A DNA stretch of 47,048 bases from a bacterium (GTDB taxonomy: Bacteria; Patescibacteriota; Minisyncoccia; Phycocordibacterales; CAIZLB01). Of this stretch, positions 1-47,048 are shown in pieces. The position numbers and the translations under genes were made by a program. The DNA is taken from assembly GCA_043718245.1 (NCBI GenBank), contig JAYSWB010000029.1, positions 1 through 47,048 on the forward strand. Reading direction: 5' to 3'. Position 1 is the stretch's first letter; the number at the start of each line of letters is the position of its first letter. Below the pieces are notes generated by a model. The model was not told where the DNA came from. It saw only the letters and a list, made by a program, of their open reading frames with translations, and did no database searches.

Positions 1-84
1 TGAAAATATTGTTCTCATATTTCTTTTGTTATTTGTTAATCTTAACAAAAGAAAACAGTTTACACAGAAGTCTGTGTCTACTAT

Positions 85-546
85 ATGGGGTACGGATCAT
101 ACACAGGAGGAGACACAATCGGACCCACGTATCAAAACCACACAGGACATAAAGAGGCGGTGAAAGTTATTTATGATCCAGCTAAAACTACTTTTAAAAA
201 ATTAACACAATTTTTTCTAGACCACATTGACCCAACGGATGCGGACGGGCAGTTTTTTGATAGAGGGTCGATTTATAAAACTGCGATTTTTTATAAAAAT
301 GAAGAGGAAAAATCGGTTGCAGAAAGTTTAATAAAAGAATTGGAAGATAGTAAGTTATACGACAATCCGATTGTAGTTCAAGTTCTTCCTGATTCACCAT
401 TTTATACCGCCGAGGAGTATCACCAAGATTATGCCAAGAAAAACCCAGCACATTATTATGCGTACAAAGATGGATCGGGGAGGACAGAATTTCAAGCGAA
501 GGTTTGTACCATTCGCGAACAGAAGGGGATCGTGTGGAAGGGTTAA
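85..546 (+). CDS. msrA: MsrA-like peptide-methionine (S)-S-oxide reductase, N-terminally truncated
   Basis: The translation has the MsrA core (GY..YTGG..PTY..H.TGH.EAVKV.YDP, DPT...GQF.DRG..Y...IFY, EEYHQDY). The frame is closed by TAA at 43-45. No GCFWC catalytic motif is encoded upstream in any frame. Confidence 0.6.
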   Translation: MGYGSYTGGDTIGPTYQNHTGHKEAVKVIYDPAKTTFKKLTQFFLDHIDPTDADGQFFDRGSIYKTAIFYKNEEEKSVAESLIKELEDSKLYDNPIVVQVLPDSPFYTAEEYHQDYAKKNPAHYYAYKDGSGRTEFQAKVCTIREQKGIVWKG

Positions 547-552
547 AAGATT

Positions 553-1212
553 TTAATTTATTTGAATTCGAGAAAATAGAGCATTTGTTTCATTAATTGA
601 TATGTTTGAATTTCGAGTTACTTCTATAAATGAAAACATCGAATCTTTAGACAGGGCCATCACTGTGTTTAAGCGCAAAGGTACGTTAGATTCTGTTGTT
701 GTAAGATCAAGGGCGTTTCCTCTGTAGTAAACACCTTCTTTCTCATAAGATACTTTTCCATTAATCTCTATATTTGTTATATCAAAACCCATATATTTAC
801 TACCTCTCTCCTCAAAATATCCATCGATTGCTTCCTTGTTATTCAAGTTGCCTAGGTATTTTTTAGTTTCTTCGTAGCAAGATGATGTGATCCTCGTAAT
901 AGAAAAAGTTCCAAGGGATTGTTTTTTAGAATTAAACAAAAGCACGGCGTTCTTTTCGTAGTTCTCAACTTCCCAATCTTCTGGGATTTCAAAATTAAAT
1001 TTATAATTATAGAGGCGGGTTTTACCACTTACTTTAGAAATCTCGATTTCCTCTGTGGGCAGGTCTCCGCATTCGGGGTTATCTACAGTGGCTGATGGAA
1101 TAAATCTTGATGCGGCCAATTCAGGAGGAAGCCCTTTAAATAGGATCCTTATTGCAAACACAATTACCAATAGCATTAAAAGTCCAATAAAAATTCCAAA
1201 AATATGTCTCAT
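553..1212 (-). CDS. hypothetical membrane-anchored protein
   Basis: 219-aa ORF with one N-terminal hydrophobic helix (IFGIFIGLLMLLVIVFAIRILF). I recognise no family. Confidence 0.5.
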   Translation of the reverse strand: MRHIFGIFIGLLMLLVIVFAIRILFKGLPPELAASRFIPSATVDNPECGDLPTEEIEISKVSGKTRLYNYKFNFEIPEDWEVENYEKNAVLLFNSKKQSLGTFSITRITSSCYEETKKYLGNLNNKEAIDGYFEERGSKYMGFDITNIEINGKVSYEKEGVYYRGNALDLTTTESNVPLRLNTVMALSKDSMFSFIEVTRNSNISINETNALFSRIQIN

Positions 1213-1234
1213 GGAGTATATATTAACAGCAAGA

Positions 1235-3025
1235 CTACTTCTTCACAAACCTATCCGCCTGCATGTTATACAAACCTGCGTAGACGCCTTTTTTCTTCAA
1301 AAGTTTTTCATGACTCCCTTCCTCAATTAGTTTTCCTTTTTCCATAACGAAAATATGATCGCATTGTAAGATTGTCGAAAAGTCATGAGAAATTAGAATC
1401 GCCGTTATTGCACCCGACAATTTCTCCAACGAGTCGAATATTTTCGCTTCTGATTCAGCGTCTACCGAAGCGGTTGGTTCGTCTAAAATCATCACAAAGG
1501 CATCACGGTACACGATTTTAGCGATTGAAAGTTTTTGGCGCTGGCCTCTCGAAGGCTCTTTGCCTCCAAATTCCACTCCCAATTGCTGGTCGTATGCATT
1601 TTTCCATTCCTCAATAAAGCCATTAGCTTGGGACATTTCAGCTGCCTCTTTGACTTTGGAAACAACTAATTTTTTATCCGGCCTTCCAATAGCGATGGCC
1701 TCCTTAACTAAAAAGTCATAGTTTGCATAGTCTTGGAACATAATTCCAAGATATGACCACCACTCATTTGTTGAAATATCACGAAGATCCACCCCATTTA
1801 CTAAGATTCTTCCTTCTGTTGGGTCATAAATTCTACAAAGTAACTTAACAATAGTAGTTTTCCCCGCACCGTTATTATCAACAAGCCCTATTTTTTGTCC
1901 TGAAGTGAAAGTCATGTTCAAGTTACGTAAAGTCCAATTTTCAGATCCAGGATATTTAAAACTAACTTTTTCGAAGACTATTTTTGGGGGCACCTCAAGG
2001 TTGAGTGTTGTCGGATTTTTCGCTTCAATTACCACTGGCTTTGTTTCCATGAATTCGATTAAATCTTTGACGATTAGATGATTATCGTATTGGTTAGAAA
2101 TATTCATCAATAGAGTGCCGATCGAGTTCCGCACGTTTGAAAGAGTGCTTAACATATACACCAACGTACCAACCAAGACCTCACCTGTCATAACAGGCTT
2201 TAGTAATAAAAATAAACCAACAGCAAAACCCACGAATGCTAATAGATCTGCTAAAGATGTGTAAATGAGCTTTCTCCTTTCCAATTTTAACTGAGTGTTC
2301 CCGAAATCAGTTAAGATTTTTCTTATAGAGGAGATTATTCTAGGACCTGCTTGTAATAGCTTTGTCTCGATTAAGCTAACGCGCTGAAGCACATGTTGCT
2401 TTAAGTCGTTATATTTTCTTTGTTCTGGAGAATCTTTTCTCCAGATTAGCCAGGTCGAAGAAGCAAATTTTATATCGACAAAAAAACTTGGTATAGCAAG
2501 GACTATAACAATAAAATAAATTAAAAAGTCGAAATGGATAGCCAGTATCGTACCTACAACCAAGCCGGTGAATGATTGGAGAACGTCTAATTGACCATCA
2601 CTTAAATTGAAAATAGGCATGAAACCATTTCGGAATGTTCTTTGAATCAAATCCTGGAACTTTGGATCTTCGTAGCTCGCAATATCTATTTCTTCTCTGC
2701 GCTTTAAAACGAGAAGTTCAATTTCTCTAGTTAAAATTAGCGCACCCTTTCTTTTTATAAAGGATCTGAAGTTTCCAAGTATATTCGGCAGGGCAGTCAC
2801 GAATGTATACAGAATCAGTACGTATAAGATTGTAGTGTATGATCCATTTCTTGCTCCTTCTACAATCAAATTAACTAGGCGCCCTAATAAGTAAGCGCTT
2901 CCATATGGCAGAGCACCGCTTGTGACGACAAGAGCGAGAGCGACAGCGGTTTCCTTCGGTGCAAATTTAAATGCATAACCTAATGCAAAACCAACACTCT
3001 TTAAGTATTCTTTTGTACTTTTCAT
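1235..3025 (-). CDS. ABC transporter, fused permease/ATP-binding protein (exporter type)
   Basis: N-terminal half is multi-TM. C-terminal half has Walker A NGAGKTT, a signature-like SRGQRQK, and Walker B VMILDEPTASVD. Confidence 0.85.
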   Translation of the reverse strand: MKSTKEYLKSVGFALGYAFKFAPKETAVALALVVTSGALPYGSAYLLGRLVNLIVEGARNGSYTTILYVLILYTFVTALPNILGNFRSFIKRKGALILTREIELLVLKRREEIDIASYEDPKFQDLIQRTFRNGFMPIFNLSDGQLDVLQSFTGLVVGTILAIHFDFLIYFIVIVLAIPSFFVDIKFASSTWLIWRKDSPEQRKYNDLKQHVLQRVSLIETKLLQAGPRIISSIRKILTDFGNTQLKLERRKLIYTSLADLLAFVGFAVGLFLLLKPVMTGEVLVGTLVYMLSTLSNVRNSIGTLLMNISNQYDNHLIVKDLIEFMETKPVVIEAKNPTTLNLEVPPKIVFEKVSFKYPGSENWTLRNLNMTFTSGQKIGLVDNNGAGKTTIVKLLCRIYDPTEGRILVNGVDLRDISTNEWWSYLGIMFQDYANYDFLVKEAIAIGRPDKKLVVSKVKEAAEMSQANGFIEEWKNAYDQQLGVEFGGKEPSRGQRQKLSIAKIVYRDAFVMILDEPTASVDAESEAKIFDSLEKLSGAITAILISHDFSTILQCDHIFVMEKGKLIEEGSHEKLLKKKGVYAGLYNMQADRFVKK

Positions 3026-3089
3026 CCGACTATTTTAACATGAATTTCTGCCATGCTATACTTTACCCACACTAATAAATATAAAATTC

Positions 3090-4373
3090 ATGGGAGAACT
3101 TCCACAAAATTTCGATAGGTTAAAAGCGTCAGCGCAAGAACCACAAGTAGAAACTACTGCCCCAACAAACGAAGCTCAAGTTTTTGCTGACTTAAATGAG
3201 GACAACAAGGGATTTTTTGCAAAGCTAAGTGAGGGAAGCAAGCAGCTTGCAGGTTGGGCTTATGAAAAAATAAAAAATACCCCTGTAGTTGGCAAACTAG
3301 TCGGAAAGGCACAGATCGCATTCCATGAACATTGGATGAACAAGCATGAGGAAAAAGCCAATGGTTTGAAAGGGAGAATCGAAGAAACAAATGCAAAAAT
3401 TGCAGAAATGGAAAATTCGCATGCAGAAATTTCTGGAGCTCTAGAAGAATTGCGGGCTCAGAATGTTCCAAATATGAAATCGGTGGAAGAAAAATTACGT
3501 TCGATTGAAAATAATAAAAAGAAATTAGAAGGAACTAGAGATGGTTTCCAAGGTAAACTTGAGGCAAGAAACGAAAAAATGAAAATGCGGACAGAAAAGA
3601 GGGATGCTGTGGTAGATGAATTCATTTCAAAAGCCACTGAAAAACTTGACCTTGTAGAGAAAAAATTTGAAGAATTAAAAGATAGTAAAAACCAAGTAGA
3701 GCTTAAAGCTTCAATAGCAGAAGTCAGATATAGAAAACAAATTGAAGGATTGGATAAACAGCAGGATGCTAAAACTAAAATTGAAAATGCCCTAAAGAAA
3801 CTCGGTATGACGGATTCGGAAATACAAAAAGATCCAAGTTTGATCAGTCTTAACACCTCAATTACAGAAGGAAAGAAGGCGATTGAGAGCTCTAGGGCCG
3901 AAATGATAAAAGAGCGAGAAGGTATAGACAAGCAGGGTAGAAAAGTCGAACCAAAAGTAAGAAGCTTTAAAAATAAAATAGCAGAATTTCAAAGAATGAA
4001 AGAGAAGAGACCTTCAGCTGTTGGGGTGGAGGAAGCCCAAACGGCATATGAAGATGAACCAGAACCTGTAATTGAATCAAAAGTCGAAGCGGGTACCGAA
4101 GAGTTTTCTGTTAAAACATTTATCGAAGAATTCAATAAATTCCTTGTAGAAAAGTTTGGAAATAATAAGGAACCTGAGATGATAGACGTTAATAAATTTA
4201 CAGAAATTACAAAAGGCATTAAAGAGCTTGCACCGGATGCAAATATTCAATTTGATGAGTTCAGAAATATAATCCCGAGTTATTTAAAATCAATTGGGGT
4301 TGATAGTAAACGAGTGAAGGTTTTGCTCGGTGATTTTTATCAAGAAAAGATTTTCAAACCTAAAACTAATTAA
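3090..4373 (+). CDS. hypothetical coiled-coil protein
   Basis: 427-aa ORF, very K/E-rich with heptad-like composition. No catalytic motif recognised. Confidence 0.5.
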   Translation: MGELPQNFDRLKASAQEPQVETTAPTNEAQVFADLNEDNKGFFAKLSEGSKQLAGWAYEKIKNTPVVGKLVGKAQIAFHEHWMNKHEEKANGLKGRIEETNAKIAEMENSHAEISGALEELRAQNVPNMKSVEEKLRSIENNKKKLEGTRDGFQGKLEARNEKMKMRTEKRDAVVDEFISKATEKLDLVEKKFEELKDSKNQVELKASIAEVRYRKQIEGLDKQQDAKTKIENALKKLGMTDSEIQKDPSLISLNTSITEGKKAIESSRAEMIKEREGIDKQGRKVEPKVRSFKNKIAEFQRMKEKRPSAVGVEEAQTAYEDEPEPVIESKVEAGTEEFSVKTFIEEFNKFLVEKFGNNKEPEMIDVNKFTEITKGIKELAPDANIQFDEFRNIIPSYLKSIGVDSKRVKVLLGDFYQEKIFKPKTN

Positions 4374-4378
4374 AAAAC

Positions 4379-4645
4379 ATGACTGACGATCAAAACACAA
4401 CAAAACAAGATTTAAAAAACCAAATTCAAGCGCTGATGGCCCAAGTAGAAAAGGAAAATCAGGAAAATGCAGTGGTCAATAAGCAAATGATCAGTGAGGT
4501 TAAAGAATTGAAACAAAAAATCGATGTAATTGGGGCTGATATTGAGAAGGATTTAAATGAACTTGATAAGATTGAAAAAGAAACGGGGGATAAGTTGGAT
4601 AAAATTATTCTTGAGCAGGCAGAGGATGCTGGGGATGATTTGTAG
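4379..4645 (+). CDS. small hypothetical coiled-coil protein
   Basis: 88-aa K/E/Q-rich ORF starting 5 nt after the previous gene, consistent with co-transcription. Confidence 0.4.
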   Translation: MTDDQNTTKQDLKNQIQALMAQVEKENQENAVVNKQMISEVKELKQKIDVIGADIEKDLNELDKIEKETGDKLDKIILEQAEDAGDDL

Positions 4646-4658
4646 GGTTTTTTTGGGG

Positions 4659-4687
4659 CTCTCCCCACGTCTCGGGCGTGGGGAGAG
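4659..4687. terminator. GC-rich hairpin (11-bp stem) after the coiled-coil gene pair
   Basis: CTCTCCCCACG-tctcggg-CGTGGGGAGAG. A T7 run precedes the stem rather than following it, so this is not a canonical intrinsic terminator. Confidence 0.4.
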
Positions 4688-5099
4688 CAAGCAGTATGAG
4701 GGTTCCTTGGAAAATTTCATAGTCACGAAACGACCTCTCTGTATAGGGTTAACTTATAGCAAATTGTACGAAAGGGGGTTTCTATAAGAAACTCACACTT
4801 CTGTCTTTGAAAATAAACCATTGCTAGACTAAGGAATATTTCAAAGTAAGAAGGCCTTCCACATGGTCCCTCTAGATAAGCTTTGTCTATGAAGGGTTTC
4901 AGATAATCAACAATTTCAGCAAATTTATTTGGCTCTATATATTTATCTTTTACTGTAACTTATATGGTACTAACTATATTGAATCATCACCAATTTGATT
5001 AAAGGTTGACAGAGTGATATCTTTGTATTAGTTTTTGAATCAGAAAAAGCTGAAATCTTCAGCTACTTGATTCCTTAACACCAAACCAAAGGAGAAAGC

Positions 5100-6110
5100 A
5101 TGAAAAAGAAGAAAGAAACATTAGTGCTCGGAAGGATGTTGCAGAAGATCGCTCCTCGGATTGGAGCGAGTGTTCTTATGGAACCGGAATGGGAAATTGT
5201 TGGCCAGATCACGTTCAAGAGTGGTCAACACTCGTACTTTCGCTACAACACTCTCGATCTGAACCCTATGGGCGGTTCGGAAATCGCCCGTGACAAGGAC
5301 TATTCGAATTTCTTTATGAAGTCCATGGGCTATCCCGTTGTGCCATGCTCGAAGACGTTCTTCTCTGACCAGTGGGGAAAAGCGATTGGATCACCTCGAC
5401 GGAACATTGATGCCGCATATCGGCACGCACGAAAGATCGGGTTTCCGGTTATCGTGAAGCCAAACAGTGGCAGCCAAGGTGTCGGAGTCTCGCTCGTTCA
5501 CAACAAGCGAGAGTTCTACAAAGCAGTTCATTCCGTGTTTAAACGAGATCGGATAGTGCTCGTTCAGCAGCCAGTCCGTGGTAGGGATTATCGCCTCGTC
5601 GTCCTCGACAAAAAGGTGATATCGGCTTACGAGCGCATCCCGCTCAATGTTGTAGGCGACGGAAAGTCTACGATCGGACAACTCTTGAAAATCAAGCAAA
5701 AACAGTTCGTTGCTTCTAGCCGTGATACGAAAATAAAAACGGACGATCCACGAATTGCGATAAAACTGCTCCATCAAGGACTCAGCTTCCGATCGGTCCC
5801 TGCCAAAGGTCAGAAGGTCTACCTTTTGGACAATGCAAATCTGTCCACTGGTGGTGATTCAGTGGATGTAACCGAGAAGGTCCATCCAGCGTTCCTTAAA
5901 CTGGCCGTGGAGCTTACTCGTGACATGGGACTTCGCCTCTGTGGTGTTGATCTTATGATCGAAAGTGACATCAGTCAGAAGCCGAGTTCCTTCTGGGTTC
6001 TTGAGATCAACTCTGCGCCAGGCTTGGACCACTACGCTAAGATTGGCAAGGCACAAGAGCAGATCGTCGAGGATTTGTACCTTGAGGTTCTCAGACACAT
6101 GGAGCGCTAA
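5100..6110 (+). CDS. stand-alone ATP-grasp ligase, cyanophycin-synthetase-N-terminal-like
   Basis: Motifs PVIVKP..GSQG.GV, DYRLVVLD, NLSTGG and WVLEINSAPG. AGGAG-like RBS (aaaggagaaagcATG). G+C is visibly higher than the flanks. Confidence 0.7.
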   Translation: MKKKKETLVLGRMLQKIAPRIGASVLMEPEWEIVGQITFKSGQHSYFRYNTLDLNPMGGSEIARDKDYSNFFMKSMGYPVVPCSKTFFSDQWGKAIGSPRRNIDAAYRHARKIGFPVIVKPNSGSQGVGVSLVHNKREFYKAVHSVFKRDRIVLVQQPVRGRDYRLVVLDKKVISAYERIPLNVVGDGKSTIGQLLKIKQKQFVASSRDTKIKTDDPRIAIKLLHQGLSFRSVPAKGQKVYLLDNANLSTGGDSVDVTEKVHPAFLKLAVELTRDMGLRLCGVDLMIESDISQKPSSFWVLEINSAPGLDHYAKIGKAQEQIVEDLYLEVLRHMER

Positions 6111-6137
6111 TCTAATGCTCCTAGTCAAAAGTCAAAA

Positions 6138-6168
6138 ATGCTGGAGTTTCACCACTCCAGCATTTTTT
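6138..6168 (+). terminator. rho-independent terminator
   Basis: ATGCTGGAGT-ttcacc-ACTCCAGCAT followed by TTTTT, located 28 nt after the ATP-grasp stop codon. Confidence 0.8.
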
Positions 6169-6181
6169 ATATAATACATGC

Positions 6182-6649
6182 ATGGAAGAAACATTTACAT
6201 TAAAAGAACTACAAAGAATGGCTTCAGAATGTGTAGGATCTGTTCTTTACATACCCACAAAAAGTGAAGTTGATTATAAAGATCCGTCATTTCCCTTGGA
6301 AATAAATAAAGTCAATATTGTTACTATCCCAAAAGATAAAAACAGTGATCCATTTAAGTGGGTAAATATATGCATGGCTAAATTTAAAAATGATCCTGTC
6401 TGTGTTTTGGTTCCGGGAACCAGATTTGATGCTTACGGTACTCGCCATGGAAAAGGTGGAGGTTGGTACGATCGTTTTCTTTCTAAAATTCCATCTAGTT
6501 GGCTAAGGGTAGGTATTATTGATGTGGCAAAATTTTCAAGCTCTAAACTGACAATACAAGAATGGGATGAACCTGTTAATTGGATCATCGTCAGAGATGC
6601 TTTTTCCTGGAGTGTATATAAAGTCTCAGGCCCTCCGCATCGGCCTTAG
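6182..6649 (+). CDS. 5-formyltetrahydrofolate cyclo-ligase family protein (short)
   Basis: VLVPGTRFDAYGTRHGKGGGWYDRFL matches the family's PG.AFD..G.R.G.G.GYYDR motif. At 155 aa it is shorter than typical members. Confidence 0.65.
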   Translation: MEETFTLKELQRMASECVGSVLYIPTKSEVDYKDPSFPLEINKVNIVTIPKDKNSDPFKWVNICMAKFKNDPVCVLVPGTRFDAYGTRHGKGGGWYDRFLSKIPSSWLRVGIIDVAKFSSSKLTIQEWDEPVNWIIVRDAFSWSVYKVSGPPHRP

Positions 6650-6724
6650 TGGTGCTCTCGACAGGAATCGAACCTGTATCATAACTTCCGCAAAGTTACG
6701 TCCTATCCATTGAACGACGAGAGC
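6650..6724 (-). tRNA. tRNA-Arg (anticodon GCG), CCA encoded
   Basis: Folded by hand as GCTCTCG-TC-GTTC-AATGGATA-GGAC-G-TAACT-TTGCGGA-AGTTA-TGAT-ACAGG-TTCGATT-CCTGT-CGAGAGC-A-CCA. All stems pair. Confidence 0.85.
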
Positions 6725-6752
6725 GTCAAGTTAAATTACCATAAACTATAGA

Positions 6753-6789
6753 TAAATGAAAACGCCGGCGGACCTCTGGTCCGCCGGCG
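6753..6789 (-). terminator. rho-independent terminator of the 6801..7580 gene
   Basis: 13-bp GC stem ACGCCGGCGGACC-tct-GGTCCGCCGGCGT, followed on the minus strand by TTTCATTT. Confidence 0.75.
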
Positions 6790-6800
6790 TTGATTATCCG

Positions 6801-7580
6801 TCACCGCTTTTTCGCGGTTGACTTACTCTTTACAGGAAGGGGCTTTGGAATCCCATCCCACCACTTCAGGAGGAAGTCATCAGCTTCCTTGACGTATCCA
6901 TTCGGAATCTCTTCGGGCCGGAGTCCTTTTTTTGTTGTGAAGCTTGGACTCGGAACCCTTTCCTGAAGCCTCCTCCTAATATCCGCTGCTACTTGTGTTT
7001 GCAGCACTTTTACACCCTGAGGAGTGAACCCCTTGATGGTAAAACTGCCCCTCCATTCCAGCGGAATGAAAGCTTCCAGGTCTCCGACATCCTGGATCCC
7101 AATGATGGATGATGCGGGGGCCAAACCTTTCGGGTCCGCAACCCTCACATTGTTGACGTACTTCCTTTCAGGTTCCGTCAACCAAACGTGATAGAGAAAG
7201 TACAGATATCTTGACCAGAGATTCTCCCGCATCGTCCTTTGGGCGATGAGGAACGTGCTTGTTTTCTCGGTGACTATGGGTTGGGGGACACTAACGTCCA
7301 TTATCCAAGCTCGAAATGCCCGAATTACAATCGCCACTTTCTTGGGCTCAAATGAATCATCCACCTCAGGCCCTTGCCTTAGTGGTAATTTGGACGCCTC
7401 GTTTGGAGTCGAAGTCGTGACCTGGGCCTTGGTCTCCTCCGATTTGCGAATTCCGAGAATGTTTCGGACAATGTCCCCAATCAGACCCCATCCGTCATAT
7501 CTTCCGATTTGGTCACTAACGAGGAGTAAGAACACCCCAACTACAATCAGGCTCATTCTGTTTTTTGAGATCATTTTCAA
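6801..7580 (-). CDS. hypothetical secreted/membrane-anchored protein (higher-G+C cassette)
   Basis: 259-aa ORF with an N-terminal hydrophobic segment (LIVVGVFLLLV). About 30 of 60 G+C in a hand-counted sample. Has its own terminator. Confidence 0.5.
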   Translation of the reverse strand: MKMISKNRMSLIVVGVFLLLVSDQIGRYDGWGLIGDIVRNILGIRKSEETKAQVTTSTPNEASKLPLRQGPEVDDSFEPKKVAIVIRAFRAWIMDVSVPQPIVTEKTSTFLIAQRTMRENLWSRYLYFLYHVWLTEPERKYVNNVRVADPKGLAPASSIIGIQDVGDLEAFIPLEWRGSFTIKGFTPQGVKVLQTQVAADIRRRLQERVPSPSFTTKKGLRPEEIPNGYVKEADDFLLKWWDGIPKPLPVKSKSTAKKR

Positions 7581-7679
7581 GTATCCTTTCTTTTTTGGTG
7601 TGAAATTGCAGTAACAATAGATCAGTCAAGGATCATTGCTAGGCTGGATAGTAAAACACTTGGGTGTTGCTGTCAATAT

Positions 7680-8153
7680 TTAAAAACCTATAGAGTTCAT
7701 GACTCTATGAGAAAATGATCCACGGTGTTCTTCTTCAGGTATATGTTCTAAAAGATGAGCGCGGACCAATTCTGGGTCAACATCCCAAATCATTGGAATA
7801 TGAATTAGAGGGACAAGCGGTTTACTTGAACGGATGTACAGTACCGAAGGCATTTCATAGTGATCATTATTTTCAACCCAAAAAGAATGCAGAGTACCGA
7901 AAGGATAAAGTACATTATCGATTAATATCCCAGCGCCATTTATCTCAAACCTAACATGATCAGGCTCCTTGTTTGCAAAAAGTATCATGCACGCACCACC
8001 AACCAGTATTAAAATCGATAGAATGTAGTTATTAAAAAGAAGGGCAATAATAAAAGCTGATACTGTAATTATTCCAACAGCCCAGAACCAATCAGGGCTT
8101 TTTTCACGATGTTCATATTCATGATTGTGCCAGATAATAGGATCTTTCTTCAT
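7680..8153 (-). CDS. hypothetical two-TM membrane protein
   Basis: 157-aa ORF with two adjacent hydrophobic helices followed by a soluble C-terminal domain. Confidence 0.5.
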   Translation of the reverse strand: MKKDPIIWHNHEYEHREKSPDWFWAVGIITVSAFIIALLFNNYILSILILVGGACMILFANKEPDHVRFEINGAGILIDNVLYPFGTLHSFWVENNDHYEMPSVLYIRSSKPLVPLIHIPMIWDVDPELVRAHLLEHIPEEEHRGSFSHRVMNSIGF

Positions 8154-8236
8154 TTGATACTATTGTAGCATTGCCTTGTTGTGCTGGGAATGGAGTATAA
8201 TGGATAAGTTACTAATAACCCATATTAAAAACCACC

Positions 8237-11200
8237 ATGTTCGAATTTGTATTAATCGTTGCCGCATTTATCATTCTTTTAATGAAGATTCACAAAGTAG
8301 AAGACCGTATTGGTACTCTAGAGAAAAGAGGATCTTCGCAAGTTAGCCCTGTAACAGTTCAAATACCAACACCACAACAATCCCCAATCATTCCTGTTCC
8401 TCCTCCAATCAATAATGAAGAAGAATGGGGAAGGGTTCTCGGTGTTGCTGGAGTAGTTGCGGTAATTCTAGGAGTCTCATTTTTCCTAAAATACGCCTTT
8501 GCGAATAATATTATCGGGGTAACAGGTAGAGTGATTATCGGAATCATCGCAGGTATCGCATTCATTTCCGCTGGACAATATCTGCGTGAAAAATACAGAG
8601 CGTATTCGAACATTCTTATTGGTTGTGGTATCGGATTATTGTACCTTACAACATTTGCTAGTTTTGCTTTCTATAACCTCATTTCAAGTCCAGTGGCGTA
8701 CGGCCTCCTTATTGGTATTTCGGCTCTTTCTGTTGTTCTCAGTATTGTAGATAAAGCCATAGTTTTGGCCATGATCGGAGTGATTGGTGGTTTTTTGACA
8801 CCGGTATTTATGACTCTTTCAAACGCATCGCTATCTCAGGTTTTGACCTATGTTTTGATTTTAAATGTCGGAGTGATGGTTGTTGCATACGTTTACAAAT
8901 GGAGGAAGCTGACAGCGACAGCTTTCGCGGGTACTTGGCTTCTCGTCTTTATGTGTTTCATGAATCTATATGAAAAAACCGACAGGGTAGAAATGGCAAT
9001 GTTCCTGTTTTTATACTTTGCTGTTTTCCTTTTGTCGTCGCTTTTCCACCATGTTATTCGAAAAGAAATGTCAGACTATACGGACCTTGCGATTATTGTT
9101 GTGAATGGGCTTGGTTACACAGCTGTCACGTATACATTATTATACGAGCCTTTCAAAAACTTTATGGGGTTCTTTATGATATTGATGGCGCTCTTATACT
9201 TTGCAATTGCTTTATTGTCATTCAAGACCAACAAAGAGAACAAATTACTAAATATGTTTTTACCAGCCATGGCAGCTTTATTTTTGACGCTCGCAATTCC
9301 TGCACAATTAGACGGCCCATGGATTGCACTCGCGTGGTTTGTTGAGGCGATCCTTATGTACATGCTTGACTATAGCTTGAAAGGTAAGAATTTGTACTCT
9401 TATGGGGTTATTGTTTTTGTGGTTAGTGCAATATATACATTCATAAGATACGTTGACAGTGCGGTTTATGGGAAATCATTCAACTTTTTGTGGAACGAAA
9501 GGTTCTTTATCTTCTTGGTTGGAATCGTCACTGCTTATCTTTTGGCTTTTATCATAAGTAAAGCCGTAAAAGATGGAATGGATCTTACAGAGGGCACAAA
9601 AAGCTTGATGGTTGTTTACTTTGTCGTAGCCCAAGTTGCGAGTATTTTTATTCTTACTTCTGAAATCTCACAACTGTACTCTAGCAAAGTCTATGCTAAG
9701 ACAGAGGTGCTAAATAAAGAAATTGTACAATTGCAGCAGAATTATTATTCGGTCAATACTTATAATAATGTGAATGCAATGACCGACGCTCAAATTGCGG
9801 ACTATCAAAACACTCTAGCGGAAAAAAGCCAGGAACTTTCAAAGGTTACACAAAGTAATTCAAACGAGAGAAATACTGTTATCGATATAGTTTGGATTTT
9901 GTATGCCCTGATCTCTATCGCGATTGGATTTTCTGCAAAGAGTAAATGGTTTAGGACTACAGGATTGGTTTTGATGGCGATTACGGCTGTAAAGATATTC
10001 GTAGATGTTTGGGATTTAGGGCCGGTGTATAGGATAGTCACTTCATTAGTTTTCGGTATTATTGCGCTTGTGGCTTCATTTATTTATGCTAAATATAAAG
10101 ACAAGTTGAAAGTAGGAGCCGTTACACTCATGTTGATTGGAGTCCTTTCTTTCCCGGGATTTACTTTTGCCGCTACAGATAGGGAGCTTGTTGAGGCGTC
10201 ACCATATCGTGCTGAAATAAGTTCAGCATCGATGATTCAAGGACGTCCAACACGCCTAGCTCTTCCCGCCGAAGTACAAGAGAAAAGTAATATATCAGAT
10301 ATCAGGGTGTTTACAGGGATAGGTGCTCAGGTGCCGTACACTTTGAATTACTCTTCGTTCTCTGAAAAGCAAGAAGTTGTTAATTTAGATGTAAAAAACT
10401 TGTCAGTCAGAAACGGCCAACTTGAATTTTTACTTGATAATAAGGAGCAACTATCCTTAACGCATAATTCAATCAATTTCTTAAACACATCATCGCAGAC
10501 AAATTTTCGCTACATTATAAGAGTTTACGGCTCAGATGTTTCAATCTCTATCGATAGTAATAATTGGAGAGAATTGACTTTGGATACTAAACCTCAGTAT
10601 GTTTTTAATTTTTACGACACAATGACTGGGAGGTCTGTTTCAAATTATTCCATTTCTTATGAACCAAGTAGTACCAAATTTTTGAAAATAATTTTAATAC
10701 CGTTTGACAAAAACTTGGCTTTAGAGAGCGACGTAAACTTTAACAACAATCTTTTCGAGTTTAAGCCAAAGAATGTTATGGTCGGAGGCGTAATTACTCA
10801 ACAGGCTTTAGTTTCCGGTCTTAAAGAGAGTCCTATTTCAATGGATACCAAAATTGTCCAGAATGAAAAAAATCAAACAACTGAAATTTACGTTGATTTT
10901 AAAGATAAGGGTGTTTTGGTGAATGGGATTGACCTCGTCGGATCTTCTTTGAACTTTTATCGAAACGTTAGCGTTCAGGTCAAGAATGACGTTGTAGCAG
11001 AAGGTGTAAACAATTATCAAAAGTTTATTCCAAGCCATAACGGAGAATGGTACCCACTGGGTAATGTAAACAGTATCTATTCTTTTACAAAAGAGGATGG
11101 TACTAAATTGGAAAGTCTACGCATAAACTTTCCAATGACCAAAGCGTCTCATTACAAAATTGTTATTGATAATCAGGACAATCAACCTTTATCATTAGAG

Positions 11201-11527
11201 CCAAAAGTAATATTCAATGCTCCTGTTGCTGTGTTGACATTTATTCCGAGAAGTCAGGGTCCTTTTTACTTGTATTTTGGAGGAAATCTAAGTGCACCAG
11301 TATATGATATTGACTCAGTTCTAGAGAATACTTCACTAAAACAAAAAGATATTTCAACTGTTGTTGTATCCAGCGTGCTTTCTAATCCAGAATATAAGCC
11401 AATTGTCCCTGTCATACCCTTTAGTGAAAAATATGCATGGCTTCTAAATGTAGTGTTGGTATTACTAGTTGCCTTTATCGCGCTTCTAATTGTTTCGTAT
11501 GTAAGGAAAGTGAGGAAATTGTCTTAG
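8237..11527 (+). CDS. large polytopic membrane protein, DUF2339-like N-terminal region plus extracytoplasmic C-terminal domain and terminal TM anchor
   Basis: 1096-aa ORF. After an N-terminal helix comes EEWGRVLGVAGVVAVILGVSFFLKYAF, then many TM helices. Residues about 640-1060 are soluble. The C-terminus is a TM segment (LLNVVLVLLVAFIALLIVSYV). Confidence 0.6.
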   Translation: MFEFVLIVAAFIILLMKIHKVEDRIGTLEKRGSSQVSPVTVQIPTPQQSPIIPVPPPINNEEEWGRVLGVAGVVAVILGVSFFLKYAFANNIIGVTGRVIIGIIAGIAFISAGQYLREKYRAYSNILIGCGIGLLYLTTFASFAFYNLISSPVAYGLLIGISALSVVLSIVDKAIVLAMIGVIGGFLTPVFMTLSNASLSQVLTYVLILNVGVMVVAYVYKWRKLTATAFAGTWLLVFMCFMNLYEKTDRVEMAMFLFLYFAVFLLSSLFHHVIRKEMSDYTDLAIIVVNGLGYTAVTYTLLYEPFKNFMGFFMILMALLYFAIALLSFKTNKENKLLNMFLPAMAALFLTLAIPAQLDGPWIALAWFVEAILMYMLDYSLKGKNLYSYGVIVFVVSAIYTFIRYVDSAVYGKSFNFLWNERFFIFLVGIVTAYLLAFIISKAVKDGMDLTEGTKSLMVVYFVVAQVASIFILTSEISQLYSSKVYAKTEVLNKEIVQLQQNYYSVNTYNNVNAMTDAQIADYQNTLAEKSQELSKVTQSNSNERNTVIDIVWILYALISIAIGFSAKSKWFRTTGLVLMAITAVKIFVDVWDLGPVYRIVTSLVFGIIALVASFIYAKYKDKLKVGAVTLMLIGVLSFPGFTFAATDRELVEASPYRAEISSASMIQGRPTRLALPAEVQEKSNISDIRVFTGIGAQVPYTLNYSSFSEKQEVVNLDVKNLSVRNGQLEFLLDNKEQLSLTHNSINFLNTSSQTNFRYIIRVYGSDVSISIDSNNWRELTLDTKPQYVFNFYDTMTGRSVSNYSISYEPSSTKFLKIILIPFDKNLALESDVNFNNNLFEFKPKNVMVGGVITQQALVSGLKESPISMDTKIVQNEKNQTTEIYVDFKDKGVLVNGIDLVGSSLNFYRNVSVQVKNDVVAEGVNNYQKFIPSHNGEWYPLGNVNSIYSFTKEDGTKLESLRINFPMTKASHYKIVIDNQDNQPLSLEPKVIFNAPVAVLTFIPRSQGPFYLYFGGNLSAPVYDIDSVLENTSLKQKDISTVVVSSVLSNPEYKPIVPVIPFSEKYAWLLNVVLVLLVAFIALLIVSYVRKVRKLS

Positions 11528-12345
11528 CGTAAAAGATTTACGGATGAAGTTCCTACTGATGGAACTGGAACAGGAACTACAGCTTCGGTCTGAGTGTTTA
11601 CAGCATCTTCATCTTTTTTATCGATAAGTATCTTGCTTGATGTCGCAAGACTGCTTTCTAGTAGCGAGCGTTCCTTTGTAAAATCAAGTATATCTTTCTC
11701 AATCTTTTCAAGGGTCTTTAATAAAGGTAATTTTTTATCCTTGGTAATATTTTCCAAGTTCTTCTTGCGATCAATTAAAGAATTTTCCAAGTCTGAACTG
11801 ATTATTATTGCAGCATCTATCCGGCCTTCCTCTTTAAGTTTTAAGATATTATCTCTGACCCGTTTTGATTGCGCGTCCAAGATTGTATTAAAAAATTCAT
11901 CTTTCGAGTCGTCTATTTTTCCTTTGATCGTTAACTTTTCAATTTCATCAATGCGAACAACAGTATGTTTTACAGCAATTCTGGCCTTTGCTTCGGTGCC
12001 TCTCGCGAGAGCAATTTCAAGTTTTTCATTGACATTAATTTTTATAGGATAAAGCAAGTCTCCGGGAAGGGAATTGCCAGCAGCATATGCAGTAACACTT
12101 CCTCCAAATATTAATATTAGAGTTAAAACAACAACTACTAATTGGCGTGATTTTACAAATGGGCTTGTAAATAAGAACTTAGATTTAACTGATCCATGCT
12201 TTTCAATAAAGTTCTTTAAAAATAATGCTCCCTCTGTTTTTTCTTCGTGGGACAGAGAATTTTCCTTTGCTATAGAGAAAAGCTCATGAATCTCCTCATG
12301 TATTTCGTGGTCATGTATTTTGTTGTTTTGGTTGTTTTTATACAT
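11524..12345 (-). CDS. putative anti-sigma factor / DUF5667-like membrane protein
   Basis: Its start overlaps the stop of the ECF sigma gene by 8 nt. Single TM segment (LVVVVLTLILIFGG) followed by LPGDLLYPIK and a helical domain. Confidence 0.5.
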   Translation of the reverse strand: MYKNNQNNKIHDHEIHEEIHELFSIAKENSLSHEEKTEGALFLKNFIEKHGSVKSKFLFTSPFVKSRQLVVVVLTLILIFGGSVTAYAAGNSLPGDLLYPIKINVNEKLEIALARGTEAKARIAVKHTVVRIDEIEKLTIKGKIDDSKDEFFNTILDAQSKRVRDNILKLKEEGRIDAAIIISSDLENSLIDRKKNLENITKDKKLPLLKTLEKIEKDILDFTKERSLLESSLATSSKILIDKKDEDAVNTQTEAVVPVPVPSVGTSSVNLLR

Positions 12346-12916
12346 TTTCTTTATTAAAAAGTTTCTTTAGTATCGAAATCCCTCTGTGGACCCTTACCGA
12401 CACAGTGTTTTCGGAGGCTCCTGTTATTTTGGCCATTTCGTCTAATTCTAAACCTTGTACATATCTCATGAACACTGCCTCGGCATAGGGTTCTTGAATC
12501 TTTGAGATAAGTCTTAAAGCTTTGCCCCCATCTATTTGATCCGTCATTGATGAACCTTCGTCGATAGAAATCTCAAACCCCTCATTCTGGAGAACATCTA
12601 GGGATTGTGCCACCCCACGCCTACCACGTCTTCGGTACTCATCAATAATCAAGTTTCCGGCTATCTTGTAAAGAACTGCCTTCAGGCTTTTAACCTCTAC
12701 GTCTTTTTTACACATGAGTACCCAAGTTTTTGCAAAAGTTTCCTGCATAAAATCCTTAGCCATCTCTCGATCACTCAATTTGAAAAGACAGAATCGGAAG
12801 ATGTGATCCGAATAGGTTTTGTATGCCTCTAGAAACGTATTTTGTGCTTTCTCCATATATAAAGACGAAGAAGGGGAGGTTTGGTTGCTGATGGAACTAC
12901 CCTTCTCGGGGTCCAT
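12338..12916 (-). CDS. RNA polymerase sigma factor, ECF (sigma-70 family)
   Basis: Region 2 (FRFCLFKL.D...A.D..QETF.K.W, IIDEYRRRGRR) and region 4 HTH (FMRYVQGLELDEMAKITGASENTVSVRVHRG). Confidence 0.85.
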   Translation of the reverse strand: MDPEKGSSISNQTSPSSSLYMEKAQNTFLEAYKTYSDHIFRFCLFKLSDREMAKDFMQETFAKTWVLMCKKDVEVKSLKAVLYKIAGNLIIDEYRRRGRRGVAQSLDVLQNEGFEISIDEGSSMTDQIDGGKALRLISKIQEPYAEAVFMRYVQGLELDEMAKITGASENTVSVRVHRGISILKKLFNKENV

Positions 12917-12960
12917 CTTAAACTGCTTATTTGTACATGTCTACTGGTGGGTAGGGGTTT

Positions 12961-13224
12961 TTAAGAGTATAGCTCGCTGTGTGTGCCAATTTCTAGAATA
13001 TGGTAGAGATTGTCTGAAACCTTTCTATAAATAAGGCGAATATCAGGTGTGATGTTTATACTTCGGCAATTAGCGTATTCCCCGTGAAGTTTATGATTAT
13101 TTAGAACATGATTAAATTCATCATTTCTAAAAAGATTCACCCTTTGTTTAAGGATTAATAGAATCTTTAGGTCAAGTTTTTTAATCCTTTTCTTGGCCCT
13201 GTTAGATGTAATAATTATTTTCAT
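12961..13224 (-). CDS. type II toxin, YafQ/RelE superfamily
   Basis: HKLHGEYANCRSINITPDIRLIYRKV...LEIGTHSELY matches the YafQ-type H.L.G...R...I.PD..LIY....GTHS.L pattern. Lies 6 nt downstream of the antitoxin gene. Confidence 0.75.
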   Translation of the reverse strand: MKIIITSNRAKKRIKKLDLKILLILKQRVNLFRNDEFNHVLNNHKLHGEYANCRSINITPDIRLIYRKVSDNLYHILEIGTHSELYS

Positions 13225-13230
13225 AGGATC

Positions 13231-13500
13231 TTAAACTCCAAGTTCATCAAAAAGTTCACTTATATCCTTATACGGTTTTAATTTTCCAGAAGCAAACTCT
13301 CTTTCGGCCTCAGCAATAGAACCTCTCAAATATTTTGAAGGTTTAAGTGGAATAGAAAGATTAATTTCTTTGTCACGAACAAACTGTCGCAGTAGGGCAT
13401 TAATAATGGTTCCCAAGGGTATTCCTAAAGCCTCCGCGGTCTTTTTAGCCTCTTGTTTTTGTTTTGGATCTATTTTAATACTAAGCATGGTTTTCTTCAT
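13231..13500 (-). CDS. type II antitoxin, RelB/DinJ family
   Basis: The N-terminal ribbon-helix-helix-like segment LSIKIDPKQKQEAKKTAEALGIPLGTIINALLRQFV is typical of DinJ/RelB. It is paired with the toxin. Confidence 0.75.
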   Translation of the reverse strand: MKKTMLSIKIDPKQKQEAKKTAEALGIPLGTIINALLRQFVRDKEINLSIPLKPSKYLRGSIAEAEREFASGKLKPYKDISELFDELGV

Positions 13501-13534
13501 ATCCGAAGTATATACTTTGGATATGTAGTGTCAA
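13501..13534 (-). promoter_or_regulatory. candidate sigma-70 promoter with overlapping palindromic operator of the TA operon
   Basis: Minus strand reads TTGACA-16 nt-TATACT-tcggat-ATG. A 22-bp near-perfect palindrome ATCCGAAGTATATACTTTGGAT (13501..13522) covers the -10 element and abuts the start codon. Confidence 0.45.
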
Positions 13535-13577
13535 TGTAACATGTTGAGATGAAATAAAAATAAAAAAGTTCTGAAGA

Positions 13578-13625
13578 AACACAAAGCCCGCCATCACTAC
13601 GACAGGGGCTCGTGTGATGGCGGGC
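13578..13625 (-). terminator. rho-independent terminator of the 13627..13989 gene
   Basis: 12-bp stem GCCCGCCATCAC...GTGATGGCGGGC, followed on the minus strand by TTTGTGTTT. Confidence 0.7.
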
Positions 13626-13626
13626 G

Positions 13627-13989
13627 CTAGGCTGCTTTTGTAATCAGCTCTCCCTCGACTGATAGCAGGCAATTTTTCAAGGGGGGAACATCATCCGAAG
13701 TCACCCCGTGAAGCATTTCGCAACATTCTCTACAGCCAAAGAAGGGAATTACCGATCCGTGGATGTTGCGAAGGGCCAAGTCTACTGCAGGATTCCTACA
13801 TTTATCGATCCAGCACATGTAGCCGTCTGGAAACTGGGGGAATTCTGGTGACAGGCTATAGAACGTGTGATAGTCCGTTCCAAACAGCCTTGTGGCTAGG
13901 TCTTTGACTGTCCAGCGATCGATGGACGTTTCAAATATTGGCGTTGCATTCATTGGTGTTTTTTGTTGGTTGAGTTTGTACTTATACAT
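13627..13989 (-). CDS. hypothetical Cys-rich protein (higher-G+C cassette)
   Basis: 120-aa ORF containing CWIDKC and GCRECC. About 30 of 60 G+C in a hand-counted sample. Terminator is immediately adjacent. Confidence 0.45.
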   Translation of the reverse strand: MYKYKLNQQKTPMNATPIFETSIDRWTVKDLATRLFGTDYHTFYSLSPEFPQFPDGYMCWIDKCRNPAVDLALRNIHGSVIPFFGCRECCEMLHGVTSDDVPPLKNCLLSVEGELITKAA

Positions 13990-14142
13990 ATTGAATATGT
14001 ATCTAGGGAGAAGAATATAATGGGGAAGGCAAATAAAAATAAAGAAGTTGTGAAGATTTGGTCATTACATCTTCAGGAAATCTTTATGAAAAATTCATGT
14101 GGGCTTGTTACTATTTAATGATATATACTAATAAATAAGGTC

Positions 14143-14985
14143 ATGAAAAAGAAAATTGATACAACAAAACAAATAGCAGTTTTTGAGGGAAAGGAAGTCC
14201 GTCGCGTTTGGCACAAGGAGCAATGGTATTTTGCCGTCAATGACGTAGTTCTGCTTCTTTCTGAAACCACCAACATTTCTGACTACATAAAGAAAATGAG
14301 ACAACGAGATGAGGAGCTTGGCAAAGGGTGGGGACAATTTGTCACCCCCCTTTCGATAGAAACAAAAGGAGGTATTCAAAAGGTAAATTGCGCTAATTTG
14401 TCTGGTATTTTCCGAATTATCCAGTCCATCCCTTCACCAAAAGCCGAACCTTTCAAACAGTGGCTGGCAAAAGTCGGACAGGAACGTATAGAGGAAATAC
14501 AAGATCCTGAAAGGGCTGTGTTGAGAGCCAAGAAGATATATGAGCAAAAGGGTCATGACGAGGACTGGATTGCCAAGCGTATGCGAGGTATCAATGTCCG
14601 TAATACTCTTACCGATGAATGGAAAAACAGAGAAGCAAAAGAAGGGATTGAATTTGCCATTCTCACTAATGAAATATACAAAGGTACTTTTGAGATGACT
14701 GCTCAAGAAATAAAGGATTACAAAAAAATCAGAAAGCAGGATAATGCGCGAGACCATATGAATGAGCTTGAACTTATCCTCACAATGTTAGGAGAAGCGA
14801 CAACAACAGAGATTTCACGGAGCAGAGAGTCAAAAGGATTTCCCTCTCTCCGAAAAGATGCAAAAGATGGAGGTAGTGTTTCAGGTAATGCCCGCAAAGA
14901 AATTGAAAGTAAGACAGGGAAGAGGGTGGCAACCCGTGAAAACTTTTTAGATAAAAGTAAAAAGTTGCTAAATAAGAAAAAGTGA
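14143..14985 (+). CDS. Bro-N domain protein (DinD / phage antirepressor-like)
   Basis: The N-terminus (IAVFEGKEVRRVW...WYFAVNDVV..L...N...YIKKM) and KAEPFKQWLAKVGQERIEE resemble the BRO/DinD family as I recall it. Confidence 0.6.
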   Translation: MKKKIDTTKQIAVFEGKEVRRVWHKEQWYFAVNDVVLLLSETTNISDYIKKMRQRDEELGKGWGQFVTPLSIETKGGIQKVNCANLSGIFRIIQSIPSPKAEPFKQWLAKVGQERIEEIQDPERAVLRAKKIYEQKGHDEDWIAKRMRGINVRNTLTDEWKNREAKEGIEFAILTNEIYKGTFEMTAQEIKDYKKIRKQDNARDHMNELELILTMLGEATTTEISRSRESKGFPSLRKDAKDGGSVSGNARKEIESKTGKRVATRENFLDKSKKLLNKKK

Positions 14986-15123
14986 ATGCATTAATCATTG
15001 AAAGAGAAAAGCCACCCTTTCACAGGTGGCCATTCTCGACTGGCGGGGGGTATTAGACGAAGTTAGAACCTCTTTAATGATGTCAGATTATACTAAATTC
15101 AATATCGTGAACACTTGGTAGGG

Positions 15124-15810
15124 TTACTTACTCAATTTAAAAATAATAAAATCTTTAATCTTGTTTCCGTTCAGTTCATATTCAGGGGTATAGATTTTAT
15201 CTACAACCTTTAACCCAGCTTCCTCAAATGCTTGCTGATACCATTCAATCGGTCTGTGGGTCTCTATAATCTCATAACCCCCTTCTTTCTTTACCTTTTT
15301 GTAGTTGTGATTGGTTTCGTACGCATCTCCAGTTGGAAAGCGAAAATCCAGTTGAGACTCTGCGACTTGGAAGATTTTTGGATTACAGAAACCACTGTAT
15401 ATGAAACCGCCTTCTTTCAGTTCATTTTTTATATTTTCAATTATATTTCGCACTTCTGTTTCTGGAACAATACAAAGCACAAGGTTGCAAATTATAATAT
15501 CAAAGTGGTTTTGAGGAATTTCTTCTGGCGTTGAGTAGATGTTTTCACCTCCTATTTTAGCTCCCGATTTCTCTCGCATTTCAGGGCTATTGTCATAGAC
15601 TTTAATATTACCGCCAAGTTTTTGAATAGCTAAAGCGAGAACACCTGGCCCTGCTCCGTAATCCAATACTTCCTTACCTCTTACATCACCCAAAGCAGGA
15701 ATAAGAGTATGGTCATAGGAAGCAAGTTTCAGATTTTCTGCATCAAGCTCTTGGGCCACTACACCCCATTCTTTTTGGTCAGCTACAATTTTTGTGTTTT
15801 GGTCGGCCAT
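15124..15810 (-). CDS. class I SAM-dependent methyltransferase
   Basis: Motif I VLDYGAGPGVLA, a post-I acidic residue (VYDNS), and motif IV-like IIICNLVL. Confidence 0.8.
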   Translation of the reverse strand: MADQNTKIVADQKEWGVVAQELDAENLKLASYDHTLIPALGDVRGKEVLDYGAGPGVLALAIQKLGGNIKVYDNSPEMREKSGAKIGGENIYSTPEEIPQNHFDIIICNLVLCIVPETEVRNIIENIKNELKEGGFIYSGFCNPKIFQVAESQLDFRFPTGDAYETNHNYKKVKKEGGYEIIETHRPIEWYQQAFEEAGLKVVDKIYTPEYELNGNKIKDFIIFKLSK

Positions 15811-15816
15811 AAGGTT

Positions 15817-17115
15817 TTAAGAAAATATGATACTTAGCAATAAAAGAATTGTTGAGCCTGCAAGATATATATTTACATCTCTCCATTTGCCACGAAGTAC
15901 GGATAGAACTACGAATGTTGCAAAGCCCGCAAACATTGCTTTATCAAGTCCGAAAGTCCATATTGTTACAACAACCATCACCAATACAGCGAGAATGTCT
16001 GTCCAAGTGTATGACTGCAAATCCTTCTTTCCTGGGAATAGTGTCAAACCTACGAAAAATAGTGCCCCTGTTGTTGCCACAACTGGTATAAGGTTAATTA
16101 GGGGTATTAGGAATAGGAAAAGTGACATTAAAACAGCTACAACGACTGCTACAAGCCCTGTGCGTCCTCCTTCTCCAATACCAACTGCACTTTCTACATA
16201 AGTGATTAGGTTTGAAGTCCCTGTAACTGCTCCGAGAACCGTACCTCCACCGTCTACAATCAATCCCTCTTTGAGTCGTGGTAATTCTCCATTTTCATTA
16301 ACGATAGAAGTATTTCTGGTAAGACCAATGAATTTTGCGATACTTCCATAAAAATCAAGGATGAAAAGCACCAGAATAACTGACCAGATTTTTGGGTTTA
16401 AGATAATTTTAAAATCCAAAGCAAACAAACCAGAAAACATATCTTTTGAGAAGTGTATCGGGTCTATTGGCTGACCTACTCCTATAAAATGTGCGGCTAT
16501 TGATGCTCCGATAATACTTAAAAGCACCGAACCTTTTACTTTTAGAGATTTGAGAATTAGAACAAGTGCCAAGCCAATGTAAAAGATTATTGCTTCGTGT
16601 GATGCAAGCAAGCCAAGACCTTTAACTTTAATGCCTTCATACGCAAGCATTCCGCTTACTTTTAGGGCGATGAGCATAAGAAACACACCAACGGAAGCGG
16701 CTAAACCAGACTTTAATTTATCTGGTATGGCTTTTACTATATTTACTCGCAAAGAAGTGTAACTTAAAAGTACCGTAAGAACACCAGACCAAAAGACTGC
16801 TCCAAGTGCTCCTTGCCAAGTAAAACCAAGCACTCCAACAACTACATATGCGACATATGCATTCATTTCAAGTCCTGGTGCAACCGCAAAAGGGAGTCGT
16901 GCCCATAGTCCCATAACGAGAGTAGCAATGACAGAACCCACGATGGTCGCAAAGAATATAGCACTTGTGCTTAAACCCATCGCAGAGAGGATGGCTGGAT
17001 TAACTACGAAGATGTAAGAGAGAGCAAGAAAAGTTGAAATACCTGCAAAGACTTCTGTTTTGACTGTTGACCCTCGTTTACTTATCCCGAAAAACTCATT
17101 TATTTTGGCGTTCAT
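15817..17115 (-). CDS. NCS2 family purine (adenine/guanine/hypoxanthine) permease
   Basis: FFGISKRGSTVKTEVFAGISTFLALSYIFVVNPAILS is the AzgA/PbuG-type N-terminal signature. About 12 TM segments. Confidence 0.85.
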   Translation of the reverse strand: MNAKINEFFGISKRGSTVKTEVFAGISTFLALSYIFVVNPAILSAMGLSTSAIFFATIVGSVIATLVMGLWARLPFAVAPGLEMNAYVAYVVVGVLGFTWQGALGAVFWSGVLTVLLSYTSLRVNIVKAIPDKLKSGLAASVGVFLMLIALKVSGMLAYEGIKVKGLGLLASHEAIIFYIGLALVLILKSLKVKGSVLLSIIGASIAAHFIGVGQPIDPIHFSKDMFSGLFALDFKIILNPKIWSVILVLFILDFYGSIAKFIGLTRNTSIVNENGELPRLKEGLIVDGGGTVLGAVTGTSNLITYVESAVGIGEGGRTGLVAVVVAVLMSLFLFLIPLINLIPVVATTGALFFVGLTLFPGKKDLQSYTWTDILAVLVMVVVTIWTFGLDKAMFAGFATFVVLSVLRGKWRDVNIYLAGSTILLLLSIIFS

Positions 17116-17415
17116 TATGTTTTATTAAATTATAAATTAAGTCAATCTTAACACTGGGAGATAAGAAAATCTATAGAACCAGTGGTGGTATTGTCAGATA
17201 TTAGCTGCTTGTGGCAACCTGTACAGGGATGTTCATTGCCCCATTTAGGTAGATAATTTACCCACAAATATTTGACATATATCAGTATTCGTGATATACT
17301 TACTTAGTAAAGTACCTTTAATAATTTTGGGCTTGGAATTGAAAGCTTTGATTGCCGTGCTAGCATCCGCTAAGCGAATTAGAACTTTCTGACCAAACCC
17401 AAAAACCATTACCTT

Positions 17416-17805
17416 ATGAACCTACTCGTCATTGACAGTAATCGTCTCCTTAACCGTTTCCTGACTACTTACCTTCGTGGTAAGGGCCACCAGGCATCCA
17501 GCCTTGATGACGGCTCCAAAGCCCTTATAACCCTAGATGCCGCGAATCCGAAGTTCGATGCGGTCATCGTTAGTGCCGAAGATGTCGGCCCATTCAAAGG
17601 GAAGGCTACTATGGCGACTATCCGTCAATCGTATCCCAGCCTTACCATCGTCGCATTCGGCGGAATCGGTTACGAGGAAGAGGCGATGCAGGAGGCACGC
17701 AAAGCTGGTGCAAACGGCTTCGTCAGCAAAGGCCTCGGCCCATCGGAGATTTACCGCGCCTTGTTCCAGGTTCTGCAGGAAGCTGCCGTGCCTGCCAAGG
17801 AATAA
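17416..17805 (+). CDS. stand-alone CheY-like receiver domain protein, apparently degenerate (higher-G+C cassette)
   Basis: Alternating beta/alpha pattern LLVIDSN...DAVIVS...LTIVAFGG...GFVSKGL. In my hand alignment to CheY the phospho-acceptor Asp aligns to Ser. Confidence 0.6.
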   Translation: MNLLVIDSNRLLNRFLTTYLRGKGHQASSLDDGSKALITLDAANPKFDAVIVSAEDVGPFKGKATMATIRQSYPSLTIVAFGGIGYEEEAMQEARKAGANGFVSKGLGPSEIYRALFQVLQEAAVPAKE

Positions 17806-17936
17806 CGGCATCGGGGTTTCAATCCCCATTCAAAGACCCCTTCAATTTTCTACAATTGGGGGTCTTTTTCATAAACCATATATTTGAATTTAAGTTTTCT
17901 TGTAAAAGATAGCGCAAAATAGTAGATTATAAACAA

Positions 17937-18194
17937 ATGACGGACGCCGAACGCAAAATTCTCGCTGTTTTAGATGCTGTAAAAGCCCACTGGGATTTAC
18001 ACCCTAAACAAGGATACAACACCAGAGCTGGTAGCGGTTATAGTTATAGACATCAATCTGGTCAAATAGATATATCAACCCCTAAATTAGTAAGCGACAG
18101 CAAAATTGGTTTTGAGGAAATAACCCCTATTCTTCACAAGCTTGAAGAGGAGGGGTTGTTTAGGAAGGTTGAGATATTAAGTGAATATGAATAA
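17937..18194 (+). CDS. hypothetical small protein (element cargo)
   Basis: 85-aa ORF placed 2 nt before the next gene. Possible winged-helix-like ends (ERKILAVL, ILHKLEEEGLF). Confidence 0.4.
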   Translation: MTDAERKILAVLDAVKAHWDLHPKQGYNTRAGSGYSYRHQSGQIDISTPKLVSDSKIGFEEITPILHKLEEEGLFRKVEILSEYE

Positions 18195-18196
18195 TT

Positions 18197-19231
18197 ATGT
18201 CAATTATTAGAATTACATTGCCAGAGGATTTTGATGAACAATACAAAAAATATCGTGAGAAGTTTGATGATGATAAAATGCCTGACCCGTTCCTTGCAGA
18301 ACGACTTGCTACAGCACGAAAAGACTTGCTCTTAATCAATGACGAAGAAGAGTATCAGCACGAGGTTGATAAATGGAGGCCTCTTAAGCTTATAGTTGAT
18401 GCTATATACAAGGAACTTTCTCCTTTCGGAGAAAAGGCACAGAGTGTAAAAATTGACCTTTCTAAGCTCGGAATATCAGAAAATCAAGCCCGCTCAATAC
18501 TAATGATGCTTGTATACGAGCGGGCGTGTAGATGGAGAATAAACGAAAATTCGGCTGTAATATCAACCGCTCAAATTCGCGAGTATCTGGCTGGCAATGG
18601 AATAATAGTTCCTGATTATGAGAAACTTCAGGAATTGAAAAGAGAAATAAACGACTTCTATAAATTTATGGAGCTTAAAAAGGAAGAGAAATTTCCTAAA
18701 GTTAAGCCACCATTATTGTCAAAGGATTTTGATGGTATCAGGAAAGGTCAGACAAAAGCCCTGGAAAGTGCATTAGAAAAGGAAGCTTTAAAAAAGGAAA
18801 TCGTTAGTGAAGTTAAGAGAGTTGCTGTATGGGGCGGAGAGACAGTATCCAGTCTTCCACTAATTGATTACAACGATGCTACTGGTAAGGGAAAAGTTGT
18901 CGGGAAAAATAAATTTAAATTTAAAGATGGTAGTCCTGAATACAATGTTTTCAAAATCTTATATTCAAAATTGGGAAAGAAACCTGCCAAACTAGAACGG
19001 CTGGAGGTTTTAATAGCGGGAGGTTTCTACGAAGACCATCAACAAGAACTAGACCCTACCCGAAAAACTCTTGAGACCGCTTTTATAAATGAGATTGCAA
19101 AAAACATTAGGGAGAAAACTGGTCTCAATACCGATGAGCTAGTAAATAACAGTGGTAATTTAACTCTTTTAGCACTGAAACAAGATAAAAATCCACCAAA
19201 AGTCACCAAATATGTCCCAGTTTGGGGCTAA
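18197..19231 (+). CDS. hypothetical protein (element cargo)
   Basis: 344-aa ORF with no recognisable motif. Confidence 0.45.
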   Translation: MSIIRITLPEDFDEQYKKYREKFDDDKMPDPFLAERLATARKDLLLINDEEEYQHEVDKWRPLKLIVDAIYKELSPFGEKAQSVKIDLSKLGISENQARSILMMLVYERACRWRINENSAVISTAQIREYLAGNGIIVPDYEKLQELKREINDFYKFMELKKEEKFPKVKPPLLSKDFDGIRKGQTKALESALEKEALKKEIVSEVKRVAVWGGETVSSLPLIDYNDATGKGKVVGKNKFKFKDGSPEYNVFKILYSKLGKKPAKLERLEVLIAGGFYEDHQQELDPTRKTLETAFINEIAKNIREKTGLNTDELVNNSGNLTLLALKQDKNPPKVTKYVPVWG

Positions 19232-19258
19232 ATCACCCCAAATTACCTCTAAATTAAA

Positions 19259-19298
19259 AGCTTGCAAAAGAACATAATTTGGCAAGCTACTTTTTGTT
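19259..19298 (+). terminator. rho-independent terminator inside the element
   Basis: AGCTTGCAAAA-gaacataa-TTTGGCAAGCT (one mismatch), then acTTTTTGTTT. Confidence 0.6.
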
Positions 19299-19387
19299 TG
19301 GTTGACGCCTCAATCAAGTAAGTCCATTGCTTGCTTGGTCTAACCGAAGGCGTTCGGGTTGGGTCAAGCAAAGAGCGGGCTTGCAAA

Positions 19388-19561
19388 ATGCTCCCACAAG
19401 AAGCCATAGAAGAATACAAAAAGTTATACGAAAAACGTTTCGGCATAAAGCTTTCAGACGAGGAAGCGGCTTTTCGTGCTAACAACCTTGTGAAGCTATA
19501 TGTGGCGGTTTACGGGGTAGCTCCTGTAGAGGTAAATAAGAGCGCCAATGACCAAGTTTGA
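19388..19561 (+). CDS. small hypothetical protein
   Basis: I prefer the internal ATG at 19388 (MLPQEAIEEYKK...). The upstream part of the track ORF 19331..19561 is occupied by a long hairpin. Confidence 0.35.
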   Translation: MLPQEAIEEYKKLYEKRFGIKLSDEEAAFRANNLVKLYVAVYGVAPVEVNKSANDQV

Positions 19562-19958
19562 CCCCCGTAAAGTTTCTAAACATCAAGCATATACCATCAA
19601 GGAACTATCTGACCTTGTAAGTATGAGCCAGAAGACTTGCTGGAGGTGGATTGAACAGGGTTTGGCGACTGTGCCAGGAAGTCAGAAACCTATTCTGATA
19701 CGAGGAGATGAGGTTCAAAAGTTCATTAGAAATAAGAACTCTGGGGCAAAGGTGAAGATGAAGAGACACGAGTTCTATTGCTTCACCTGTAAGCATCCAA
19801 GACGAGCAAAACGGGGTTCAATCAGTATTTCGGGGAACACAAAAAGAGGTCTCTGTAGTGTTTGTAACGGGAAAATGTGCAAGACAATCCACCCTATCAA
19901 AAAGGACTATAAGATACCCCCAACTCCTATTCAAATGTCCATATTCGATTACATTTAA
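19548..19958 (+). CDS. excisionase-like HTH DNA-binding protein with C-terminal Zn ribbon
   Basis: YTIKELSDLVSMSQKTCWRWIEQGL...ILIRGDEVQKFI resembles Xis/MerR-type HTH. C-terminus has CFTC...CSVC. Confidence 0.5.
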   Translation: MTKFDPRKVSKHQAYTIKELSDLVSMSQKTCWRWIEQGLATVPGSQKPILIRGDEVQKFIRNKNSGAKVKMKRHEFYCFTCKHPRRAKRGSISISGNTKRGLCSVCNGKMCKTIHPIKKDYKIPPTPIQMSIFDYI

Positions 19959-19971
19959 TCTTTAACACAAA

Positions 19972-21063
19972 ATGACAAATTCAAATTACAAAAATGAGCA
20001 GATTAAGAGGCAGTTTCTTGAGCACTTGAAGGGTGCTAAAGGGTTTGCTGACGACTCGCTGGATAAACACGCAGAAGCTGTTTATCAATGGCAAGTTTTT
20101 AGCGAAGATGAGGACTTTTCAACCTTCACAAAAGAGAAGGCGACAAAGTTCTGCGAGTGGCTAAAAACCAGATATGCTAAGACCGAGTCAGGCACACTAT
20201 CTTTAGCCACCCAATACAATTATTTCCGCCGTATCAAGAAATTCTTTACCTGGCTTGCTGACCAACCCGATTACAGGAGGAGTATTAAGAAAACGGATGT
20301 AGATTTCTTGCGATTATCAAAAAAGGATGCCCGCATAGCTACCTCTGGCACGACCAAGAGGATACCAACTTTTGATGAAGCAAAAAAGATTATAGAAAGC
20401 ATAGGACGCGGTAATGAGATTGATATGAGAGATAGAGCTATTCTTAGTTTTGCTCTTATTACAGGAATGCGTATCTCGGCTATAGCAACTTTGAGAATAA
20501 AAAACTTTGATAGAGAGACAGAACTAATTGACCAGAACCCAGGCGATGGGGTTCAAACAAAAAACTCAAAGAAGATTTTAACAACTTTCTTTCCTATAGG
20601 TTGGGATGAACCCAGGAAGTTTTTCCTGGAGTGGTATGACCATCAACTAGAAAGAGGGGCACGAGCTGATGAACCAATTTTTCCTTCTACGATGAAAGGA
20701 TTTTCTGAAAAGAGCTACAGTAAAACACTTGTAAGTAATGATTTTTGGAGTAGTGCGGGAGGGGCAAGAAAGATTTTTGAGAAGCGGTGTATCAATGCTG
20801 GAGTGCCATACTTCCACCCTCACTCTTTTAGGCATCTTATTGTTTCGCTTATGAGTAAAACGAGATTAACAGAGGAGGAAAAGAAAGCTGTCAGTTTAAA
20901 TCTTGGGCACGATAATGTGGGCACTACTTTTGGTTCATATGGTTATGGAGGAATGAGTCCATTGGATGCCGTAGATATTGTTAAAAAGATTACTACGGCT
21001 AGTGATGGAGAATTTTCACCTGAAGAGAAAGCTCTCATACAGAAGCTCCTTAAAAAGCTTTAA
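19972..21063 (+). CDS. tyrosine recombinase / phage-type integrase
   Basis: Catalytic-domain motifs R (TGMRISAI), HPHSFRH, and LGH......T...YG with a terminal Tyr. Confidence 0.8.
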   Translation: MTNSNYKNEQIKRQFLEHLKGAKGFADDSLDKHAEAVYQWQVFSEDEDFSTFTKEKATKFCEWLKTRYAKTESGTLSLATQYNYFRRIKKFFTWLADQPDYRRSIKKTDVDFLRLSKKDARIATSGTTKRIPTFDEAKKIIESIGRGNEIDMRDRAILSFALITGMRISAIATLRIKNFDRETELIDQNPGDGVQTKNSKKILTTFFPIGWDEPRKFFLEWYDHQLERGARADEPIFPSTMKGFSEKSYSKTLVSNDFWSSAGGARKIFEKRCINAGVPYFHPHSFRHLIVSLMSKTRLTEEEKKAVSLNLGHDNVGTTFGSYGYGGMSPLDAVDIVKKITTASDGEFSPEEKALIQKLLKKL

Positions 21064-21065
21064 AA

Positions 21066-22694
21066 ATGCTAAAATATAAGCAAATGAACGCCAAAACTGA
21101 CACAAAACTTATATACGGGAATTACAACCGAAAATCAACTGAAAGCGAAGACCGCCAAATTCTTTCTCTTGGCTCACAGATTGAAGAAGCCAAAAAGATT
21201 GCAAATGATTTGGGAATAAAAATCGTTGATAATAATGTTTTTACCGAAGCCAAATCAGCAAAGACTGCTTACAAAAGAGCCCAGTTTGAAAGAATGTTTG
21301 GACTTATTGATAAGAAAGAAATAAACGCAATCGTAACCTGGCATCCTGACCGATTATCTAGAAACTCCATTGATGCTGCTCGTCTTATTGAGCAGATGGA
21401 TAAAGGAAATCTGATTGAGATTGTTACTCCTAGCCAAACTTATAGGAATACACCGATGGATAAGTTTATGCTTATGTTCCAGTGTATGCAGGCAAAGTTG
21501 GATAATGATAATAAAGGCATAAATGTAAAAAGAGGTTTACATACGAAAGCTGGATTGGGAATGTATCCAGGCCCTGTTCCAGTTGGTTACAAAAATGATA
21601 AATATGCAGAGAAAGGAAACAAAATTCCTTTGGTAGATGAAATAAATTTTCCTTTGGTCAGAAAAATGGTTGACCTTGCCCTTACAGGAACTTATCCTGT
21701 TGCACAGATATGGAGAATTGCTAGAAACGAATGGAACTTAACAATGCCGAACGGAAAGAAAATTAGCCGACCAACCGTTTACAGAATTTTTTCCAACCCC
21801 TTTTATTATGGTAGATATGAGTATCCTTTGGGAAGTGGAAACTGGTATGACGGAATACATACACCACTAATGAATGTAGATGAATACGATAAACTTCAAG
21901 TTATTTTAGGTAAGAAAGGTAAACCTCGCCCAAAATCTCACATCTTTGATTTCACAGGAATGATGTGTTGTGGAGAATGTGGAGCGGCTATTACAGCTGA
22001 AACAAAAATAAAGAAGCAGAAGAATGGAAATATCCATATTTATGTTTACTATCACTGCACCAAAAGAATAAATCCTAATTGCTCACAAGGGTCTATAAGA
22101 GAAGAGGATTTGAAAAAGCAAATTGTAGCTGAAATTGAAAGTATAGAAATACCTTCTGAATTTCATAGTTTTGCAATGAAGTGGTTTAGGAAAGAAAATG
22201 AGAAAGAAGTATCAAGCAGAAACTCTATTGTAAATAGCCAACAGAGGGGCTACAAGGCAATTCTAGCGAAGATTGACGGCTTAATGGATATGAGAGCAGC
22301 TGGAGAGATTTCGGCGGAAGAATTTGCAGAGAGGAAACCAAAGCTATTAGCTGAAAAGGCACAATACGAAAAGTTATTTAATGACACTGGTAAAAGAATT
22401 GATGGCTGGATTGAAACTGGCGATAGAATGTTTGATTTTATTGAAAACGCTAAAGATAAGTTTAAAAATGGAAAACCAGAGGTAAAACGGTCGATACTTT
22501 CAACTCTAGGTTCGAACCTCATCTTAAAAGACAAAATACTTAGTCTGGATATAGAAAAATCGCTCTTCCCATTGAAAAGAGTCTCAAAAACATTAACCGA
22601 TATAAAGAAGCGGTTAGAACCTCTAAATAGTGTTGATAAACAAAGAGACTTTGACCATTTGTGTAGTCAAAGTCTCATCGTGCGGAGGAGGTGA
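21066..22694 (+). CDS. large serine recombinase
   Basis: N-terminal resolvase domain (YNRKSTESEDRQ.SL..Q, VTWHPDRLSRN), a recombinase domain, and a Zn ribbon (CCGECG...YYHC) with a coiled-coil tail. Confidence 0.85.
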   Translation: MLKYKQMNAKTDTKLIYGNYNRKSTESEDRQILSLGSQIEEAKKIANDLGIKIVDNNVFTEAKSAKTAYKRAQFERMFGLIDKKEINAIVTWHPDRLSRNSIDAARLIEQMDKGNLIEIVTPSQTYRNTPMDKFMLMFQCMQAKLDNDNKGINVKRGLHTKAGLGMYPGPVPVGYKNDKYAEKGNKIPLVDEINFPLVRKMVDLALTGTYPVAQIWRIARNEWNLTMPNGKKISRPTVYRIFSNPFYYGRYEYPLGSGNWYDGIHTPLMNVDEYDKLQVILGKKGKPRPKSHIFDFTGMMCCGECGAAITAETKIKKQKNGNIHIYVYYHCTKRINPNCSQGSIREEDLKKQIVAEIESIEIPSEFHSFAMKWFRKENEKEVSSRNSIVNSQQRGYKAILAKIDGLMDMRAAGEISAEEFAERKPKLLAEKAQYEKLFNDTGKRIDGWIETGDRMFDFIENAKDKFKNGKPEVKRSILSTLGSNLILKDKILSLDIEKSLFPLKRVSKTLTDIKKRLEPLNSVDKQRDFDHLCSQSLIVRRR

Positions 22695-22769
22695 GATTCG
22701 AACTCACGGTCCCCTTGCGAGGACTACAGTTTTCAAGACTGTTGCGATCGACCACTCTGCCACTCCTCC
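22683..22769 (-). tRNA. tRNA-Ser (anticodon TGA), no CCA encoded
   Basis: GGAGGAG-TG-...-ACAGT-CTTGAAA-ACTGT, a long variable arm AGTCCTCGCAAGGGGACC, then GTGAG-TTCGAAT-CTCAC-CTCCTCC-G. The D-stem was not resolved by hand. Confidence 0.8.
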
Positions 22770-22818
22770 GCGAAACATCCTATCAAAAAACCTTCTCAAA
22801 TGCTAGTATTCTGGCTAT

Positions 22819-23226
22819 ATGGCAAGAGCAATTGGAATCGATTATGGAAAAAGAAGGGTAGGTATCGCAATGTCCGACCCTGATAAAAAAATTGCCTTTC
22901 CGCATTCTATTATCGAAAACGATGTAGAGCTTCCAATGATAATTTCGGAACTCTGCAAACAAAACGGTGTCGATTTGGTGGTAGTAGGGGAATCCAAAGA
23001 CTTCAACAATGTCGAAAATCCGATTATGAAGGATATTAAAAAGTTTGTAGAGAAGTTTAAAACCATATCAAATCTACCAATGGTCTACGAACCAGAAACT
23101 TTGTCCTCTCACCAAGTTTCAAAAATTCAAGAAAATAATGATAATGTGGATTCAGGTGCCGCTTCGATTATTTTACAAAGTTACTTAAATAGGCTTAAAT
23201 ATAAAAATGAACAAAATAACCTTTGA
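22819..23226 (+). CDS. ruvX: Holliday junction resolvase-like RuvX (YqgF)
   Basis: AIGIDYGKRRVGIAMSD N-terminus and the size are typical of YqgF/RuvX. Confidence 0.85.
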   Translation: MARAIGIDYGKRRVGIAMSDPDKKIAFPHSIIENDVELPMIISELCKQNGVDLVVVGESKDFNNVENPIMKDIKKFVEKFKTISNLPMVYEPETLSSHQVSKIQENNDNVDSGAASIILQSYLNRLKYKNEQNNL

Positions 23227-23527
23227 TGACTTTGCCAAAGTCGAGATAACAATTGGAAAGATTCTTTCCGCTGAACCTGTTGTAGGGTCTGAAAAGCTTT
23301 TAAAACTAGCAGTGGACTTTGCAGAACCCACCCCAAGACAAGTTATTTCAGGCATCGCTAAATTTTTTCCTGATTTAACTGTATTGATAAATCAAAATTT
23401 TCCATTCGTGACAAACCTTGAACCGCGCATGATTATGGGCCTTGAAAGTCAGGCTATGATTCTTGCCGCATCGACTGCACTTTTGAAACCCACAGCAGAC
23501 ATTCCCGCTGGTACAAGAATTTCGTAA
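23207..23527 (+). CDS. tRNA-binding domain protein (CsaA/EMAP-like)
   Basis: F.KVEI.IGKIL.AE.V.GSEKLLKL.VDF.......QV.SGIAKFF. Confidence 0.75.
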   Translation: MNKITFDDFAKVEITIGKILSAEPVVGSEKLLKLAVDFAEPTPRQVISGIAKFFPDLTVLINQNFPFVTNLEPRMIMGLESQAMILAASTALLKPTADIPAGTRIS

Positions 23528-23600
23528 AAATGTTATAATCGAGAGCATGAAGCTCTCTGTAAGATTACTCACATATTTTCCAACTCCATATTTTCTTGAC

Positions 23601-24650
23601 ATGTCGCATGTTGGCTTGGACATTACCCCTTCATCTATCAAGTATATAGAACTAACCAAGGCCCCGGGTCATTTAAAAATCAGCAAATATGGCAGTCATC
23701 AGCTGGCTAAACCCATAGTCTTTGATGAAAATCTTGTAAACAATAAAGACCTCCAAGACGCCCTGACAGAGATTCAAAAAACCCAAAAAATTTCTTTTGT
23801 CGAAGTTTCCATTCCAGAGGTAAAGTCATATTTATACACAACCGAAGTACCAGAGGGGGATGATGACAGTATCAGGGCAAATGTGGAAATGCATTTGGAA
23901 GAAAATGTTCCCTTAATATTAAGTGAGGCGATATTTGAATTCTTTCCAATTCGTAGTAATAAAGCGACAAAGACATTGACTGTTGCGGTGTCGGTCGTGC
24001 CGTATCAAATTGTAAGGGATTATACGACTATCCTTGAAAAATCAGGCATGACACCGATTTCTTTTTTGCTTGAAAATCAAGCGCTTGCTCGTGCTGTGAT
24101 AAACTACGATGATACATCCGACTATCTACTTGTTCAAATTTCTGAAAAGCGTACAGTGCTATCAATTGTTTCCAATCATGCCTTGCAGTTTACCTCCTCA
24201 GTTCCAATTGGGTCCGCTGACTTTACAGATGGATTAATGCGAGAGTACAACATTAATGTAGAAGAAGCAGAAAAGATGAAAACTAATCCCGATTATGAAA
24301 ATGTTGATCTGGATAATAACAAATTATTCGCGGGTATGATAAATGGATTTTCGGCAATCAAGGATGAAACGCAGAGAGTGATCGTGTACTGGCAGTCTTT
24401 GCAGGACAAAATCCGAATAAATGGAGAAAAAAATGCTACTTCTATTAAAAAAATTATTCTATCGGGGCATGACGCACTTTTACCTGGGCTTAAGGATTAC
24501 TTTTCTTCGAGCTTGAACATAGAAGTTGAGGTTGCGAATGTTTGGCAGAATGTTTTAAATTTGAAAGATACGGTGCCAGATATCAAGTTTAATGATTCTT
24601 TGGATTTTGGTATTGCTATTGGTTTAGCTCTGCCGAAACATAGATATTAA
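23601..24650 (+). CDS. pilM: type IV pilus assembly protein PilM
   Basis: Actin-like ATPase fold beginning VGLDITPSSIKYIEL. It is followed by PilN/O-like genes and lies near a pilin gene. The ATG at 23601 is preferred over the track start at 23547. Confidence 0.75.
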   Translation: MSHVGLDITPSSIKYIELTKAPGHLKISKYGSHQLAKPIVFDENLVNNKDLQDALTEIQKTQKISFVEVSIPEVKSYLYTTEVPEGDDDSIRANVEMHLEENVPLILSEAIFEFFPIRSNKATKTLTVAVSVVPYQIVRDYTTILEKSGMTPISFLLENQALARAVINYDDTSDYLLVQISEKRTVLSIVSNHALQFTSSVPIGSADFTDGLMREYNINVEEAEKMKTNPDYENVDLDNNKLFAGMINGFSAIKDETQRVIVYWQSLQDKIRINGEKNATSIKKIILSGHDALLPGLKDYFSSSLNIEVEVANVWQNVLNLKDTVPDIKFNDSLDFGIAIGLALPKHRY

Positions 24651-24661
24651 TCTTCAAAAAA

Positions 24662-25210
24662 ATGCTCTATCTCTTAACCCAAGAACAAAAGAAAAAAATC
24701 TTACGAGAATACAGGATGCGCTTGGGGGTTGTTGCCTTGGTTTCACTTTCAGCTGTCGGAGTGATCGGCTTAGTCTCAATTCTCCCCTCAAAAGTAATCG
24801 TATCAGCACGAGAAAATATCCTAAGTTTACAGAAAACAAATGTCGAGGGGCAATCTACTACAAATGTGGACGAACTGTCTAAAAAGATTGCAAATATTTC
24901 AAACATTGCATCGTTCCTAGCTCCTCTAAGCCAGTCAGTGTCCGCTGTGGATCTTTTTTCTAGACTAGAGGGGGAGGCAGGTAGAGATACAATCATCAAG
25001 CAGTTTCAAATCAACCATTTTGATGAAAATTTATCCATCCAAATCAGTGGGACTTCAAAAAACAGAGAGACCCTTGTAAAATTTATCAACACCTTAAAGC
25101 AGGACCCAGCTCTAAGCGGAGCGATTTTCCCATATAACAGTTTGGCAAAGCAGGATAATTTGGAGTTTAACCTTAATCTCTTGATTGATCTTGATAAATT
25201 AAACACATGA
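24662..25210 (+). CDS. PilN-like bitopic pilus assembly protein
   Basis: Short cytoplasmic N-terminus, one TM segment (VVALVSLSAVGVIGLVSIL), and its position after pilM. Confidence 0.5.
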   Translation: MLYLLTQEQKKKILREYRMRLGVVALVSLSAVGVIGLVSILPSKVIVSARENILSLQKTNVEGQSTTNVDELSKKIANISNIASFLAPLSQSVSAVDLFSRLEGEAGRDTIIKQFQINHFDENLSIQISGTSKNRETLVKFINTLKQDPALSGAIFPYNSLAKQDNLEFNLNLLIDLDKLNT

Positions 25211-25752
25211 AAAAAAGAACTCTAAATCTTTTAATACTAAATCTGATCATTGCCGTCTCTATCTGGAGTTTGTATTTTTATTTTATTCGTCACATAAAAA
25301 TAGCGAATGATGCGTTGGGGGATATAAGGTATAAAGTTGTTTTTGCAATGAAGAAGGAGCAGGCAATTGCAAATCTTAAAAATAGAGTACAGGATAATTT
25401 TAAAGACGGGTTGGATCTAAACGAATTCTTGATACGAGGAGATGAGACCGCAGAGATTGTACAGAAAATCGAAGGTTTTGGACCAATTAGTGGAACAAGG
25501 ATTGAGACAAAATCAGTAGCTATTGAACCCGCAACGGAGATGCCAGAAGGTGTAGAGTTCGTCAGAATTATGGCGAACATCGACGGTACAAAAACCAGTG
25601 TTCTAAAGAGTATCCAGCTGATTGAGGGTCTACCATATAACATAAAAATAAATAAAATATCTTTGGTTCGATCCGGGGATGCATCATCAACGGTGAAATG
25701 GACTACGGATATAGATCTCGTTTTGGTAAAATTAAAAGAAGCTCAAAACTAA
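25207..25752 (+). CDS. PilO-like bitopic protein
   Basis: One TM segment (LLILNLIIAVSIWSLYFYFI). 4-nt overlap with the previous gene. The call rests on context only. Confidence 0.4.
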   Translation: MKKRTLNLLILNLIIAVSIWSLYFYFIRHIKIANDALGDIRYKVVFAMKKEQAIANLKNRVQDNFKDGLDLNEFLIRGDETAEIVQKIEGFGPISGTRIETKSVAIEPATEMPEGVEFVRIMANIDGTKTSVLKSIQLIEGLPYNIKINKISLVRSGDASSTVKWTTDIDLVLVKLKEAQN

Positions 25753-25756
25753 ACTT

Positions 25757-26053
25757 ATGAAACTTTTTAAAAAAGAACTATACATAATCGGTAATAGGCC
25801 ACAGACAGACTGGAGGAGGATTTTCACGACTGCTATGGTATTGGCCATCGGAATTTCTGTGTACGGTGTAGTTTTTTATCGCGATATTTCATTTAAAAGC
25901 AAAGACGTGGAAACACCCGTGGTAATCGGGGAAGCGGTATCAAATCAACCTGTCAGTAAAGATTCAAAATTGGAGCTTAATCAGGTGATTGAACTGTATT
26001 TACAGAAAAAAGAGCGCTTTGAAAAATTAGTGAGTGAGTTGAAGAATTCGTAG
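25757..26053 (+). CDS. small hypothetical membrane protein
   Basis: 98-aa ORF with one TM segment, last gene of the pilM cluster. Confidence 0.35.
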   Translation: MKLFKKELYIIGNRPQTDWRRIFTTAMVLAIGISVYGVVFYRDISFKSKDVETPVVIGEAVSNQPVSKDSKLELNQVIELYLQKKERFEKLVSELKNS

Positions 26054-26133
26054 GATTAAGGTATCGTAAGAATGCAGATTGAATTAGAGACAGTGTGGAT
26101 TTTAGGGTTAGAGTTTCGTAGTATAATCCCTAT

Positions 26134-26445
26134 ATGCCATACAAATACAAAGAAGATCTGTATAGAGCCCAAATGAGGCATCGTATAAAAATAAGAGCAG
26201 AATTGTTTACCTATTTATCCACAAAATCTTGCATTGATTGTGGAGAAAATAATCCGATAGTTTTAGAGTTTGACCACACTGATAGTGATTTGAAATTTAA
26301 ATCAATCTCTAAAATGTTGTCAGGACATTATTCGTGGAAGTCGGTTCAAGAAGAAATTAAAAAGTGCCAAATACTTTGTGCAAATTGTCATCGGCTTAAG
26401 ACATATGCACAATTCGGTTTTTTTGGCAGAAGCAAGCCCTTGTAG
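26134..26445 (+). CDS. HNH endonuclease
   Basis: CIDCGE....LEFDH........K.........CANCH is an HNH/Zn-finger pattern. Confidence 0.65.
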   Translation: MPYKYKEDLYRAQMRHRIKIRAELFTYLSTKSCIDCGENNPIVLEFDHTDSDLKFKSISKMLSGHYSWKSVQEEIKKCQILCANCHRLKTYAQFGFFGRSKPL

Positions 26446-26507
26446 TTAAATGGATATAACAGCGGACTTCTAAGCCGTTATTCGAGGTTCGATTCCTCGC
26501 GAGGGCA
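26436..26507 (+). tRNA. tRNA-Arg (anticodon TCT)
   Basis: GCCCTTG-TA-GTTA-AATGGATA-TAAC-A-GCGGA-CTTCTAA-GCCGT-TATT-CGAGG-TTCGATT-CCTCG-CGAGGGC-A. One 31:39 mismatch. The 5' 10 nt overlap the HNH ORF end. Confidence 0.75.
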
Positions 26508-26518
26508 CAAAATTTAAA

Positions 26519-26941
26519 CTATCCACAAGTCGTGGTACTTGCAATTGAAGTAGACTTTTCTTTAGAAGACCCCGCTTTATCCACACACCAATATGTAGTC
26601 GAGGAAGCCAGACTTCCTTGTACCGCCCAACCTGTTGCGCCACTGTTACATATTAAAATAGTACCGGTGGGGTAGTTTGCGACATTGGTTAAAGCCGACA
26701 TTCCAGATGATGTGTCAGAAAACATACCTCCGGTGCAAGAAAAAGTTGAAGCTCCATAGTTTCCATTGCTTATGTAATAGAGCTCCGCGCTTTCACGAAT
26801 ACTCGAAAGTTGTGACTGAACTTTTGCATCATCGGCGTTTTTTCTAGTTTGACCAAGGCTGGAAATAACCACTGATGAGAGGATTCCGATAATCGCAATT
26901 ACGATCAGAAGTTCAACAAGAGTGAAACCTTTATTTTTCAT
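26519..26941 (-). CDS. type IV pilin (prepilin with N-terminal methylation motif)
   Basis: MKNKGFTLVELLIVIAIIGILSSVV is the class III signal peptide / N-methylation site. Confidence 0.85.
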   Translation of the reverse strand: MKNKGFTLVELLIVIAIIGILSSVVISSLGQTRKNADDAKVQSQLSSIRESAELYYISNGNYGASTFSCTGGMFSDTSSGMSALTNVANYPTGTILICNSGATGWAVQGSLASSTTYWCVDKAGSSKEKSTSIASTTTCG

Positions 26942-27024
26942 ATGTCAAAAATTATAACATATTGTGATGGGTGTCGCTGTGTGCGGCATCCACACAAATT
27001 ATAGTCGCTTCGCTCGTTAATTTG

Positions 27025-27097
27025 TGGGAGATACAGGACTCGAACCTGTGACCTTCTCAGTGTAAATGAGTTGCTCTACCAACTGAGCTAATCTCCC
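27025..27097 (-). tRNA. tRNA-Val (anticodon TAC)
   Basis: GGGAGAT-TA-GCTC-AGTTGGTA-GAGC-A-ACTCA-TTTACAC-TGAGA-AGGTC-ACAGG-TTCGAGT-CCTGT-ATCTCCC-A. Confidence 0.85.
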
Positions 27098-27158
27098 GTG
27101 AAGTAGATAGTATCCCATTTAAATGACTTTTTCAACCTTTTAGGGTAATGTTGGTGCA

Positions 27159-27905
27159 ATGAAAGAGCCAATAATCCTATTTGAAAATAAAAACCTTTTG
27201 GTCATAAACAAGCCGGCAGGTTTGGTCGTGCATTCTGATGGAAAGACAAAAGAGGCGAATTTGTGCGATTGGCTAATTGAAAAGTATCCAAAAATTAAAA
27301 CGGTAGGGGAACCAGGCAAAAATGGAGAAGGTGAGGTTATTTATCGACCTGGGATTGTGCACCGATTGGACCGGGAAACTTCGGGTGCGATGGTTATTGC
27401 TAAAAATCAGGAAACTTTTGAATATTTAAAAGCACAATTTCAAAATCGAGAAGTTTATAAGACTTATCATGCGGTTGTGTGGGGACTTTTTAAGGAAAAG
27501 AAAGGGGAAGTTGATCGACCGATAGGACGCAGTAAGAGCGATTTCAGAAAGTGGAGCGCTGGACGATTTGCACGAGGCGAGATGCGTGAGGCGGTTACAG
27601 AATATAAAGTTCTTGGAGAGGTGACTTTAGAAAATCAAAATTACAAAATTACTCCGAGTTTTAGTTTGATTGAGTGTCATCCATTAACAGGGCGCACTCA
27701 CCAGATTCGTGTCCATATGCACTTCTTGCATCATCCTGTGGTTGGGGATGGTTTGTATGCTCCAAATCACCCTAAGGTGATGGGTTTTGAGAGGTTGGCA
27801 CTGCATTCACGTAGTATTCAGTTTACAGATATGGGAGGAGGTTTGATTAAGATTGAAGCTCCGTATCCGGAGGATTTTGAGAGGGCGATGGGGGTTTTTG
27901 GGTAG
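27159..27905 (+). CDS. RluA-family pseudouridine synthase
   Basis: HRLDRETSGAMVIAKN catalytic motif and GRTHQIRVH. Confidence 0.85.
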   Translation: MKEPIILFENKNLLVINKPAGLVVHSDGKTKEANLCDWLIEKYPKIKTVGEPGKNGEGEVIYRPGIVHRLDRETSGAMVIAKNQETFEYLKAQFQNREVYKTYHAVVWGLFKEKKGEVDRPIGRSKSDFRKWSAGRFARGEMREAVTEYKVLGEVTLENQNYKITPSFSLIECHPLTGRTHQIRVHMHFLHHPVVGDGLYAPNHPKVMGFERLALHSRSIQFTDMGGGLIKIEAPYPEDFERAMGVFG

Positions 27906-27931
27906 AAATTTGGAGTTTGGACTAGTCCGAA

Positions 27932-28028
27932 GTCACCCATTGACAATTAATGCTAATTCTTCATATTTTCTTTATCTTGAAGATGTGAATTTTTTATGAA
28001 TTCTGTCTATTAATTGACAATGGGTGAC
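27932..28028. repeat. 20-bp inverted repeat pair (19/20) separated by 57 bp, upstream of rplS
   Basis: GTCACCCATTGACAATTAAT at 27932..27951 and ATTAATTGACAATGGGTGAC at 28009..28028. Each arm contains TTGACA. Confidence 0.7.
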
Positions 28029-28102
28029 GGGGAAGACCCTTATTTTCTACTATCCTTACACCCCATTGCAAAACCTCTCTTCCTCTGCTATATTATCTTC
28101 CC

Positions 28103-28504
28103 ATGGCAATCACACTAGCAAAAAACACCACAGCAGAGCGAAAAGCCCTAGATATGAAGTCTGGAGATACTGTTAAGGTTCACCAGAAAATTCAGGAAAA
28201 AGGCAAGACTCGAATCCAGATCTTCGAAGGTTTGGTTTTATCACGAAAGCACGGAGCGGAGGCCGGTGCTACTTTTACAGTACGAAAATCATCAAATGGA
28301 TGGGGAGTAGAGAGAATTTTCCCTCTACACTCACCAATGATCGACAAGATCGAGGTATTAAGACGATCAAAGACTCGCCGATCGAAACTATACTTCATCC
28401 GAGACAAGGCCGCTAAGGAAATCTCTAAGAGAATGAAAACAGAATTAATCAAGGCACGAGCGGGAATAGTAGACGAGGTGGTAGGAACAGAAGAGGCTAA
28501 ATAA
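28103..28504 (+). CDS. rplS: 50S ribosomal protein L19
   Basis: GDTVKVH.KI.E..K.R.Q.FEG.V..R.......TFTVRK.S.G.GVER.FP.HSP.I..IEV.R....RR.KLY..R. Confidence 0.9.
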
Positions 28505-28507
28505 AAC

Positions 28508-28538
28508 AAAAGACCTTCCAATCGGAGGTCTTTTGTTT
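28508..28538 (+). terminator. rho-independent terminator of rplS
   Basis: AAAAGACCTTCC-aatc-GGAGGTCTTTT followed by GTTTT. Confidence 0.75.
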
Positions 28539-28553
28539 TAGTATGTGTCACAT

Positions 28554-28637
28554 GCGCGGGTGGCGAAATTGGTAGACGCACTACCTTGAGGTGGTAGCGC
28601 CTTTACGGGCGTGGAAGTTCGAGTCTTCTCCCGCGCA
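28554..28637 (+). tRNA. tRNA-Leu (anticodon GAG)
   Basis: GCGCGGG-TG-GCGAAATTGGTAGACGC-A-CTACC-TTGAGGT-GGTAG, long variable arm CGCCTTTACGGGCGT, then GGAAG-TTCGAGT-CTTCT-CCCGCGC-A. Confidence 0.85.
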
Positions 28638-28753
28638 CAGTTAATATCTTGACGACTTAGCACGACAGGAATAGGCTTATTACAGGTTAAGTTCTTTTAT
28701 GTGTGCTCACAGTGTTTTGCACTTATTGTTAAAGGCAATGAGTTCAGTACTCT

Positions 28754-29185
28754 ATGAACACACCCGCACTCACTATTGGAGCCGCCCCTGCTCGTCAAAG
28801 TGGCAATACAGCACGCACAGCCATGAAGACATTTTTCCTTTTATCAGTGACCGCACTGATCTCTACGATTTATTTGGCTGTCAAAGTCCAAACTGCCAAA
28901 AGTCATCGACACATGGAAGGACCGGGTTTCATCCTGAGCTCCCTCGCAGATGGGAAAACCTACACCTGCAAGATCGTTTCAATTGAGGAAACAGGTTCCA
29001 GTATCCTCACTGTTCGCGTTGTTGGAAAAACCCGCGACGGTCGCTGGCAGAAAGAGGGAATGGTCCTCGTTGTCAGAAACGAATGTGTTCTGAAGGTTGA
29101 TGATGTCGTCCGCCTTTCGTATGATCGAGACAAGAAGATCATGATTGAAACGCCACCGCGCTTCGAACTTGTGCTCCTTCTGTAG
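28754..29185 (+). CDS. hypothetical membrane-anchored protein (higher-G+C cassette)
   Basis: 143-aa ORF. The start could instead be the ATG at 28823 (MKTFFLLSVTALISTIYLAV). About 33 of 60 G+C in a hand-counted sample. A strong terminator follows. Confidence 0.45.
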   Translation: MNTPALTIGAAPARQSGNTARTAMKTFFLLSVTALISTIYLAVKVQTAKSHRHMEGPGFILSSLADGKTYTCKIVSIEETGSSILTVRVVGKTRDGRWQKEGMVLVVRNECVLKVDDVVRLSYDRDKKIMIETPPRFELVLLL

Positions 29186-29200
29186 CTCTCAAATCTACAA

Positions 29201-29236
29201 ACCGCCGGCCCGTATTCTCGGGCCGGCGGTGTTTTG
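29201..29236 (+). terminator. rho-independent terminator
   Basis: ACCGCCGGCCCG-tattct-CGGGCCGGCGGT followed by GTTTTG. Confidence 0.8.
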
Positions 29237-29264
29237 TATTTAAGCTTTTCTTTATTTTTATTTA

Positions 29265-29681
29265 ATGTCTACCCGGTATGCTTTTTTGATGGATGATTTT
29301 GATACATGGAACGAATTGAAAAAGAAAATTGAAGCTAAAGATATTGTTTTAAGTAAATTTCCAAAAGAAGGACAAATTTGGATTGCGAATATTAGAAAAA
29401 ATATTGGCTTTGAACAAAACGGGAAAGGAAATGAGTTTGCTAGACCAGTCTTGATTATTAAAAAATTCAATAATCAAATGTTTTGGATTGTGCCGCTTTC
29501 GTCAAAACAGAAACATTTTGATTTTTATTTCAATTACGTAGATTCTTTGAACAGAAATGTTTCTGTCGTCTTGGCTCAAATGAAATTGATGAGCTTGAAA
29601 AGATTTATCCGTGATACAGATCAGGTAGAATCTGCCTTGTTGCTTGAAATAAAGAAAAAAATAATCTTGCTTCTAACCTAA
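29265..29681 (+). CDS. PemK/MazF-like toxin-fold protein (solitary)
   Basis: KEGQIWIANIRKNIGFEQNGKGNEFARPVLIIKKF resembles the MazF/PemK G.I....G.E..G...RPvLi core, preceded by an N-terminal extension. Confidence 0.5.
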   Translation: MSTRYAFLMDDFDTWNELKKKIEAKDIVLSKFPKEGQIWIANIRKNIGFEQNGKGNEFARPVLIIKKFNNQMFWIVPLSSKQKHFDFYFNYVDSLNRNVSVVLAQMKLMSLKRFIRDTDQVESALLLEIKKKIILLLT

Positions 29682-29777
29682 AAATCGAAACCCCCACTGG
29701 CCAGCGGGGGTTTCTCGAAGCCTTTCGGCACTGTGTCTCTATAGTAACAAACAGAATGATACTGTCAAATCTTAGTC

Positions 29778-29822
29778 TTACTCCACAAACTTCAGCGCCG
29801 TTCCTTTCTTGTCGCCTCGTCC
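29778..29822. repeat. 45-bp direct repeat copy 1 (remnant of a helicase 3' end)
   Basis: 41/45 identical to 30617..30661. On the minus strand it reads GRGDKKGTALKFVE-stop. Confidence 0.85.
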
Positions 29823-29843
29823 GCTAAACAAAATTACTTACAA

Positions 29844-30542
29844 TTATCCCCAGTAGACCTGATTCCAACTTTCTAATTTTAACTTTTCTGTTTCAGAATC
29901 ATACATATAAGTAGAAACCCCACAATTTGTTGGTGTTGATTTTTTATCCTCTAAATATTCCTCCATCTTTTCCCAAGTCATTTCATCAAGAATAAAACGG
30001 AAACATTGAATCACTCGCCCGTGTGTCACCAACAAAACTGTTTTACCTGCGTAATTTTTATTTAAATATTCTAGAAATGGTCTAAGTCTGTTTTCAATCA
30101 CATCCATTAAACTTTCACCTCCAATTGGGCGAGCAAATAGTCCTCCAACAATGTCCCAATATTCCTGTAAGTAAGGAAAATGTTTTTCTTTTTCGGATTC
30201 TAGTAGTGTGTGAGTATAACCACCTTCTCTTTCTCGCAATGAAAGGTCTTCTTTTAATAATGGTTTCACTCCATATGAAGAGAGGACACTTTCTGCTGTC
30301 TGTTTAGTTCGCATGTAACCAGAGTGAAAAACGACATCCGGAATCCCGTGTATTTCTAGAAGTTTGGGTGAGGTTTTTTCTGCTTGGAATTTCCCATGCT
30401 CTGTTATGGATATCTTGTGATCAGGAATCTTTCCAACTTTCTCGAGAGCGGTTGGATCGCTTAAAAATAATGCACCATTTAGCGCCTTATTTCTTTCTGA
30501 TTCCGCGTGACGAATAAGGACAAGTTTAGCTGGAGTTTTCAT
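29844..30542 (-). CDS. histidine phosphatase family protein (phosphoglycerate mutase-like)
   Basis: LVLIRHAESERN (RHG-type motif) and a downstream VTHG catalytic His region. Confidence 0.8.
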   Translation of the reverse strand: MKTPAKLVLIRHAESERNKALNGALFLSDPTALEKVGKIPDHKISITEHGKFQAEKTSPKLLEIHGIPDVVFHSGYMRTKQTAESVLSSYGVKPLLKEDLSLREREGGYTHTLLESEKEKHFPYLQEYWDIVGGLFARPIGGESLMDVIENRLRPFLEYLNKNYAGKTVLLVTHGRVIQCFRFILDEMTWEKMEEYLEDKKSTPTNCGVSTYMYDSETEKLKLESWNQVYWG

Positions 30543-30616
30543 ATTTTTATACTAACATACCCATCGAGTTATTTTCAATGGGTATGTTTTACCTACTTAA
30601 TAAAAATTTTCTAAGA

Positions 30617-30661
30617 TTACTCCACAAACGTCAACGCCGTTCCTTTCTTGTCACCACGTCC
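30617..30661. repeat. 45-bp direct repeat copy 2 (authentic 3' end of the helicase gene)
   Basis: See copy 1. Encodes GRGDKKGTALTFVE-stop. Confidence 0.85.
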
Positions 30662-32056
30662 AGTTCTACCAATGCGGTGAACATAGTCGTCATAAGTGGC
30701 AGGTAGATCAAAGTTGATCACGTGACTCACATTAGAGATATCCAATCCTCGGGCAGCAACATCGGTTGCTACAAGAACTTGGGTGTTACCAGCCTTGAAG
30801 CCAGTCAACGCACGCTGTCGTCCAGAGTGATTCAAGTTTCCGTGAATCGCTTCAGACTTGAAACCATTTTTTACAAGCATATCAGAAAGTTTTGCCACTC
30901 CGTGCTTTGTTCGTCCGAAGATAATTACTTTGCTAAATTCTGGCTGTTTCAATAGGGAACTTAATATAGCAACTTTATCTCCACCTCGTGGCACTCGAAC
31001 AACGTCCTGATCAATATTTTTAGAAGTGTCTCGGCTTTTAACTGAAATTCGTACAGGATTTTTCAAAAATTCCTGAATAAGCCTTTCAATTTCAGGTGAA
31101 ACTGTCGCAGAGAAGAACAAAGTCTGTCTTGTCTTTGGCATTCCGGCCATAATGAATCGCATATCATTTACGAATCCCATGTCCAACATTCGATCAGCTT
31201 CATCAAGAACAATTGTGTTAAATCGTGAGAGAACTATTCGTCCTGTCGAGATCAAATCTTTCAATCGTCCTGGTGTTCCGATAACGAAGTTGTTATGTAA
31301 TCGAAGTGCTCGGATCTGTGGAACAATGTTTGCACCTCCTACACAACATACAGAATAAATTTTCAATCCACGTGTGAATTGAACTAATTCTTGTTCGATC
31401 TGAATCGCAAGTTCACGAGTCGGTGCAATGACCATAACTTGTTCGTCTCGATTCAATAATATTTTATGAATAAGTGGAATTAAAAACGCCGCTGTTTTAC
31501 CAGTTCCAGTATTGGCAAGTCCAATAACATCCACGCCTTCGAGGATTTTAGGAATCGCACCGTCCTGAATTGGGGTAGGAGTTTTGTAACCCTTGGCAAT
31601 AATTGAAGCTTTCAACTCTTCATTGATTTGAAAATCAGCAAAAGTGTTTTTAGGGTTGTAAACTTCGACTACTTCGGTGACGATCGCTTTGTTTATAAAT
31701 TTTTCAGGATTGATATATGCACCCCCGAAGTTTCTAGCGGGACGTCTTTGTGAGTAACCACCACGTGATGGTGATCCTCGGTTGTATGAAGGACGGGAAC
31801 CAGGACCTGCGTTATATGGTCTCGGTGCGCCGTATGAAGCGCGGGGAGAGCTATATGAACGTGAAGGGGCGCCTGATGCAGGTCTAGAAGGACCGTAAGC
31901 TACACGTGCATTAAAAGGACGACCTCCCGTTGAAGATCTTCCTATAGAAGAACCAGAACCCGCTGGTGCTGAATAGCGGGGTTTTGATGATGAAAAGGCG
32001 CGCTTAGGCGAATGACTGCCAGTCCGAGGACCAGCGCTGTTTGATTTTGGATACAT
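30617..32056 (-). CDS. DEAD-box ATP-dependent RNA helicase with N-terminal R/G/S/P-rich low-complexity extension
   Basis: Q motif (GYKTPTPIQ), motif I ANTGTGKT, DEAD (VLDEADRMLD), SAT, ARGLD and HRIGRTGR. The first ~112 aa are low complexity. Confidence 0.9.
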   Translation of the reverse strand: MYPKSNSAGPRTGSHSPKRAFSSSKPRYSAPAGSGSSIGRSSTGGRPFNARVAYGPSRPASGAPSRSYSSPRASYGAPRPYNAGPGSRPSYNRGSPSRGGYSQRRPARNFGGAYINPEKFINKAIVTEVVEVYNPKNTFADFQINEELKASIIAKGYKTPTPIQDGAIPKILEGVDVIGLANTGTGKTAAFLIPLIHKILLNRDEQVMVIAPTRELAIQIEQELVQFTRGLKIYSVCCVGGANIVPQIRALRLHNNFVIGTPGRLKDLISTGRIVLSRFNTIVLDEADRMLDMGFVNDMRFIMAGMPKTRQTLFFSATVSPEIERLIQEFLKNPVRISVKSRDTSKNIDQDVVRVPRGGDKVAILSSLLKQPEFSKVIIFGRTKHGVAKLSDMLVKNGFKSEAIHGNLNHSGRQRALTGFKAGNTQVLVATDVAARGLDISNVSHVINFDLPATYDDYVHRIGRTGRGDKKGTALTFVE

Positions 32057-32234
32057 GCTTTATCGTAAACTTCCAGTCTTTAAAATAATTGGTGACCGGT
32101 GGATCTCTAGAGTTTTGATAAGCTCTGTATATGTGAGCTAGATAGTTTGAGGAGGTGAGTCCTGAAAAGAAAAACCTTTAAGATAAGTTAACAGAGGCAT
32201 TGTAACATGGGGGAGGGGTGGTGTCAATGGAATA

Positions 32235-32276
32235 GAAAAAGACCCAGCTACACACCTCGCGCAGCTGGGTCTTTTG
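32235..32276 (-). terminator. bidirectional-looking rho-independent terminator
   Basis: AGACCCAGCT-13 nt-AGCTGGGTCT, flanked by A5 on the left and T4 on the right. Lies 12 nt past the stop of 32288..32632. Confidence 0.75.
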
Positions 32277-32287
32277 TAGTGTCTCCC

Positions 32288-32632
32288 TTACCCGACGAGG
32301 GTGAGTACCACCCGTTGCATTTTGATGTCCTCCTCGCTTCTCTCGGGAATGATTGACGGACGATGGACAGCTAAGGGTCGGAACTTCTCGACACGATTTC
32401 TCCAGGGTTCCCTCCGGATGACCGTCAGGGTAGAGTCTCTTGGAAACCAACCGAAACTGAACAGTTTGTAGCTCTTGTCCCCTTGGACGATGATCTGGCA
32501 AACTGTGTCATTCAGGAAAAGTTTGAAGAAGTCTTTCCACTTTGGCAACTCCTGAACCTCTTTTGCTGTTACGCCAGTGAACCCCTCGATGGTGTTCAAA
32601 ATCATAACGAGTACAGAAAAATGATCTCTCAT
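32288..32632 (-). CDS. hypothetical protein (higher-G+C cassette)
   Basis: 114-aa ORF ending just before the terminator. About 32 of 60 G+C in a hand-counted sample. Preferred over the overlapping frame 32178..32501, which runs through the terminator. Confidence 0.4.
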   Translation of the reverse strand: MRDHFSVLVMILNTIEGFTGVTAKEVQELPKWKDFFKLFLNDTVCQIIVQGDKSYKLFSFGWFPRDSTLTVIRREPWRNRVEKFRPLAVHRPSIIPERSEEDIKMQRVVLTLVG

Positions 32633-32735
32633 TTGTGTGAATTCGGTGCATCACAGCACCTGGTCTGCTTTCTCAGACCGTTTTTGGTTACGAACTCTTC
32701 CCAAACTGTACTATATGATACTGATATGTAAAGGG

Positions 32736-33494
32736 CTACAAAAACTTCTTTATAATCTCCGCTGTCTCACTCGGACCTTTAATCCCAATCGTCTCAATAC
32801 CTGCTTGAATAGGAGAATAATCATTTCCACCTTCAAATACGGCATCACCGATAAATAGAATGTCACTGATTGATAACCCCTTATCCTCCAATAAAAGTTT
32901 TAAACCAACCGCTTTATTAAAACCTTTCGGAAGCACATCAATTGAGGTTGTACCTGCAATATCAGCATCGATTTCAGGAATTGCTTTTTCTAAAGCTTCT
33001 TTTATCTTCATGCGTTTTGTATTAGATGGGTCCCATTTGTTTTTTTCCTCTAAAGGAGCCTCCTGGCCTAAAACTGAAAGGGTAATCTGATTCCCACGGT
33101 CTTCTATATACGGGCCGTAATGTTTTTCAGGAATATCGAAAGTTTTTTCTTTAAGTATATTATTTAATTCATCAATCACTCGATTTTTAATTTTTTGATT
33201 AAAAGGGTGGGTGTAAACTTCATTCCAGTTCCTTGTGTCCGGATTATATTCGAAACGGCTGCTGCCACTTGCAGGTAACAAGATAAAGTTTTCCAGGTTT
33301 TTTTCTGTGTCGGTTGCCCTGACCCCTTTGATTAGTTGTCTTTCAAATTGGTGATATGAACCACCGGAAATCACTGCTACCTTAGTTTTTAGGGAAAGTG
33401 CAGATAGTAGTAGGGCCATCTCTTCTGTCATAGGCAGTTTGCTCTGTGTTAGCGTTCCGTCAAGATCGAATGCCATAATTTTTTTCAGTTCCAT
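32736..33494 (-). CDS. HAD-IIB hydrolase, eukaryotic-type phosphomannomutase-like
   Basis: FDLDGTLT motif I, VISGGS..Q, and GD....GGNDY at the C-terminus. The start is set at MELKKIMAFDLDG so it does not overlap the divergent gene. Confidence 0.65.
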   Translation of the reverse strand: MELKKIMAFDLDGTLTQSKLPMTEEMALLLSALSLKTKVAVISGGSYHQFERQLIKGVRATDTEKNLENFILLPASGSSRFEYNPDTRNWNEVYTHPFNQKIKNRVIDELNNILKEKTFDIPEKHYGPYIEDRGNQITLSVLGQEAPLEEKNKWDPSNTKRMKIKEALEKAIPEIDADIAGTTSIDVLPKGFNKAVGLKLLLEDKGLSISDILFIGDAVFEGGNDYSPIQAGIETIGIKGPSETAEIIKKFL

Positions 33495-33523
33495 AATCAC
33501 CATTATAGCAGTATAATGGCTAT

Positions 33524-34117
33524 ATGATAAAACCATATGCCGAGCGGAGTCACGAAAAGATGCGAGAAGTATTGATGTCACCTGATGCTGTAGGACCTGC
33601 GGTACATTATTATATGATCCGAGGGGGGACAGACAAAGAGAACATAACTGTATGGGAGTCAGGAACAGTCGGTGGGGAATACATCAAAGCCTACGGACAT
33701 TATCATGTGGGTGACATCAGCGAGACCTATCATATTCTACGAGGTGAGGGGATTTTGATGTTACAGAAGAGAAAAACTGATGATGAAATGGAGATTTGTG
33801 TGGCTGTTTATGCTAAAGCGGGGGATGTGCTTCCAATTCCAACAGGTATAGGACACTTGATGGTAAACACTGGTAAAGTCTGGCTCGCGACGGCAGATGA
33901 CAGTCCGGTAAACTTTGCAGATGTTGATCCGGTCAGCCTTCCAGGGCACGCAGATTATGAAACGGTCCGAAAAATGAAAGGTTTTGCATATTATGTAATG
34001 GAAAGTGATGGTAAACCGGCTTATATTAAGAATCCAAGCTACAAAAATACCCCTGAGATAAAGGAGATGACGGCAGATGAATACAGGGCTATTATGGTAG
34101 ATAAGGGTTCTATATAG
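33524..34117 (+). CDS. cupin-type glucose-6-phosphate isomerase-like protein
   Basis: TVGGEYIKAYGHYH....SETYHILRGEG resembles the archaeal-type cupin PGI metal-binding motif. Sits in a sugar-phosphate/glucan context. Confidence 0.55.
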   Translation: MIKPYAERSHEKMREVLMSPDAVGPAVHYYMIRGGTDKENITVWESGTVGGEYIKAYGHYHVGDISETYHILRGEGILMLQKRKTDDEMEICVAVYAKAGDVLPIPTGIGHLMVNTGKVWLATADDSPVNFADVDPVSLPGHADYETVRKMKGFAYYVMESDGKPAYIKNPSYKNTPEIKEMTADEYRAIMVDKGSI

Positions 34118-34134
34118 TATACTTTTTAAGCAAT

Positions 34135-35637
34135 ATGAAACTCTCCCTAAAATCAAAAGGTCTAAAGATTCTCTTTTTAGGTTGTGAAGCTGCTCCTTTT
34201 ATCAAAATCGGCGGATTGGGCGAGGTTATGTATTCGCTACCAAAAGCACTTCGTGAGCTTGGTCATGATGCTAGGATTATGATTCCGTATTTTAGCTCTA
34301 TTCCAAAAGAAAAATTTCCAATGGAGATGATTATGGAAGGAATTTCTATTCCAAGTGGTAGGGAGGAGCATCCAATTTCTTGTAACGTAAAAGTATCTAC
34401 GGCAGAAGGCTCTACTGTACCAAGTTATTTTTTGGAAAACATGGAATATTTCGAACAAAGAGGAAATGTATATGGATATGATGATGACGGCGCGCGATTC
34501 GCAGTTTTTTCGCGCGCCGCTTTGGAATTCGTAAAACGAAATGAAGATTGGAGGCCTGATATTATAGTTTCCGCTGATTGGCAGGGAGGGCTTACTCCAA
34601 ACTTGATGAAGACTGAATATGCAAATGATCCAATCATTTCAAAGATCGCCTCGGTGTTTTGTATACACAATCTACACTTTCAAGGAATGTTTGATCATCG
34701 TTTCACAAATGAAATGGATTATGACGATGGCCGATCGGTTATTCCTCCAATCGATGATCCGCGCATGTTGAAAATCAACTTTATGCGTAGGGGAATTCTT
34801 TTTGCAGACATTGTAAATACGGTTTCTCCAAATTATGCTCAGGAAATTACCACCCCTGATTACGGTGAACTTTTAGATGGGCTTTTGTCAGAGCGTCGAT
34901 CTCGTCTATTTGGAATTTTAAATGGAATAGATTATACAAGTAATGATCCTACAGCGAATCCATATGTTGAATACAAGTATTCAGTAAGAAACCTAAACGA
35001 CAGACAAAAAAATAAAGCAGTTTTACAAAGAAAGTTTAACTTGGAAGAAGAACCGAATACACCTTTGGTTGCGATTGTTTCAAGACTTGCAGAACAAAAA
35101 GGAATGGATTTGGTTATAGAGACTATAGAGCCTCTTCTTGAAAACTTTAAGTTCCAACTAGTTGTCCTTGGAAATGGAGATTCTAAGTATCTTAGTTTTT
35201 TTGCGGATCTTGAGAAAAAATATTCACAAGTCGCAACACACTTGTCATTTGATACGACATTGCCACATGTGGTGCACTCTGGAGCTGATTTAATTCTTGT
35301 ACCTTCTAAATTTGAACCATCAGGTCTTACCCAAATGGAAGCAATGCATTACGGCGCACTACCGCTCGTTCGAAAAACAGGAGGTCTTGCAGACAGTGTT
35401 GTTGATTACAATGAAAACGCCAAGGATGGAGCAGGATTTGTTTTTGAAAAGTATGATAAGTACGCCTTTTTTGGTGCCTTCGTTCGGGCGCTTGAGACTT
35501 ATAAACATCCAAAGGAATGGGTGACTTTGCAAAAGCATGCCATGACCACTGATTTTTCTTGGAAAAAATCTGCCAAAGAATACGTAGAATTATTCAAAAA
35601 GGCGATGGCATTTAATAGTGAGGAAAAAAACCAATAA
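34135..35637 (+). CDS. glgA: glycogen/starch synthase (GT5)
   Basis: KIGGLGEV (K-x-G-G-L) near the N-terminus and SKFEPSGLTQMEAM..G near the C-terminus. Confidence 0.85.
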   Translation: MKLSLKSKGLKILFLGCEAAPFIKIGGLGEVMYSLPKALRELGHDARIMIPYFSSIPKEKFPMEMIMEGISIPSGREEHPISCNVKVSTAEGSTVPSYFLENMEYFEQRGNVYGYDDDGARFAVFSRAALEFVKRNEDWRPDIIVSADWQGGLTPNLMKTEYANDPIISKIASVFCIHNLHFQGMFDHRFTNEMDYDDGRSVIPPIDDPRMLKINFMRRGILFADIVNTVSPNYAQEITTPDYGELLDGLLSERRSRLFGILNGIDYTSNDPTANPYVEYKYSVRNLNDRQKNKAVLQRKFNLEEEPNTPLVAIVSRLAEQKGMDLVIETIEPLLENFKFQLVVLGNGDSKYLSFFADLEKKYSQVATHLSFDTTLPHVVHSGADLILVPSKFEPSGLTQMEAMHYGALPLVRKTGGLADSVVDYNENAKDGAGFVFEKYDKYAFFGAFVRALETYKHPKEWVTLQKHAMTTDFSWKKSAKEYVELFKKAMAFNSEEKNQ

Positions 35638-35641
35638 ATAT

Positions 35642-37132
35642 ATGTACTGGGCGAACTTTTTACACATATATCAGCCGGCGGATCAGCAAGCTGACGTCTT
35701 GGAAGCGGTTGTTACCCAATGTTATAGACCATTGTTGACGCATTTGCGGGATAATAAAAATGTTCGTCTGACTTTGAATATTAATGGGTCGCTGATGGAA
35801 CTTTTTGATAAATATGGATATCACGATTTAATAGAAATGATGAAGGAAATGGGGAAGGATGGAAGAATTGAATTTACCGGTTCGGCAAAATACCACGCTT
35901 TTTTGCCATTTTTAGAGAAAGAGGAAATTATTCGTCAGATAAAAATGAATGATGAAACGAATCGCAAATATTTGGGGGATTCATATAATCCAAAAGGCTT
36001 TTTCCCGCCAGAGATGGGTTTCAAAGAAGAGCTGGTGCCAATTATTGAAAGCCTTGGATTCAAATGGATTATTCTTGATGAAATTTCCGCATATGGCGAA
36101 CCAGAGCGTGTTGATTACACCAAAATTTACAAAATAAAAAACAGTAATTTAAAAGTTTTTTTCCGTGAGCGCCGATTGAGTAACTTGATTATGGGAGCGG
36201 TGGTTCGTTCAGCAGAAACTTTGGCTGATGCCATGAAAAGTGACCTTGAAAGTAAAAGGTATATCCTGACAGGAATGGATGGGGAAACTTTTGGACACCA
36301 CAGACCAGGGCTAGAAAAAATGCTTTTTGAAGTTTTTAAAACTCCGCAATTTAAATTGGCGAATATTTCTGACTTGATAGATTTGTATAGTGATACAGAG
36401 GAAATTATGCCCGTTGCGTCTACTTGGGCAAGCAGCAAGCAAGACATAGAAAATGGTATCCAGTTTATTTCATGGGCCGATCCAGAGAATGAACTTCATA
36501 CAATGCAAGGAAAATTGTTCGAGATGGTTTTAGCCGAGGTTAAAAAAATGGACAATAGATTACCTGAATATGAAGAAGTTCGAAAAAAAATGGATAAAGC
36601 CGAAGCCTCAGACCATTTTTGGTGGGCTTCGGCCAAACCTTGGTGGAGTATGGAAATGATCGAGGACGGTGCGTATCGATTACTTGATACTGCAAGAAGT
36701 ATTCCAAATATTGGTAAAGATATTTCTGATAAGGCCAGCGAATTATACGAAAAAATAGTCTCTACTGGTTTTCATTGGCAAAGATCAGGAAAAATTCGCG
36801 AAATGTCACGTGCCCAGTACGCTCTCCAGAGAATTCCTTTTAGAGACAGAGTAGTGGGGCAAGGTTACACTGAAGGTGTCTATGAAGCTTTCATTGATAT
36901 GATGAAAAGTCTTGAAAAAGAAGCTGCGGCTACTGGAGAATACGAGAAGGCTACTTTGTGGAGAGATGCCGTTTTTAAACTTGAAAATAAACTTGATATT
37001 TATGACACTGTGAGTGCGGTAGATCTCCTTCGAATTCAAATGCCAAGTGAGAAAATAGAAGAGACTCTTAAAAAATACAAAGAAGAGTACACGCAGATTC
37101 GAGGCGGGCAACCCGAACAGCGCGGAGCTTAA
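35642..37132 (+). CDS. glycoside hydrolase family 57 protein
   Basis: N-terminal FLHIYQP and GMDGETFGHH resemble GH57 catalytic-region motifs. Lies between glgA and the phosphorylase gene. The ATG at 35642 is preferred over 35618. Confidence 0.7.
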   Translation: MYWANFLHIYQPADQQADVLEAVVTQCYRPLLTHLRDNKNVRLTLNINGSLMELFDKYGYHDLIEMMKEMGKDGRIEFTGSAKYHAFLPFLEKEEIIRQIKMNDETNRKYLGDSYNPKGFFPPEMGFKEELVPIIESLGFKWIILDEISAYGEPERVDYTKIYKIKNSNLKVFFRERRLSNLIMGAVVRSAETLADAMKSDLESKRYILTGMDGETFGHHRPGLEKMLFEVFKTPQFKLANISDLIDLYSDTEEIMPVASTWASSKQDIENGIQFISWADPENELHTMQGKLFEMVLAEVKKMDNRLPEYEEVRKKMDKAEASDHFWWASAKPWWSMEMIEDGAYRLLDTARSIPNIGKDISDKASELYEKIVSTGFHWQRSGKIREMSRAQYALQRIPFRDRVVGQGYTEGVYEAFIDMMKSLEKEAAATGEYEKATLWRDAVFKLENKLDIYDTVSAVDLLRIQMPSEKIEETLKKYKEEYTQIRGGQPEQRGA

Positions 37133-37137
37133 ACAAA

Positions 37138-38754
37138 ATGAAAGACTGGCTTAAACAATTTAGAGAAACCGAACAATACACCGCTTTACAAAAAGATCCT
37201 GTAGCGTATTTCTCAACTGAATATGCAATTTTTAATGATCGGAGGTTTTACGCTGGAGGTCTTGGGGTTTTGGCTGGAGATTACTTTTTAGAGATGGCAG
37301 AACAGGAATTTCCTGTGATATGTATGGGACTTTTTTATCATAATAATAATGGAAAAGCGGAAGATTTTGGATTAACAAAAGTCTTGGACAAAGAGGGAAA
37401 GGTTTTAACTATTTCACTCCCACTCGGTGATCGTGACGTTCTAATTCAGGCATGGGAACTTAAAAAGAATAATGCAAGAATGATTTTAATGGATACAAAT
37501 ATTGAAGGGAATCACACTGAAGACAAAGGGATTACTAATGTTTTGTATGATGAAAATCACGATGTGCGGTTGATGCAGGAAATCCTTCTTGGGATTGGGG
37601 GGATGAGGCTCCTTCGGGCACTTGAAATTCATCCTTCAGTTTTTCACATGAATGAAGGACACTCGGCATTTTTAGCGTTGGAATTGATACGTCATGAAAT
37701 GCGAAGACACAGTCTGACTTTTGCAAAAGCTTATCAATACGCCCGTCAACACATTGTATTTACAAACCATACCCTTGTCCCAGCAGGGCAGGAGATTTTT
37801 GCAGATGATAAGGTCAATTTTATGTTGAGAAAGTTTGCTGAAGAGATTGAAGTCACATTGGGTGTGATAATTGCATTAGGAAAAATTCCAGGACAAGAAT
37901 TATTTTCAATGACTAATCTTGCGTTGAACATGTCTTCCAAGGTTAACGCAGTTTCGGTCCTACATTCGATCAAAGCGGGCATTATGTGGAAAGATTTTAC
38001 TATCGAGGTTGTTACAAATGGAATAAATGTAAGGCGATGGGACGCGGTAGAGGAAATGGAAATTTGGCAGAAACATCAGGAAAACAAGAAAAAACTAGTT
38101 GAAGAAATTAAAAAGCAAACCGGGAAAGTTTTTGATGAGGACGTCTTGCTTCTCGGGTGGGGACGTCGCATGGTGGAATACAAGCAGCCACTGGCAATAC
38201 TTTCAGATGTAAAAAAGTTTAAGGAAATTGCATTAAGAGAAGGGAAGAAAGTGCAGATTGTTTTTTCAGGACCAGCGTGGGCTGACAATCCGTATTTAAA
38301 GACTTTGCTACAGTATGCAGAAAATGAATTAAAAGATATTTTAGTATTTTTACCAAATTATGATTTAGAGCTTTCAAAAATGTTGGTTGCAGGCTGTGAC
38401 GTGTGGCTCAATACTCCGATGATTGGAAGAGAAGCCTGTGGAACAAGCGGGATGAAGGCATGCTTGAATGGAACTTTGCCACTATCAACAAGAGATGGTT
38501 GGGTGTACGAGACGAATCTTTCACAAATCGGATGGGTGATTGGAGAGGATAGAAATTTAAATGAAGAACTTTTGAAAATTTTAGAGAATGAAATTGTGCC
38601 CGCATATTATGGTCCGAAAGAAGATTGGGTTTCGAGGATGAAGAATTCTAGGGAGTTGATTTTGGAAAAGTTCAGCGCGACGAGGATGCTGGTTGAATAT
38701 ATCGACAAGTTTTATTTACCGGTGTTGAAGAATGAGGTGCATACTGTAAAGTAG
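37138..38754 (+). CDS. glgP: alpha-glucan (glycogen) phosphorylase, GT35 short form
   Basis: VAYFS.EYA, GGLGVLAGD, HMNEGHSAF, FTNHT.VPAG and EACGTSGMKA..NG. Confidence 0.85.
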   Translation: MKDWLKQFRETEQYTALQKDPVAYFSTEYAIFNDRRFYAGGLGVLAGDYFLEMAEQEFPVICMGLFYHNNNGKAEDFGLTKVLDKEGKVLTISLPLGDRDVLIQAWELKKNNARMILMDTNIEGNHTEDKGITNVLYDENHDVRLMQEILLGIGGMRLLRALEIHPSVFHMNEGHSAFLALELIRHEMRRHSLTFAKAYQYARQHIVFTNHTLVPAGQEIFADDKVNFMLRKFAEEIEVTLGVIIALGKIPGQELFSMTNLALNMSSKVNAVSVLHSIKAGIMWKDFTIEVVTNGINVRRWDAVEEMEIWQKHQENKKKLVEEIKKQTGKVFDEDVLLLGWGRRMVEYKQPLAILSDVKKFKEIALREGKKVQIVFSGPAWADNPYLKTLLQYAENELKDILVFLPNYDLELSKMLVAGCDVWLNTPMIGREACGTSGMKACLNGTLPLSTRDGWVYETNLSQIGWVIGEDRNLNEELLKILENEIVPAYYGPKEDWVSRMKNSRELILEKFSATRMLVEYIDKFYLPVLKNEVHTVK

Positions 38755-38790
38755 GTCTGTAAATCGATACAGTTATTTTGTAGTCATTAA

Positions 38791-38821
38791 AAAAACCGCC
38801 GCCTTTACGCGGAGGTTTTTT
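38791..38821 (+). terminator. rho-independent terminator
   Basis: CCGCCGC-ctttac-GCGGAGG (one mismatch) followed by T6. Confidence 0.6.
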
Positions 38822-38840
38822 CTTTCCTAATCTTTTCTAA

Positions 38841-39227
38841 CTAAAGTCCGTTAGTTCCAGTCATCAACATCACTCCACTGTGTGGAGAAATGTCACTGGC
38901 ATTCATCGCAGCTGCTGCAGAACCTGCATTTATAGTTTTAACATTTCCATAAATATTAATGTACTGATATGTTCCGGCAGTAGCGGGTGTAGATACAGGA
39001 TAGTTCACAGGAGTAGTTACAGTATTATTCACAGAGCCTGAGACAAGCATCACTCCACTGTGTGAGGCGATGTCGGCTACAGTCATTGCCTGAAAAGCAT
39101 TATCTGCTGTTACAACTGAGACATTTCCGCTAGTGTTCACATATTGATATGTTGCAGCTAGTGAAAGTGTCGGTGCCAGAGTCATGATTGCACCCATCAA
39201 AGTACCCGTAATTAGTAGTTTTTTCAT
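38841..39227 (-). CDS. secreted protein with two tandem ~45-aa repeats
   Basis: Signal-peptide-like N-terminus. The repeats are ATYQYVNTSGNVSVVTADNAFQAMTVADIASHSGVMLVSG and GTYQYINIYGNVKTINAGSAAAAMNASDISPHSGVMLMTG. Confidence 0.5.
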   Translation of the reverse strand: MKKLLITGTLMGAIMTLAPTLSLAATYQYVNTSGNVSVVTADNAFQAMTVADIASHSGVMLVSGSVNNTVTTPVNYPVSTPATAGTYQYINIYGNVKTINAGSAAAAMNASDISPHSGVMLMTGTNGL

Positions 39228-39418
39228 AGTATTGTAAGGTTGTTTTAATAATTTGACCTTCAGTACTAAAGCCGACCGAGGTGAGTTTGTATGACAAGGG
39301 GGGTTGGGTTTTTTTGGGGGTGCCGTCGTAGAGGAAGTTAGAACTATATTTGAGAAAAGGAATGATGCAACGATCTACATTCCTGACATGCAAAGTATAG
39401 CAGTTTTAGGGTAATTTT

Positions 39419-39490
39419 GGCTCTTTTTGGCCTAATCTGGCTTAGCGTTAGGGTGAAAAAGGGCAAATTAGGGCAAATAGGTGCAAAAAA
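39419..39490. repeat. phased 10-bp tandem units (GG-start, A/T-tract end)
   Basis: GGCTCTTTTT GGCCTAATCT GGCTTAGCGT ta GGGTGAAAAA GGGCAAATTA GGGCAAATAG GTGCAAAAAA. Confidence 0.7.
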
Positions 39491-39502
39491 GAACACTTCT
39501 CA

Positions 39503-41476
39503 CTAGCTTTCATCAATGGCTTTGATAATTTCGAACACCCTTCCCACTTCCTTTTCCTTGGCTAAGTAGTCAGCGTACATCTTATGCGCATTTTGAATTA
39601 GCTCCTGATAAAGCACAACTCTGATGTTCTTCACGGCCAGGGACTTACTTGATTCATCTCTTTTTTGTGCATTTTTCCAATCGGAGAGCTTCTTTCCAAC
39701 AATACACACAACCTCAACTGGTTCTTTAATATTGGCGGCATCAAGGATTTCCGAGAGCTTGTCTCTATACTTTTCTACCTGTCCGAGTAACTCTGAAGTA
39801 CTGACCGTTCTGTCTGGTCTCTTTAATTCAATGATGATATGTTTACCGGCTGAATTCTTATATCGGATATCGACACGACCATCTTTCTCATCACCTTTTG
39901 CCTTGGCATTCAACTTATTGAAAGCTGTCTTCACCTGCTGTTCAAGATATGGCGCTTCTGTAGCTCGGTCCCAAGAGGGATCAAGTAGCCAAAGATTATC
40001 GTAGAGATGTTGCTGGACCACTTTTTCCAGAGCATTATCTTCAACTTTCTCCTGAAGTGCCTTAATAACAACCACCCTGGCTTTTGTGATTTGATGATAT
40101 AGTGTTGCTTCAATGTCATTATGCTCACTAAAAATCTGTGTGAACAAAGCCACATTTGAAGGGTTCATATTTTCGAGCGCATCAAGATTTTCTCTGTAGT
40201 TCAAAGTCTCAAATGCAAGAATCGCGTGCTTGAACAACGTCTTTCGCTGATCGTCTGATTCAAGTGTGAGCTGATTGATTTTTCCAAATAGTGACTCGGC
40301 TTTTTTCTTTTTATCTCCTTTCAGACCGGAGAACCATTGTTTTATAACCTTATTTTCTGTCGCTTTTTTAACACCCTCTTTATTTCTTAGGTCAGTCCAC
40401 TTTGATTGCACGTACTTCAACTCCCCATTGATGAAAGCCAGCAATTCCTTATATCTTGGATCATCGTTTATTATGCTTTGTCTGCTTGTCGTTGCGATAT
40501 CTTCCTCATCATCAGTATCCAAAAAATCAGCGTGGATTTCTCCAATTATATACTTAGTGTACATTCCACCTTCAGCAAAACTTTCCATGATGTCTTCCTG
40601 AGCAAGCTTTCCACGAACCATCACTACGATCTTATTAAGATTGTCCTCACCATCCTTCAAATCACCTGATGAATTGACGGTACCAATCCATCCAGTCACC
40701 TTTACTTTTTTACCCCTGATTGTTAGCTCACCATCTCTTTTTTCCTTATGTTCTACTTTTTCAGAACAGTGATCGGCATACTGTTTGCTGCTTGAACCGA
40801 AATACCAAATATATTGGAGCTTATGAAAATAATCCCGATCAGTGATTTTCACTTCAGAAGAATTAATGAGAACAGAAAACTTATTCTCACTTCCAAGAAC
40901 ACTAAAGCGTCTTGCCACTCTCTTTTTTAGAGCTTCGTCCGTACCTTCTGTCACATTCCTCTTGAGCTCAGAGATCGTTATCCTTGTACCATTCTTTGTA
41001 AGAGATATATTTTTAGGATCTATAGGCACAGGATGATACGTTCCCATACCTCCGGAAGCTTCCAACTGCTTCTCGATTTCGCTTGCGATCAAAACTAGAC
41101 CGTTCTTCTCACCCTCCTTGTAGGTTTCAATTTCAATTTTATTAGCTATAGAAAACAGAGATAGTTTTCCGATACCCTTTCGACCCATAACAGGACGCTT
41201 ATATTTTTTGGTAACTGACATACCAGCCTTCCTTCGATCGTATCCAACAGTAAGGTATTTATCATTGATGTCATCAAGAGACATGCCATGTCCGTCGTCC
41301 TGAATCAATATTTTTTCTTTTTCTGTGGAAATCTCAACCTTAGTCGCATCGGCATCCCAAGCATTCGCAACAACCTCGGACAAAACCGCAGGGACGTTAC
41401 TATACAATTTTATGCCTAAGTGATTGAGTACATTTAGGCTAATTTTTATTTGATATTTTTTGTCGTTCTTTTCCAT
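39503..41476 (-). CDS. GHKL (HATPase_c, MORC/MutL-like) ATPase fused to a PD-(D/E)xK-like nuclease domain
   Basis: N box EVVANAWDADA, G1 box IQDDGHGMS, G2 box GRKGIGKLSLFS. C-terminal GRVDIRY...KHIIIELKRPD gives a D...E-x-K arrangement. Confidence 0.7.
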   Translation of the reverse strand: MEKNDKKYQIKISLNVLNHLGIKLYSNVPAVLSEVVANAWDADATKVEISTEKEKILIQDDGHGMSLDDINDKYLTVGYDRRKAGMSVTKKYKRPVMGRKGIGKLSLFSIANKIEIETYKEGEKNGLVLIASEIEKQLEASGGMGTYHPVPIDPKNISLTKNGTRITISELKRNVTEGTDEALKKRVARRFSVLGSENKFSVLINSSEVKITDRDYFHKLQYIWYFGSSSKQYADHCSEKVEHKEKRDGELTIRGKKVKVTGWIGTVNSSGDLKDGEDNLNKIVVMVRGKLAQEDIMESFAEGGMYTKYIIGEIHADFLDTDDEEDIATTSRQSIINDDPRYKELLAFINGELKYVQSKWTDLRNKEGVKKATENKVIKQWFSGLKGDKKKKAESLFGKINQLTLESDDQRKTLFKHAILAFETLNYRENLDALENMNPSNVALFTQIFSEHNDIEATLYHQITKARVVVIKALQEKVEDNALEKVVQQHLYDNLWLLDPSWDRATEAPYLEQQVKTAFNKLNAKAKGDEKDGRVDIRYKNSAGKHIIIELKRPDRTVSTSELLGQVEKYRDKLSEILDAANIKEPVEVVCIVGKKLSDWKNAQKRDESSKSLAVKNIRVVLYQELIQNAHKMYADYLAKEKEVGRVFEIIKAIDES

Positions 41477-42533
41477 TTTTCTGTAGATGCTGTTTTATAC
41501 TTTGACCTATAACTTCTCCCAATCTAACAGGAACTGCATTACCAATAAATTTTGCCACTTGAGCAACAATAATTGGTTCGTTTGAAGGGACAAACTGGTA
41601 GTCCTTGGGGAAGGTTTGGAATATAGCCGCTTCACGAAGACTTATGGCTCTGTTCTGCTTTGGATGACCGAATCTACCATTTCCAAGACCTACGCATTGA
41701 GTCGTCATGGTAGGGGCAGGCTCATCCCACCTCATTCGCCCATATACAGTACTGCTGTAGGTCTTTCCTGATTCTTTCTTGTGGCACTCTAACACCAAAT
41801 CGTCAGACCAGCTATCTGAATTGCCTCCATCATGAGGAGTAGCTTTAATACGTCTCAAATTAACTGGAGCGAGCTTTCGTGATCGATGTAGAAGATCTTT
41901 TTTGCTTGTCTCTCCATCCTTGATTGGTTCAAGGTCTTTAATCACATCTCAAACAGTGACTCGATTATCCTTATGGGTTCTTTTAATCAAAGAAATCTCA
42001 CCCAGCTTGGAAGCAAGTAGAACTAATCTTCGGCGTCTTTGTGGTACTCCAAACTCTGACACATCAACAACTTCATATTTATATTTATATCCATTATCTT
42101 CCAAGGTCTTAAGAAAGTTTGCAAAAACAGGATATTTATTAGTGTCAGCTAGGCCGCTTACGTTTTCCATAGAAACAACATCCGGTTGAGTCTGCGCAAT
42201 AAGCTGGGCAAACTTTCCTAATGGCTCAAGTTGTTTTTGTGTAACTTCTTTTAAATTTAATTTCGAGAAGGGCTGACAGGGTGCGCAACCTGCAAGCACT
42301 CGAATTGAATCTTTTTTTGAACCAAATAATTCGTTCACCTGATCAGCAGTAACCTTGAGAATATCTTTGTCGATAAATTTTGTTTTGTTGTTGTACTCGT
42401 ATCCAAATTTACACGACGAATCATTATCGATGCCAGCCACAACATCCAAACCTTCTTTTATGAGACCGTGCGTCAAACCGCCAATACCGCAGAATAAATC
42501 AATGACTTTAATTTTTTTACGATTTGAGCTCAT
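41439..42533 (-). pseudogene. DNA (cytosine-5) methyltransferase interrupted by one in-frame TGA (41949..41951)
   Basis: The upstream part has motifs I FCGIGG, IV PCQPFS, VI ENV and VIII QRRRR. The downstream part, in the same frame, has RAISLREAAIFQTFP (IX) and GNAVP (X). The ATG at 42533 is preferred over the GTG at 42542. Confidence 0.8.
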
Positions 42534-42561
42534 TAGTAACACTATTATAATCTGAAAACAC

Positions 42562-43683
42562 TCAATTAGCGATATTTAAATTATTTTTCTTCTCGTGGAC
42601 CAACTCCAGTAGATCTTCTTCACGTTCATATCCTCGTAACCTACCGCTCAACATCCCTAACCGGTAATCGACCCCATCACTCATGAGCTTCCAGTTGGTG
42701 CCATTGAGAGTCGTTTTAATTGACTTCTTCAAATCAGACATGCTGTCATATTCTTTTCGGTCCTTAGAGTCATGAATTGAGAAAGAAACAATAATATCCT
42801 TCTTGGTTTCTGGCGTTTGAAAATGAAGCTTGATATAACCTCGAGCTTCTAAAGCAGGACTAAGCAATTCCTCAACTTCAATTATTTTCAACTTCTTCAA
42901 CTTTGCTACTTTTTCATAAGATTCTTTATTTACTTCTTTTTCTTCAATCTTTTTCATTGTCTCAATAGCAGCTTTCATATGATATTTGTAGTCTACATAT
43001 TTCTGACCTTCTTCTTGAGAAAGACAGAAGCGTGCCCGATCTCTTGCAAAATGAGGATCAACCTTATCTTTCGTCACTGATAATTCGAATTCGCTTTTTT
43101 TGCTAAACCCACATTTCAAACATTTGTCGGTAGATATAATTTTATTCCTTATCTTCTTTTCAGGAGTATGTTCCAGTTCAGCGCCACATTTAGGACAAGG
43201 GCTCGACCTAGACTTCCATTCTTCTCCATCACTATAGAAAGCTCTGCGCGGCACATGTGTAAGCGGACAATCATAGAAAAATAGGACCCGATCTTTATCC
43301 TTGTCACCCATCCACAAATGCTTTGACTCAACAAACATGAGTCGGCCACAAGTGAGGCAGGTTATATTTTCTGGAGCTTTTGCTGACTCAAAGATTTCAT
43401 CTCTTTCCTTGTCTCTGTCCATCCATTTACGAATAGTCTCCTCTTTACTAGCATATCGTTCACCCTTGGTGAAATACATGAATAGATTGTTGGCGAGCAT
43501 AACAGCACTCCTTTTTTCCTTTTTAGATAAATCGTCTTTATCATCTTCAGGTAATTCATGATCCCGAGATTCTAAACGACGGCACTCTTCAACAGTATGT
43601 TTATCGTATAAGTCTAAATAATATTGGTCAGATTTTAAGTATTTTGTTTTCTCTGTTTGGTCCATATCAATGATAATGACCAT
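42562..43683 (-). CDS. hypothetical Zn-ribbon protein
   Basis: About 373 aa from the ATG at 43683. Contains CLTCG, CPKCG and CLKCG pairs. Otherwise charged/helical, with no family recognised. Confidence 0.45.
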   Translation of the reverse strand: MVIIIDMDQTEKTKYLKSDQYYLDLYDKHTVEECRRLESRDHELPEDDKDDLSKKEKRSAVMLANNLFMYFTKGERYASKEETIRKWMDRDKERDEIFESAKAPENITCLTCGRLMFVESKHLWMGDKDKDRVLFFYDCPLTHVPRRAFYSDGEEWKSRSSPCPKCGAELEHTPEKKIRNKIISTDKCLKCGFSKKSEFELSVTKDKVDPHFARDRARFCLSQEEGQKYVDYKYHMKAAIETMKKIEEKEVNKESYEKVAKLKKLKIIEVEELLSPALEARGYIKLHFQTPETKKDIIVSFSIHDSKDRKEYDSMSDLKKSIKTTLNGTNWKLMSDGVDYRLGMLSGRLRGYEREEDLLELVHEKKNNLNIAN

Positions 43684-43690
43684 TTTATAA

Positions 43691-44482
43691 TTATTCTTTA
43701 CTACTCTTCCAAGCAAGCTCGAATATCATTCTCATCATATTGTGAATGAGTGGGTCCTCAATGATAAGTCCGGTGATATTCTCATCAGACATGTTAACGA
43801 TTGAGACCTTATTGTCTCCGTAAATAGTAATCTCTCCTTTAAAAGGAAACTGTTTTGCAGGAACATAATGCATGACCGGAATAATCTTTTTCTTAAATCC
43901 ATCGTACACACGAGAGTTAAACGTTCTATTTTCAGGAGTATCAGGAATAATACCTCGTGTGGTTATTCCCTTTCGTTCCTTTGTGCGACGATACTTCTCA
44001 AAAAACTCTTTGGGCAAGAAATACTCCAAATGGTTTGCATTTGATATCGCAACCATTTCATAAGGCTTTTCAGTTAAGATATGGTCCTCAAGAACTGTAA
44101 GGATGCCGTCAACACCTTCAAAATAACGTACGCGCGCCTTATTGGCGACCATATTATAAAGACCCTCTAGATCAGGTAGAAGTTGCTCTGTGCGTTCATA
44201 TTGGTCATTAGCCATGGTTATACGCGATTTGGCATGGCGAAGGAGACGGTCGGGGCGTTCAACCGTATAAAAGAGCTTGTTTTTCTTTTCAATCTCATTT
44301 ACTAGCCCTTTCACAGATAAATCCATCAAAATCGCATACACAGTGCTTCTGTTGAGCTTTATCTCTTCTGCGATTTTTGAGGGGTAAGCACCCCCTTTAT
44401 CGATTAAATAGCCATATATTAAGGCCTCTTTTGGAGACAAACCCACACGTTCAAGCTTTTGATTTAGTGAAGTATTGTACAT
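43691..44482 (-). CDS. TrmB-family winged-helix transcriptional regulator
   Basis: LSPKEALIYGYLIDKGGAYPSKIAEEIKLNRSTVYAILMDLSVKGLV is a TrmB-type N-terminal wHTH. A C-terminal domain of about 170 aa follows. Confidence 0.7.
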   Translation of the reverse strand: MYNTSLNQKLERVGLSPKEALIYGYLIDKGGAYPSKIAEEIKLNRSTVYAILMDLSVKGLVNEIEKKNKLFYTVERPDRLLRHAKSRITMANDQYERTEQLLPDLEGLYNMVANKARVRYFEGVDGILTVLEDHILTEKPYEMVAISNANHLEYFLPKEFFEKYRRTKERKGITTRGIIPDTPENRTFNSRVYDGFKKKIIPVMHYVPAKQFPFKGEITIYGDNKVSIVNMSDENITGLIIEDPLIHNMMRMIFELAWKSSKE

Positions 44483-44564
44483 GTAGATATGTTAACAAAT
44501 AACTGAACTTTTGTCAATTAAAACTAACAAAACTACTCATATACTAATAATACCTTTATATAAA

Positions 44565-44577
44565 GCCATATTATGGC
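44565..44577. promoter_or_regulatory. 13-bp perfect palindrome in the divergent promoter region
   Basis: GCCATA-T-TATGGC, lying between the TrmB-like gene (minus) and the desulfurase fusion gene (plus). Confidence 0.3.
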
Positions 44578-44636
44578 CAGATTATGTTAGTACTTTACCT
44601 ATAATATTGCAATGTAGTGTAATGTATGGGGTAATT

Positions 44637-46871
44637 ATGAATGATATAATCCGTAAAAAATTCAAGGTGTTTCGCCAATCCAACTATGTATATTTGGATT
44701 CGGCTGCAATGACCCCTGCCCCAACATCAGTAGTAAACGCTGTTCAGCAAGCGTTGGATTTTAGAGGTAACCCTAATAGAAGCGCGCATCCACTAGCTCA
44801 AAGAAGTGGCCGAATTCACGATGAATCACGAAAGATCGTAGCGGACTTTATTGGTGCGGAATCAGATGAAATTGTTTTTACAAAAAACACCACAGACGGC
44901 ATTAACCTTGCTGTAGAAGGACTATCGCATCTTTTTGAAGATGGTGATGTAATCGTACTATCGACGATGGAGCATCATTCAAATATGCTCCCTTATTTGA
45001 AACTCCGAAGACGTGGAGTCCATACTAAATTTGTACCCACAGATGAACGATGTATTAAACCAGAAGACGTAGTAAAGGCCCTCACGCCGCAAACAAAGAT
45101 TGTTGCAGTTTCTCATTGTTCAAATGTACTTGGAACAATTAATGATGTAATTGCTATTGGAAAAGCAGTCAAAGAATATAACAAAGAGATTATTTACATC
45201 ATAGATGGCGCACAAGCTGTCGCTCACATCCCTGTGAATGTAAAAGAGATTGATTGCGATATGTATGCTTTTTCTGGACATAAGATGTATGGCCCCGACG
45301 GTATTGGTGTACTTTATATTAAAAAGGCAATTCATCATCTCCTCTCACCCGCAAGAGCCGGTGGTGGTACAGTCAATAACGTTGCTATTACTCGTGGAGC
45401 TACACACGATATTATTTCTCCTGATTATGATGGTACTCTTTCGATACTTGAAGGTGGTACACCAAATGTTTCTGGCGCAGCTGGACTAGCTGAAGCTATT
45501 AAATTCTTAAAAAGTATTGGAATGGATAAGATCCGAGAGCATGAGATTAAATTAACCCAGGAGCTTATTGATAGACTCGATAAAATAAATCATCTCATTA
45601 TTCATGGTCCCAAGGATGCTCACAAAAGAGTTGGGCTCATTTCACTTGCCATTGATGGTATATCACCAAAAGAGCTAGGGACATATCTTGCAGGTAATGA
45701 TATTTGCGTACGATATGGTTCACATTGTGCCTTTCCGTTAACAAACGAATTGGGACATGAGACTGTACGACTCAGTATCGGGGTCTATAACACCGAAGCT
45801 GATATTAACCTTGCGGCGGAAGAGATTGAGAGCTTTATTGCAGAGAAAAATGGAGAATCAAAAAACAAGAATCTTCCATTGATTAAAAATATCTCTGTAC
45901 TTAAAAAAGAAGTAGCCATTAACGATATTGCACAAATAGAGAAAAGGGTTAGAGAATTCTCAAAGCAAAGTGATTCTGAAATTCTTATCATGGGTGGCCA
46001 CTTTCTTGGAATTCCAGATGTAAAGGAAAACACTTTTTATCCAAGTATTGCACCGATGATCCCAGAGCGATTACATGGTGTTTTAGAAGAATTTGGTATG
46101 ACAGAATTTCCCTTAGTCACTTTTGATTTGGCTGCTCAGGTGGTTTCAAGACTTAAAAATGACAAAATTAAAGCAAAGTTGTTTATTATCGCTAATGACA
46201 CCACCGGTATCAATGAATTGCGTCTTTCATCTGCAAATAAAGATAAGAAGACCGCTGACCAGTATCGTCAAGAATTACTAGCAAATTTTGCAGGAGAAAT
46301 TGGTATTCCAAATGCGTACATGGACGTACTCAAAAAGTACGATCTCTCCTTAAATGATGTGGTTAAATTTGGTGATAATTACTTTGCTCGAGAAACTATT
46401 CTAAGAAAGAATTTTAAATCTTTTGTCTCAAAAAATAAGAAATTCTTTCATGGGCTTATTGATTATAAAGCTGACGACGAAAGTATTGATGTATCAATTA
46501 AGATTCTCGATGACAATGATGTAAAAACATGTACCTTCGATACTTTCCACTCAAAAACTGGAGGAACTTTCTGTGTTGTTGAAGTTGCACAGGCTTTGGC
46601 AGAATTATTTGGAAAATCAGAAAAGGTAAGTTTTGATTACCTAAATCAAAAGGTGCTTAATCCTCAAATTAAATCTGCAAATAATGCGCTGGTTATGTTT
46701 ACTCCTGCTATGTGTGATGGAGCTGTCACCCGAGGTGGTGAGCTGTACATGAAACTATTCCAACGTGAACATGCTGAGTCTGATTTTATGTTCATAAATT
46801 TACCATTTGGACCTCACACCAAACAATCGCTAAAAGAAGGTGTACTCGCTACTGAAATTATCGGGACATAA
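44637..46871 (+). CDS. class V aminotransferase / cysteine desulfurase (SufS/NifS-like) fused to an unknown ~340-aa C-terminal domain
   Basis: YLDSAA, TKNTT.GIN, SGHKMYGP.GIGVLY (PLP Lys) and RYGSHCAFP (persulfide Cys loop). An unrecognised domain follows residue ~440. The ATG at 44637 is preferred. Confidence 0.75.
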   Translation: MNDIIRKKFKVFRQSNYVYLDSAAMTPAPTSVVNAVQQALDFRGNPNRSAHPLAQRSGRIHDESRKIVADFIGAESDEIVFTKNTTDGINLAVEGLSHLFEDGDVIVLSTMEHHSNMLPYLKLRRRGVHTKFVPTDERCIKPEDVVKALTPQTKIVAVSHCSNVLGTINDVIAIGKAVKEYNKEIIYIIDGAQAVAHIPVNVKEIDCDMYAFSGHKMYGPDGIGVLYIKKAIHHLLSPARAGGGTVNNVAITRGATHDIISPDYDGTLSILEGGTPNVSGAAGLAEAIKFLKSIGMDKIREHEIKLTQELIDRLDKINHLIIHGPKDAHKRVGLISLAIDGISPKELGTYLAGNDICVRYGSHCAFPLTNELGHETVRLSIGVYNTEADINLAAEEIESFIAEKNGESKNKNLPLIKNISVLKKEVAINDIAQIEKRVREFSKQSDSEILIMGGHFLGIPDVKENTFYPSIAPMIPERLHGVLEEFGMTEFPLVTFDLAAQVVSRLKNDKIKAKLFIIANDTTGINELRLSSANKDKKTADQYRQELLANFAGEIGIPNAYMDVLKKYDLSLNDVVKFGDNYFARETILRKNFKSFVSKNKKFFHGLIDYKADDESIDVSIKILDDNDVKTCTFDTFHSKTGGTFCVVEVAQALAELFGKSEKVSFDYLNQKVLNPQIKSANNALVMFTPAMCDGAVTRGGELYMKLFQREHAESDFMFINLPFGPHTKQSLKEGVLATEIIGT

Positions 46872-46888
46872 ACCGATGATTTCAGAAT

Positions 46889-46951
46889 GGGAGGGTAGCT
46901 CAATTGGTGGAGCACTGGTTACATTAGCCAGAGGTTGTGGCGTTCGAATCC
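46889..46951 (+). tRNA. tRNA (anticodon CAT; Met or Ile2), apparently truncated after the T-loop
   Basis: GGGAGGG-TA-GCTC-AATTGGTG-GAGC-A-CTGGT-TACATTA-GCCAG-AGGT-TGGCG-TTCGAAT-C, after which the sequence no longer pairs with the T-stem or the acceptor stem. Confidence 0.5.
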
Positions 46952-47048
46952 TGATGTGTACCCCATTTAGTAGACACTTTTGAAACCCTCTTCCTACCCC
47001 CCTAAGATTTCGCTAAAAGATGATTTCTGTACTCAACAGGAGTCATCT
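46952..47048 (-). mobile_element. end of an IS3-family-like insertion sequence (partial, runs off the window)
   Basis: The segment starts with TGATGTG (IS3-family ends begin 5'-TG). The minus strand at 47002..47046 reads ..MTPVEYRNHLLAKS-stop, resembling the C-terminal SPVEYR tail of rve-type transposases. Confidence 0.35.

Follow-up and report, generated by a model that had tools for sequence, protein, structure and literature searches.

A GHKL ATPase joined to a predicted PD-(D/E)xK nuclease domain in a HgiDII/BbrUII-family restriction endonuclease of a CPR bacterium

Which kind of catalytic domain lies at the C-terminus of the GHKL ATPase encoded on the minus strand of this contig, and in which kind of system would it act? 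The initial annotation had read a PD-(D/E)xK-like motif in the last part of the protein and suggested that its fusion to the ATPase allows for ATP-gated DNA cleavage. Analysis of the window, i.e. the whole stretch of 47,048 nucleotides, assigns the gene, with a probability of roughly 0.85, to the endonuclease (REase) of a two-gene Type II restriction-modification (R-M) system of the HgiDII/BbrUII family, which combines a GHKL ATPase with a PD-(D/E)xK domain and is predicted to be licensed by its ATPase. The features of the locus are collected in Table 1.

Table 1. Positions of the genes, domains and motif residues in the window; domain boundaries follow computed models and profile matches.
Feature	Position	Strand	Evidence or remark
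Restriction endonuclease gene	39503..41476	-	657 aa plus stop; GHKL ATPase, middle domain, helical linker, predicted PD-(D/E)xK nuclease
GHKL (Bergerat-fold) ATPase domain, ~aa 8-192	40901..41455	-	HATPase_c_3, motifs I-IV, Foldseek
Middle (S5/transducer-like) alpha/beta domain, ~aa 193-335	40472..40900	-	AF2 secondary structure; boundaries approximate
Long helical linker, ~aa 336-480	40037..40471	-	AF2 helices 340-372, 376-401, 408-435, 442-479
Putative C-terminal PD-(D/E)xK nuclease domain, ~aa 481-657	39506..40036	-	AF2 domain model, fold search, sub-threshold SduA_C
Predicted motif I, E512	39941..39943	-	Helix 509-524 (AF2); invariant 48/48 and 77/77
Predicted motif II, D536 (R534-x-D536)	39869..39871	-	Strand 534-542 (AF2); invariant 48/48 and 77/77
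Predicted motif III, E550-L-K552	39821..39829	-	End of strand 545-552; invariant 48/48 and 77/77; DNA verified
Predicted motif IV, Q566-x3-Y570 (RecB-type QxxxY)	39767..39781	-	Helix 560-580 (AF2); both residues invariant 48/48 and 77/77
Cognate m5C DNA methyltransferase gene	41439..42533	-	Pfam DNA_methylase and TIGR00675; in-frame TGA inside
In-frame TGA, methyltransferase codon 195	41949..41951	-	Start of variable region after motif VIII

The family assignment is based on the NCBIfam model NF050001 ("BbrUII/HgiDII family restriction enzyme"), which matches the 657-aa protein with 807 bits (E 1.4e-242) at a cutoff of 550 and aligns with it from end to end (protein aa 8-654, profile positions 1-659 of 659). 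The PADLOC model REase_II identifies the same protein at 3e-93. Judged by these profiles, the protein is a member of a catalogued family of restriction enzymes, and the locus represents a known kind and not a new system. As noted for R.HgiDII, the GHKL domain is N-terminal, and with R.HgiDII and R.BbrUII, whose partners are M.HgiDII and M.BbrUII, the window locus shares the two-gene layout: an m5C DNA methyltransferase (MTase) gene lies directly upstream, here overlapping the REase start by 38 nt. Read through its in-frame stop, the MTase matches Pfam DNA_methylase (PF00145) at 1.3e-61 and TIGR00675 (dcm) at 2.6e-41. In ~70 of 82 loci from many phyla and archaea, the co-oriented gene immediately upstream encodes an orthologous m5C MTase, and an MTase also accompanies relatives with only ~25% identity on C. 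coli and Pantoea plasmids. Values of dN/dS are 0.024-0.026 for the REase in comparison to two close relatives, 0.02-0.03 for the REase together with its nuclease domain, and 0.004-0.015 for the MTase. The window locus differs from the prototypes in the in-frame TGA of its MTase and in its CPR host genome, and a specificity for GTCGAC is presumed only.

The initial annotation had described an Hsp90/MutL/MORC-type ATPase fused to the nuclease, and this description agrees with the N-terminal half of the protein, in which a GHKL domain with intact ATP motifs is followed by a middle domain. Pfam HATPase_c_3 matches aa 30-139 at 3.4e-20, and the ten motif residues (motif I, E34-x3-N38-x2-D41; motif II, D60-x-G62-x-G64; motif III, G98-x2-G101-x-G103; motif IV, T164) show no or almost no variation among 77 family representatives. 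In these, residue 290 of the middle domain is a lysine in 62 and an arginine in 15. A phmmer search of the full-length REase against the PDB yielded GHKL proteins as the only matches, and Foldseek placed the full-length model next to Hsp90, TRAP1 and MORC2-4 (E ~5e-13), with alignments to the MORC and Hsp90 N-terminal and middle domains that span 390-470 columns. The helices of the linker were modelled with a pLDDT of ~55-88, and this region may serve as a dimerisation or lever arm.

The segment initially annotated (39503..40040) corresponds to aa 479-657. Its motif, VDIRYKNSAGKHIIIELKRP, covers aa 535-554 of the 657-aa ORF (window 39815..39874, minus strand), and the reverse complement of 39821..39841 is CATATCATCATTGAATTAAAG, translated as HIIIELK; sequence and translation were both correct on re-examination of the DNA. 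By itself, the D...ExK pattern is not diagnostic: a loose search for D-x(8-20)-hydrophobic-hydrophobic-E-x-K returned 18 occurrences in 10 proteins among the 28 long ORFs of the window, compared with 6.6 +/- 3.1 in shuffled sequences. It is the conservation and the structural context that raise D536/E550/K552 above chance. Conservation was judged in one set of 48 close homologues and in a second of 77 full-length sequences, each of which represents a cluster at 50% identity and shares 33-51% identity with the query in its C-terminal domain. No variation was detected in either set at E512, D536, E550, K552, Q566 or Y570, so that the three residues originally proposed for mutagenesis (D536, E550 and K552) are part of a larger invariant group. 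The predicted nuclease active site is composed of E512 (motif I), D536 (motif II), E550-x-K552 (motif III) and Q566-x3-Y570 (motif IV), as suggested by alignment and model. In the AF2 model, D536 occupies a strand that adjoins the strand of E550-x-K552, which is the arrangement first read from the letters (an Asp on one strand, hydrophobic-E-x-K on the next), while the helix before these strands carries E512 and the helix after them carries QxxxY.

As a fold search with the full-length protein is swamped by Hsp90 and MORC, the C-terminal domain was modelled separately (pLDDT 81.6). AlphaFold modelling combined with a fold search had been proposed as a check in the initial annotation; the top PDB match is 8ti9, the nuclease domain of Bacillus cereus Shedu (E 5.8e-4, probability 0.99), though this match is modest with a TM-score of 0.36 and an rmsd of 12 A. 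EcoT38I, XisH and Nt.BspD6I are ranked below it, the last with a probability of 0.96 and an rmsd of 3.8 A over 93 columns. TM-scores of the PDB matches do not exceed 0.37, and only two of these matches reach E <= 1e-3. The BFVD matches, also with low TM-scores, include Mrr-domain and phage restriction endonucleases. Ahead of the QxxxY helix the models contain just two strands, and no clear counterpart is seen for the first strand of the canonical alpha-beta-beta-beta-alpha-beta core.

Profile searches point in the same direction. None of the Pfam nuclease families matches the window protein at its gathering score, and the sub-threshold matches of the domain converge on SduA_C, NucS_C, Mrr_cat and PDDEXK_2/4. 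SduA_C (PF14082) scores 23.3-23.6 bits for the window protein and 25.5 for one relative (P0086) at a gathering score of 27, and it matches 19 of 28 family members at E < 0.01 (best E 2.8e-6); PDDEXK_2, PDDEXK_4 and NucS_C match a few others of the 28. When the C-terminal domains of these 28 members were submitted to PADLOC, REase_II was assigned to all of them and SduA models to 2-3. When a sequence profile of the domain was run against all PDB chains, no solved relative was recovered, only spurious NUDIX hits at E ~0.4. The domain occurs almost exclusively in an architecture of ~650-690 aa (518 representatives). Taken with the invariant motifs I-IV, the 8ti9 match and the sub-threshold Pfam matches support the restriction-endonuclease-like fold first noted at this C-terminus, and the last ~180 aa resemble a PD-(D/E)xK domain of the Shedu/NucS/RecB kind, as far as sequence and model can tell.

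Fusions of GHKL ATPases with RecB- or Shedu-like nucleases have already been published as paraMORC3 (2008), Shedu type 1D (2023) and VcSduA (tested 2025). In paraMORC3, GHKL and S5 domains are followed by a RecB-like restriction-endonuclease-fold domain with E-D-ExK residues (Iyer, Abhiman and Aravind 2008; PMC2292703); the window protein resembles this published description in domain order, residues and R-M association, whereas many nuclease-bearing paraMORC3 genes stand alone without conserved neighbours and the HgiDII family is tightly tied to an m5C MTase. VcSduA shares the N-terminal GHKL domain and the C-terminal nuclease (DUF4263) and needs both activities, since defence is lost with either the ATPase variant E27A or a nuclease variant (PMC12137116). 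B. cereus Shedu, the best structural match, has the motif set I-IV in common (E204, D249, E264/K266, Q295), but the spacings are shorter in the window protein (24 aa versus 45 from E to D, 14 aa versus 29 from K to Q) and D536 is placed on a strand of the model instead of a long regulatory 'motif II loop'. Additionally, the PF14082 (DUF4263) score remains under gathering, and Shedu acts without a methylase, while the window REase has a conserved m5C MTase partner. The order D...ExK...QxxxY is also that of the NucS/EndoMS C-terminal domain and of RecB-family nucleases, and weak NucS_C matches cover aa 533-575. However, these reach an E of only 0.017-0.11, the NucS N-terminal domain is absent, and the context is restriction and not mismatch repair; the NucS/EndoMS profiles stay below cutoff for the window protein (PF01939, E 0.056-0.11 with 13-14 bits versus 24; NF003270, 14.2 bits versus 216). 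A GHKL and transducer ATPase is likewise coupled to a restriction-endonuclease-fold nuclease and a DNA methylation mark in MutL-MutH/Vsr and MORC. Here, in contrast, ATPase and nuclease are joined in cis and have a site-specific m5C MTase as their partner, and neither the MutL C-terminal endonuclease domain nor the CW and coiled-coil features of MORC are present.

A working model can be proposed for the system. The upstream m5C MTase would protect the host sites, and E512, D536, E550-x-K552 and Q566-x3-Y570 would coordinate Mg2+ for the cleavage of unmethylated DNA. On binding ATP, the GHKL domains would pair as they do in MutL, MORC and Hsp90, and this movement would be relayed via the middle domain and the helical arms, so that the two nuclease domains close or align on duplex DNA and the ATPase cycle licenses the cut. 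The ATP gating suggested in the initial annotation can reasonably be inferred from the analogy with VcSduA, in which ATPase and nuclease mutants each lose defence. A more tentative proposal, possible though held with well under even confidence, is that HgiDII-family enzymes are ATP-licensed nucleases with a divergent Shedu/RecB-type catalytic module and not orthodox Type IIP enzymes; they would then form a bridge, in evolution and in mechanism, between site-specific R-M systems, paraMORC/MORC clamps and Shedu defence nucleases.

The first characterisation of HgiDII reportedly used the usual conditions of Type II assays, with standard digests to which no ATP was added; this would speak against an absolute need for ATP. 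The family is also filed as plain Type II restriction enzymes, with HgiDII listed as subtype P (PMC2441816), and the window enzyme could accordingly be an orthodox, ATP-independent Type IIP endonuclease whose PD-(D/E)xK domain cuts by itself and whose GHKL domain, in place of gating each cut, is only a dimerisation scaffold or a regulatory accessory, e.g. for delaying restriction in a new host. This explanation is rather unlikely: the GHKL binding and hydrolysis motifs are (nearly) invariant and residue 290 is K or R in 77 of 77 representatives, a pattern that indicates selection on catalysis and not on a scaffold alone, and the ATPase glutamate of the architecturally similar VcSduA is required for defence (PMC12137116). 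That the gene encodes a stand-alone Shedu-type (type 1D) or paraMORC3 defence nuclease, which senses infection and is not an R-M subunit, is very improbable, even though fold and Pfam searches both rank the Shedu nuclease domain first, GHKL-Shedu fusions exist and VcSduA defends alone (PMC12137116). The equivalog cutoff of NF050001 is far exceeded while DUF4263 stays sub-threshold, PADLOC favours REase_II (28/28) over SduA (2-3/28), and an m5C MTase abuts the gene in ~70 of 82 loci. Least probable of all, to the point of being nearly negligible, is a chance match of D...ExK in a non-catalytic DNA-binding or oligomerisation module; the commonness of the loose motif (18 matches in 28 ORFs) and the low TM-scores would fit such a module, but six motif residues are invariant among domains of only 33-51% identity to the query, sequence and structure searches independently converge on PD-(D/E)xK nucleases, and no other nuclease domain is present in this protein, whose family takes its name from characterised restriction enzymes.

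The state of the system in this genome is a separate matter, as the premature TGA in the partner MTase means that it may not function here. Codon 195 is TGA in the window and an arginine codon in the two close relatives (CGA in L003, CGG in L001). An alternative genetic code was considered and rejected: elsewhere in the window TGA serves as a normal stop, with 4 further long ORFs of the 28 terminating at it (5 if the N-terminal MTase fragment is included), and the relatives encode Arg and not Gly or Trp. The nonsense codon could thus mark a decaying or switched-off system, in which the endonuclease is inactive, unexpressed or near loss and its motif is a relic that is functional in relatives. 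We consider this unlikely, since the REase ORF is unbroken and lacks none of the catalytic residues, and the MTase portion that follows the stop still shows a dN/dS of 0.009-0.039, which would make any inactivation very recent. An assembly or sequencing error could also account for the TGA, as could a two-piece methylase that still works, given a GTG two codons downstream of the stop (41943-41945) and the position of the break at the variable-region boundary. M.AquI is naturally split in the MTase variable region, and the window MTase, split at this boundary, might still function as a two-polypeptide enzyme that holds the intact endonuclease in check.

For the family as a whole, the contribution is a modest addition. 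In the classification of Orlowski and Bujnicki (2008), HgiDII is a subtype P enzyme with a GHKL N-terminus and a C-terminal domain without an assigned fold, possibly a new one (PMC2441816), and among the papers that could be searched none after 2008 gives this domain a fold; a PD-(D/E)xK fold next to Shedu would fill this gap. The HgiDII/BbrUII family, which comprises thousands of members in bacteria and archaea and offers a simple methylation-based self/non-self switch, gains E512, D536, E550, K552, Q566 and Y570 as candidate catalytic residues for mutagenesis, and a restriction barrier is annotated in a CPR genome. If the proposed ATP gating holds, this widespread family would represent a tractable model for the control of a nuclease by a GHKL/MORC-type clamp.

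M.HgiDII methylates GTCGAC as an m5C MTase, and M.BbrUII also belongs to the m5C MTases (PMC5867850). GTCGAC is the site on which the family prototypes act and, by extension, would be the target of the window enzyme. This hexamer has a count of 0 in the 47-kb window, where ~4.2-4.75 are expected, and avoidance was rejected as proof of specificity, as the deficit is not significant alone and three other GC-rich palindromes are also at 0. Promoter and terminator scans of 39200-44600 returned sites no more numerous than in shuffles. A 384-aa zinc-ribbon ORF upstream was considered as a conserved third component and discarded, being present only in the closest relative (L001); its product shows a sub-threshold Lar-like match.

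The HgiDII/BbrUII restriction-enzyme family gains a further member, from a Saccharibacteria-like genome, and the C-terminal feature is its catalytic domain. The 657-aa protein (REase) is matched end to end by the NCBIfam model NF050001, 'BbrUII/HgiDII family restriction enzyme' (807 bits, cutoff 550), and by the PADLOC Type II REase model at 3e-93, and an uncultured Candidatus Saccharibacteria MAG gives the closest genome match (98% identity). The operon of methylase and endonuclease is conserved: in about 70 of 82 related loci, sampled from many bacterial phyla and archaea, an orthologous m5C methyltransferase (43-57% identical) lies on the same strand and ends at the REase start. This pairing is kept in ~25%-identical relatives on Campylobacter coli and Pantoea plasmids, which are probably sister restriction-enzyme subfamilies unnamed in current annotation. 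Both are annotated merely as 'ATP-binding protein' and directly follow an m5C methyltransferase gene in prophage-like plasmid regions. The C. coli relative retains D, ExK and QxxxY; in the alignment of the Pantoea relative, M replaces the motif III lysine.

Features of the locus and of the REase C-terminus, with the PD-(D/E)xK motif assignments, and two plasmid relatives
Feature	Position	Strand	Remarks
REase	39503..41476	minus	HgiDII/BbrUII-type
m5C DNA methyltransferase (MTase)	41439..42533	minus	PF00145, 1.3e-61; upstream of REase, 38-nt overlap
384-aa ORF, CxxC zinc-ribbon motifs	42562..43716	minus	Lar zinc ribbon PF14354, sub-threshold, E 4e-4
Small protein, signal-peptide-like N-terminus	38841..39227	minus	two copies of a ~45-aa unit
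Helix, both AF2 models	residues 509-524		bears E512: motif I (helix E)
Strand, both AF2 models	residues 534-542		bears D536: motif II (D)
Strand, both AF2 models	residues 545-552		E550-L-K552 at its end: motif III, E550-x-K552 (ExK)
Helix, both AF2 models	residues 560-580		bears Q566...Y570: motif IV, RecB-type QxxxY
Strand-helix-strand-helix, both AF2 models	after helix 560-580		
Relative L083, C. coli plasmid pSH89	2944..6016		NF050001 336 bits, below cutoff
Relative L084, Pantoea plasmid	2932..5950		NF050001 304 bits, below cutoff

The initial annotation had placed a PD-(D/E)xK-like motif at the C-terminus of a GHKL ATPase, within 39503..40040 (REase residues 479-657). The string is present as described (VDIRYKNSAGKHIIIELKRP, residues 535-554, window 39815..39874), and the reverse complement of 39821..39841, CATATCATCATTGAATTAAAG, does translate to HIIIELK. 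By itself, a D...hydrophobic-E-x-K string is weak evidence; the loose pattern occurs 18 times, in 10 proteins, among the 28 long ORFs of the window, and support must therefore come from conservation and structure. When homologues were sought in a 5.8-billion-protein set, 7281 proteins reached E <= 1e-5; the top 120 are all 645-685 aa long and 52-99% identical. When 48 of these 120 were aligned, E512, R534, D536, E550, K552, Q566 and Y570 proved invariant. The C-terminal 186 aa alone, searched against 1.84 billion cluster representatives, gave 518 matches at E <= 1e-3, nearly all of them in fragments or at the C-terminal end of ~640-710 aa proteins, so the nuclease domain is essentially restricted to REase-type architecture. 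Among these matches, the full-length representatives number 77 and share 33-51% identity with the query over the C-terminal domain; E512, D536, E550, K552, Q566 and Y570 are each present in 77/77. The D/E/K residues singled out initially (D536, E550 and K552) are thus conserved in 48/48 and 77/77 homologues. The Shedu nuclease carries an equivalent set, E204, D249, E264/K266 and Q295 (bioRxiv 10.1101/2023.08.10.552793).

The secondary-structure elements agree between a full-length AF2 model (pLDDT 80.6) and a separate model of residues 479-657 (pLDDT 81.6). Among PDB entries, the domain model best matches 8ti9, the Shedu nuclease domain of Bacillus cereus (E 5.8e-4, probability 0.99), with the restriction-endonuclease folds of EcoT38I, XisH and Nt.BspD6I lower in the ranking (the last with probability 0.96 and rmsd 3.8 A over 93 columns); a viral structure library yielded a protein with an Mrr domain, phage 'restriction endonucleases' and RPB5. 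TM-scores of these fold matches are low (0.3-0.37), and the model has just two strands before the second helix. In profile searches, SduA_C (PF14082) reaches E 7e-5 and 23.3-23.6 bits with the REase, under the gathering score of 27, and E < 0.01 in 19 of 28 relatives; PDDEXK_2, PDDEXK_4, NucS_C and Mrr_cat give sporadic sub-threshold matches. No PDB sequence was matched when the nuclease domain was searched as a plain profile. The sub-threshold profile matches point the same way as the structural evidence. Taken with the invariance of motifs I-IV, the predicted strands and helices and the Shedu-led fold matches support the PD-(D/E)xK reading, and the domain, catalytically complete by its motifs, is the sole nuclease candidate in the REase.

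That this domain is fused to a GHKL ATPase, as initially proposed, holds as well. The ATPase occupies residues ~8-192 (HATPase_c_3, 3.4e-20), and its motifs E34xxxN38xxD41, D60xG62xG64, G98xxG101xG103 and T164 vary little or not at all in the 48 and 77 sequences; as predicted from these motifs, it is catalytically complete. An alpha/beta middle domain (~193-335) has K290 conserved as K or R, and both domains together match TRAP1/Hsp90/GRP94 and MORC2/3/4 over 390-470 columns (E ~5e-13). Residues ~336-480 form long helices of lower AF2 confidence. GHKL ATPases generally dimerise on ATP binding. In the REase, ATP binding would accordingly bring two GHKL domains together; relayed through the middle domain and the helical arms, this dimerisation would position the two nuclease domains on unmethylated sites. 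Dimerisation and relay are suggested by how strictly the ATPase motifs are conserved and by the precedent of VcSduA, a GHKL-DUF4263 protein whose phage defence is lost both with the ATPase variant E27A and with a nuclease variant (PMC12137116). From this analysis, we would put even odds on cleavage by the REase requiring ATP; alternatively, the ATPase may have a non-essential role, as a regulator or scaffold.

An in-frame TGA at 41949-41951 (minus strand, codon 195) breaks up the partner methylase; at this codon the close relatives L003 and L001 have CGA and CGG, both Arg. The stop lies just past motif VIII, where the variable region begins, and a GTG follows two codons downstream. An intact endonuclease next to a dead methylase would normally be lethal, and the REase ORF is intact. 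The TGA may reflect a nonsense mutation of very recent date, may be an error of assembly, or may mark the break in a two-piece methylase. The part downstream still has dN/dS of 0.009-0.039. TGA ends four other long ORFs in the window (5/28 with the MTase N-terminal fragment). Against L001 and L003, dN/dS is 0.024-0.026 for the REase, 0.025-0.038 for its nuclease domain and 0.004-0.015 for the MTase.

M.HgiDII is a characterised m5C methyltransferase for GTCGAC, and M.BbrUII is likewise an m5C methyltransferase (PMC5867850). This site of the family prototypes occurs 0 times in the 47-kb window vs 4.2-4.75 expected; since three other GC-rich palindromes (ACGCGT, GGGCCC and CGGCCG) are also at zero, its absence is compatible with, and not probative of, the same specificity. 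CTTAAG and GGATCC are under-represented in the window.

The GHKL domain of R.HgiDII was recognised earlier (Orlowski and Bujnicki, 2008; PMC2441816); that classification gave the C-terminal part no fold and flagged it as possibly a new one. Fusions of GHKL to nucleases have been described: paraMORC3, an R-M-associated protein, combines GHKL and S5 with a RecB-like RE-fold domain that sits at the C-terminus and bears E-D-ExK motifs (Iyer et al., 2008; PMC2292703), type 1D Shedu proteins include GHKL N-terminal domains (Gu et al., 2023; bioRxiv 10.1101/2023.08.10.552793), and one GHKL-Shedu protein, VcSduA, was tested in a 2025 V. cholerae study. Architecture and family are therefore already known. 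No paper from after 2008 was found that places the C-terminal domain of HgiDII in a fold, and the explicit PD-(D/E)xK/Shedu-like assignment is a small refinement. The REase shares the motif I-IV set with the Shedu nuclease. Its score is below that for formal DUF4263 membership, and a conserved methylase partner sets the HgiDII family apart from stand-alone Shedu.

A 4.3-kb block (39318..43626; L001 3850..8169) holding the zinc-ribbon ORF, MTase and REase is 92% identical to the Logan contig L001, the closest relative, and the flanking genes are entirely different; L003 shares the M+R part alone (39318..42573). This block-limited similarity, the differing flanks and a serine recombinase immediately downstream of the REase in L001 suggest a mobile R-M cassette. 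The zinc-ribbon ORF (20.9 bits with PF14354, a Lar restriction-alleviation zinc ribbon; threshold 28.6) accompanies the R-M pair only in L001, and in none of the other 80 loci. The small downstream protein had no family match; its repeat unit reads TYQY.N..GNV....A..A..AM...DI..HSGVML. Right after the REase stop codon (39460..39500), a T-run is followed by two copies of the short direct repeat ATTTGCCCT, one base apart, near the end (39318) of the block common to L001 and L003.
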